DNA of 64,000 nt from Raillietiella orientalis (lineage: Eukaryota). Shown piece after piece: positions 1 to 64,000 of the stretch; the stretch's first letter is position 1, and the number at the start of each line of letters is the position of its first letter. Location of the stretch: assembly GCA_036172245.1 (NCBI GenBank), contig JAYWIR010000007.1, positions 4,898,001-4,962,000 on the forward strand, written 5' to 3'. The translations under genes and the position numbers were made by a program. The notes beneath the pieces are model-generated. The model saw only the letters and a program-made list of their open reading frames with translations. It was not told the DNA's origin and did not search any database.

Positions 1-1320
1 TATTTGCGACACAAAATTGACATATGACTACTAAACTTATAAATTTATATAAAGATTCCCCCCCTCTCCGCAAAGTTCTGGTTCATCAACTGTTGTTGCA
101 AATCAGTTGCCCATGAAAGCAACAAACAAATCAATACACCTTCAATGAGTGAAACGCATCTGAATAACTTCATTGAATTTAAGAACTCATCAATATAACT
201 AAATGCTAAATTAATGCGTAAATAAAGGTAATTTAAAGCATTATCTTTGAATTCAATAAAGTAACTGAAAATGACGTACTGTTCCATGTGCAGAATCCAT
301 TTTAAAATAACGTTCTAAGTACAGTACCTGTAAACATTTCTCATTAGTCTCTGTTAACAAGAAATTTATAAATACTTAATGTAAGTGTTTAGATATAATT
401 TAATATCTTTATTACAAGTTTTATATCAATTTAATTATGCAAAAAACATATGATAGTTGTTATAAAAACACACTGGATTCCTTGTGAACAAAACTGCATG
501 ATCAAAACTTTACTTTGCTTTTCTTATTCTTACATAGAAAAATTAAGTTGATATACAAAATATAAGCATGCATGGAATCAATAATAAGAAACCTGAAAGT
601 TTATAAAAATGAGACATAATCATTCGCACCAATAAGGTAGTTTAACTACCATTTAATTGAAGCATGCTTAGTTTTAAAGCTCACAAAATAATGTCAATTT
701 CATCTTTAAATCCTGCTATTGAACAAATAAACACTGAAGTCAATAATAGATATGCTCAATTATGTTGGGTGCTTTTTATGAGCCACATTTAAAGATGGTA
801 CTTTCATACTTTAAAAAATAATGTACAACATATACATTGTATATCGCACACAATAATATGTATGACAGGTAAAACTGCCTTAAATTCCCACTTATGGTTC
901 TCTTGTGAATTTTAATTTTTTTCAAGATTTACAACTGAACAAAATATTTGGTGCTTTAAAATTTGTTAAACTTAAGTAGCATTCATCCAGAAAAGAATAT
1001 TTGGTGCATTAAATAAATATTTGGTTACGTAATATAAAATGGCACCTGATCAGTTCTTACACTAGATCAATCCACTACAAAGACAGTCAACCAGATTGCC
1101 TTTGTAATGGATTGAAGCCAGAAAGAGAGTGCACTCTGTGGACTTAATAATTACATGCAAATTATCTGACATAAAAATTATCAGAAAAATTATTCATCTC
1201 GCTTGCATTTATGTGCTTATTTATGTGTTATAAATGCACATTATTCATTATTTTGCTTTGGAATGTACAATCTCATAAAATTGTCCATCCCAAACATTTT
1301 CACAAAACTTAAAAACTTAC

Positions 1321-4300
1321 TTGCAGCTATTACATCTAAAAATGCAGAACATGAACTGCATGATATGTAGCCACACAATCTGCAATGATGTCTTCTTCTT
1401 GCTAATGTAAAAGGTCTGGTACATAAAGGGCATAATTTGACACATTCATCTTCTATCCATGGAACAATTTTTTTCTCTATCCCTTTAAATAAAGGAAGAA
1501 TTTTCAAAAATTATACAGCATGACTTGTATGTTGCATTCAACAGCTGTATGTATACTCCACTATGAACTTGAAACACACCTTTACGTTGAATGGGATCCT
1601 GTGGAAGTTCAAGAATCAATTTTTCTAATCTTCTTGAGAGTTTGTTAGCCTCCATGGTAGTTCTGTCAAGTTTATCTCCACGACACAATTTAAAAAAATT
1701 ATAATGATTTCTTGAAACACCTAAGCTAAAATGACAGCAATAGACGGATGAAAGCAGCTTACCTATAATATAAGCATCATTCTCTATGTTCGTGGGACAA
1801 TACCCTAGGCTGGCAGATGGCCTACCCTCCTCTGAGTATTCATATTGTGAAGTTAATTCGATCTGCTTGAAAATACGTGCAGCTTTATTAAATATTCCTT
1901 GAAATTTAAAAAGAATGGATGTCAATACAATTTAAGTATTTTTTATCATAAGTATTTTTCGCAATGAACTGTACATTTCGTACGGAATTTATTTTTAAAC
2001 AAAGGTTCTCAAATCATATTTTAAACACAGTGCTTTTCACTTGAACTACAAAATGTCCAATTGAACATACATGTATTGCACCGTATTCTTGTAATGAAAT
2101 AAATCACATTGTTTCTGAAATAACATTAAAGAAAACAACAGTATGAGTGACGTTTCACTTCCAACATTTGCTGACAGCTCAACAATCTGAAACCAGTTAA
2201 CAAAATACATAATCACAGGCTTCCCCTCTCCCTCAAATGACCAAATGCACTTTTGAAAAATCTATTTTTAATCCCACAATAAAGTTCAGCTTGCACTACT
2301 ATTTATCAATACATTACAATTACTATATATTCTGTTGATAATTTAAATCTTATTAATAAACTTTTACCACGTGTCCCTCAAGCATGAATCATTTAGTAAA
2401 TAATCCCAGGATACATTCTTGCAGTATGAATCCACACTGTTCCAAGATCTTGATCAATGCAACACCCATTTCTTGCAATCAGCAAATCATGAAGACACAA
2501 ACACACCATTTTGAAAAATAAAATTCATTTGGCATCAAAATTTTCCTGATACATTATGGTTATGCTCCTTATTGTTGATACTCAATTCGTTGAAAAATTT
2601 TATGAATGACAGTTCACCATTTAAAACTGGATTATTAATTTCAATTACAGTGGCATTTTCCAAGTCTCTTAATGCTTAATAAATGGTAATAGAAATGAGA
2701 AAAATACATAACGAAAAATGCTGTTGATAGGTCAACTTCTTTGGGAGGGGTTAGGAGGGAGGGATAATCTGTTGACTGTTCTGGCAAGATACTAACGGAA
2801 AGATTGTAAAATGCAGGAAAATTTTTTTTGATTATCTCAATCTCAGGATCTTGATCTACCACTTGCACTTTAATGATCATGCTATTACAAATAAAACCTG
2901 TTCATTCTGATAGTATATTATCCAAATACCAAATTTCTGCTTTTGCACCATGCTTATGAGCATAACAATTTAGAGTTCATGTAGAATCGAAACTACTTCT
3001 GGCTTCCATCTCATAGAGAATTCATAAATCAATCAGTAGCTCAATTTTTTGTTCAAATGATTTAAAACATAACAGGGATAAAACTTCAAGTCCTGTTACA
3101 TTTAATTTCCACATTCAAAGAACTATACAGATTCTGTAGAACAGATGCTAGTGGCTATGCTGATGATACAGTCATCCAAATGAAATTATCACATTGCTTC
3201 ACTATTGTTTACATCTTATGAAAAGCCATAAGCCAAGGTCTAACTCCTACATTAATACAGAACAAAAAACCTGTGCACCTATATAGCTGGATGCAGCCAT
3301 ATTCTTAATATTAGTAGTAGTAATATTTTGTATCTCGAAAAGACCTGACATGTTTATACTGATTGTTTAGCTCGTTTTAATTGTAAAACTGGAAAGTAAA
3401 ATTACTACTCTGCTCTCTTTTTATTTAATAAAGAGACTTCAATGATCTAAATCTGAAAGCATAATTTTCGAAAAGCCTTGAACTAAAAGGATACTTCATT
3501 ATTAAGGGAACTAATAATGAAGTACGGTAGAAACACAGAAGGAAATAAATAGTTTTTCAAAATAGCATTATTCGGAGTGTGTGTGACATCTCAATGCTAC
3601 ATTTCTGTTAAACTCTGCATTACTTTTCTGTTCAAAAATGTTTAAAACAGGTATCCTAATATTTAATTTCGGTTGAATATTGGTTTCATTCAAATCAAAT
3701 TAGCCAGAAGATTTCTGTTTAGTAATAATTATGTAAACAAACATTTTGAAATACATTTCAAAATTACCAAAAAATTAAATGAAAACCCTGGGACTCTATG
3801 GACAGATGAATGCAAAATTACATACAAACACTGATTTATTAGCATAGAAAACATGCATTTCACATGCATGTTTTCTGTTTTCAACATGCATGTTTTTCCC
3901 AGACCATGTCACATTTTACTATTTCACATAGTGAAATTTGACATGGTCTGGGAAAAAAGTCTAGGTAAGATTGAAGGAAAAGTATAACACTGAAAATTTG
4001 TAAACATATTATAATTACTTTCAAATTAATAAATAACCAAATTATAAACAAGTTTAAAGGTGATTAAAAAACAACTAATACTAAACTGAATCTATACAAC
4101 AAAGTATATTTACAAAGTCCAAAATGAAACTGAAACAAAGAGTAGAACATAAAAGGAAAAGCTCTATTAAAATAATACTCATTTTTCATAATTTACATGA
4201 GGTGAAATGTGGCTATAGATACAGTAAAAACTTAATCATTTAATATGCAAATTTTAGAATCCCAATAGAAATTGAATGTGCTATAAATGATCAACCCCAA

Positions 4301-6506
4301 ATCAACACCTGTGCTCTTTAATTAAGAATAAGAAAAAAAGCTATAAACAAGTTTTTCTTTTAATTTTTAAATATAAAAGCCTTTTGCTATATCAGGTGAA
4401 CGTGCTATTAAGACATTATGTTTTCCAACACGATATTCTTGATTCCTCATATTACATTTAAGCATAAAATACAAGTGCTGCATGCCAATAATTCACACAA
4501 GCAACTATGAATCAAAGGTAGATCAAAATGATTCCATTTATGGAAACCAAACCATGACACACTACCAAGAAATGTTCTTGAAATGCTTTTTGTATACAAC
4601 AACAGTGATCTCAGTATTTCAAGACTATTACATACATAAACTCCAGTATATATGTTATCAGCTTTTAAATTCAGTGCAATCCATTTCATCTTTTTATCTT
4701 TGATTCCATAGCAGAATTTCACAATGCTCCTAGAGTGCATGATTTGAAACTTTTCCATTAGAAGCAATCTCCTCCAACTCAACTGATAAATTTTGGGGGA
4801 TATTTTGCAAATACTTGTGACAAATTACAGTTTTAATTCTCATAATCAGTTGAGATATTTATCAATGATTTAATACAGCAATGAACATTTTTTCTTTTAT
4901 ATCTGCAATCAAAATAACACCTGTGATGGTCATTTCTGATTATAATAAAAGGAAGCAACTGCTTAAGATTTTTACTCTGTTAATACATAAAGGTTCAGAA
5001 TAATTAGAAATGCAGTAAATAGACCTCTAATGCAAATTTATGTACTTCCATCTTTCAATGTGCATCTTTAATCTTAATAAACATAAAACACCTCTTAAAA
5101 TTAAAGAATTCTCCATATCATCTCCCTATATTTGAAGAATGTTTCTTGTGGGTTTTGAAAGAATGTTGAATAAAGGATTTAGAATTACATTATGCTATTG
5201 GAAGATTTCCCAAATGAAATACATGAAAGGAAACCATATTCTTGTGGTGAGCTGCACACCGATAAGGCTATCACTGTAGCCTAATATACTAATGGCTGGA
5301 CTAATGTTGCTAAGAAAAAAAAGTTTTAATGCATCAAAGACAAAAATAAACACAGCATTACTTTGTCATGGTTTCAAAATGGGATAGCATCATGGGATCT
5401 CCCTATCATCTACTGATAATCAATTCAAAAGAATATGAATGTAAGCATGTGATTGCATAACATAACTTTAAAAGTCATTACCGAAAGGTTTTCAAATTCA
5501 TAATTATGTAGTGGTACCATATGTATTGAAGTTTTTGTCACACTTCAATACATACAATAATATATCAAAATCACAGTACCATTTTCGCATCAGACGGGAT
5601 GCTTTGTAATGATTCTTAAGTCATCTTACGTAATGATGAAAATACCGAATTTACATAATACTGCAGAACACATAAATACACACAATCAGCATGCCAATTT
5701 AGGGTCTTTGTCAAATACCTGAACAGTGCAAATACATTCTATTTTTTTTTATCACATAAAGCATTGCATGGAACACTCAACTTAATTATAATAAAGCAAT
5801 AATTATTAAAACAACCGAATATGAAATGATCGAACAAAACTAAGATTCACCAATTCACTAATAAACTAGATTCACCAATAGATTCACTCATGCACAGATA
5901 TAACAATGATCGCTAAAATAATTATTTAAATGAAAACAAAAAAACTTCGAAAACACCTTTATTGGAATTGAAATAGCTATCAGTAGTTTAATAGCATCTT
6001 TACACAATGTGCAGAAAATACTTCTATAATCACCTACTAATCAAACAATAGAATTCATAATCAATCAACTCATACATAGTTGCATTAAACAAACGTCTAT
6101 ATTATAATTGACTTTTCCATACAAAAAAAATGAAAATTTAAAAAAATTTAAATTTAAAAAATACATTATTGAAGACTTGATATTGAACATAAGAAAAAAT
6201 GAGTGCAATAAGGGAACAATGGATACAAGTCATATTACACACAACTGAAGGAATATACACGCACCCTTTACGATAAAAATGCATGGAAAATGGGCAGACA
6301 ACTTAATGCAATGAATGAACATAGGATTTCATTAAGTAACAGTTCCAAAACCAAACATGAAACACATGAATTTAAATACCTGTCACAGAAGTCGGAGAAC
6401 TTGTATCTGCCGTATGAGATTTGGCATGTATAAACAGATTTTCTAAGGACTGCTGGTCTTCGTAGCAAATAGGACACAAGAATCCTTCTACTATACTAGT
6501 TTCCAT
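1321..6506 (-). CDS. RBSN: Rabenosyn-5 (C2H2 + FYVE Rab5 effector), 5' part; gene probably continues left of the last exon identified
   Basis: Phase-compatible GT-AG exons 6506-6380 (METSIVEGFLCPICYEDQQSLENLFIHAKSH, C2H2 finger), 1897-1763, 1720-1580 (EANKLSRRLEKL) and 1482-1321 (IEKKIVPW..CPLC..F.LARRRHHCRLCG..C..C, FYVE). Domain order matches rabenosyn-5. Downstream exons not resolved. Confidence 0.9.
2650..3450 (+). mobile_element. Highly decayed non-LTR reverse-transcriptase remnant in RBSN intron 1
   Basis: Collinear broken RT-like motifs on + strand: GKILTERL (~2783-2806), QG then SPVTFNF (~3073-3110), GYADDTVI (YADD at 3156-3167). Many stops and frameshifts; boundaries approximate. 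Confidence 0.5.
3846..3957. repeat. Two adjacent inverted repeats with the same TTCAC loop
   Basis: 3846-3876: AGAAAACATGCAT-ttcac-ATGCATGTTTTCT (perfect 13-bp arms). 3893-3957: 30-bp arms with 2 mismatches and loop ttcac (3923-3927). Confidence 0.9.
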
Positions 6507-6632
6507 TTTATGTACATGCACTTGGTCCGAGCAAACTCATACTGCATGCACATATGTAGCTGTTGATCGATTGCATTTACAACAACAAATCTTCTCACTA
6601 TTGGAATATTATTGGAACTGGAATATAATTGG

Positions 6633-8811
6633 AATCAGCTGTTTCATTAATAGTGATCATGGTTACATTGTTCGTGTTTGAGATTCTTCTAAATAACTAT
6701 GATAGTTAATTTTTGATGTCCACAAACCAACAGAAAAACAAAAATGACTGTGTTTACAAATATAATTTTAGAAATTCATAAAACTTCTTCAAATACTTTC
6801 TCTCAAACTGAAAAGAAACGTAAGCACATGACTGGCACAAACCTAGTAACATGGCTGCAAAAATAAGAGTCGTTTTGTGAAAACAACAGTTTCAAATACT
6901 TAATTTAGTACATATCTTATGAAAGTAAACATTTGCAAAATAATCATCAAGTGCTTAATCATTGCACTGAACTTCCAAAAAGAAATTGGCACTACGCACC
7001 ACCTATGCACCGTTTTACATTGGATACGAGAACAGGAAAACCAAGTCTGAGGAGGAACTATCTAATCTTTTCAACAAAAAAAATTAATTCAGCTATGATT
7101 AAAGTAGCATTAGTAGTACCTAGATTATGTTGGACTAAAACAACCCACTCCAATTTCTTTAAATAATTTCATTTGAGCAGGGTAAATCACAGAAGGCTCA
7201 AAGTGCATTTCCCATGTCATTATCATAGGATCTAGGAAATCAACCAAAGATAAGATAGATCCTCCATTTGAATTGCAAATCATTAGCAATCATACATTCA
7301 TATATAGAATCATATGTTGACTGTTGAAATGTGATTTGTCTCAAGCATGGTTCAAGTATATATATATATTCTACATCTTAATACAGTTAACCTTTGGATT
7401 ATTGCCTCCGCAATCTTTATCCACTCAAAAGAATAGCAACACATCGGAAAAGTCATTTCTGGAGTTGCATATTGACATAGATCATAATATTTTTTAAATC
7501 CTAAAAAACATAGTTTTTTTTATTTTTCTTTTATGCTTAAGCATCGGTTATCGAATGTTCATTAAATATACGAGAAGTTTATTTTCAAATGGATAGTAAC
7601 TAGATTTGCTAAAATAACTGCCTTCAAGCAGGAAAAGAGTCACCTTTCAATCTAGTACTGAAAAAAAAAAAAAAAGAAGCAAGACACTGTATCTAAAGGT
7701 TTTTAAATCTTAATGCAAATTTTGAAATTAAGAGAAATACTGAGAAAAAAATGCTTTTTTTTTTTCGAATTTCCAATTACTCAGTGAATTTGCAGTTCTA
7801 ACTCTCGATATATTGCAGCTTTCATATTTCTGTTTCTATCAATGAATAATAGGGAAGAAAAACATATGTCACTGAATGCAAGCAATCATTCTCATATGCG
7901 CTGATGCAAGTGTAGATGCTCAAACGGGAAATTCTACAGCTTCGTGCAATTTGCTTGTAAGTGCTTGTTGATGGAAATGTTCTGTTTGCTTTCGTACCAG
8001 TTCGTGCTTATAAATTTTCCAGAGTTAAGCATTGAACAGCTAAGACTGGCTGTTTTCCTCTTGTATTCATTTTCGTTGTAAGCCAAAATAATTTTCTGGT
8101 CCTTCATCTGCTTGTAATTTGGCAACGATTAATCAGGATATCATCGTTTTGACAGCGTTATTTCCCATCACATCATGAAGATTATAGAAAGTTACTCATT
8201 ATGAAGGCGCACATTTTGATGATTATAGAAGGATATCATTCATAAATTCATATTCACAAAAAGCAATGGATGATTAATGACGCCAGTAGTTCCTATAGAA
8301 AAATATACCATATAAATGTTTTTTTCATTTTCGCAAGTGAATTTCACTGCAGCAAGGAAATTACTTACATAAAAAAAAACTTGTTTGATCAGTGATTCAC
8401 AAATACACTCATCAATAATTTGTATTTAAAGAACGAATATCTTGAATTCTCTTCGCAATGATTTCTGGCTTCTAGGACCCTTCTAGCCTTTCTTGTTTTC
8501 TGTGTTAGTAAGTTGAGTAATTTAGAGATGAAACTAACTAAATTTTAATTGGGATGAATGTTCAGAAGCTTAATTTCGAATGCAAAAAATTTTTAGCTGA
8601 AAATTAACTATTCATTGTAGCCGAATAATCAATTGCTGCCTCTAAACAGCAACTCGAAAAATAATCAGGAACCTTTTGACACATCTAACTACAAGCCAAA
8701 GCTATCACGGGAGCCATAATCAGCTGTTTCATTAATAGTGATCATGGTTACATTGTTCATGTTTGAGATTCTTCGAAATAACCATGATAGTTAATTTTCG
8801 ATGTCCACAAA
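6633..8811 (+). repeat. 94-bp direct repeat pair (6633-6726 and 8718-8811)
   Basis: AATCAGCTGTTTCATTAATAGTGATCATGG...GATGTCCACAAA occurs twice with 4 substitutions, about 2 kb apart. Confidence 0.9.
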
Positions 8812-10223
8812 TACTACATTTTTACTGGATCAAGAATGCTTTATCCAAGTTATGTAATTATGAACCTGTTATTTTTATTCTAATGATGTCAAAAATATTA
8901 TAAATAAAGTAAAAAACTAAAGATGTTTAATGTGTTTTTATTTTGGTTACTTGCTTGGAAAATACATTGCTACATTGCAGAACAGTCTTTTTGCAGTGGT
9001 CATTTACTGACTGAAACAAATTTATTTCTAGAGGATTTTATTAAACAAGTTCTTAGCTTATATGATTGCGAATTGTAAAAAGGAAACACGAAAGATATGG
9101 GAATGGCATCGGTATCAAGTAAAGATCATTTTCTGAAACTACAAATGTAATTCAAACCATTTTAAACCGCCAATTTAAAACCTACATCTGCATTACCTCA
9201 TGGAGAAATCTAAAGAATATTCTTGGGAATCTTCTATGTCCAATAAATATGATGATAAAATCTTTCCGATGGAAACTGGATTTATGATTATCCTCAATTC
9301 TGATAATCACACACGGACCTCGGGGGCAGCAACAAGACTTATTTCATGACTTGCAGTGCATGAAGAACGCACCCGAAATGCTCCGATCTTCACAACATTC
9401 ATACATAAAAGTACGACGACAACAACAACAAAATCGCGAATATTGAAAATCCTCCGTGAATTCGATTTCATGGAAACTTGGCCCAAATCACTTGGCCAAA
9501 ATTAAGGAATTTAAATTCGGTGCTCAAGCCCTATTCCCTGCTTCCAATTTTTACCTGCTGAAGGTGGACTGCATTGCGGGAAGAACGGCATGAATGTCAG
9601 GGCTATCACGTACGGCAGCAGCAGCCCTTTCTTTCAGTCGCTCGTGAAACGCGCGCGCATCGGATGTGTCCGTCGTCGGTGAAGCGCGCGCCGAATGCCC
9701 CATGCATTTTCTTGATTCGATACGGAGACACTCGGTTTCTTGTTTCATGTTTTTATAAGCGGATTAAAATATCAATCTTCCTACTGGTTCTTAGAAAGTG
9801 CATCCATTATTTATGTATTTGTATTTTGTAGATTACAGAAACTGTAGTTTTGTATTACCTGTTTGCAGTAAAATCACCCAAACAACCATTTGTCTTAAAT
9901 GTGTTACCGATGGGCACATGAGATTCATCGTACTGATAATTAGTGTGCAAGTATGGTTGTAATTATGAAATCAGCATTGATTACCCTATTACCTAGTACA
10001 ACAGTGAATAGATGTATTGACTTGTCTAATGCTTCTACCATGTACATTCAAGTTTTATTCATTCTAACTTAGAGGTGTACCTCGAGTGAAAAGTTTGGTT
10101 AGTGAATAAAATGTGCACTAAAGGAGTTCAAACAGGGAATACATAAGCAAAGTATATGTTGGGATAAATTTGGTTGTCCGGAAACGGTACAGGTCCATAG
10201 AAGATTCCCGTAGCATTCATGAA

Positions 10224-12654
10224 ATGAATGTCATGAAAAGTGAAGACGATCCTGTTATTAAAGAGGTTGGTCCTTGCTATATGCACTACCCAAAACTCAC
10301 CATTATGCAATGGTGTCGCATTAACAAATTGTGTAAAATTAATTACTTATCCCTGGAGTAGTTTTATCATTAGCGTTTTGTAGGAGACAGACAGCTAATA
10401 GATAGTCATTCTTACTCAGTAGCTCTAACGAAAGCAAATTGTAACAACCTGATTTTTGTTGGTTTTCTTACACAAGTTTTATTGTAGATTCCGGTGTACT
10501 GTGTCAGTGATTCCACAAACCCATTCTTATTACTTCAGTATCCTGTGAGACCTTCATATGCAAGTTTTGAGAAAAGTATTTCAAATGTGAGTCTTATCTT
10601 TGTTTGATAATTACTTGCGTGCATTGGCTCATAAGCTATAGTCATGTGCCACCAAATAATGACAGCTTCAAAAATTGAAGCCATAAAAATACCATGGCAG
10701 TTGGAACGTGCCGTTTTATTTATTGCCTTTTTTATCACTCCAAATGCCAAAATTGTTAAGATTTCGGAGTTAAATGATGCGTAGTAACAGGGAGGATAGT
10801 AAAGATAGAATTTAACAGTAACTGTCGCATTTTTGTTAAGATTTATCGTGCAAATCATAGTGAGGGAACTGGTAGTATTGTTTGTGTTTAAACATAAGAT
10901 GTTGGTAAGCATTCTAATTTTACTGAATTGCCTTTTTGTCGAGTGAGAATAAACTTAATGGTTTATGATAATTTTAGGCCAAAATCAAACCCATTCAGAA
11001 GAAACTTGAAATGTGCATCGGCATAAGCACTGTCCCAACTAATTATGATCTCAGTAGAGGAGAGCAGATAGCTCTCAATACTGATGGGAGCAATCCTGAA
11101 AGAGAAGCATTATTTCCAAGGTTTTTTTTTTTTTTTCTCTTCCATACACAAGGAAAGTTATTTGTTTCATGTGCATTTGTTGTACTGACTTGTAGTATAG
11201 CAATTTTTCATTTTTTTTTTAATCTATTGGTAACGAAATATCCACTTTATCGCCGAATTTGTGTACCTAAATGCAATTCGGATTTTAATGAAATGAGCTG
11301 TTCATTGGATTGTTGATGCAATGAATAATTGGTAAACTTTTCTAATGGAAATAGTGGCGTCATGGATAAATACTGGCTGCAGTCGAGCATAGCTGTAAAG
11401 AATGCAAAAAGATACTGTCTTGGGTGGATGAAAGATGGCAACATATTTTTCATTCCTTTAGACAGTGTGTTACACATGAGACCAAGTTTTAACTACCTTG
11501 ATATATGTGATAAGAGGATTAGTGTGGAAAATAATGAAGGTAAAAACTAACTGGAAATTGTAAGCCATAAACAATTTCCTCTGAGATTATGTTAGGAAGT
11601 GCTAAAAATGTGCCTTTTAGAGCAGAGTAGTCACAGTGAAGAGGAGTTACAGGCAGTCACTGTAAAATTTGCTCGTCAAGAAACTGACAAAAGTCGTCTA
11701 GCTAGGGAAAAATCATTTCAGTTTCAACAGCTGAAAGCTGCAGAAGAGCCATGGAGAATTCTTCATTGTCACTTTGCTGATAGCAAATTTGCAGAGGTGA
11801 AACAAATGAAGTGAAAGATGGCAAAACACTATTCTTTTGATTATAGAATACTAGAAAAGAATTGGTATCAGTTCTGTCATCTGATCAGAGTTCTTTAGCA
11901 TCAGTTTCATCTAGTCAGTACTTATATCAATTGGTAACAGGTCACTCACATAAATCTGAAGAATCTCAGAAGAAAATACATGCTGAAAAATTGCAAGAAT
12001 TATTTCTGAGAAGTAAGCCAGAAAAGATGCTGTTGTCTTATTCCTATTGTAGCAAAAATTCTAAGTTTCAAGCAGCTGGAAGAGTACTTTGAGAGAAACC
12101 ACTTGGTATCTTCCAGTTTCTGGCACATTGTTCAACAAATTGCAGTTCTGGTGCAAAGTAATTGGGTTATCAAAAGCGAATTGCTTTATCCAAAGCATGT
12201 ATCAGAAATTTCTGGTATTCCTGTGAATGTGATATGCCATGCAAGGGATAAAATTGTAAGTAAACATAATGATCTCTGATATAATATGCATTTATTAAGA
12301 CAGTTGTCATTATTTCTTGAAAATTCCATAGTAAATATGAAAATGCTGGAAAGTATAACTGATGTTCCTGTTGCTGAATTGCGAAGTATTTTAAATCAGT
12401 TTGCCAAGCCTGTTAAAGGCAAAGGATGGGAATTCAAACTTCCATTAGATGAAAACATAAGCAACAAGTAAATAGTTGACGAACTTTTCTTGCACTTTTA
12501 CATTTTATGTATCTGTATTTCTTGTAGATATGCAGATATAGTGCAGAGACAAAAAATGATTTGGGAAAGCAAACACCAGCACTTGAAACCAGCTAGTAAG
12601 CTTGGTTCATCTGTGAAAAATCGAGGAAGGAAAAGCCTTGATGATGATAAGTAA
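10224..12654 (+). CDS. POLR3E: RNA polymerase III subunit RPC5 (Sin-like), about 434 aa, 9 exons
   Basis: Exons 10224-10265, 10488-10586, 10978-11120, 11355-11539, 11621-11796, 11847-12012, 12053-12255, 12304-12467, 12528-12654 total 1305 nt in frame. Motifs EDDPVIKEI.VY, LLQYPVRP, AKIKP.QKKLEM, RGEQIALNTDG, HMRPSFNYLD, VTVKFAR, EEPW, AVLVQSNWVIKS, GWEFKLPLD, IVQRQKMIW. Confidence 0.93.
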
Positions 12655-14916
12655 GGTGATTAAGAAAATGTCGAACAATTCAATGTTTACATTAAAAAGA
12701 TAGCATATGCATCTTAAGCTTGCATAGGGAGAACTATGTACCATGAGTCCAAAAAAAGTTTTTGCAATAACGTCTAGCAATAAAAAACGATTTCATTTTT
12801 GCATAACAGTGCTGCTGTTTCTTTCACGTTAGTCATTTACAGAATTTGTGGAAGGATTACTTCTGACTGCAAGTAATGACGTATTTTTTTGTTTATCTTA
12901 AAACAATAACTTATGATGGCTTTGCCCTAATTATGTATTATAAAACAAGAAAAATGCTATTTTGCTCTTCATCCGAAGAGAACGTAAACTAATGCTTCCG
13001 CATGGTAATTTGTGTGATTTACGACTACACTCTGGTATATAATGCTAAACGTCAATTGCACATCAGCTTGACTTGAAATTTAATATGATTACGATAAAGA
13101 AACCAATTGCATCAATCGGTTCAAGTTGTACAAGAAAGCACAGGCAGATTGTTCCTGTGGGAATGGTAGGCAACCAAAAGTACGATTATGCTCGCACACA
13201 CAACGTGCTGATTGTGCACTGTGGAAAAAAAAAACGTATTCACTTCAAGTCTCAGTAAATTTGACTTGTTTTTCTCACAAAAAGGTTACACATCATGCAG
13301 CTTAAGTATACAAAGATAGCACAGATGCCCTACCACACGTTACAGGAGGCTTACATCATTGTTTCACATAAGGAATTGAAATTTGTTTTCCCAAACATTG
13401 TGTGTCTACAGATTCACAGAGAGCTTTCATAAGGTTGTTTTTGTGAACTCAACTGCATGGCAAAGGGTTCTGCAAGAGCTGCTTCCTTTCACATGCGTCT
13501 GCCTCAACGATGTGACGTTCAGATTGCAAACATCCCACAATTTTTTTTGCGAATTTGAGAAACTTTTTTTTTTTTTTTAACGCAAACGAGATTGTATGCT
13601 GGAATCATAACTTTATCAGATGTATTGCACCTAAGGCTAATGCTCTTTTAGCTGGATGAGAGCATAAACCCCTTGAAATCTGTGTCTTCCAAGCGTCAGC
13701 GTACGGACTTATTTTATTCACGAAGAGATTTAAGCTTTTCCGGTACATCCCTTTACCCTTACTTATATTCTTATTCCAATTTTCATTCTTGCCCCTTTTT
13801 CTTTCAGCCTTCGCCATCCGTTTGGTATTCATTAAAGGGATATTTACCAACCTAAACTCCAACGATTTATGCTCCCGAAGCGCCATGAGACAATCATCGT
13901 AAAGTATGCTTCATATATAGTTCTTCTCAGTCTGTTTATTCTTAACTTCCCCAAGCTTGGGAATCCTTCTTTTGAGCTGGAACCACTCTTACTCAAATGC
14001 AAAATCAGCCATCAGACAGCAAAAAATCTTTTACGACAGCTACATGCATTAGTTTACGGCTTCGTATGGTCACTATAAACTTGAAATCTGATGTCATTGA
14101 TGGTCAAGAAATTGCAGTTCTGGTCCTGACATTGATGTCAGATTTCAAGACATTGATGTCCCTCTTGCTGATAATTTAAACAGCAGAGTGCTTCCTTTCA
14201 CGATTTGCGTAGCAAGGTTGCAACTTTAATCTTGTTGCATTCTAAGACGTTTTGAAACTCCTATTCCACGTGTGGAGCAAGGGCAGTTTTTCGAACCACT
14301 ATTCTCTATGTTGTATAAAGCTCATACGTTGCTATATACATAATTATGTGTACGTAAGTGAGTAGGTTGATATTTTTATTTTGCCCAGAAATTCAGCTTC
14401 TATCAAGCTTCTTGAATTCATTTGAGTAGTACCTTAATTAATGAGTTCTCTTAATGAAAACGTTTAAATCTATCGAAATAGTTTGACGAAAGAACAATGG
14501 AATCAAGGAAAAAATGTATATATATCTAATACTGTAAGTTTTTTGTTTTCGGTTGACGAGTTATTTTCTACGATGAACTCAGTTTCTTACTATGTAAAAT
14601 GTTTTTTTTCCTCAATATTAACTCTTATGGAATTTTCGAAGTTGGAATTCATGCATGCTCTTTTGAGTCAATTTTCTTAATTGAATTTATACTGGCTCAT
14701 TTTGCGAAACATCTTCCTTGTTTTAGCACATCACCAAATTTTGTGTTACTAAAAAGTCATCCAAATTTTTGATCCATACTTCAGTTTCTACAATGATCCC
14801 GTGCAGGCGAGCTTAGCAATTGAGTCCTTAGTTGCATGAGTCTTTAGTGCTGAAAGAGATGTTTTTAAGGCATTGTTTATGTATATTTATCATCAGATTT
14901 CTCATAATTCGTGAGG

Positions 14917-15012
14917 TGGATCATAATTTCGTCGAAGGGTTATCCGATTTATAAAGTGACAAGAAAGTACTATGTATTGTTTAAACATTTGAGAGATGTG
15001 AGTTTGTATTGA
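14917..15012 (+). pseudogene. Putative C-terminal 31 aa of a circovirus-like capsid protein
   Basis: Frame 14917-15012 reads WIIISSKGYPIYKVTRKYYVLFKHLRDVSLY*, resembling the last strand of circovirus-like capsids (Y.V..xYV.F+). It converges on Rep and is followed by AATAAA. Short, so the similarity is by eye only. Confidence 0.6.
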
Positions 15013-15042
15013 ATGTACACATAAATAAAGAGCAAAAAGCAT

Positions 15043-15693
15043 TTATTGGTCTACTTCATCATACGATGTGGAAGGTGGTGATAAGGTGGAAACTGAAGAG
15101 GTAGCAGGCGAGTCAGGGGCTGTTTCTGTCCTAGAGCTTGAAGAAACAGGCCATGGGAGAATGCTGCCATCTTCCGATAATTGCCAAGGAACTTTCTTAC
15201 TGAGACTATGGGTGGCAATGTTGTGCACAATCCATCTGTCGGTCGAAAGTTTGGCGAAGTCTGGTTGCCAGTTGGCAAAGACAATGATGTGAGGAGGCTG
15301 AAAATATTTGAGGCTGCCTTGGTATTTGGAATCAAATATGATTCCATTTTTAAGAGATTCTATGAAGCCGTACTGTACGTGCTCCATGTTATCCTTTGTA
15401 AAATCAACGACAATTATGCGTTCTCCGTTGTACAGGTACGCTGCATCAGCTTTCCGACAGCTATGCATGTAAATGGCGTCTCGTTTGAGAAACAGAAATT
15501 TCGCCATGGTCGTCTTGCCCGTGTTGCCGCAGGTATCATAATACAGTGGATTTTCCTGTGGTTAGGCTTGTGGCGGATGATGTCCAAGATGTCCATTTGC
15601 CATTGCTTGAGTTGTAGGCCAGCCATGGGGTTTGGGTGTTGTCGAGTGCGTGACAAGCGGAAGCATTCTTTAATAAAATTGATATTTTTCGAG
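15043..15693 (-). pseudogene. rep: CRESS-DNA Rep, SF3 helicase domain; 5'-truncated, one frameshift
   Basis: LKQWQMDILDII..PNHRKIH[W]YYDTCGNTGKTTMAKFL (Walker A, restored by adding one G near 15544), IIVVDFTK (Walker B), YGFIESLKNG..FDSKY, HIIVFAN (motif C), LSTDRW (Arg finger), then an S/T/P-rich tail. No HUH endonuclease motifs present. Confidence 0.9.
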
Positions 15694-16028
15694 TAGCAAT
15701 TGAGTCCTTAGTTGCACGAGTCTTTAGTGCTGAAAGAGATGTTTTTAAGGCATTGTTTATGTATATTTATCATCAGATTTCTCATAATTCGTGAGTCACA
15801 GTTAACTTCAAAAGCAGGATCTGAGTGCTTGGGAATCATTTTTCTGAGGCAACTTTGCATTTGTTTTGTCATTTTTTTTATTTCACAGTGATCACCACAA
15901 ACGAAATTTCGCTTCATGGAAGATAGGAGTCACACACGATTCCCAGGGCTCAGTCCTTTTACCTTTCAATAAGTTCACAGACAAATTTCCGCGGACTAGT
16001 TTTCTGAACTTAGTTGCCGTTCTTAATT

Positions 16029-16188
16029 CTGACTACTGATAATGATTTGCAGCTCTTTATAAACAAAGCGTACGACTGCCTGACCACTGAGTCAATTTAA
16101 CCGCACAGATTCCGCTCAAGCCGCAAGTTACCCATTCTATCTATGTTTTAGAGAGAGTTTATTATAAATAAGCCCATCTGATTGGCTG
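16029..16188 (-). promoter_or_regulatory. Possible Pol II promoter facing the decayed gene and Rep fragment
   Basis: On - strand: AGCCAATCAG CCAAT box (~16187-16178), TATAAA (16061-16056), TCAGT Inr-like (16039-16035), then a GAAAG|gtaaaa donor near 15962. Confidence 0.3.
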
Positions 16189-17940
16189 GGTAATCAGGAT
16201 CACTGAATCACTGAATTAATCAAGAACCATCATTTGCTCAGTTTGTGCAAGAGTTCTTTTATATTGCACGAGTGCGTGTAAGCCACCATTGCTTATGTTT
16301 GAAGAGGAAAACAAAAAAAAGGTTCCACATAGCAAACACTTTTTCACGTCATCGTCACTGATTTCATTATTTTTCTTAACGCCCACAGAATTTTTGCAAG
16401 GACACTGGATTTTAAAGTCATCTCATTCAATAACTTTCAAATTCCAAGGGGACTTCATGAATTTTCATTTTTAATTGAAGGTTGAATCACGTGCTCAGCA
16501 TTTTGCTTTCTAAACCGGTGAATTATTACACCGCTCGGTAATCATTAGATTCATTGTATGTAATTCTTCTAGAACGCAAAATGTGTGACACGCAGAAAAT
16601 AAACCTTTAACACATTTATCGAACACAAAAATTCTATCCATAAAATTCTACGCTCTATAGAAATCCCATATGAAACAGGCTGTTAGTACCCGTAGGAATC
16701 TATTTTAGCTAGCCTTTAAGGCTCAAGTGTTCTCGAATAGAGAAACGTCGTTATGATCGAGTTTAAACGAAACACATATGCTTATGACTTTAAACTACAA
16801 CTTGAATGATTAACTTGTACTTTAAGTACTCCTTACGCTAGAATTCTGAGATTTTAGAATCCATTTAAGCAAGTCTGTTATCCACATATACCAAGACGTT
16901 GATTGCACTCTTTCATTTTATCGTCACACTTCGCAATAGACTGGCCACCTGATCTCTGGGTCATCTTTTCAATGGTGAATAAACTACACTGCATGCTTAC
17001 ATTCAAGAATTTTGAAGAAGCACATCCCAAGCTAACTCAGTTTAACGAGTAAAGCCGGATGCTGCGATGCATGGACCAGATGGACTTTTCGGTTAAGTCA
17101 TGTCACAGGGCTGCAACGGGTACTGAACAATATCTAAAGGCTAAAGAGCAGAGATCCTCCGCGCGAGTGTGAAAAATGTAGTTGGTAAAATAAACAGTAA
17201 TGACTTGAACATCAATGACCGATGGAATATTCAATCTGATTTAATCTTTGCATTACTTTAACTAGTCGGTGAAGTATGTTACCAAGGCGAGTCTGGTTAC
17301 TTGCATAACTTGAAATCTGCCTTAGGACATTAAAAATAACAATAAATCTCCAATGAATTGAGTAATGTTTACATGTGGACGATTTCTAGAACGTTCTCCT
17401 AAATGTTTAAATAGTTACAAGTGCCTTAGTATGTATCAGGGAAATACAATCACAGAAACGAATAACATTTTTTGAATAATCTTATGATAGTCTACAGCAA
17501 CACCAGTCATAAAAAGGTGAAATGAGTGAAAAATGAAAAAATAATAAAAGAACGTAATCAGTGAGAGAATTTCACTAATTTATTGAGAACTGATGGAAGA
17601 ACATAGGTAGAATGAATAAGGAGAAAGGAGGGCACATTGCAACTGATGAAGAAATCAGAATATGTTGGATTCTGAAAACTTTAATAATCCAAATTTCATT
17701 AAAATGAACTTTTTAAAGGACTTTTTGTTGACATGTAATATAATGTGATCTTCACATCTAGAATTTGCAGTAATAAAATGCAATATAACAAAATTACATA
17801 TCCAGTTTCATCAAAACATTCGCATTGTTGCTTGCTTGTTTTACTTTTGCAAAAGGATAGGCGATACAACTGAATCTTTTAAACATCCCAAAACCATGCA
17901 GTATTTTGTGACTTCTGTTTCTGACAATAATGATGAAATA

Positions 17941-20900
17941 TTACAATATAATTTTCATACTGACCATCATAACATTTGTATTCTCTTGTTTTTTTGTAAA
18001 AATACACTGGAAAGTTTCTGGATGAGAACCTCGTTTCTCTCTCCTGGAAAAGTCACCAGAATAATGGACCATTATTAATGTTCTTAACTCAGCATTCCAG
18101 GCAATAACAGGAGTTTCCATTTCCCTTTCTGAAGAGCTGCTGGCTGCAGAAGTGACAGGAGTATACCAGATGCACAACCTTTCATTAGCTACATTTGCAG
18201 AAACTGCAGGCAACGAATTTGCATAAGAAATCTAAAAATCATCACAGACTGAAAACAGAAATCTTACTGTGCTACTTACTTTATTATCTACACTGTTTGG
18301 TAAAAATTCTTGATCTGATGGCATTATATCACCATCCATATCTTCTGATACTGAAAGCTTGGTTTCAGATAATGTTCCAGGTAAGGACTCATCACAATGA
18401 ATATCCGCCTCCAGTAAACACTGGTGATGAATACAACTGAAACTATTAGATGGGTCACTTTCTATGAGACAAGACGAAAGATCGTGAATATGGACTTCAA
18501 TTTCTGGAAGGGTGTCTGTGCTTGCAGAGAATTTCTTTTCTAGTGAAGATAAGTCACCCACATTCAATGCTGATGCACTTGTAATAATCTCATCTCCATC
18601 ATAACCACAAGTAAAATGTTCTAGAGGTGTACTACTAAACACATTGTTGGAGATATCATTGCTATTAAAAATAGGATCTGTCTCTTCTTTTCTTAGTGTT
18701 TCCAAAGGAAACATACCATCAAATTTGGCATTGTGATTCCTTGAAGTATTATTGGGAGGAAAAAGTCCAAACAAGGAAAGAGGAGTGGATGATAATTGGG
18801 TCTGAGAGAGAAAAACAGAAAAGAGTTTCACTGTTCGGCAAAACGGGCACTGACTAAAGCTGGTGATTCTTTTGTTACCCTTTCTTCATCTGATTCACCA
18901 AAGAGAACTCTAAAAACTTCCTGCCACTGATTTTGCATTACACGTGGCAGTTCTCTTGTAAGTCGTTCTCGGGCAATTTCTAAGGACTGTGCTTTTTTCT
19001 GAAGACTAGTGGCAACTTTATGTTCCTCTTCAATCCTTTCTTGTAGCTCAGAAATGAACTTTTGATTTTTCTCTTTGAGCAATGCAATTTCACTTTCATG
19101 TCTGAACACAATACAAAACACAATGAATGTATTTATGTTGTAATGGAAAATTGGCAGCGTGAATAATGACTTTCTACAGATATCTTACACATATAGAATA
19201 ATGTTAAACATTGCTTCATGCATCACAAAGTGTTTACCAGTTGCTCACTTTGTTAAATAAAAGCAGCGAATAATACAAACTGCAAAGTTACTCACAAATA
19301 CCCTGTAAAACGTTCAACATACTCATAATTTAAACGATAAAAGCAAATAACTGAAAACACATGGTCAACATATTCTATAAAGTTATCACACTATTACAGT
19401 CTACAGTTCTCATAAAATCATTAGCCAATTACTTCAAATCAATTAGCAAATTTGAATTTCTTTATCCCTGTCCGTATGCTGTATCTGTATGCTACATCAT
19501 TATGAATACTAGATAGCAGTAAACAACATTCAAAAATACAGTAGCGCCTGTCATGCAAACCCAAATTGCATGTGTTATGCAGTCATAATGGATCACTTAC
19601 AGGGTCTAAATTTTATAAATAAATTTTAACATTACGATTAGAAATTTTTAATTGAGATGATGGTGATATAGAATTGCATACCACCAAAAATACATGAGAT
19701 GCATTCAATAATTCTTCACCATATTGCAATAATTATTATTTATATATTAATTTATTATTACAGAATTTAAATATCTCTTAAAATACCAGTTTATCTTATT
19801 TTGCTGTTATTCCTGAAAAATTCTGATGTCACCACATTACACCTAATCAACCCACTCTAATAAAATAATCTAATCAACTTCATAGGGAATTACCGTACAA
19901 AAACAATTTTTTTTTGTTGATTCACATTGTTGGATAGATACTTTAAATTTCAGCTTAGGTACTTTTATTCTCTGATGAACTTGTTTTACACAATCTTTAA
20001 TGAGTTCGCAAATAAATTGTAAACTTAATAAGGTATCCATTCATTCCCCTCGATATTTTCCTGATGGTTCATTTGAAGACATAATCACAGTGTGACATTT
20101 ACTTTGTTAACGTGCCTTCATTTTTCTTTAAACATTAATATATTTTTCTGTTTTACATTTCAAAAAATTTTGGATCATGAAGTGCGTGATAATTCAATTT
20201 AATTGTAAATTCTTCTTATGATTATTTACATTAAGCTAGTTGCCTTTTACCCTATTTTAAGATTTGAGCTAGGGACTGCAGATTTGCAGAAAAAAAATGC
20301 CAAAGGATCCCATAAGATTTCCAAATCAAGCTATTTTTTTGGATTCAGGATGCAACCACAAACTAAAAAAATAAACTAAAATTCCAAGACTAATTTGATT
20401 TGTAATAACAACATAATTCAAAATTAAAAAATAGTTCACTTAGAAATAAAAAATATGACCTGATTATTTGGTTCAAAAAAAAATTAATTAAGAAACTTAA
20501 GTTTAAAAAAAGAAATGAGGGATTTATTTGCAAAAACAAGACGAAGATGTTGACAACTTCGATGTACTTTGCAGTACCTTGTCCTCAAATCAATGGTTTC
20601 CTTTTCTAAATGCTTTTCAACTCTTTCTTTCTCTTTGAGATATTTGTCTTGATAAAAGAGTCTAATTTTGGATTCAATATTTTTGAATTCATGTTGTGCC
20701 TCTGACATTTTATCTAGTATAACTTTTTGCATCCTCTGTTTGTAGAATTCTTCTAAATACACCTTTTGTTGATTAAAACCATCCTTACACTTCGAGAGTT
20801 CCTTCTCAAATTCGGATAGCCTATTGGCCTGGAACCAAGAGAAAAAAAAAATTATCACTGAAATTCCACCATACTCAACCGATAATTATATAAAATTTCA

Positions 20901-23900
20901 ATGCTAAAAAGACAAAAAGTTACCGAATTCTGTCGGTATTCGGTGAAAAGTCGATCTTTCTCTATCAACTCCTTTTTCAAATTCTCAATTTCTTCTCCTG
21001 CTGCTTTTAATGCATGATCCAACTGGTTCTTCACACGTCGTTCATCTTCAAGTGATTTTTTGAAGGAGTTCTTATCTTCTACTTTCTTTTTCAACTAAAA
21101 GAAAATTGTCATTCTCAATAGTGAAACATTACTTCATGAGATTCATGTGCTAGATGCTGAATCTGCTGAATCAACTGAGAATTCTGATCTAGGGCTTTTT
21201 GTTTTTCCTTCACTGCAGTTTCCTTTGCGGAGAACTCGAGTTTTAGAGTTCGTGAAAGTTCTGAAAGCTGAGTGTCCATGTCATTGATTTTTTTTTCATG
21301 AGCACTTCTCAGTTTTTTCAAAGCCTCTTTCTCAGATTCCACCTCCTTTAACTTCTACAATACAACTCATATCAATAAAACAAGGTAAAATCAAATTGGG
21401 CAAAATATCTGAATGTAATGTACATTTTAAAATCTTCATTTAGCGAGCTGCAAATCATGACCATTGTAACAATAATACAATGTCATGCAACATCTGACTA
21501 ACCAGTTTAAAGGAGATCAAGTCACTGTTCATTTCTTTTGACTTTTCATTGCACAGTTTGTTACAATTGTACACGAACACTCAACAACATGGCAAGCACG
21601 AAACTACTCATTCAATCTATATTATTCAAATAATAAATATTTTGTTTTACTCAATTCTGCTTCCATGGAAATTGTTGTGCTTGCACACATTCATTCTACA
21701 CAGCACAACTAAAATTCAAAAATTTTAAAGCTGTGATTGCAATGAGTAAACTTATAAATATTATAGAATTTGAAACATCTTGAACCTAAAAATTTCGTTC
21801 GTATGTTTGGGGGTAATTTATAGTATCATACATACAAAAATCTTCAAGATATCCAATAGACAGCTGTATCAGACCTACTGACTATATCACCATCATTGAT
21901 ACAATTCTGTTATAATGCTGTTGATTTAATCTAACAATCCCAATAAGAAATAACAAGTTTAAAATTATGATTGCAAATGCCACAATTGTTTCTTTTTTTG
22001 CTCAAAAAAAAAAAAACTTTTAGCAATACTTTCTTTTGGTGCATCACACAGCATAAATAATGTTTTTGTGTAAGCATATTTTACTCTAAATTCAAGATAC
22101 TACATTGTTTTATGCTTCTGGAAACGTCAAACTTAAACAAGATTTCATTATGCATAACAATGATTTCTTGATTCATCAATTTTCCTTGCACACAAATCTG
22201 CTGGGAAACCCAATGAATAAAACAGCATCAAAACCTGTTTATAGCCATGAATATTTTCTTTCAGGACTTTCACTTCCAATTCAAAAGTTTTTCTTGAATC
22301 TAGTACTCTCAATATGTGCATTTTCCATACATCATGCAAAAATTGGCCATGTTTCTTCAATTTTAAAATCAAGGTTTCACCTTTTCGAATTGCAATAGAT
22401 AGCTTTGCATTTTGTTCTTCTAAAGCCATAATTTGATTTTCTAATTTTTTCAAATGTTCTTCATGTTTCTAAAATGAAAAGCAATAAATAAACCCAGTAA
22501 ATGAATATAATCAACATATATGTAAACTTTTATAATACACAGGATTTTTGCAGCTTACAGATTATGAAAAAATCAGCCATTCAGTAATCTGGTGAAGACA
22601 GACAGACAGAAATAGATGTTTCAGTAAATTTCTACTGAGTTCCTGTATATTATTGTAACCCATATGTTAACTACAAGGAAATAAACCAATTCTGATACAA
22701 AAACATTCCTTTTTAAGCATTTTTTCATTAAATTAGTCCAGGAAAATGGACCTATTTAACAATGAGTAATAGATAAAAAACAAATATTTAAACATGAAAA
22801 CTTGACACTTTTCTGGAGCAAATATAAACAAGATCTTATCAAAGTTTGAATCAACAATCTATGAAATATTTTCCAAAGATAATTTATGAGCATGGTTGTA
22901 ATGTCATGTCAATTAGCTCATGGAGGATTAATAGTAGATCTTCAAATGATATACAAAAAATTTATACCCACTTTTAAAAAACTAATTTAATTTAAAAACT
23001 ACTAATAATAAACTATAAAAAATAAACTATAATAATAAACTTTAAAAACTACTAATAATTTAATTTAAACTACTAAACTACTAATTTACAGCAGCGTAAT
23101 TCAACTGTATTTAATGATGTAGGGCAGTTTTATTAAAAATCAAGTTTCGTTCGATAATTTAAAAAACATATTGGAGTGGATTGTTAAAGAGTTTTAAGTT
23201 TCAATTTTTTAACACTCAATTTTCGATTTATGAATGAAAAAATGAAACCATACATCTATTCCTACACAATAGAATTCACAATTCTTACAATGGTATGCAT
23301 TGCATATTCCATTTCCATGAATAAATAGTCTTTATACAATATAGTTAGACTACTCAACTTCAAACACATTCATGTGAGTTGCAACTAGTATTTTTATTCA
23401 TTTCCATTAAATTTCATCATTTTAATTAGCTTTAACTGTTTCAATTATGAATCAGAAATATGAATATGTGACAGTTACTTAGTCAACAATGGAAAGCATG
23501 ATGAGTTTCCCCAAGGAAATCTTTGACAAACCATAATTTTAGCTGGGTAGTGACAGTCATCTTTTTGTATGTAATAGATAAAAATCCAGCATCTTTACAA
23601 ATAAGTAGCATCAAGGACATGCCAACATTATCATTACGAATTCAACTTGCAGTGCTATTCTGCATTAATGAAAATAAATCATAAAATCGCATCTTACAAA
23701 AAAAACAAAAAAGCAATCTATGAATAGGATAATAAAATACGTTGTAGCGATACTATTAAACCTTAAAGAATTTCACAAACACACAAAAAATTATGTATTT
23801 ACAAAATCCACCCAGGGAAATAGAATATCCTAACAAAATACGTGAGATTTTTGCTTTCGTATCAAAGATCCTCAAAGCTTTTCAATAAAGGATGAGTGTG

Positions 23901-26900
23901 GGTGGTTATGGCAATCAGCAAGCCACTACTGCTGCAACATGGATAGTAGTTTTACTATTTTCTCTTCAAAGGATGACTGCAAAGCATCTTTGATGAAAAA
24001 ATGCACTGTGCACCACTACATCTGGACATTCATATGTAGTGATTGATGAGTTTCTGATGTACACTAAAGTAATTACAATTATTTTTGTCTAAAGCTGTGT
24101 GTATTATTCTCATTCATTTAAAGCACAGTCAGGAGTTAGAATCAGATAACAACAGATCAATAAGTGTGACTTCAAAGCCAAATTGTACAAACACCTGAAT
24201 TCGCAATCTAGCTGATCCAGTGATTACTGTTGTATTTCGTAATTGTTACACTTAATACGTATCATTCTATACAGTAGCAAACATGTTTTCAAGTCATATT
24301 TCTACAGCAAGAAAATTAAGGCACAATTAAAAAGCACTGTTTTATAAAAATTTTTCTGAAGAATCCACAAAAATGCAAAACGTAACTCCTGTTTTCCCTT
24401 AACGTTTTTACTCAGCCATATTTGTATACAAATGAATTCTCAGTTGGATGTAGAACAAGAAAATATCTAAATTAATAGACTTAATAAAGTAATGAAAAAA
24501 CCAATGTAACAATTCTTTCTTTATGATTTACTAAAACTTAAGAACGTATGAACTATTTGCTAAAATTTCTAAATGTCACTTAGACAATTAGCACTGACAA
24601 AACGCATTTAATTAATACCTTTAATTCACAAGTGTCATCAGACACAAGCACAGCATTACTGTTATATTCATTTTGCAAACTGTCATCTTTCACTGATGCT
24701 TCACTTTTGAAATATGATTTTTATTCTTGTACTTTATTAACAGTGCTAACATAATCTGACTTCATTGCAATGCTCTGGTGAATCCCTTTAGAATTGTACT
24801 TTCAGTGTATTTAGTAAAAAAGACAATGTATACCATGAGAATTATTTTATTGGTTATTTTCTCCCAATAGTTTTCTGGCATTCAGAAAGAGAAATGGAAG
24901 GTGTAAAATTCATTTAAGCATGCATGCATTATTGTCTAATTTTATTATGAAAGTGCTAAATGAAAAAATAATTATGCAACTTACAGCAAAACCAAATGTA
25001 TACATTAATATACTTTGCGAAAGAAACTTTCAAATTTGTAATCATGGTAAATATCTATATGATTATAATACCATTAGTTGTTAAAACATGATAGTAAAGC
25101 AGTGTAAACATGAACTGCGGCCACTTTCATTTTGCATTTATTATCGTTATTAGAAATGACAAATAAGACTCTAAATCTGCAAAACAAAGATTCAATATGA
25201 AACACGTCAATAGCTGACTGGAATGGAAAATTTATGAAGACCTCAAAATTAATTCCGGCTGTGAATCAAAAAGTTATTTGTGCTATACATTAGTGCTGAC
25301 CAAACAGCTTTGTGATTGAAACATAAAGATTTGAAATAGCCCTTTTTATCATAAAAAATTATCAGTTTTTTATCCATATAATAGCCTATTCTATGAAAGC
25401 AACTACTACAGCCATGGGACAATACAGCCTGCTAATTTTGATTCAATGCAACTATCAGACTGCAAAACTGTAATATGCACTGATTCAAGATACTGCTGGG
25501 TTTTTCAGAATATCAGTATCTTATTTGAAATAAAAAAAAATTCTATTAAAACATCACATGGAACATGTAAGATTGTAAATGTTTCCAAGATAAATACATG
25601 CATTTGTCATAAATATAAGTGGGTAATGCTATCTTAGAATATCAGTCATACTCACACAATTAAACATTTTCCACTAAATTATGCTTATGGATTCATTAAG
25701 ATGAGCAAATTTTTAAAAATATTTCACACAGATTTGGATTGTAAAATAAAAACATGAAAATTATGCACAGTCAACTGTTGACAAATGGTCAGAGTAACTT
25801 AGGATAATACTAAATGACTTCACTTAGCATTATCATTATGATTCTAACCAAACAACTAAATTCTGACTGTACTAGTGGGTCATGAATTATTCTATTTTGA
25901 TACAGAGATACTCCACCCCCAACATTTCAATCATACATATTGTCGTGGAAATTGCAGTAATTTTTCCTAATGAAATTCTAATGCACAAATTACGCCCATA
26001 TAAGCAAAAAACCTTTCTATGCTCCTGTTCTGCATCTAAGTGAACTTTCAAAACAGAATGGCTATCATCTGTGTTCTCCACATTTTTCATAATTACTTCA
26101 TACTGCTGAGATATTTTCAAAATATTTTCTAAACCACATGCAACATCCCTTAAAAAAAAAACACATTAATAAAGCAGCTTATGTTAATGCAAACTCATAC
26201 TGAAGAAGTTTTTCATGATCACTAAAAATTGGCTGAAATTCTGTTGCATTAGAAGCAGTTTTGACAGAGTCTAATGTTTCTCCACCAGCTTTATGACGGC
26301 TGACTAAAGCAACATTACTTTCAAAGCTTTGTTGATTTTTATTTAAATTCTGTAGGACCAGTTCTACAAATAATAGATCAAATTACTTTTTTCCAGCAAG
26401 TGAAAAATCAAGTAGTTTTACTATATTTCACTTTCAAATCTCAAAAAAAATAAAAATTTCAATTACTACCAACCAGCAGCATTGAAAGTAACTGTCAATG
26501 GAGATAAGTTTTTTGTCTCATCGGTAGCAACTGCATCACGATCTTCAGTTTCATTGTGTAAAAAATTACTTTCCTTTGAAATCTCATTATTAGCAATAAG
26601 GTTATGTGTATTAAAGAATCCAGAATCGAAGGTTGATGTGTTTTCATGTCTATCATCATCAACAGGTGGATTTGCAGGAAATGTTTGCAGACATGTGCTT
26701 TGCACATTATCAGAATTTGGGACCACAACAGCACAGTCTGGTTGTGAATCTAATAGGAGAATACTTGTTTGCAATATTCTCGATAGACAGTCATAATAAT
26801 ATATCGGGAAATTGGGAAGAAAAAAAAAAAAAGGTGCTGCCATTAACACTGCAGACATAAAAAACACAAACGAGCAAACTAATTAAATGAAGCTTTATTA

Positions 26901-27618
26901 ACAGAACCTTGAAAAGTTCGGGAAATTAAAGCTCTATGTCCATAATGCAATAACAATAACAAAAAAAAAAAAATACACATACAAACTACTGGGACAGGGA
27001 AACCCTGATATATCAACTGAAACAACCCAGAGTTCCAAGCAGATTTACTGAACTTCAAAAACGATAATAAGGAGCAAGGAAATTTAAATTTACTGTTAAT
27101 TATTAAAGCCGAATAACTTAATTTTTGAACAGTAATAATTTTTAGCAGTTATAGTACTACCCACCAATCTCAATCATAATATTACTTTCTAATACTTTGA
27201 GAGCTTTCTCCAAATGTTCATTCATCACAGCTATGTTATTGACCTTGTTTGGAATCGCTTTCCTTGGTGAAGTTGATGCTGAATAACTTTTCAATACATC
27301 CAGTGCTTTGGTTAAAGCTACTGTTGCATCATCTCGAGTACACTCATTATTGTTAACTTTATAATAACTACAGCCTTGATCGTTACTTTCATCAAAGCTC
27401 AAAGCTCTAACAACATTTGTTTGTTTTGAAGTTAAACACTGCTTCATGGGTTTAAAATTAATATTTCTTGAAGAGTGCAAAGTAATTCTTGGATTTGGGC
27501 TGTTCGGGAATGAACAAGAAAGCATTTCCTTATCGTTTCCTGCTTCCATTCCATTCACAATGTGCTCATCGAATTCCTCATTCAGTAGTTCACTATCAGT
27601 ATAATTCATTGTGATCAT
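17941..27618 (-). CDS. Long coiled-coil protein, centrobin-like, about 11 exons
   Basis: Phase-compatible exons 27618-27165, 26749-26474, 26363-26201, 26148-26013, 22468-22235, 21354-21133, 21094-20924, 20828-20578, 19101-18855, 18801-18280, 18231-~17941. Disordered N- and C-termini around a central coiled coil. LDAEQEHRKKHEEHLKKLENQIMALEEQNAKLSIAIRKGETLI...W resembles the start of the centrobin coiled coil. Gene presence is secure; identity and 3' end are less so. Confidence 0.65.
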
Positions 27619-30600
27619 AAAACATGTTCACCGATGTCAAAGGCTTTAAAATTTGGTTAGATGTAATAGAATTATGTCTATTAATATTACATTAGAATAT
27701 TCTGTGTTGTGAAACCAAAAATCCTGAAACTAGATTCAAGGATTTGTATAAGAAACCACATACCATACAAACATACAACGAACGCTTGCACGAACAATCT
27801 GTCAAACATAATGAACCATGCATAACATTCGATTAGAAACACTTCGGAAAACGAATTCTCCAGAAATACCAACTCAAACAAATATTCTTCTTTCATCAAA
27901 GGCAACCGACCTCTCTCACAAAGCATCACCGCAATTCGCATAATACATTTCCACTGTCTCTCAGGTATTTCATTTGCTCATTCTTAAATTCCATCATTTT
28001 CTTAAGCACTATTTACTTGACTAGTGAAAGCAGAACACTGGAAAATCTACATATTTGCTAAACGAAATTTGTTACACTTTTTGCTATATAAAAAAGATTA
28101 TTCTTCTGAAACCGAACATGAAAAAAACTTTCATAGGAAAATACACTTATAGCAATAAATAATTACTGTAGCTATATTTTCAATGACTCAAAGGTGAAGA
28201 ATACTGAAGCAAATAATGGGAAAATATACTTCAAATAAAAAAAAATCTGAAAATCACTCGTAAGTTTTTCTTTTTTTTTTCATCGTTGAAAAGAGAGTTT
28301 TTATAGCAGAGTGAACAAGAAAATATTGAACTGCGATTTTTGATCCAGTGGTTTTTTTTTTCTTTAAGCATTTAATATTTAAATTAAAAAGGGCGTTTCT
28401 AAAACTTTTTAACTTTCATACTAAAGTATTATCTATTAGAATGGCAGGGTTTCTACTTAGAAACCTTCAGTCTTGGAAGTTTTATTCTCAAGAAATAAGT
28501 ACAAACGAACATGGAAAATTCTAGCTAAATGCATGTATATAACTGGTCGCCTTGCCACTGGGGCTAGTATGTAAACAAGGTCCTACATGTATAATGTTCT
28601 GAAATGAACTGAATGTTTGTCACATTGGCATATTTTCTGATCCGTTGGATGATAACTTTAGTGAAATAACTCTATCAGATCTTAAATTTAGAGGGACTAG
28701 AAATAAATGCCGTAAAAGATGGACAAAATTAAAAGGATTCACTAAGACACCATGTCCAATAATCATTCATGGTATGATTGGAACAGATGAACTAAATTAG
28801 AGCGTCAGCAAGCTTCATAACATTCGCTGCAAGTTGAATTCATAAGAAAGATGAGTTTAAGTTCTGAATCTTACAATAATATTATCCAGCGATCTCTACC
28901 ATAATATGATTTTCCAAATGTTTATTTCCTACATTATCTTATGGACCTTATTTGGAGTCTTTTTCCTTGGTCAATTTAATTTCGAATAGCACATGGAGTT
29001 TGTTTCTGAACTTAAACCACAAAATCATCTTTTTGAGTGGCAAGCCATGAATAACATGGACCAAGCACTCCAAATCATTGATGAGGAGGATAGTCCCTCT
29101 CTTTATTCTTATGTACCTTCAAACTTTCAATAGAAATAGGCTCATGTGTACTCTGGATATTTCGTTTTGAAGTAAGCGCATACATTGCTCTATTATTTTA
29201 TTAGGAAAGCATTCATATAGAAGAGTTGCAGAAGATGTGAGAAAAAGGGAAAATTGTTTGTTTTGAATCAATGTAGCTCCTTACATGAGTTTCTAGGAAA
29301 TGGAAGAGAAAACATGAAAAATTTTCCACACTGCTCAAATGCTTCTGAACGTACAATGTGTGGTGCGAAAGGAATCAAGTCTAGTAAACATGTCAGATAG
29401 CACATATGAAAGAATTTTGTGGTTACATATGTGGTCAAGGCCACATGCTACAAAGGATTCTAAAAACGGAAATATCATACCGGTAGGTGCATGCTACACC
29501 ATGGGGCTCGTGAAAGAGTTGGACCGTAACTCCGATGCATTTTGGATTACTGCAAACAGTGATTCCATAAATTCACAGATTATTGTTATTCATTTGATTA
29601 TTGCACTTTGATCTTGTCTTCGAAACCAAAGCAAGGGTTGAACAAATTTCCATTAACACACTAATTGTAAAGTGGTCGTATGATTCAATAGTATATGAAG
29701 AACTAGAATCAACGTCGCTATGCTCCAATGTATATATTATGGTTCATTAAAGATGGATACAAAACGCTCATTAATTAACTTGTGCACAAATGTTTTAATT
29801 TCAGAACACATGTGGTAGACAAAGTGCATTAGTTAGAATGTAATTCCATATACATCTTGACTGAAAAAGAGATTGTGTCGATATCTCAGGCTTTCTCTCT
29901 TTCTTTTGCATTGAAAGACGTGTCTTATAATGTAGTCGTCTTAGAAAACACTTTCATCCCAAACGTAGAATGGGAACAAAACAGACAGAGGACCTGCAAA
30001 CTACTTATTCTAGTTTTTTAAACTATAAACTGGATTGAATTAATTTGCAAAAAATAAAGAGAACAGATTGTTATTTTCATAATGATGATTTCCTCGTTTT
30101 TCGTAAGAACAAAAATTGTTCCGCTAAAATGGAAAAAGAAAAGGAAATACTCCAAAAATATTAAATAAAAATATCAGTTATATAATCACACACCGAGTTC
30201 ATGCAACAATAAAGAGCTGCTCTCAACTTTACGTACATAAATAACCAAAATAGGGCATGTGTATTCTGAGCTTAGATAGAAAGATTTTATTTTTGAAAAT
30301 ACTGAATCATGATTTTGTTGTAACTTTGTAATTACAATTTCAGTGTAAATGATTTTAATCACTTTCATCCAATATTTGCAGATTAATTCTGAAACAGGTT
30401 ACTTCGAATTTGCAGTCTAAGTACTAATTATTGCCTTTTAATATTGTAAATTGAATGCTCGTTAGATATCCTGACTCCAGGATTACGTTCAGTTATCAAC
30501 AGGAAAATCTTGTTTTCAATGGAACATCGTGCGCACATGAGGTATTGGAAGCTAGGAGCGTAGCGGGCTACTGTAATGTCTTACTGAAATATGAACAATT

Positions 30601-30696
30601 TAGGATGTTGACTGGTGATCCTTGGCTACCTGAGCATTTGAGAATGTAAATTGTCAGTGAATTAAAGTGTCATGCTGGAATGATTTTTAAGTAACC

Positions 30697-33600
30697 ATGC
30701 CTAAGCACGAATTTGGAACTCCAAAGGACATTGCAAGACGCATGAAAGCAAAAGGCTTGCAGAAACTAAGATGGTATTGTCAGATGTGTCAGAAACAGTG
30801 TAGAGATGAAAATGGATTTAAGTGCCATACAATGTCCGAGTCTCATCAGAGACAATTACTTTTATTCGCCGATAATCCAGGAAAATATTTAGGAGACTTT
30901 TCTAGAGAGTTTGAGAAAGGTTTCCTGGATTTAGTTCGAAGACGATTTGGTACTAAGAGAGTGCATGCCAATCAGGTGTATCAGGAGTATATTTCTGATA
31001 GAGATCATCTTCATATGAATGCAACTTCTTGGGTTACTTTGACAGGATTTGTGAAATATCTTGGTAGAACAGGAAAATGTCATGTTGATCAGACAGAGAA
31101 AGGATGGTATATAAGATACATAGAAAGGTATATTTAAGGTTTTTATGTATGCCAGTAGAAAGGGTGTTGTGTGTACCAGCGGTACAGATTTTTTATAAGT
31201 TGCATTTAAACAGATCTCAAAAATTATGGGATTTCAAAGGAAAAATGGTGCTAATGATTTGGGGATTTTTTATGTCTTTATTTGCTCTGCTGTTACCTAA
31301 GTTTTGTTAACTGTTCACTTATTCATTTGTGAGTGACCTATTTGTAATGAATTATGCTGTTGTTTACATGAAAAAAATGTACTAATAATTATTTCCGTAT
31401 TATGCTTGCACCCGTAATCCAAACTTGGAATGGTACTGATTTTTAGAGACCCTGATACAATTGCGCGCCAAGAGAGACTAGCCAGGAAAGAAAAAATGGA
31501 AAAATGTGATGAGGAGCGTCTTCATGAGTTTATAGAAAAGCAGGTAACGATTAGCAGATCTAAGATTCAGTGTATAAGCAAGAGCAACAATTTGTATTTG
31601 TAATTTCATTAAAATTTAATTTCAATTTTAAAGTATTCAAGCAAGTTTCTTAATTTAAATAACTGTTGGCCTACTTTCCACCCATCAATTCAATCAGAGG
31701 AAACGTCTAAAATTGAGCTAGTTGTAAAAATGTATTCTGCGATGATGCTAAAAAGTAATCAGAACTTAGCATCCATTGCATTGGTATTCCAAGTATCCTC
31801 ATTTTTTAAAAGAACTTCTGGACATATAACATTCATATATTTGCAAAAATGCTATATAGTTTTGTCTTCCATGTTAGATACTGCATTTCTATAACCTAGA
31901 GTTAGAAAATATCACAAAGTATTACAATTAAATAATACCTTTTACATTGCCAATAAATGTTTTCTTTGATTGTAGTTATAAAGTTATATTGAGAAATAAA
32001 TTCTGAAATCACTTTTTTCCCCTGCATTACAAATATTAGCATTCAAAAACATATATTTGCAATGCTGGCGTATTTTAAGTAATAGATGACGTAATTAAGC
32101 ACATTTATCCTAAGCACAATTCTTAGTGCATTGTTTTGTAATTGAGTGCCAATTAAAATTAAAATTCTGTTCTTGACATGTGTAGAAACATGTTTTACAG
32201 TATGATAGATTTAAAGGAATTCACACAAATGCAATTCTTGTTAGGACCATGAAGGATCTTGTTTTCTTCCATGGTGTGTAGTCATTGATGGAAGAAGGTG
32301 TTTCTTGTATTGAATGGAAATTTGCTTTGCATTTCTGTGTATTCATAATTCACATTGCATGTTTAAATTTCAATTGTTTTTATTGGTTTTGCGTGTATTC
32401 ATTTTCTGTGTGACAGTCTGCTATGTGGAAGAAGAACTGTTTATACAATGCAGAACTGTTTTTCCAATTAGAGAATATCTAAAGATATTCTCTAATTGTA
32501 AAAGTTGAAATCATTAACTAGGAAAAGTGAAATTTTGTTCATTATTTTACTCAAACATAGGTAGCAAGTGCAACCAACAGTTTTTCTTTTGTATTTTTCC
32601 TCTTTCTGTGGTACATTCTAAAATGTGATTTCCATGACTTGTATGTTTTTTATTCATTGTTTTGCAGCCTGTTGCCAGTCTTTGATTGCAAGATGTGTAT
32701 TTTTCTGTGTTACTGTCTTAGAATTACATGTTTTCTGATTACATGGTGCATGTGTAAGGTGCTACAGGTGTGGTGCATGTGATGCATTGCTAAAAGATTT
32801 TCTATATACGAGAATTACTGACGAATTAAAGGATTTCTGAAATGCTTGCAAGTCTGTTTGGGGATTTGTGGGCATTTGGGAATGTTATCAGAATAAACTT
32901 TAATCAGAGTAAAAGAGTAAGAGTTTCAAGTGCATTGATATATTCAATGTAATGGTCGTCTGACTACCTGAAGTAAATAAATCTAGAAAAGAAAAACATT
33001 TCATGTATTTTAAATATACCTAAACTATTTTGTGATACTGTAAAATGTAGGGTGGTATGTTTTCCTTGCTGTTGGCCATTTGAGTTTTCAGAATGTATAA
33101 AATCTTAGAGCTTTTGATCTTCTGGAGTCACAAGAATTTAAGGTTTGTATTTGCTGAATAAGTTTTCAAGTTTCTTCACATTAGTTGACAATTTACTTGT
33201 TAATGAACAGACATAAGTGACAGAACATGACAATTAATTTGCATCATAATTGACTTTTAAAACAAAATAGATTGTGTTGCATTGTTGTCCAAAATTGAAA
33301 TTTCAAAAAATTTATTGAATAAATCTATTAGATTCTCATGATGAATTACCTGACCTGTAATAAAAATAATATTTTGAATGAGGTGATAGTGATGAAGTAA
33401 ATTTAAATATCAATTGCAATTTATTGTTAATGTAGTATTTTTTATTGTTAATGCAGTGTTCTTTATATGTTGGATTTTTAGATTCTACTATAAATCCAAA
33501 AGCAGCAAAATAAAATGTGAGCTAATTTTTGTGAGCATCTTTTCTTTCACCATACTAGAGTGTTAAAATCTTTAAAATAGCTAATGGCTCATCTTATGTT

Positions 33601-36600
33601 TTTTAATTCTCATGGGAGTATTTCTTTTATAATTAATTTTTGTCATTTACAACTTCATAACAGATTTTATTGTCTTTAGTTTGTGTGTAGGGGAATATAA
33701 AAACGGTATTATGGTAGAAAATTAAACTGTTTGGATATAGAATTTCCGGATATTGATCTGAATGCTAATGCATCATTTAAATGCTTTTTGATTCAACATT
33801 TTTCATATTGTGTGCATAAATTTATGTATCATGACATATGTACTGTTTTTAAGCTGCTATTTAAATGTATGATTATCTGAATTTCAGTTCTAATTTTGTA
33901 GGTGGAAAAAGCTAAGCTTCAATGCAAAGAAGAAAAAGAGTCAGAATACACTGAACTTAAACGAGAATCAAATGATGAAATTATTAAACTTGATCTTAAA
34001 TTGCCAAACTTATGCAAAAAAGAAAAGTCCTTGGTAGATGTGGATGTTTCTGTTAATGTGAATCCCTGTTTACCAAAGGATGAAGTAACTGAGACAAGAT
34101 CAGAAAGGAAAAAAAATCATGATGACAGAAAAAGAAAGTCTTCAGCTCTTGATGATATCATGAAATATCAAGAAATAGCTAAAGAAAAACAGAATAGAAA
34201 AGATCATTGGTTAGTTAAAGTGAGTTGTATTTTTTTTTAGTTGTGTGTTTCTTTTATGTTGTATTTACTATGAATTTAGCTGACATTGTTCTGTAGAGAT
34301 ATGATGTGTTATCACAATTTAATGTTCTCTCAATTCTAAAAGACTGTATTATTACATTTTAAAATCATATCTGAATGAAGATAAGATGCTGTGTATTTTT
34401 GGATAAGACTTTTCGTGGATTTCTGTTCTGCAAGCTTGGAATGTTAACAATTATGTCACAAAATGCAATATTTGATTATTCGATTGGTTCAGATTCACTT
34501 GAAAAGTTTTTGCAAACCTCAAAGCGTTTTTGAGGCATTAAAATGGAATATTTTTTTGTAATTGCGTGTTTTTTTGTATGGAAAGTGTCATCATATCCTA
34601 AGATGCCTATTTCCGTGTTTTCCTTTCCAAGTAATAACATATTCATGTATTTTTTAATCCCTTTTTCATTTTTGAATAAAATTTTTAAAATTCATGTTTT
34701 TTTTATACTCACTATTGCTTAGTTACGTAACTTTGAATGGATTTCGAAATGATTAAAGAAATTTCATTTCTTTTCTTTCGTTTTTGTTTTTTTGGTTATC
34801 ATGTTTGTAGTTCACTTAAATTATTTTCTGTGAGCATAATTCTTCTTTTCATATTGTGTAGTCTTTTCAATGCGCTGATAATTTTCTTCTTTGTTCAAAG
34901 TTTCCATGTTGAGATACTTTAGTAATTAGAATTCAGAGATTCAAGAGGGAAGCTTGCAAGAATTGTTCAATAAGTTCACTGTTTGGTTACTCCAAAACGA
35001 AGTTTACAATAATTTTGGTAACAGTCCAATGTTTTGTTTGGATTTATAGTCATAGGAATATTGTCAAGTGGATGAGCCATAGCTGCTTGTGACTTGGTCA
35101 CCTTCAGTTAGAAATGGTTTCTCTCTCTTTGGCACATGTCCCCAGACAAAATTCTTGTTGTGATCTTTGGAGTGCTCCAACTTGTTTCTTCTGCAGAAAC
35201 TCATTTCCAGCTGGTTCAAGATTGGGAGAAGAATGTTTTCAGTGAAGAAAATGTATTAAAGTGATGTGTGGGTGCAAATAGGGGATAGGAGGCAGGGCAT
35301 GAGTAATGCAGCACAAAGTGGAAGTACAGCTGATGCAATTAATCAGATAAAAATGTTGCATAAATCTGGTCTTCAAGATACAAAAGTAAAATTTGCGAGT
35401 TTCAAGAAACGTGATTTCTGTTATTTGGAATTCCATCCACTGTTGCTCATGACAAGGTTAGATGAATACATTTCATCATGATGGGTTTTAATGAATAACT
35501 ATGATACCTAGAAAGTGAGTTACAGCTCTTTAGCAGCCAAAGATTTGCCTTCTCTGAGCATTCTGAATATGATGAGCTCTAGTACGATGTTCACACCACA
35601 TGTTATGGATACAAATAGTCCTTTGAGTAATGGAAACATACGGAATTACAGTGAATCAAAAAGTCAGTTTCAACTGCAGATAATAAGATGGTCACAGTAA
35701 CTTTTGAAATCAACAACTGTCTTGAATATTGAATGTTTACGAATTTATACATACTTGCACATTGATGAATGCTCACACAATGCAATTCAGACATTCAACC
35801 AGTCCGAGTAATGCGTCTGAAAACTAGATACCCTGGTGGAATTTTTTTCTTGCATAAAGTTGGCTTCCTCGAATTTCCGGTTCTTAAGACGTCATTAAGA
35901 GATAAACAGTTTTGGAATGATTCAGACGTGAAAGCTGCTGTATGAAACTTGTATGAGGCACTAAGGACCTTCGATTTTGTTCATGATGAAACAAAGTACG
36001 TGTTCATACTTCATAGGAGTTGGAATCTCTTAGGGATTGTATAGAATATAGAAAAGAGGGGGTAAGTTGCTTAAAAAGTAGTCATTTAAACAATTGCTTG
36101 CCTGCCAATAAAAATCATTTTCTTAAAAACGTTTTGTGAACTTATTTAAGGAACAACTTGTGTTGTACATTGACCGCATATGTAAATCAGTAACACCAGT
36201 GTGTACCTGTATATTTCCATTTTATTCAAATATAATGATAAAGCTCATTATGGTGCTTATTTATATCTTTGCATTGATTTTGCTGATCTTACTACCATAG
36301 GATTATTAGGATATTGCTATGTATCTTTTTCCATGTTTCTTTATAAAGGCAATTTTTTTTTTATTGTTGCTGCATTACATTGAAGCCACAGTTTTTTTCT
36401 ATCATCTCTGCAGATTATCGAATGCAGTACTCATTTTATTGAATGGACGTCTATCAATGTTTCCTTTCTTTCCTTCCCTAGTGTATGGTATATTATACTA
36501 AGTCCAATGGGGCATTTTAAGAGAGAGTCTGAAGTAATATTGAAGGATAGAATAGTGAATAATAGAAGAGAGTATTGAAGTGTTTAAATAACAAGAATGT

Positions 36601-39600
36601 GAATTATAATGTAACAAAACATAACTTTAGGTTGGCTGAGGAAATGTATTCCTTTACATTGGATTGTGGATTGCATTGCATGCTTGTTTGATTTCATAGT
36701 AAAGTTTCAAGTTCATTTTGAATTGCTGCATTAAAATTGAATTGTTCAAACAGTGCTGCCATAATTATTTAAATAGTATTGTTCAAAGTATAAATTTATC
36801 AATTTAAGAGTCATTTAGCTTTTAATATGAATTTTGTGATTGGTGGCAATTTTCATTGTAAAAGTGGATAGACACGATTCTTGCATTGTAAGGGGCTCAT
36901 TGTGATCCAAAACTGTGCTGGTCTGTTTTCCCAAAAGTTCATACCATTGTTTGGTAGTTTTCATATTGTTTATAGTAGGCATCCTTGCTACCTTATTCTT
37001 GTTGAATGGAAGCTATTAGGAAATCACATTTCTACACATATGTTGTGTAATTCCTTTCCTCCAAGGAAGAATAAGTAATATCTTTTCATCTCGATTGTTT
37101 TTGGTTTCTGTTATCAAAAGTCTTGCACAATTTTCTTATATTTTGTTCCAATTTGCAAATTGAATTTTTTGCATAATAATTTATTGTTGACTTTGTTTTG
37201 CTTTGAATATAAGAGTAGCTCTTTTTTAAATCAGCATGGACCTTGAACTGTGAAATGCGATTTGATTTCTCAGAACTCGTTGTGTCAGCCCAAATTCACT
37301 TTAATTGTGCTGCTCGTTTTTTTTATCTCATCGAATGTTTATCAATTTGAGTTGTTCATCCATCATTAATCTCCTGGCACCTAGGTGTAGTTCTTTCTTG
37401 TTAAATACATGGTTTCTTCATACTTAAGCTATTTATTATGCTTTTTTTTGTTTGATCTTCAAAGTTTTTAATCTAGGTTGGGAAAAGTTCCAACCAATTC
37501 TTCAGTGGAATACCATCTACTCCACTATCCTTGTATGTAATGCTGAGTAATGCTGTTGCTCTCAACTTGAGGTTATTGCAACATTAGCCCTTGCCACCTT
37601 TTTTTTTTGTGATACATCAGTTTTAAATAGTTAATGGTATTTTTGATCCTTTTTGATTATTTTACTCTCTTGAGTCTTTTTTCCCCCAAAATAGTTAAAA
37701 TAAAAACAAAAACAAGGAAATGCAAACCCCCAAAAATTGTTTAAGTCTTATTAATTGTCTAAGTGGTACTTATGACTTAATTATTTATTGTTTTCCATTT
37801 TAACTACCAGTTAAAATGTCCCTTTTCTTAGATTACTTGCTGCAGCATTGGATTAATTCTGTATTTTTAATTCGTTTTTATTTTTCTGGTGTTTCTGATA
37901 TTTAGTCGGATAATTTTTCCAACATTTACGTATTTAAATCATTAATGTATGTTTGTGGTATCCATAATTTCAAAAATTGATGCAGCAAAAGAATGAATAT
38001 AAAAAACAGGAGTGATGTTTCACAGCATGAGAAAATATCGAAGTATTATGTTTCGAAATTGACATTTCGATAGATAATGAAAAATCTTCATTTGAAATTT
38101 TTTTAAAATAATTACCATGCATGTGGGTATAACACACACACAAATATATACACTTGTTTTTAAAATTTGTGTTCTCGCAAGTTTTATTGCTGATGAAATT
38201 AATGTGCTCATGAAACGTTTATTCTAATGTTTGTCATAGTTTTAAGTACAGTAATTTTGTTTTTGTTTAGGATATAATTGTGAAAGTAGTAACAAAAACT
38301 TTGGGTGACAAATACTATAAGAAAAAAGGAATCGTCAAAGAAGTTGTAGATGATTATGCAGGAATTATAAAGATGCTCGATTGTGGACTTCTTCTAAAAT
38401 TAGATCAAGAACATGTGGAAACTGTTATTCCAGCTATAGGTATGTAAGTATTATTTAAATACATTAATTATGCAATTTTGCAGGGCGTCTAGTTTTTGTG
38501 GTAAATGGAGCTTACAGAGGATGTACAGCCATCTTAAAAGACATTAATGAAGAACAGTTTTCTGCTACCATTCAGATTGCTTCAGTTAGTATTTTATTTT
38601 TCATTTCTCAATATTTATTTCTTATTAATGAAGTATGAATTCTTAGCATATTTAGAAATGAAAACTTACTGCTAATCATGAATCAAGCTACTGAATGTTA
38701 GCATACCATCAGATAAAAAACTGTTTGTTTCATGTACTGTGGTTCAATAATTGGTTCATTGCTCAGATAGATGTATTATGTAACAAATTAAAGTATCATC
38801 GTTGATTGTTGCCATGTTAACTTGGTAAATTAAAAATATGTAATAAAGTAAAGCATTTAATTGAGAATCTGCATCAAACGATTTGTAATTGTTTACTTGT
38901 TTTGGTTTTAAGCTTGAACACTTCATATATGTTGATGTATTGTTTGTGTGGATCACCTACTTATTTGTCCTTTGTTTCAGTTTATAGTATGTCACTCTAT
39001 TACAATTTCATGAAAATTTTAGTGCATGTAAAACTAGCTGTCTTGAAAACTCGAGTTTTCTTTTTAGGGGGAGGAAAAAAAAAACTGATCTCAGTGTTCT
39101 TTAAAACATTTTAAAATAAGGTCAGTAAAATACTACGTAAATAGCTACATTAATTTTGCTGCAGTAGGATTACATTGAAATTCTCAAAACTGAAAAAACA
39201 ATATGTTAATCAGATTTCTTTATGCCAGTTTGTAATATTGCATTCAGTAAGTCGGTATTAAAAAATGTTACTGTTTTCTTTATTTTTGATGTTGATAATT
39301 TGCTTTGAAGCATATTCTTTTGTTGGTTCATAACATGCAGGGTAACTTATTTGCCTGTAACAAGAATGTGGACAATATTAGCCATAGTGGATATTTAGTT
39401 GTACAGTATATGTTCGCCAGTAAAATGAGATGCATTCATTACTTTTAAACTTGCTACATTTTAAATTTAAAAATATGAAAAAATTTTGTTTTCTTTCTAA
39501 CATAATCAAAACAACTGAAAAATGGTTTAGTATTAAAATATAATTCGAAAAGTGTTTCCCCTGAAAAGCAAAAATTGCTTGGCAGTCTTTGGGTTTTAAA

Positions 39601-41743
39601 ATTTGTGTTCTCGCAAGTTTTTTTTTCCCATGAAATTAATGTGCTCATGAAACGTTTATTCTAATGTTTGTCATAATTTCAAGTACAGTAATTTTGTTTT
39701 TGTTTAGGATATAATTGTGAAATTAGTAACAAAAACTTTGGGTGACAAATACTATAAGAAAAAAGGAATCGTCAAAGAAGTTGTAGATGATTATTCAGGG
39801 ATTATAAAGATGCATTGGGGTGACAGGTGTATTCTGAATCGACGTTAGTGATGCAGAAAGACAGAAAGATTAAAGAGTAGTGAGATTCTGATAAAAAGTA
39901 CTTTGTATGTTTGTGAAGCGTACTATGTTGGATACCTGTTTAAAAGGCATTAACTGTAGTCGTAAATCGTGACATATTACTTATTCAGTGTGCAAAACTG
40001 CATTGTCATTACTTTGTTATGCGCATTTATGGTTCAGTCTTCTAGATTTTCCAATTTAGCTACACAATTTAAATTTGGTAGTACTATGAGACCAAAAAGT
40101 TTAGTTGTACAGGCTTAAAACACGGAATTTTTTATTCAATTATTTATTTTGCAGATATGTCTTTTTTCGAATGCGTGTTGTTGTTACTCAGTTAACATAA
40201 AGTCATAATTCTTTAACTAATTATTATTATTAGAAAATGCTGCTACCATATTCACCGAAAGACAACTCGCGCACTCGAAAGTTCCCCCTAAAGCTTTCTC
40301 ATGTACATCAGCCTTTTCCTTGTGTCCTCACTTATCCAAACAGTTTTCAGTTCAGTTCAGTTGAGGTTTTTATATCACTCATATTCTGTCTTTTTGTTTT
40401 GTTGCTTTGTGTTTTGGAGTGCAAGGTGAAAAGAAATGAGTACTTTTGGCTGGGTAGCAATAAGGATTTCAAATGTAGTTTTTCAGTTGAAGTCTCTTAC
40501 GAACACAAGATGTTTATTCAATTAAAACACGTAAATCATTGGAGAAAGTAATATTCGAATTCGTTATTATTATTCGGGGAATTCAAGAATTTCAAATAAA
40601 GTTCACTTAAGAGATTTGTTCTAATGCTGACGAAAGACATGCAAAACTGCAGGAAATATTTCACCCAGGTTGGATGTAATGAATATAGACAAAAGTCCTA
40701 GAGCAGTCAAGTTTCGGAAAGTGGAAAACAATGCAAGAAATTTATCTGTAGTTTTTTTTTTTTTTTCGTTTAGACTAACATGATCTGTTCTGTATTTTTT
40801 TTAAAAACTGAACTTCTCTTGGCTAAGAAGAGTTAGAACTGAAAAAGGCTTATCTGTTTTTGTGGCTCTTATTGACACATAAATTAAATATTGCAGGAAT
40901 TTTGGACTAAGAAGCTGAAAAGATTTTGGCTCTCCGAAAGCTTTGTTTTCTTTGCCAGAATTTCTGTATTTACGGTTTAGATATGCATTTTTTCAAGTAG
41001 AGAGAGTTCAAACAACAGAATCCAAAGATTTCTGTCAAACACCACCACATTTTATTTTGAAATCTTGAGTACATTGAGAGAATTTGTATGCAAATGTAAA
41101 AGTAATCTCAATATGTTGAAGAGTAATTAGTGAATAGGTTCCTAATTTTTCTACCCTGCATAAAATACACAAGAAGAAACTTCGTATTTGATGAGCTCGA
41201 GTACAGTAAGTACAGGACATTCCAAATTCGTTGGGTATCCACTCAGATGATTGTCATAAAATTGGATTAAAAGACGGAAAATCCATTTATCAAGTTTTAA
41301 AACCAACTACGAATTGCAAAGTAACTTTAATTACCCTCTTACATACATAACGAGGAATTTTGGAGAAAATTTTCTGATTTCTCAATAATAGCTGTATAGT
41401 TCAAAGGTTAATGAAATACTTGAAACAAAGATAAAGGGATCTGATTTCCCTAAACATGGATCAAACTTAAATTCTGCAATGGAACAAAAAAATTATGCAA
41501 ATGCCTTCCATGTAGTGTACCATTATGAGCTTTATTTTAAGCTAGTTTTTGTTACCAAATAATGAAGAATAAATTCGTTTTTCGTTTAGGTCATAGTTGT
41601 CTTCTTTTGGGGTACACTAATGTGTATCTGTATAACGGTTTCTTTAGATGCATGTGTATCTTTTCCAGGGTTTGACCAAAGGAAGAACCATTAAAGGAAT
41701 ATCATATGATGATATTTGCAAATTGAATGTGGAAACATCCTGA
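30697..41743 (+). CDS. KIN: DNA/RNA-binding protein KIN17, about 396 aa, 6 exons
   Basis: Exons 30697-31127 (KAKGLQKLRWYCQMCQKQCRDENGFKCH, HLHMNATSW.TLTGFVKYLGR), 31447-31543, 33902-34219, 38271-38439 (YYKKKG, KLDQEHVETVIP), 38484-38584 (VNGAYRG), 41669-41743 (YDDICKL); 1191 nt in frame. Confidence 0.97.
34955..36162 (+). mobile_element. Decayed mariner-like DNA transposon in KIN17 intron 3
   Basis: About 1.2 kb with degenerate TIRs (left TTGTTCAATAAGTTCAC; right GTGAACTTATTTAAGGAACAA). Transposase-like remnants in order: GDRRQGMSNAAQSG (HTH/GRP region), LHIDECSH (DNA.PH region), LASSNF..LRDKQFWNDSDVKAAV (after the YSPDL region). Confidence 0.6.
39593..39813 (+). repeat. Partial duplicate of KIN17 intron-3 end plus exon 4 (source about 38156-38376)
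   Basis: About 220-bp near-identical copy with intact TTTGTTTAG acceptor (39707|39708), reading DIIVKLVTKTLGDKYYKKKGIVKEVVDDYSGIIKM. Confidence 0.92.
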
Positions 41744-43677
41744 GTTCAATGTAAGAATGCACTTATAGTTTAGTTTCTGACAGTAAAAAAAATAAAGAAA
41801 ATGAATAATGTAATTAAATTAAAATGTGCAGTATAGTATGTCAGCTGCACATACAAATGACGTGTCTTGTTATAATTACATGTACTCACTTTTATACAAA
41901 TTTTTGTATTTGTCAATATCTGTATAAAATAGGCATCACAGTTTAATAAATTCGGTTACAAAGTTGTGTCCGAGCAAGTTTTATCGATACGGGCTCATAT
42001 ACTTTGTTGTATTGTGCAATGTTGTGCTTTTATGAGTTATTTTTTATTGCAATAAAATCGCGGGTTGTGTAGTTTTTTCATATTATTTTTTGGGTAGAAA
42101 GGCAGTGGTATGATCACTGGTTCTGATTTTGAAAGAAGCATGGTGTGATTTCGCTTACTAGTTACTTGACAATTTTTTTTGAATCCATAAGAAATGCTTA
42201 TTACAGGTGATTTCATTTCTGATTTTCATGCATAGCAAGTTCCTTCAATCACCAAGTTTTGCCTTTTGCTCAAATGTAATTATTTTTGAGAGAGAGATGA
42301 AGTTACTAACTAAAGTCTCGAAAGGTATATGGTAGCTAGATGCGTTTCTGAAAGTGACTAATATTAAACATATTGCTGTTTGAAACGAAATAAAAATGCT
42401 TGCCAATATGATGTGCATTTTTGTTCTTGTTATATTTATTACTTAATTGTGATTTTATCTTTTTAGGAGGACACAGTCTGAGTTTAAATATTTTCGTTGA
42501 TGGGAGGATGCAGCTGTTTCAAGTGTTTAAATACCATTAAACAAACAGCTGCATGCTGATGAAGAAAAATAGCATCATCATAGGGCCCCAATGGATGCGA
42601 TAGTAACTTCCTGTGCATCTTTTGAAGATGTTTCAGATACAAGAGTAGAGAATCTGCCGTGAAAGAAAATTAATTTTTCCTGTTAACTTTGCAGCTGTTT
42701 TCACACAAATAGATCTTCTTAAAAGAATGTTGTGAAGCAATATTATAACATATCGTAATAATGTCCCTGGTTAGAAGTCCTTTAGTGTATTTTAAGTACC
42801 AGCTTTCACTTATAGGGTTTCAAAGGATAAAATTAGGTAAATCCACCTGTCAAGTGTGGTATTAGTTCGTCCCTCAAAAATATTACCAATCTAAAGGCAG
42901 ATGTGAATAACCACAAAGTATCTCAGCCATAAATGGTGGTTTATGTCACCTCACAATTCAGTAGAAGATCATGACGTATAAAGTTTCGTGATTAATTTTG
43001 TGGCTTCTTTAATAGTAATATACGAATAAGTGTCAAAATGTTTGTAAAATATTCACTAGATTGCCTCCATTTAGTCAATCATACCTTCCAAAATCTTCCA
43101 ATCATTTTGCTAACAGATGATATACATACATATCAGGTACATCGGTAATAATATCTCTCCCTAATTTACGAAAATCATGTTCATGCCATTACAAAACTCT
43201 TAATTTTTTTTTTCTTCTCAAAGTTAGATTGTAAACTGGGGAAATCTTTTGGAACAATTAGTTTTTAGCAGCACATAGCAGTGGGTTAAATAACTTAGTC
43301 CAAGCAAGGATTTTGCAAAGTATCTTCTTTCCTTTGATATTTCTGTAATTGTTTCTATAATTGACTTATAGTGACCCCTTAAGCACCCCTCCCTCCCCAT
43401 TTTTTCTTTTTTAAAAAATGGTACTAGACAGAAATGTGCGCAAAAGATTAGGCATAGACGTAAATTCTTATGTAAATCATGGCCAATATGTACTTAACTA
43501 AATACTTTTCAGTATCAAAATGCATCCAATGACCTATTATTGATTATTCAATGATAGTTAATAATTAGTTAATAATTCAACTCAAAAGTGGTTCCAAACA
43601 ATAATTTCAATGGTTTTCCGTGACCCCATGGAAACAATTTATATATAAATAAGCACTAATATGTTTTAAACCATAGC

Positions 43678-46600
43678 TTTTTTTTTTTTTTTTTGGAGAT
43701 GGGATAGTTTGTTGTTGATCGCGAACGCTGTCCATGTGATCTGCATTAATGCAGTTTATCTCCTGGTAGTCGGTCGGGTTATTTGGTCGGCAGTATCACA
43801 TTTTAAATCTTGTCTAAAATGTTGCAATAGGTCCCGGGGGATGGGGGTGGGGGAGGAACAATCCACATGAACGGATTCTTATCTTTGGATTAAATCTGAC
43901 ATTATTTCGGTGGCTTGAATATTTCTACTTATGCATTGGACGGTTCCTCCTACCAAGATGTTTCTGATGAAGAAGGCCTGATATCGGGTTGAAGAAGGGG
44001 ATGTTTCCTTAACCTCAAAAAGCCCGTTCAGAGCACCGTCCCTCGTTGGATTATACAAGGTCTCCTTGCTTGACCACTTTCCAGTCCAGTTGAAGTGCTT
44101 GAAAGATGAAAACGTGAAGCAGGATCTCTGAGGTTCCACATGCTTTGCAAAGCTCATTCTGGAATTTTTCTTCACCATTCGGTGTTCTTGCCACGCAGAA
44201 TGCTACCGTGATAAAGCATTTCAGGTCGGAAGGCTGACTTCCGATCTGAAATGCATAGTTCTTACTGCTCGATACTCTGAACAAAATTCTCGTTCTCATG
44301 ACTTTTAGGCTCCTTCATGGCCGTCGATAACCGTCCTGATTCCGTGGAGTGACAGAACCATTTTGATACATGGGCTTTCCATAATTCGTGGGTTTCGTAG
44401 CTGCTTACTTCGATGCTACGTTTGTATTTGTACACCCATGCTGCCATACATCCGTGGAGATTTCAATGCAAAAGCATCACAAGTTGATGTTTTCCGTCGT
44501 TGAAGCAACACCCTGTTAGATCATAGAGTGGGAAGGAAGAGTGTCCTTACCACAACCAGTTCTTTTCCCGAGCTCTTCCCCTTTTCCCCCGATTCTATTT
44601 GCTTCTAGGAACCGCACTGAAATCCTGTTGTACCAGCTTTTGCTTCCTCGGCAATGTGAGGTCAAGGATATGCTACTCTGCACGCTTCCAAGATAGTTGT
44701 TGAAATACACTTAAGTCGTATATCGTACATCCATTTCCCATGTGCCCTACTAGCGAAGAAGGGTAACTCATCCTATTCATGGATAATTCTCAGGATTTGT
44801 CTGGTCCCCAACTTCCATCCAGTCTTATGTCCTGAATTCCACTTCCACTTTTTGCACATAAACAAGGGATGTTTTTCATTTTGATTAAACTTATGTCTTC
44901 CATATAAGCCTTTTTTGCACGATCTGTAAGTGTTTCTTGATGTTCCCCGAGGTGGAATGGGTCTCAACAAACAGGATCTCGAGATTATAAGGCTCTTTTC
45001 TACAGATTAGCCCTTTCGTATTGTCTTCAATGTGACCTATTGTATTTGAACGATTTCTATTGCGAACTCTTCAGGATTTCGTTGCATACGTTCATCGCTG
45101 ACAGTTGCTAACGTCCAATTATCGGTGCTATCCATCACCCGGAATCCTCCCGATGTTAAGATGGTAAGACTGACGATTCTCTTGGTGAAGAGATGAGATA
45201 TGGGCGCTGACCTTTAGGCTCGACTGCACTTGCGTTGCCTATAGCACTTATTAGTCAGCTTTGTCCTTTATTATGAATAGCCAGTGATGCTTATACTCCG
45301 ATTGCATGAGGGAATCTTCTCTCGCTTTTCCTTTCTGGCTACCAGGCTTGATCAGAGATGCCACAATCAGTTGACCAATAACATGAAACCGAGGGAATCT
45401 TGTCGAATGCTCCTTTTCATGGCAATGCGTCAACCCTGCCATTGATCATGGTGTGCAAGATACTCTCCTACCATCCAATCAGGTTGCGAAGGATCGCGGG
45501 AGAAAGCCCAGTACCTCCAAGATTTCGACTAGCATTTCGTGTTCTAGCAGAAAGTTCTTATGATATCGGTCAACTCTAGGATCAAGTCACTTCCGCTGAG
45601 AGGGTGAAATCGCACGAAGGCTTGGGCGCATTTGATGTTCTCCCTCCTACATGTGTCTTCCAGTTACTGCACATGTCTGGAAGAAAGATATCACAGGCCT
45701 CAGTACAGAATCCTGGCCTGTTGTCCCAGATCTTCGGCAAACACTTTACGTCCATTTTCAACGTCCATAGGCTTCGACTGAATGACTTTGGTGAGGTAAA
45801 TTTCTCTTGAGAAGTAACCACATCTTATTGTGATGAACGGACTACAGGAAAGTACCTTGTTCCTGCTCCTTTTTCAAGAATTCTCGAAACAGGTTCAGGT
45901 ACGGAGGCTGACTAGAAAAACTAGTCAGGCCCTAGCAAAAGTCTGTTGTTGTCCGTTACGGACAGATGTTTGCTGTGGAAGAGAGTCCTATAGTATTGTT
46001 CAGATGCCTCCATTGTGTCTTCCATCGTGAAGCAAAAATATCTCCGTTCTTTATATGGAAGATGTCCGTCAGATTATTACTTTTCTCCGATAACCCAATG
46101 TCTCATTTCACATTCTTATTCACGCTATCTTCTTTTATATCGCCTCCAATACAAAGAATGCGAGAACTCGGAAAGATTCATTTCTTCGTGCGCTTCCTAT
46201 GATGGTATCTAGCCCCGCATTTCATGCCAATGAATCGTTGAAACTCATTCTCCACAGGTCCTCATCCTCGATCCTTAGCACATTGGTAGTCTCAGAACAG
46301 CTTTTATGAGTCCTCGATAAGTGAGGTAGACTTCGGATCACGGAGGCACGGTAATAAGTGCAGACCTTCTCCGGTGTGCCTTGAGTGAATTTTCTGATTG
46401 TGGATTGCAGCAAATGGTGGTCGAAAGAAGGACATTGAGAATCTCAGAAAGCTTGCATGGGTCCAAGGGTACTATTCTCCGTGTACCGAGATCGAACATC
46501 CGCAATAACTTCCTTCCTGAATGCATCGAGTGGGACGTTTCCATCAACTATACCTGTATTTCGAATGCGTGCGTTTGGACTATGGATCGCTTGGACGGTT

Positions 46601-47310
46601 TGGACAATGACCATTGGAATTTCCGACAAAGTTCATCCGCGAAGCATGAATTATAAAATCATCTTGCAAGACAAGCCATCGATTGCCAGACTGGCTAAGC
46701 AGCACAAACCATGGATACGGCGTACCGTCCTTCCCCACATTCTTCATATGTATCGCATTTAATAAAGACATGGTCGATTGCTGTATGGTCTGCATTGGTT
46801 GATTCAGGCCGCGTTCTCAGTTTTCGATAGTTGCTCGTTCCCTATTTATCCCAATACTGCTGAGCGTTTAGGTTCACATGAAGGTCTCCAAGAATGCCTA
46901 CGATATCCTTTTCTAAGCACTTGCTCTTGGATCGATCCTTTAGAGACTGTGTGAATGATTCTAGTGATGATAAGGTCCACAAGCTTTGCCAAGAAGAAAT
47001 GAACGTTGGCAGACCAGAACATTCTCAGTCCCAGGATTCAGCTGTTCTGAGCTCTGCGATAGTCTGCCATAGTCCATGTTTCAAGAGGTCCACACTCCCG
47101 TTGAGGATGTAGTTTCATCAATGGCTAGAATTTGGGCGTGAAGAGTGTGTTCCACCTTCTATTTCGGTACGGAACTCAATTCATGAGTGTCTTCGAGAAA
47201 TGTCACGTCTGCATCCTGGAGCAGCCATGATATCTCAAGCAGTCCTTATAGTCAGTACTATGAACATACACTCGGAAAATTGGTCTCCGCGATACACGAT
47301 TCGATTAGAC
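43678..47310 (-). mobile_element. Old, heavily decayed non-LTR retrotransposon of the same family as 48252-54016
   Basis: Broken frames read KIWDNRPG, VISFFQTCAVTGRHM, ENIKCAQAF (45620-45740), matching KIWANRSG, LISPVQTCAIPGRHM, DNVKCAQAT of the neighbour; also MING..SIRQDSL..ML. A 17-T run at 43678-43694 is the likely poly(A) tail. 5' limit approximate. Confidence 0.75.
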
Positions 47311-48353
47311 CAAAAAAAAAAAATCCACTTGAAATATTAAGTTTCAGTAATAGCAAGCCAATCAAGTATTCTACAGTTGCAAATAGAGAACTGGATCGTA
47401 CTTTAAGGCCGTTCCATTCCTAAAATTCGCATGAGTCGATGCCAAAATATTTTAACACTATCAATACCAATTTATCCAGAACAAAAAAAAAGACACGAGA
47501 GTGTTCCAGCGTGAAATGTGAAAGTGCAACATAAAAGTTGAAAGAAACAACCCAAAGTCATCTGACACACAAAATTGCCGACAAATGCAAAAGCGATTTC
47601 AGCAAATCATTATTATCATGGATTTTTAACTAATTTCTTCTACCTTCGTGGTTAGCATAGAAACAACTCAGGAGTATACAGACATATGATAGATATTTGA
47701 ATCCACAATAAGTAATATAAGTTAGTTTATTTGTTTGCACGCTTCTTACGATTGGAACTCTTTAGGAATGACATTTCTTATCATTCAGTTTTTTGTATTG
47801 ATGAGAGAGCGAGTTTTTGTATGAAACAGTTTACAATCAGAACTGTGGAGAGAACTGTGATTAAAAGTTTCAAGCTTATGAGCTGAGAAGCAAAATAATC
47901 CTCTAAATCTTGATTTTTTGTTCATCTCCGAAAACTTTCTCGTCTTTGGTCTTATCTCTGTATGAATTTTGAGACTCGGGATGAAGCATCAAGCATTTAG
48001 TTTCTAAGCAATACAAAAGGAAAAAAAGAGACAATTAGATGCTTACATTTGTGATGCTATCTTTTTTTTTACAGAAACATCGGAAAGCTAGCAAACATGC
48101 AAATAGGACCCATGCTAAAAAAAACAAAGACAGACGCATTATTATGCACCATATGTCTGTGACATTTTTCTTTTAGGGAACTATCGAATATTATCTGAAC
48201 AATGTATAGCGATTTCTAATTTTCCCCAGGTCCCAATTTGGGTGGGGTAAATTTATTTTTCAATTTTTAACACACATTCATACCACAATCACATTCACGC
48301 TTCTGGCACTATATTACCACTTTGAAGTCCTTGGGGTGTCACAAGTTCTTCAC

Positions 48354-51300
48354 TCAGGGTGGGTTTCCAGATGTTTGGTCCCGGTCGTCATCCTCAATCC
48401 TCTTCAGGATGAATCGGTACGTCCATGCTTGGAGTCGTCCACAGTTCCTGATGCCGATTTCCTTCTTGATGAGTCCTTGCAGGATCTCCATCGAGGGTGC
48501 GGCTCTTCTCGCTTTCCTCATCTTCCACCACCGCACAAGTATGGCGGTGATGAAGAGAGCAATGGTCGTCCTCACCATGGGATTGTAGCAGGGAACATTA
48601 CCATCTCCCTGAAACATTCCAGCGAGGATCTCCATTGTGGAGCTGGTGGTGAGTCCAATGATCCTTTTCAGGATCAGCCAGTCGTATAGCAATGTGGCAC
48701 ACGTCAAAATATGTAATCTTGTGTCAATGTCACCACATGCCGTGCAGTCTTCGTCTTCCCGTCTTCTAGTGTCGTGCTTTAGCCTGGACCCGCTCTGGAA
48801 TCCTCCGTGATAGAACATCAGGAGGTTGTCCTGGGTGTCCGGCGGAAGGTCACTCCTCCAGAGCGTCGAGCCGATCGCTAACAGGTTGATCCTGTCACTC
48901 CCGTAGCGATCGGCGGCTTCTTGGAGGGCACTGGTGTCTTGATACTGGTCCTTGATCATCTTCCGGAGGTTCATCTTGGTTAACCTAGACCACGCGAAGT
49001 CGTTGTGGTTTATCCACACTTCGCGGGTCTTCTGGGTGAACCTACCTTGCATCATCTCTATATACCGAAGTATACGAGTGCGATGTAGGTATCCTCCTCG
49101 TCGCCATTCCTGGATTCTATGCAGAGTAACTCTGGGCCGCTGGTAGATCCAGCTTCTCGTGTTCGGAGGGACCGGAAGCATCCACGGGATCACCAGGATG
49201 GATTCCTCCTGCCAGAGTTCCCTGCTTCTCGGCACAATCTTGATCTTGTGCTTGCGCACCAGCCGTTGCTTTCTCCTCCAGGTGGGGTCGATGTTGATCC
49301 ATTCCCCTGCTCGGCCTAGCAGCGCAGTCATTAGGCCTTTCGAGTTGTTCAACAACAACGCGTAGGCCCTATGCGCCGCGTACGGCCAGTCATCCCAGTG
49401 AGTAGCGATATCTAGGATGTGTCGTGAATCCATGATTTCCATGGAATGTGCAAGCGACTTCATCCCAGAACCGCCCTCTTCCCTGGGGCGACACAGGGGT
49501 TTTAACCTTACTCTTAGGCGATAATGCCCTCACAGTGTCTTCTTCTGCAGCTTTTCTACTTCCCTGGAGTTCTCTTTGTTCATCCTGGCGAAGGCCGCTC
49601 CGAAGAGCGCCTTTGGAAGGAGTACTCCATTCCAGAGGTTGGCCTTTCGCTTCATGCCAAAGTCCAGTCGGGTGTACTTCGCTGCTTCTTTTGCCGTTTT
49701 CCCCAGGATTTCCGTCCACAGTAGCTTCGACGCAGAGTCGTCGCCGATGTAGACTCCCAGGTACTTGGCCGCGTCCACCGTTCGGAATCCTCTCCCCGTG
49801 AGAGCGGAGAGATCCAGGATTCCGACGGGCAAAAACTGGCTCTTCTGGGCGTTAACCTTCAGGCCCAGTCCTTCTTCCGTTAGCGTCATCACATCCAGGA
49901 ACGCTTGCTGATCCCTCTCTCCCTTAATGAAGAAGAGGAGATCGTCTGCGTAAGCGAGGTGGGTGAGCTTCTGGCCGTGGATTTCCATACCCCGTAGTCG
50001 CTCGCTCTTCTCGATGAAAGAAGACAGGGCCTCCATGTAGATAACGAACAGCATCTGACTTAGCGAGTCGCCCTTCCGAACTCCCGTGCCATCCGAATGG
50101 CTGCTGTTTCTACTCCGTTGATCTTGATCCGGAAACGTTGATTCCGGAGGATCATTTCTACGAAGTTGCTGAAGTATTCCGGAAGTCCTAACTTTTCCAG
50201 AATCTTCAGCAGCCTCCCGCGATCGATGGTGTCGAAGGCTTTCTCCATGTCGGTGAACGCCAGCACCAGGTTCTCGCCGACGTATCGGCTAAGTCCCACG
50301 GTGGCCTGCGCGCACTTGACATTGTCCGACATGTGGCGTCCGGGTATCGCACATGTCTGGACGGGAGAGATCAGCCTCGACATAACCTTGCCTGAGCGGT
50401 TGGCCCAGATCTTTGCCAACTACTTGGCATCTGAGTTAAGGATTGAGATTAGCCTCCATTGGGCTATCCTGGATAGGTCGCCTCCTTTCGGCAACAATCT
50501 CGTCCTGCTCTCGTAGAAGGACTCCGGCAGTCGTCCTTCTTGTTGGATGCAGAGGGTCAGCTGGTGGAATAAACGCAGGTAGGCGTGCAGGTACCGCTGA
50601 TAGTGACTGATGGGAACACTGTCAGAGCCTGCCGCCACATCCTTGCGTAATTTCTGAAACGCAATCTCCACCTCTTCCTCGGAGAAATCCTCCTCCAATC
50701 ACTTCCGTTGGAGGTCGTCAATCTTCTTTTCAAGATGGCTCAGGAAGGTCTTCTGTATCGCCTGACACAGATGTTGTTGCCGGAAGTGTCCTGTAATGCC
50801 TTTCGAAGGCATCCACGATGTCCTCCGACGTGTGTCGGCTGTGATCGCCGTACTGGATATGGAAGATATCTATGGACAGATTCTTTTTCTCCAGCACGCC
50901 GACTTCCCCTTTTTCACTATGGAAGACGTACCAACTCTCCTACTGATTGGAGTACTTTGAAAGGGAACGATCTTGGTTGTTCAGCTCCCGGTACGCCTCC
51001 TGCCTCAGTCTCTTGTCGCCCAATTTCATATTTGCAAATAAATGGATCCTGTGCTTCAGGCTGTCCCAGTCGGCGACTCTTCGGATGGTAGTGGTCTTCA
51101 GAATAGCCTCCAAAACCTCCTGATGACAGGGATGGATCTCGAACCAGGCGGGCATGCTGATGAGCTCCGCCCTGGTGCCTTGCCTCCGCCGGGGATTTTC
51201 CGTCCTTAGGGAAAACCGCACCAACGGGTGATCCGACAACGTGGTGAGCGTGTCGCGAAAATCTTAAATGCGGTTCCCTAGTTCGGTGCTGTGAAGGACG

Positions 51301-51849
51301 TGGTCGATCAGCTTGTGGCTAGCTCTTCGCCACAGCAGCACGAACTCGTCGGACAACCGCCGACACGACGTCCTTCCTCTGGCGTCCTGGGAATGGGTGA
51401 ATTCATCCAGGATGTTGAGATCGCGAGCGACGATCACGACGTCCTTGGGCGCGACCATTGCTCGGAGTGCTGCATGCAGCGCCTCCGCACACCGATGTTT
51501 TAATCTGTGTGGCCCGTACACGCTCACCAGGAAGAGGTGAACGGTAGCGGACCACGCGACCCGGCGAGGGACAGAAGACTTCCAGAATGGTGGGGTCCAG
51601 GTGGTTCTTGATCAATACCGCCACACCTTCCGTGTTCCGCCGTCCCTCGCTGACGACCAGCTGCCCATCGAGGCATCGTTCCATTTGTTGGCTGATCTGG
51701 AGATCCAGCCTGTGGGTCTCCTGCAGGCACACGATGTCTTGAAGTGCGATGGTCTGCACAATCCTTTTTCTTTTCTCCTGGTCGATCAATCCATTTACAT
51801 TCCAGGAGGCGATGTTGTTCCTCCTGGCGGTCGATAGAGACGAGGCCAT
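48354..51849 (-). pseudogene. Retrotransposon ORF2 (APE-RT-zinc finger) with several frameshifts and stops
   Basis: IASWNVNGL, DIVCLQETH, GVAVLI, SVYGP, IDHVL, SDH (APE); LLPKGG..WRLISILNSDAK, DMEKAFD, GVRKGDSLS, LAYADDL, KYLGVYI (RT); CTACGDIDTRLHILTC (C-terminal zinc finger). Confidence 0.93.
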
Positions 51850-51888
51850 AAAGGGGAAGACCTATTTCTTGGCCTCCCTGAGCTTCTT

Positions 51889-53627
51889 CTATCTGGGAGA
51901 GCGTGGTGCTTTCGCAGAAGAAGAAGGAGCGGGCTTCTCGCTGCCAGCGTCGCTCTCCGTCCCGGTGAAGTCGGTCTGATCGGCTTCTCCGGTGGAGTGC
52001 TCGGCTCGTGCGACGAGCTCACGAGGTAATACCTCCAACGCAACCTTGGTGCAGAAGTTTGCCTTTACGTCGAGAAGCTTTTCCTCCAGCTTCTCGCGCT
52101 CTGCAGCCTCTACCACCTGGTTGACGGTTTCTTGCGCATTGCAGATTTTCTGCAGCATTTGCTCCTGCTGAGCTCCGCTTTGCGCCTCTTCCACTTCTTC
52201 AGCCAGTCTCTCCACCACTTCGGTGGTCTGCAGGGTATCCTGCGACACCGGGGTGTGTTCTGGCACCTTCGCCACCTCGCCTTCCTCCGCAGCCTCCATC
52301 CTCTCGCCTTCCTCTGCCGCTACTTCCGGGGTAAGTGGAGTTTCCTGCTCCTCTACGAGCATCTTCCTCTTCCCCTTCTCTCTCACTGCTACGAAACCGT
52401 CCGCCGAAACCGGAGCGGCCTCCTTCGCCTTGCTCAGCTTTATTGCCTTCTGAGGTTTCACCACCTCGGTCAACGCCTTGTCCCGCACGGGGAACTGGCC
52501 ACGCATAGTCCGGTAGTTGGCATACTCCGGACAGCACCACTTCGCATGCCCTGGCTGCTTGCAAAACGAGCACACCTCGGGCATGTCGCAACTGCGCACC
52601 TGGTGTCGCTGCTTCCCACAGCGGATGCAGCGAGACCTGGGCAGGCGGCCAAACGATGCCCAAAATTTTTGCAACCTGTGCAGAACACAGGTTGTTGTCT
52701 ATAGTTGACGGAGACCTCCTGTGAGTCACCGTCGATGTGCACGATCCCCGGGATCTGTGCGCCCTCTGCCATCTTTAGTTTGGCGATGACCTCGCCAGAA
52801 AAGATATTGCCAGCTACGTTCTGGAATGTCAGCTCCAGAACCTCCCCAAATTTGGACAAGGAGTCCCACACATTGAGTTGCGTGGTGGTGAGTCCCACGC
52901 CCCTCAGCAGGACGGTCGTGTACGGCATTTCGCCGATACCCCGGACCATCCTTACCTATATATTGATGTCCGTTTCAATTAGGGCCTCTCGCAGGGGTTC
53001 ACTATCCGAATAGATGGTGAACCCCGACGTACTTGGGATTATCGCCTGAATTCTGTCAAAGTCTCTATTTGTCTTGTAGAGAGACAAGTAGACTTCTCTA
53101 ATGTTGTTGAACCGGATTAAGCTGGTTTTGAAGGTGATGGACTTCACGTTCCGACCCACCCGAACGTTCGGCTCGTCCACTCTAGCCAGTTTCCCACACT
53201 CCGGCTTGCCGAATTTTCTCTGCTGCTGGGCACTAGCCTGGCCCTCCGCCACCACCGCGTACGAAAACGGCTGCACCGCGGCAGCCGAGCAAGATGGCGT
53301 CGCGCCCTGCACGCCGTTCGCCACGCGGACGCCTGCGGATACCACCAGGGATGGCGCCGCCGCCGCCGCGGGCGCGACCCTTGGCATCACCACCGCCAGC
53401 GCGACAACTGCCGCCGCCAGCGCGATCCTTGGCGTTGCCTCTGCCTCGCCATCGCCGTACGTTGCCTCCATTGCCATGGGGGACGTCGGCCTCTCCGTCG
53501 CTCCTGCTGCCTGCATCCTCGCGGCTGGTACTGCCGCTGGGGAAGTTGGCAGGGCTTCCACCGTGGACTCCTCCGCGCTGCTGCTGCAGGTGTTGCAGAT
53601 GGTCCTCGGCTGCACTATCACTCGCAC
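51889..53627 (-). pseudogene. Retrotransposon ORF1 (RRM-like region plus three CCHC zinc knuckles)
   Basis: ORFs 52956-53627, 52470-52949 and 51889-52674 join through one in-frame TAG and one frameshift. Knuckles CTGCKNFGHRLAAC, CIRCGKQRHQVRSC, CSFCKQPGHAKWC(C). True start may lie further upstream. Confidence 0.85.
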
Positions 53628-56600
53628 TGCTGTTTACTTATAACTTGCCCTCTCGGGGCACACAAAAATTGCCGCGGCAGTACTTTGTTGTTGTTGTAGT
53701 TGGGTAGTTGCTTCGCTCCTGTCCTCGCTGAAGGCTCAGTGGCTCAAAGGATCGGTTCCCTCACCCCGACCCCCAGAATTGTTTTGCACTGAACTCCCGC
53801 CACCAACTCGAAGAACTCGCTTGTACTTTGTTTTCCTTGCTTGCTGTTTCCAAAACTGTTTCCAAACCGAGATTTCCTCGTCTTCCTGAGCCAACGAGGC
53901 CGCGTCATCCGGTATTTCTGCCTTGAAACGACCGCAAACAGCACACAAAATTCACCTGAACGCACCGGTGCGCACCGAAGGGAAAACACGTCCGTTCGAG
54001 GCAGCCAAAAGAGAAGCCGCCCGCGGGAGCCACAAAAAGACGTCGGAACCCGCGACCCGAGCGAGTTGCGAAGGCAACCGTCCGGTCCGAAGGCAGGCGT
54101 GCGGGTTGTGGCGAACTGGGCGCTTCGCGGACGTGTGCTTTCGCTGGCAGGGCCGTACTCGCGCGTGCCATGGCGCGCCAGCTTGACGGCGACCGTCGCC
54201 CTCCGGAAGGCGAACAGGAGCACCGATCCGCCTCTTGGCGTACGCTTTACGCGTACAGCATGCTCACGCACCTCGCACACCCGGCAGGCGAACGCGCGGA
54301 CTGTGTCCCCGCAGGGCACGCACCCGTGACCGGCGGAGCGTGTTCGTCAAGAACGCTGCCCACCGCGCCTGCGCCGTTGCGCAACAGCGCAGCCACGCAC
54401 ACACGTCCACGCGGAGCAGCTCGCGCGACTGCCACCAGCCATGCTCGCAAAGGCGGCGACCATCTTGTCCTCCCGGGAAGTTGCCCACAGCCAACTGTGA
54501 CTGCCTGGGACGATCAAAGGAAGGACGGCAGACGCCTCGGTCGGCAAAGGCCCTCGGTGCCCGACATTTGCATATCGTGCGGGGAAGAGAAGGAGGCAAC
54601 GATGGAGGGCAACGCGCAGAGATCGAGGGGAGAGGTCAGGCTCCTCGTTACACCCGTAAGGCTGATGGCTTCGAAAACGCCGGACAGCCAACTTCAAGGT
54701 GAACATCGCGCGACTACGTTGGGTCGACGCTGCTATCGATATCATCTCTCATTATGGGACTAGCACTGTGATCCTGTCTTGGGTTGCTGCCAACACTTTT
54801 TTGCTTGAGAGCCCTACACGTCTGTGAGCACGATTGCGGTTAAAGACTTTCACAGGTGGTGTGGAGATTCCGATGGCGGTGCGCAGCAAGAATCGCTACG
54901 ATTTCCCGACGAAATTGACTCTTCTTCCTCTTCCGGATGCTGTTCTCGCTTCCCTGGAAACTACAAGAAAACGTTCGAGTGTGGAACACTGCAGCCACAG
55001 GCCCCGCAGAATCAGGTTGATGGAATACGTCTGCCACTACTACTGCTGTCGTCAGCACAGAGAAGTGCTTTGAGGGAACGTCACCGACGCAACCGCCGGA
55101 TAGACGCTGAATGCAAATCCTCGAGTTGGCGCGTTCAACATTCAAGAAGGAAGATTTCCGAATGCGAGTGGCTCTCAGAGGTGCTTTCGCGGATTGCTGC
55201 CGTTGTTGGTGCTTTGGTGCCTTTTCCCGAGATGCTGCCGTTCCGTAATGAAGCAATTTCCTAAGGAGCATTTGTGAAAATCACAGCAACAGCGTCGCTC
55301 CATGCCGCCACGATCCCGCGTAGGCAGCATACGTCACGTGGAATGCCAACCACCATCCACCCTACTGCCTGACCTAGCGAGCGACGTGTTTCAGGTCCTG
55401 GGGCTGGACTGTGTTTTACCGCATGCCGGTGTCTCCTTCAGCCCACGGACGACACGCGTTCTTTCACTGCACTTTTGGTTCTCTCCGCAACAGATGAACT
55501 ACGGTTTCGTCCTCGTCAAGTTCAGACTTTTGGCTTTTTCTTTTTCTGCATCCATTTTGAAGTATCCTAAGAACACCGAATACTGCGAGACGGAAAACCG
55601 TTGCGCTTGCTCCATTGACACGCGATCGACATGGTACGGAGCGGCGACCTGAACGAAAGATGTAACCAAGTGGAGTGTTCCCTGTAGGAACAGTTCTCAG
55701 CTGTCCTCCTCTCTGGATGAGCACACTCATCCTATCGGTCGCGCCAGCAAGGAGGCGCCCGCATGTACCAGCTTGCACGGAACGAACAGAGAATCGACGT
55801 CTGCACAGCAGTACCAAAAAGAGTCGATTCTTTGGTAGTGCAACTTTAGCTCTGGCAGTGGTTCGATCGGGGGCAGCCGTGCGAGCAGAGTGCATGGCCG
55901 CTTCTTTCGAGCGTGGTCTCGTAGCGGTCGTCGCCCTCTCTTCTTCACCGGTGCGAAAGAGGTGCCATCGTCACGTGAGTTTAGGTACAGCATCGATTCC
56001 TGTGCTGCTCGCGCCACTCGAGACTGATGGATGAACCCACTGGAGAGTGCTTCACTCAGACCGACCTACCCTAAGAGATGCCACCCTGAAAAAGAATTCG
56101 AAAACGCATCCTTTTGGCGAACATCCGACGGGTGCACCGTGGACTGCGCACCACTCACCAGCATCGTGCTCACGAGCCTGCTTGCCGTTGTTGCAGGCGA
56201 GGAGGATGCGTTCCTCCGAAGGACCGTGTGTCTCCGGGAACTGCTGCCGTGCTGAAGAAGAAATTCGACGCCAACCGCGCCATTTCCGATCGTCGCAACT
56301 CACATGTGCTGCGTTGCAGAATGCGTGCACTGACGCGGACGGTGGGAGGGGGGGGGGGAGATGGCGCGTGCACGCTTCACGAAAACGGACACATGGTACG
56401 GATGGATGGTACACACGCCGATAGACGAAAGCGTGAAGCAGCAAGTCAACCAGCGGGGTCGATTCTTTGCGAGAATCGGGAAAAAGAAAACGAGGTTTCC
56501 GCAAAAGGCTGCAGTCGGGTTGTTTGGCAGGTTTGCGTGCACCACTGTGCACACCACCGGGATGAACGGGCACCCGCCGAACGCGTTGCACGAGAGCGTG

Positions 56601-56964
56601 CTCGGTGGATTGCGTGACGTCAGCACGGATTGTTTGGCAACCATTCTTGTTGCTTAGCAATGGAAAGTTTTTCTTGAAGCGTCTGTTGATTCTCGGATCG
56701 ACCTCGTGGGTTTCGTGGAGCAATCGGAGCATCGCACTGCTGCTGAATCCATTGCTCATCTACTTGGACGTTGCTTGTTACTCGGGAAGATCGTAGAAGG
56801 TAGCGAATCTCATCCGCAAGTAATTCGCTTCTCTGCGTATCCACAGCCTCGGATTCGCTTCCCAATCTAAACGGGAAGCGATTGTTATCCCTCTCCATTT
56901 TCTGCGCATCTGGTGTATCCTGCGTCAGGGGCATTGCAGAAGATTTGTCGACTCGAGGACCCGG

Positions 56965-58575
56965 TTGCGTCGAGAGAGCGGAAAAGCTGTTCGACAAGCA
57001 GAGCTGAGGATCGGTAAGATGAATGCGACCTTCTTGAGACTGTGCATGACTCATGACTTGTGCATGACTCCCAGGTCGAGTGCGTCCTATTTGAAAAGCA
57101 TTGCGCTCAGCTTGCATTCGTCCAGGACAATCTCCCTGTGGCTGGGGCAGGCGGAACCCCATTGCCCGGAGAGCCAAGCTTGCAATCGGACAGAGGACAG
57201 CCAGGTACCGTTCGGAAAACCGTCTCCGGTTTTTGCCGTTCCTTCTCAGCAAACGGAAGAGGATTGGCCTTTCAAGATGGATGCCAACTCCAGAAGGTGG
57301 CATTGGTCCACTCCGGAGATGGACGATCGGAAGTGGAATGGAATGCAGGTAAGAGGGAGCAGCGAAGGCGAGGACACGCTGTGTTTGGAGGAAACTTCCC
57401 CGGAGGCGCGAGAAAGCAGGTGGTTCTCCAAAAGAAAACTGACGGCGGCAGAGAAGGAGAGCCTGAAAATCCAAAAGCGAAATAGGGATGCCATCCGATG
57501 TGCGAGGAGAGACCAAAAGAAGTTGAATGCTAAGCTGATGAAGCTAAAAAAGAAGGAAGAAAAACAGTTTCCGAAACGCAAAACGGAGCAGGATGAGGAA
57601 GGTCCAAAGTGGAAAAGTTGGGATTGGTCCACTTCGGAGATGGACCATCGCAAGTGGAATGGGATGCAGGTAAGAGGGAGCAGCGAAGGCGAGGACACGC
57701 TGTGTTTGGAGGAACCTCCCCCGAAGGCGCGAAGAAGCAGGTGGTTCTCCAAAAGAAAACTGACGGCGGCAGAGAAGGAGAGCCTGAAAATCCAAAAGCG
57801 AAATCGGGGAGCCATCCGATGTGCGAGGAGAGATCAAAAGAAGTTGAATGCTAAGCGGAGGAAGCAAAAAAAGAAGGAAGAAAAAGAGATTGCGAAACGC
57901 AAAAAGAAGCAAGATGAGGAGGGTGAGAAGCAACGCAAGCAGCATGGCGTGGAAAAGCCAAAAGCTCAGGCCCAGAGGAACACGGCAGAAGAGGGAGCTG
58001 CGAAAAGCGAAATTGTCCCGGGGGAAGAGGAAGGAGCTGCAGGAACCAGCAGTGCTTTGAGGGAAGATGGTGGACGCAGCAAGGCGCCGAACAAGCGATT
58101 CTCATCACGTGGATTCATGGCTTGCCTTCTACTGTTCAAGCACAAGAAAACGTTGGAAGAGGTGGCATTGCCCTGCTTGGGAAGTAACCAGCAAACGAAC
58201 CCGGAGGGTTCGTCCAGAACGCAAACCGGGAACGCAAGCAGCAGGAATGTGGCACGGGAGAAGCAATTAGCCGGTTTTCCTCAGGTCTACGGGGCGGGAT
58301 TTGAGGAAAATGCGGACAGCGACCCCGATATTTGGAGAGCGGCGGTCAATTCCCCGGAAATCACACCGTCTCGAGGAAGCGGAGATATCGGCAGAGGCGG
58401 CGTCCTCGAACCCCTGACAGAAGGACCATCCGAAGATGCGTTCTTCATCAGTCGAGGAGTGCAGTGCGGCGGTGCGGAATCGTTCCATCGGTGCGCGCGA
58501 GGTTGGTCCAATCGGTTTTCCTTTCTGCGGGCCCACCCATGCGGAGATTCCACGTCCCGCGCGTCGCTCATTTGA
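56965..58575 (+). CDS. Unknown K/R/E-rich protein with a 107-aa tandem duplication (true start and splicing uncertain)
   Basis: 536 open codons; the repeat preserves frame. Candidate 45-nt intron 57205-57249 and candidate terminal exon 58617-58804 followed by AATAAA. Confidence 0.55.
   Translation: MRRESGKAVRQAELRIGKMNATFLRLCMTHDLCMTPRSSASYLKSIALSLHSSRTISLWLGQAEPHCPESQACNRTEDSQVPFGKPSPVFAVPSQQTEEDWPFKMDANSRRWHWSTPEMDDRKWNGMQVRGSSEGEDTLCLEETSPEARESRWFSKRKLTAAEKESLKIQKRNRDAIRCARRDQKKLNAKLMKLKKKEEKQFPKRKTEQDEEGPKWKSWDWSTSEMDHRKWNGMQVRGSSEGEDTLCLEEPPPKARRSRWFSKRKLTAAEKESLKIQKRNRGAIRCARRDQKKLNAKRRKQKKKEEKEIAKRKKKQDEEGEKQRKQHGVEKPKAQAQRNTAEEGAAKSEIVPGEEEGAAGTSSALREDGGRSKAPNKRFSSRGFMACLLLFKHKKTLEEVALPCLGSNQQTNPEGSSRTQTGNASSRNVAREKQLAGFPQVYGAGFEENADSDPDIWRAAVNSPEITPSRGSGDIGRGGVLEPLTEGPSEDAFFISRGVQCGGAESFHRCARGWSNRFSFLRAHPCGDSTSRASLI
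57298..57924 (+). repeat. Two-copy tandem repeat, period 321 bp
   Basis: ATTGGTCCACT starts at 57302 and 57623; both copies encode W.WST.EMD.RKWNGMQVRGSSEGEDTLCLEE...RWFSKRKLTAAEKESLKIQKRNR.AIRCARRDQKKLNAK...QDEEG. Confidence 0.95.
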
Positions 58576-61500
58576 ACCCGCACACTCATGGACGATGTTG
58601 CTTCTCTCCATTGCAGAGAAAAGCTGGCAAAGAATTTTCGCGGCGTTAGAATCCATCGTGGGACGGTTGGAGGATGCAGCTATCAGGCTGGAGGCTGCTT
58701 CAACAACGGTGGACCAGAGTGGAGAGGAAGGGCACGGGTCGGCTTGCGGATGCCCAACTCCAGAAACCCTGAGTGTCGGAATCCCGGAAGAATATGAGGA
58801 ATAAATAGATGTTCTATCGAAACAGATAAATGCATTATATACACTATTGTATTATATATTATTATTATATACGGATATAAGTTATTCTAATATGTTTCTA
58901 GATAGATATGCGTGCGAATGTTCGTTGTAATGTACATTCATGTGTGTGTAGTATACAGAGTATCAAAGATTACCAATTGGACTTTGGATGCCTCTTATGT
59001 AGCCTGGGGATTGTGGTGAGGTCGCACGTTGCCGTTGGACGTACACGATCTCCACAAGACAAAGTTCAAATGTCGTTTTGCATCCCGTTGAGCAGCAGAG
59101 CGTCGCTGCTGTGTATCCTAGCAAAAACTTACAATTTCAATAAGAAACTTACAATTCCCTGTTCAGGTCGTGGTTCTCTTGGGCGTGAGGACCATAAATC
59201 ACATTCCGTTCCGTGAGCTTTCTTCTGAAGCATTGCTGAACGAAAGAAATCTCTTTTACCGTGGAACTCCAGCACTTTCAGAAGTTCCAGTCTGACCTCG
59301 GGTTCTTCGAAGAGTTGCGTAGAGACAAGGAAAGATGGAATCTGATGAAGATGGGTGTGCGTATCAAATTTTCAGTTACTCACGAAATCCCTTGTACGCT
59401 GTTTTTCTGTACGAATTGGTTTTCTATCCCTTCCGTGCATGATGGTTTTAAGAAATAAGAATGCCTTTGTTTGGACCTCGTTTTCCAGAGACGCTCATTG
59501 TCTCGGCGATGTGCTAAATGATAAGTGCGTAAGGGAAAAAGCTGACTGCCGTAGGCATTTCTTTTTCAAAGAACAACAACTCGTAAGAAAACGGATGACA
59601 GAACGGAGCCTTTCAGTTTCTGTTTCGATAACTGAAGAAGTGGTATTTCAAGAAATCGACACCCTCACTTGGTGATCATTTTTTGATGCGTGCGTGTTCG
59701 TGTTTTTTGATACGTCCCGCATGCAGTGGAGGGGAATGCAATTTGCATACACATACACAGCAGCACGTGGTCAAGTCACTTCCTGTATCATGGCCGAGCG
59801 ATAGAGAACTATTCTTGCTCGCTTCCTCAAGGAAGAATGCCTCCCTGTAGGAAAGGAAAGCCTGAAAGAAACTACCAGCATCCCAACTCACTGCCCACTC
59901 TACTGGAAGGTTTTCCTGGAGACGAGGTTCCAGGCGAGCTTCTCGGTGGGACGCAAGCCGGACAAGACGAACTTCCCTGATCCTGCAAAGGATTCAAAGC
60001 CACGACGTAGAAATTTCTGGATGCAACAGCTAGCGGATGACGGAGGGTGTCCAGCACATGCCAGATCGCGCAGTGGCTTGGCGGCTGCGGCCAAACGCCC
60101 GTCACTCGAAAACCTTTCTGCCCATTGGTCGAAATAACAGCCAACAACTAATATTGCTTCCTAATGTAGGTGTTCATTTCATTTCATAGGTAGTTCGAGG
60201 GACTAAATCCCTAAACTGCAAGCAAGCAAAAGTTCTAACCTTTCGAAAAGGGGAACCAGTGGAGGAGACTTGCATTGCCGAGGATTAGAAGCTCGAAGAA
60301 TCAAAAGGGCGGAGTAAACGGCGTTCCAAATGATCGACTTGTGCCGTCGTCGCCATTATTCCTAGGAAGCAGTCTTTAGAATGCTACCACGTTGATTGCG
60401 CCAAAAGTTAACCCACCCTCAGGTAGCAGAGCTTGAAATTTGAGGGATGTTGATCCATCGGCTGTGTCGGAGGGACGTTGTCTTTGACGAAAAGATTGCA
60501 AATGCGGTAGATCTGAGGCTCTCAAGTCAACCCAACAACCAGGGCATTGCTGATTGGTCTTAGCCTCACAATAGTGCTTTGCTTTCGTGCACAATTCTTT
60601 GTGAGAAATGTTCCCTTGTCGTCCATGCTCGTGGGCACGACTCTCAGATGACACACAAACCCCAAGTATCCTTTAACTGCACATGAGTCTACAAGTAGCA
60701 GGTGAGTAGGGGCTTAGGTTTTCAATGTCTTGAGGTATTTTCAATGTCTAGCACAAGTGTGAGATGGTCTTCAACTCTGAAGAATCTGCGTTGCATGCTT
60801 GGTGTGAATTTAACTCAAAGGAAAACAGCGTTTACTGCGTATTTCATAAATTAAAGCTCAAAGACGATTGAGACAATAATCAGACAGGAATAAAAACGAA
60901 GAAACGAAATTTCAAGAGATCAAAACAATAAGTTTTCAGGTTTCAAGTAAATGCTTTCAAGAAGTGCGTTTAAAATGCAAAATCACTGCTAACAAATTTC
61001 TCCTGTGAAAGGAACTAAATCCAAATCATGTGCCAATTACTGGTACACGAAAACATTAGGGAAATAAAAATCATGACCAAGGAGATTGAGAATTTATTAT
61101 TAATATTTTAAGGAACCACTTTCGCCTTTCAGATCATAGCTCATAGTTATTCTCCTGTTCGTGCTCATCCGACATTTGGGCTCATGCAAGAGTTCATCCC
61201 TTTTATCACATTTCACTCATCACTGATGACTAGTGGTAGACCTCTCAACAAACTTGAGCACTTATCAAGACATTCTAGTTTTTTTTTTTTTTCTTAAAGT
61301 ACACCTTTATCATGCTTTAATCATCTGAGAGATTTTCGTATGGCTACAAATTAGTTAGTACATCAGGTTATGTACAATATGGATCATGCTGAGCCTTGAA
61401 TTTTTCTTATAATCCTACCCTCACAGGTTTAAGGCTCACTTCTGAGGTATTTTGGATCATAAATGAGTCAAGCTTTAAGGAAACTTTCCCATAAACTTCT

Positions 61501-63259
61501 GGCCTTGAAGTTCAAGGAGAATTGATTTCCTGTTATTGTCTTTATCCACACTTCACGGGCCTTATGGGTGAACCTATAGCGATTTCTGAAAACGTCTATT
61601 GGGATTGAACATATTTAGGAGGCTTTCCTTAAGACGTTTGAAAGTTTGTATTCCACAGCGGGAGTTACACTGCATTCAAATACTACCGAATAAGAGGACA
61701 TTTGTAGAAAGTTTTTCCTTCAAGCAATAATGTTTCTAGTTGCACTTTTTCCTCTTCTGCATCCAGACAGCTATGTTTGATGGTGTGAATAATTTAACGA
61801 AAGAAAAAGTCCTTTAGGCTTCCATGGATCAAGAAAATGACGTAATAAAAATGCTGAATTACCATCATCTGATCGTTGGCAGATATGTGCAAAGAAAAAA
61901 AAGCAATGAATCTTCGGACATCCTACACATTATAGCTAAATTAAAATTTGCGTCGGTGCCACCTTAATATTATTATTAGTATTTAGGAGTGTATTAGTAA
62001 TTAGGAAGTACACAAATGAATATAGCCAACATCAATGATTTTTGTTTTTCTCACTGATTATCTTGTCCTTAGTCCTATTATCCGTTATTCATTAAATGCA
62101 ATAATAGTAAAAGCTCAAAAACTGATACTGAGAAAAGTGAAACTGTTATACACGTTTTTATAGCTTAATAAAAAAAATTGTTTCAAAGCATGAGATATCA
62201 AAATTAGCGCATGACATAAATAAGAAATATTACAAGGGTTTTGAAAATATTGGCCAATTTGAAATCAAGTTGGAAGATCATTTTGCCACTATACTGTTAA
62301 ATATAGAAAGAGGTCTGTTTATGTATGCATTACGCCTGAAATTCCTCATTGAAAATTTTTTCCTTATTATCGTTGATAAAAATCAACCAGGTTTCTTACT
62401 GAGTCTTCAATTTGTATAAATACTGCTACTCAGAAAGATTTATCTCAGCTGTTAATTATCAGGAAATGAATGGATATTTCAGAATAAATTCATGTTTGAA
62501 AATGTCAAATAAAATCAGATGTTAGAAAACACATGTATATATTCAATAGTAAGAAATATATGTATGTTTATGTAAGAAGGTCATGTTTTTTTTTCAAATT
62601 AATGAATGTGACTTGGCTGTTCCATAATTAATCAGTGAATTTTAATAGTCGGCTAACTAATAATTGGCCTGATTTGTATCTTTAGCGGAACCTTGAAACT
62701 CCCAGAAAGATACTAAGAATGCTAATGGCATTCTTAGTATGATCACCAAAGGGCAGTATTGTCTTCTAGGTATCTCTGTGTGTAAACTTTCATGCTTTAA
62801 AATCTATTTTCCCTTTTAGAAAGAGTTTGAAAACATAATGGGAATGAATGTTCTAAACTTATATATTCGTATTTTGCTTCCTTATTTCAAAGCAAGGCAT
62901 TGCTTTCTGCGGTACTGTTGTAGCCTGGAGGAATTTTTGTGCCTTCATCGAATCTTCCGCCGATCTTCAGCTTCCCTCAGTTGCATGCAATTCGACTGGC
63001 AAAGAGCGTGGGGCTCAGCGACCCTTCACGTGCAGCCTGGAGTTAACCAGAATAGTGCTGACGAAGAATGACTTGATCATAAATTCTGGTAGTGGTTTCT
63101 ATTATGTTCAAAATAGATGAACAGTAGTGAAGTCGAAAGCACGCATTAATTAAATTGTATTTTTTGGATCTCAAAATGTTTGCTTTGAAAAGTAAGAATC
63201 CATATAAAATGTTACTGTCATTTGTGGATTCGTTGATGGTGAAATCGTGTGCTAGTAAG

Positions 63260-64000
63260 ATGTTTTCGTTTTGCATGGGAATCATAACAAGAAAACCAAA
63301 AGTTAAAGCAGATGTACTTGTTAACCGTAAAAGGCCGTATTGCAACAGAAATATTTTAAAATTACATGAAAGAGGTTTAATCTCAGAAATATTTCCAGAC
63401 AACAGGTAATGCACTCCCCTGTTAACTGCTGAAGTGTATTTGTTTTAGTAATGATTTTATAAATCATTTGGTTGGCAGTCCTCGGTGTTTTTATGCAGGC
63501 TTTGATGCAACAGCAGATAGTTTACATTTAGGTAACCTCTTAGTGCTTATTGCCCTGATTCATTGTCAAAGAGCGGGACACCAAGTTATTGTGGTGGTAC
63601 ATTTTAAATGTAACTCTCAAGAATTGTATTAAGAGCACTTTAGATCGGAGAGAGCACAGCTCAGATAGGAGATCCCAGTGGTAAGATGTCTGAGCGGAAA
63701 CATCTGATGGATGAAGAAGCCCTAACTAATGCAAGGTTGCTCGAGAAACAGGTCTATGGGATTTTTGAAAATCATGAAAATCTTAAGTGGAAAAATTGTA
63801 CAGAAGATAAATTGATTCCCTTGAGGTTTTGTATTTTTTTAAATGTCATCCTTTTTAAGAAAATTTTTTAGTATATTGAACAATAGCAGTTGGTATAAAA
63901 GGTTTGAAGTTATGGATTTTTTGCATACTGTTGGTTCCCATTTAAGAATGGGTTCCATGATGTCACGTTCTAGTGTCAAAAATAGATTAGACAGTCCTGA
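63260..64000 (+). CDS. YARS2: Mitochondrial (bacterial-type) tyrosyl-tRNA synthetase, 5' part
   Basis: Exons ~63260-63405 ([12 protein letters not shown]), 63449-63596 ([21 protein letters not shown] motif), 63644-63825 ([17 protein letters not shown]), 63872-end ([28 protein letters not shown]). Start codon uncertain. Confidence 0.93.

Follow-up and report, generated by a model that had tools for sequence, protein, structure and literature searches.

The locus and its surroundings

The window, that is, the whole stretch of 64,000 nucleotides that was analysed, contains a 778-bp piece of viral DNA, with a copy of a 102-bp direct repeat abutting it exactly on either side. The features of the locus are as follows:

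14814–14915, no strand: left copy of the direct repeat (R1), 102 bp, GC 0.32, host-like in composition and read as duplicated target
14916–15693, minus strand: insert, one uninterrupted stretch (778 bp) from the genome of a CRESS-DNA virus, exactly repeat-bounded; GC of the Rep part 0.45, against 0.34–0.38 in the flanks
14916–14935, no strand: start of the insert, within which a 12-nt imperfect match to the end of R1 may represent filler or homology at the junction
14917–15012, plus strand: candidate capsid C-terminus of weak similarity, 31 codons and a TGA stop (15010–15012), converging on Rep
15013–15042, no strand: 30-nt spacer between the stop codons, with AATAAA at 15024–15029 (plus strand)
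15043–15561, minus strand: Rep frame B (P0001), 172 codons, SF3 helicase with a Ser/Thr/Pro-rich tail and a TAA stop overlapping AATAAA (15047–15042)
15540–15561, minus strand: zone of a single frame shift between frames A and B, marked by the overlap of the frames and a contiguous profile match
15540–15693 within the insert (whole frame 15540–15707), minus strand: Rep frame A (P0002), linker/oligomerisation region with the stretch WQ...HRKIH before Walker A
15694–15795, no strand: right copy of the direct repeat (R2), identical to R1 at 101 of 102 positions

The helicase motifs, the 1-nt lesion, the convergent plus-strand frame, the 30-bp gap and the AATAAA signals on both strands all lie where the initial annotation of this DNA had placed them; the 102-bp repeat and the loss of the HUH nuclease half of Rep are absent from that annotation. 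The viral part is joined on both sides to AT-rich flanks, and its non-Rep tail of 127 nt has a GC content of 0.31. On the same 64-kb stretch lie a KIN17 exon at 30691–31137, 15 kb from the insert (E 1e-68 over 144 residues against human KIN17), and a non-LTR retrotransposon at 48–53 kb, and the host is taken to be an animal. An Rfam scan of the window at the gathering threshold returned 0 matches. A plus-strand frame of 171 codons at 15181–15696 runs antisense to Rep and is regarded as an antisense frame of the kind that coding regions usually leave open.

The Rep fragment

On its minus strand, 14916–15693 encodes the linker and the SF3 helicase, which make up the C-terminal half of the Rep of a CRESS-DNA virus. 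A Rep profile of 320 positions, built from 29 relatives with the window's own row left out, matched frame A at positions 142–194 (E 3.3e-4) and frame B at positions 195–310 (E 1.7e-55); since this match is far beyond chance and contiguous across the two frames, the fragment represents the last ~55% of a Rep, interrupted by one frame shift. The same match bears out the earlier description of the locus as a fossil of a CRESS-DNA virus Rep helicase. Frame B contains GNTGKT (Walker A), IIVVDF (Walker B), ESLKNG, IVFAN (motif C) and DRW (arginine finger), and in the 30-sequence alignment, which includes the window's row, all 16 of the 16 invariant columns are kept. In frame A, the Rep homology begins about 4 nt inside the insert boundary, and the WQ...HRKIH stretch could be aligned by short-query BLASTP (E ≤ 10) in 38 of the 150 best relatives, with a best E of 0.002; in most of these 38 relatives, it stands just before Walker A. 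Pfam RNA_helicase scored the fragment below threshold (16.9 bits against 21.5).

The Rep portion thus defined has about 225 codons, one frameshift and no in-frame stop. The HUH nuclease half (profile positions 1–141) had no match in any of the six frames of the 64-kb window, so that the fragment is part of a Rep and not a full Rep; elsewhere in the six-frame window, the profile found nothing better than E 1.3, and the window holds no second Rep-derived copy. Because the HUH half, the start codon and the origin are absent and a frameshift is present, the fragment cannot replicate or make a Rep protein and is inert.

Relatives and placement of the helicase

Among 1.84 billion representatives, a search with P0001 yielded 6108 relatives at E ≤ 1e-3, of which 2308 reach E ≤ 1e-10; the best of them are 42–50% identical, and none exceeds 50%, in agreement with the earlier suggestion that the virus is possibly undescribed. 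When 12 top hits were compared with Pfam (E ≤ 1e-3), Viral_Rep was found in 10 and RNA_helicase in 7, which likewise upholds the reading as a viral Rep; the clusters of the tested top hits come from metagenomic contigs of 1.5–5.7 kb, a single one of them being named, and an atlas look-up of the helicase led to Cressdnaviricota. The top hit itself, P0003 (E 3e-54), was rejected as a close relative, its score arising from two tandem helicase-only units, each 41–43% identical. Single-protein scans found no close relatives in viral contigs or metagenome contigs, nor any of P0003 in genome contigs. Word-index homologue searches with the fragment alone returned nothing, and named relatives emerged only from an alignment-based search; they include two nanovirus master Reps with 46% and 42% identity.

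The initial annotation had described the helicase motifs as closer to nanovirus-type Reps than to those of Circoviridae. The resemblance holds, since a nanovirus M-Rep is 46% identical to the helicase over 99 residues (E 1e-25), whereas PCV2 Rep is not matched: phmmer with P0001 against all PDB sequences gave no match at E ≤ 1, PCV2 Rep included. The M-Reps of Nanoviridae (Sophora yellow stunt virus, P0196; parsley severe stunt associated virus, P0201) share the style of Walker A, Walker B, motif C and arginine finger seen in frame B. The circovirus Rep (PCV2, PDB 7lar) belongs to the same overall protein family, and the relatives' profile matched it in the nuclease half only (E 4.6e-29). In passages of Liu et al. 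2011 (PMC3198968), helicases of the nanovirus-like type are likewise separated from those of the circovirus-like type.

The tree does not extend this resemblance to family membership. A maximum-likelihood tree of 78 helicase domains over 127 columns, obtained by a quick search and poorly resolved, has two nanovirus Reps as its references, circovirus sequences not being among its rows. In it, the window's row has a branch of 1.46 against a median of 0.55 and falls inside no starred clade, and the two nanovirus M-Reps form their own starred pair on the other side of the tree. Membership in Nanoviridae was rejected on the position of this pair in the poorly resolved 127-column tree, and membership in Circoviridae on the lack of a match between the helicase and PCV2 Rep. 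By its sequence, the helicase would be nanovirus-like rather than of the circovirus type, in the sense of resemblance and not of membership in Nanoviridae.

Genome layout and capsids of the relatives

Of 79 IMG/VR loci, 46 are ambisense, 31 are unisense and 2 have no second ORF of at least 150 aa. Ranked by tblastn E-value, the top 11 loci (L001–L011) are all ambisense, as expected from the earlier proposal of an ambisense source. The 3'-3' gap is at most 96 nt in 22 of the 46 ambisense loci, and AATAAA is rare behind the stops of these loci, following that of rep in 6 of the 46, that of cap in 6 of the 46 and both in 0 of 46, which counts against the proposed reading of the insert. Nanovirus components are unisense circles of about 1 kb with one gene each, a layout that a converging coding tail such as that of the insert would not fit.

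One capsid family, recognised by BLASTP, is common to L001, L002, L004, L005, L006, L009, L010 and L016, all of them within the top 16 loci by tblastn E-value. These eight unclassified ambisense cressdnaviruses are the best complete-genome relatives of the helicase (35–50% identity) and are circles of 2.0–2.4 kb in which rep and a capsid gene converge; the insert corresponds to about one third of such a genome and has no supported grouping with them in the tree. Their capsids have arginine-rich N-termini and a strand-plus-basic motif at the C-terminus, which the peptide of the insert resembles, and six of the eight match Pfam Circo_capsid (PF02443) below its cut-off, at 24.9–32.8 bits against 36.2. 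A Rep-guided scan for further members of the family added one, L081; the 8-sequence capsid alignment is too divergent for use as a scan query. Because the relatives are ambisense and six of the eight shared capsids are Circo_capsid-like, a nano-like Rep with a circo-like capsid is a description of real relatives. The initial annotation had proposed this pairing for the insert. The pairing stands for the relatives, while for the insert the peptide is only weakly similar and has no Pfam match; passages of PMC5923481 report chimeric Reps as common in unclassified CRESS viruses, so that the pairing is not unusual.

The plus-strand peptide

The plus-strand frame that converges on Rep is of unremarkable length, as 753 of 5734 stops in the host part of the window (13%) follow at least 31 sense codons; within the 127-nt tail, one minus-strand frame is likewise free of stops. 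Searches with the 31-residue peptide against Pfam gave no match, and its score against 125 non-Rep ORFs (at least 150 aa, from the first 80 IMG/VR relatives) was equalled by 82 of 200 shuffles. An HMM of the full capsid family aligned the peptide at the wrong place, with 0.3 bits. When the comparison was restricted to C-termini, in tests that were designed after the motif had been noticed and are thus partly post hoc, the best local score of the peptide against the last 45 residues of the eight capsids was 32, reached by 42 of 1000 shuffles and 10 of 735 host ORF ends, and the summed score was 167, which 9 of 1000 shuffles and 2 of the 735 host ORF ends attained; an HMM of the C-terminal block gave 1.8 bits, which 131 of 2000 shuffles and 23 of the 735 host ends equal or exceed, with the last ten residues of the peptide in the expected register. 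For four other capsid families, shuffles reached the mean score in 285–946 of 1000 cases. The similarity to the C-termini of one capsid family therefore appears weak but specific, with p of about 0.003–0.065 depending on the test. The profile comparison proposed at the outset has thus given nothing in Pfam but a weak C-terminal similarity to the capsid family of the relatives. It is plausible, with somewhat better than an even chance, that the 31-residue peptide is the C-terminus of a capsid gene; if the first ~20 nt of the insert are partly junctional filler, only about 25 of its residues would be viral.

The flanking repeat and the junctions

The two repeat copies differ only by T at 14837 against C at 15717, and no further copy of the 102-bp repeat occurs within the 64-kb window. 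The repeat appears to be host target DNA duplicated at insertion, a reading that is adopted because of its host-like GC, its lack of Rep- or origin-like features and parsimony. Its GC of 0.32 is like that of the host flanks and also like that of the 127-nt viral tail. At the left junction, the first ~17 nt of the insert contain an imperfect copy of the end of R1 with 11 matches and one gap, equalled by 23 of 5000 shuffles; at the right junction, there is a 4-nt match only, and 1234 of 5000 shuffles do as well. As distinct from a CRESS genome, the insert is chromosomal and linear: none of the 21 window matches to a ANTATTAC-type nonanucleotide falls within 14814–15795, and a search for a hairpin between the two stops found nothing notable (z −0.59).

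One public DNA run that shares a small part of its sequence words with the window, X1, contains an identical contig of 209 bp from the left flank (14475–14683) at a depth of 2.26; at this depth of ~2, no contig of the run bridges either boundary of the insert. The run also holds look-alikes of the insert, one of 15104–15175 with 9 differences in 72 positions and one of 15657–15689 with 2 in 33, and their depths of 2.8 and 4.9 are near that of the flank contig. These look-alikes may be paralogous insertions. The single difference in 102 bp, whose 95% range is wide, together with the nearly intact Rep frame, suggests that the insertion is young.

Mode of capture and alternative explanations

The initial annotation favoured capture of viral DNA over retroposition, and the present results agree with it. 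No A run is found at the minus-strand 3' end of the insert, the insert extends 127 nt past the poly(A) signal that overlaps the Rep stop, and the flanking duplication is 102 bp long; because of these three features, capture as DNA fits better than retroposition, and the imperfect copy of the repeat's end at the left junction is a further point in its favour. A processed, LINE-mediated retrocopy was rejected, there being no poly(A) tract and the duplication being far beyond the LINE type.

The following history is proposed. A contiguous piece of 778 bp of the double-stranded replicative form would have been joined to the chromosome by host break repair, and reverse transcription would not have been involved in the insertion. 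The captured piece would span the 3'-3' junction of the viral circle and would consist of the 3' part of rep, ~225 codons long and complete with stop and poly(A) signal, followed by the 30-nt spacer and probably also by the last ~25–31 codons of the converging capsid gene. On insertion, 102 bp of host DNA would have been duplicated, either when a break with widely staggered ends was filled in or when replication switched templates and came back to the chromosome 102 bp behind the point at which it had left. That the locus is a viral DNA fragment captured by host repair, with the host target duplicated, is regarded as probable as a whole. The insert is most probably an endogenous viral element captured as DNA, a kind of fossil that is already well known, and there is good confidence that its source was an undescribed ambisense cressdnavirus lineage.

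Three other explanations were weighed. The 778-bp piece could have been copied, through a DNA-level template switch or break repair, from an older resident Rep-derived sequence, either a multi-copy or a longer endogenous element. The two diverged look-alikes in run X1, with depths near that of the flank, are consistent with such a resident family, as is the long terminal branch of the fragment, which has no supported neighbours; however, a long neutral residence would not predict one frameshift, no stops and the retention of all invariant columns, the X1 contigs, being short, may just as well stem from independent insertions or from virus, and the 64-kb window contains no other copy. A secondary copy of this kind is considered unlikely.

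Greater-than-unit-length, tandemly repeated DNA related to geminiviruses occurs in plant genomes, and with this precedent the repeat could itself be part of the inserted DNA, with 14814–15795 covering 1.12 times the length of a defective or satellite-like circle of 880 nt, as a greater-than-unit-length product of rolling-circle replication. The start-to-start spacing of R1 and R2 is 880 nt, and the GC of the repeat equals that of the viral tail; yet the repeat carries neither a nonanucleotide of the origin type nor a match to the Rep profile in any frame, its composition is as in the host flanks, and the viral piece is contiguous around the 3'-3' junction, so that two separate deletions would be needed for the molecule to keep its origin as well. 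This origin of the repeat is judged very improbable. That viral reads of the sample were stitched into the contig as an assembly or contamination artefact is considered highly improbable, for although neither junction is bridged by a read or contig in run X1 at its depth of ~2, a stitched contaminant is not expected inside a near-perfect 102-bp local duplication with one substitution, and the viral piece is truncated and frameshifted rather than a genome end.

Relation to known elements and significance

With capture of viral DNA by host repair as the preferred reading, the insert joins a well-populated class of elements. According to passages of PMC3198968, fossils of Reps from circo-, nano- and gemini-like viruses occur widely among eukaryotes. 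Like the endogenous circovirus-like and CRESS Rep elements described there and in parts of PMC3205384, the insert is a truncated and frameshifted piece of Rep in host DNA. In the opossum, a circovirus-like rep is accompanied by a short cap-like piece in the opposite orientation, and the passages of PMC3205384 concerned read this element as an integration of genomic DNA, possibly by NHEJ; the rep of the insert is perhaps likewise followed by a short cap-like piece in the opposite orientation. Capture of viral DNA by host repair is proposed for circovirus-like elements in the same source, which also dates those of carnivores to tens of millions of years. Compared with the endogenous circovirus-like elements described in these passages, the insert has a nanovirus-like helicase and an unusually long duplication of 102 bp, and it looks young. 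In passages of PMC5923481, chimeric combinations in general are described as common among unclassified CRESS viruses, and according to the abstract of PMC7493932, endogenous viral elements were used as genomic evidence that ties lineages to the hosts Entamoeba and Giardia.

In other respects the insert is a small viral fossil of an ordinary kind that shows no sign of function, and it is of modest interest for its apparent youth, its 102-bp footprint and a possible host link for an orphan clade. The exact 102-bp duplication would provide a clean footprint for the entry of non-retroviral DNA into chromosomes. A young fragment with at most 50% identity to any of the 1.84 billion representatives suggests that an unsampled lineage recently reached the germ line of this animal. 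Most CRESS-DNA viruses have come to light solely as metagenomic circles and have no assigned host. It is possible, though doubtful, that the insert was recently captured into the germ line from an undescribed ambisense lineage that still circulates and infects this animal or its close kin, in which case the copies in run X1 would be repeated integrations; if true, this would give a first host to an orphan clade that combines a nano-like helicase with a circo-like capsid and has so far been represented by environmental contigs only.

Top database match of the insert

The top database match of the helicase frame in the viral insert, P0003, is a predicted protein that consists of two helicase-only Rep units in tandem without a nuclease domain; it looks like a Rep-derived repeat. 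Its source is labelled as a Methylococcales MAG, in which it lies on a 3.9-kb contig; possibly, eukaryotic or viral DNA has been binned there with a bacterial genome. When the genome contigs were scanned for P0003, it was not recovered.

Short motifs and open frames at the insert

The features discussed below are as follows.

Features of the window
15181–15696, + strand: 171-codon open frame, antisense to the Rep fragment
18232–20885, − strand: open frames that resemble exons of a gene for a coiled-coil protein; weak, sub-threshold Myosin_tail match
30691–31137, + strand: single long KIN17 exon, coding for the protein's N-terminal part (zinc finger and winged-helix domain)
within the 48000–59000 block: non-LTR retrotransposon on the − strand, with RVT_1 at 49530–50288 and an upstream ORF
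51889–52698, − strand: that upstream ORF, with Cys/His knuckle-like motifs
56824–58575, + strand: 583-codon open frame in which a stretch of ~110 residues is duplicated internally

The frame antisense to the Rep fragment is taken for one of the open frames that commonly occur on the strand opposite coding sequence. The origins of CRESS viruses are flanked by short direct repeats, and for this reason two imperfect ~13-nt copies of GAGTCnTTAGT type, which lie side by side at ~14822–14851 within the 102-bp direct repeat bounding the insert, are noted here; they are probably due to chance. The CRESS origin-type nonanucleotide ANTATTAC occurs 21 times in the whole window against 10.9 expected, a count reached by none of 100 shuffles; every match lies outside the insert, and the excess probably reflects AT-rich repeats.

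Host sequence around the insert

The block at 48000–59000, which holds the retrotransposon, is GC-rich (0.49–0.58 vs ~0.30 elsewhere), and long open frames run in several phases across 53–59 kb. The duplicated block of the 583-codon frame is rich in Lys, Arg, and Glu, and Pfam gave no match to this frame. Since the viral insert lies ~2.5 kb past the last visible frame of the coiled-coil protein, it may be located in an intron or the 3′ flank of that gene. The KIN17 exon matches human KIN17 (PDB 7abh) over 144 residues at E 1e-68, a similarity that marks the host as an animal.
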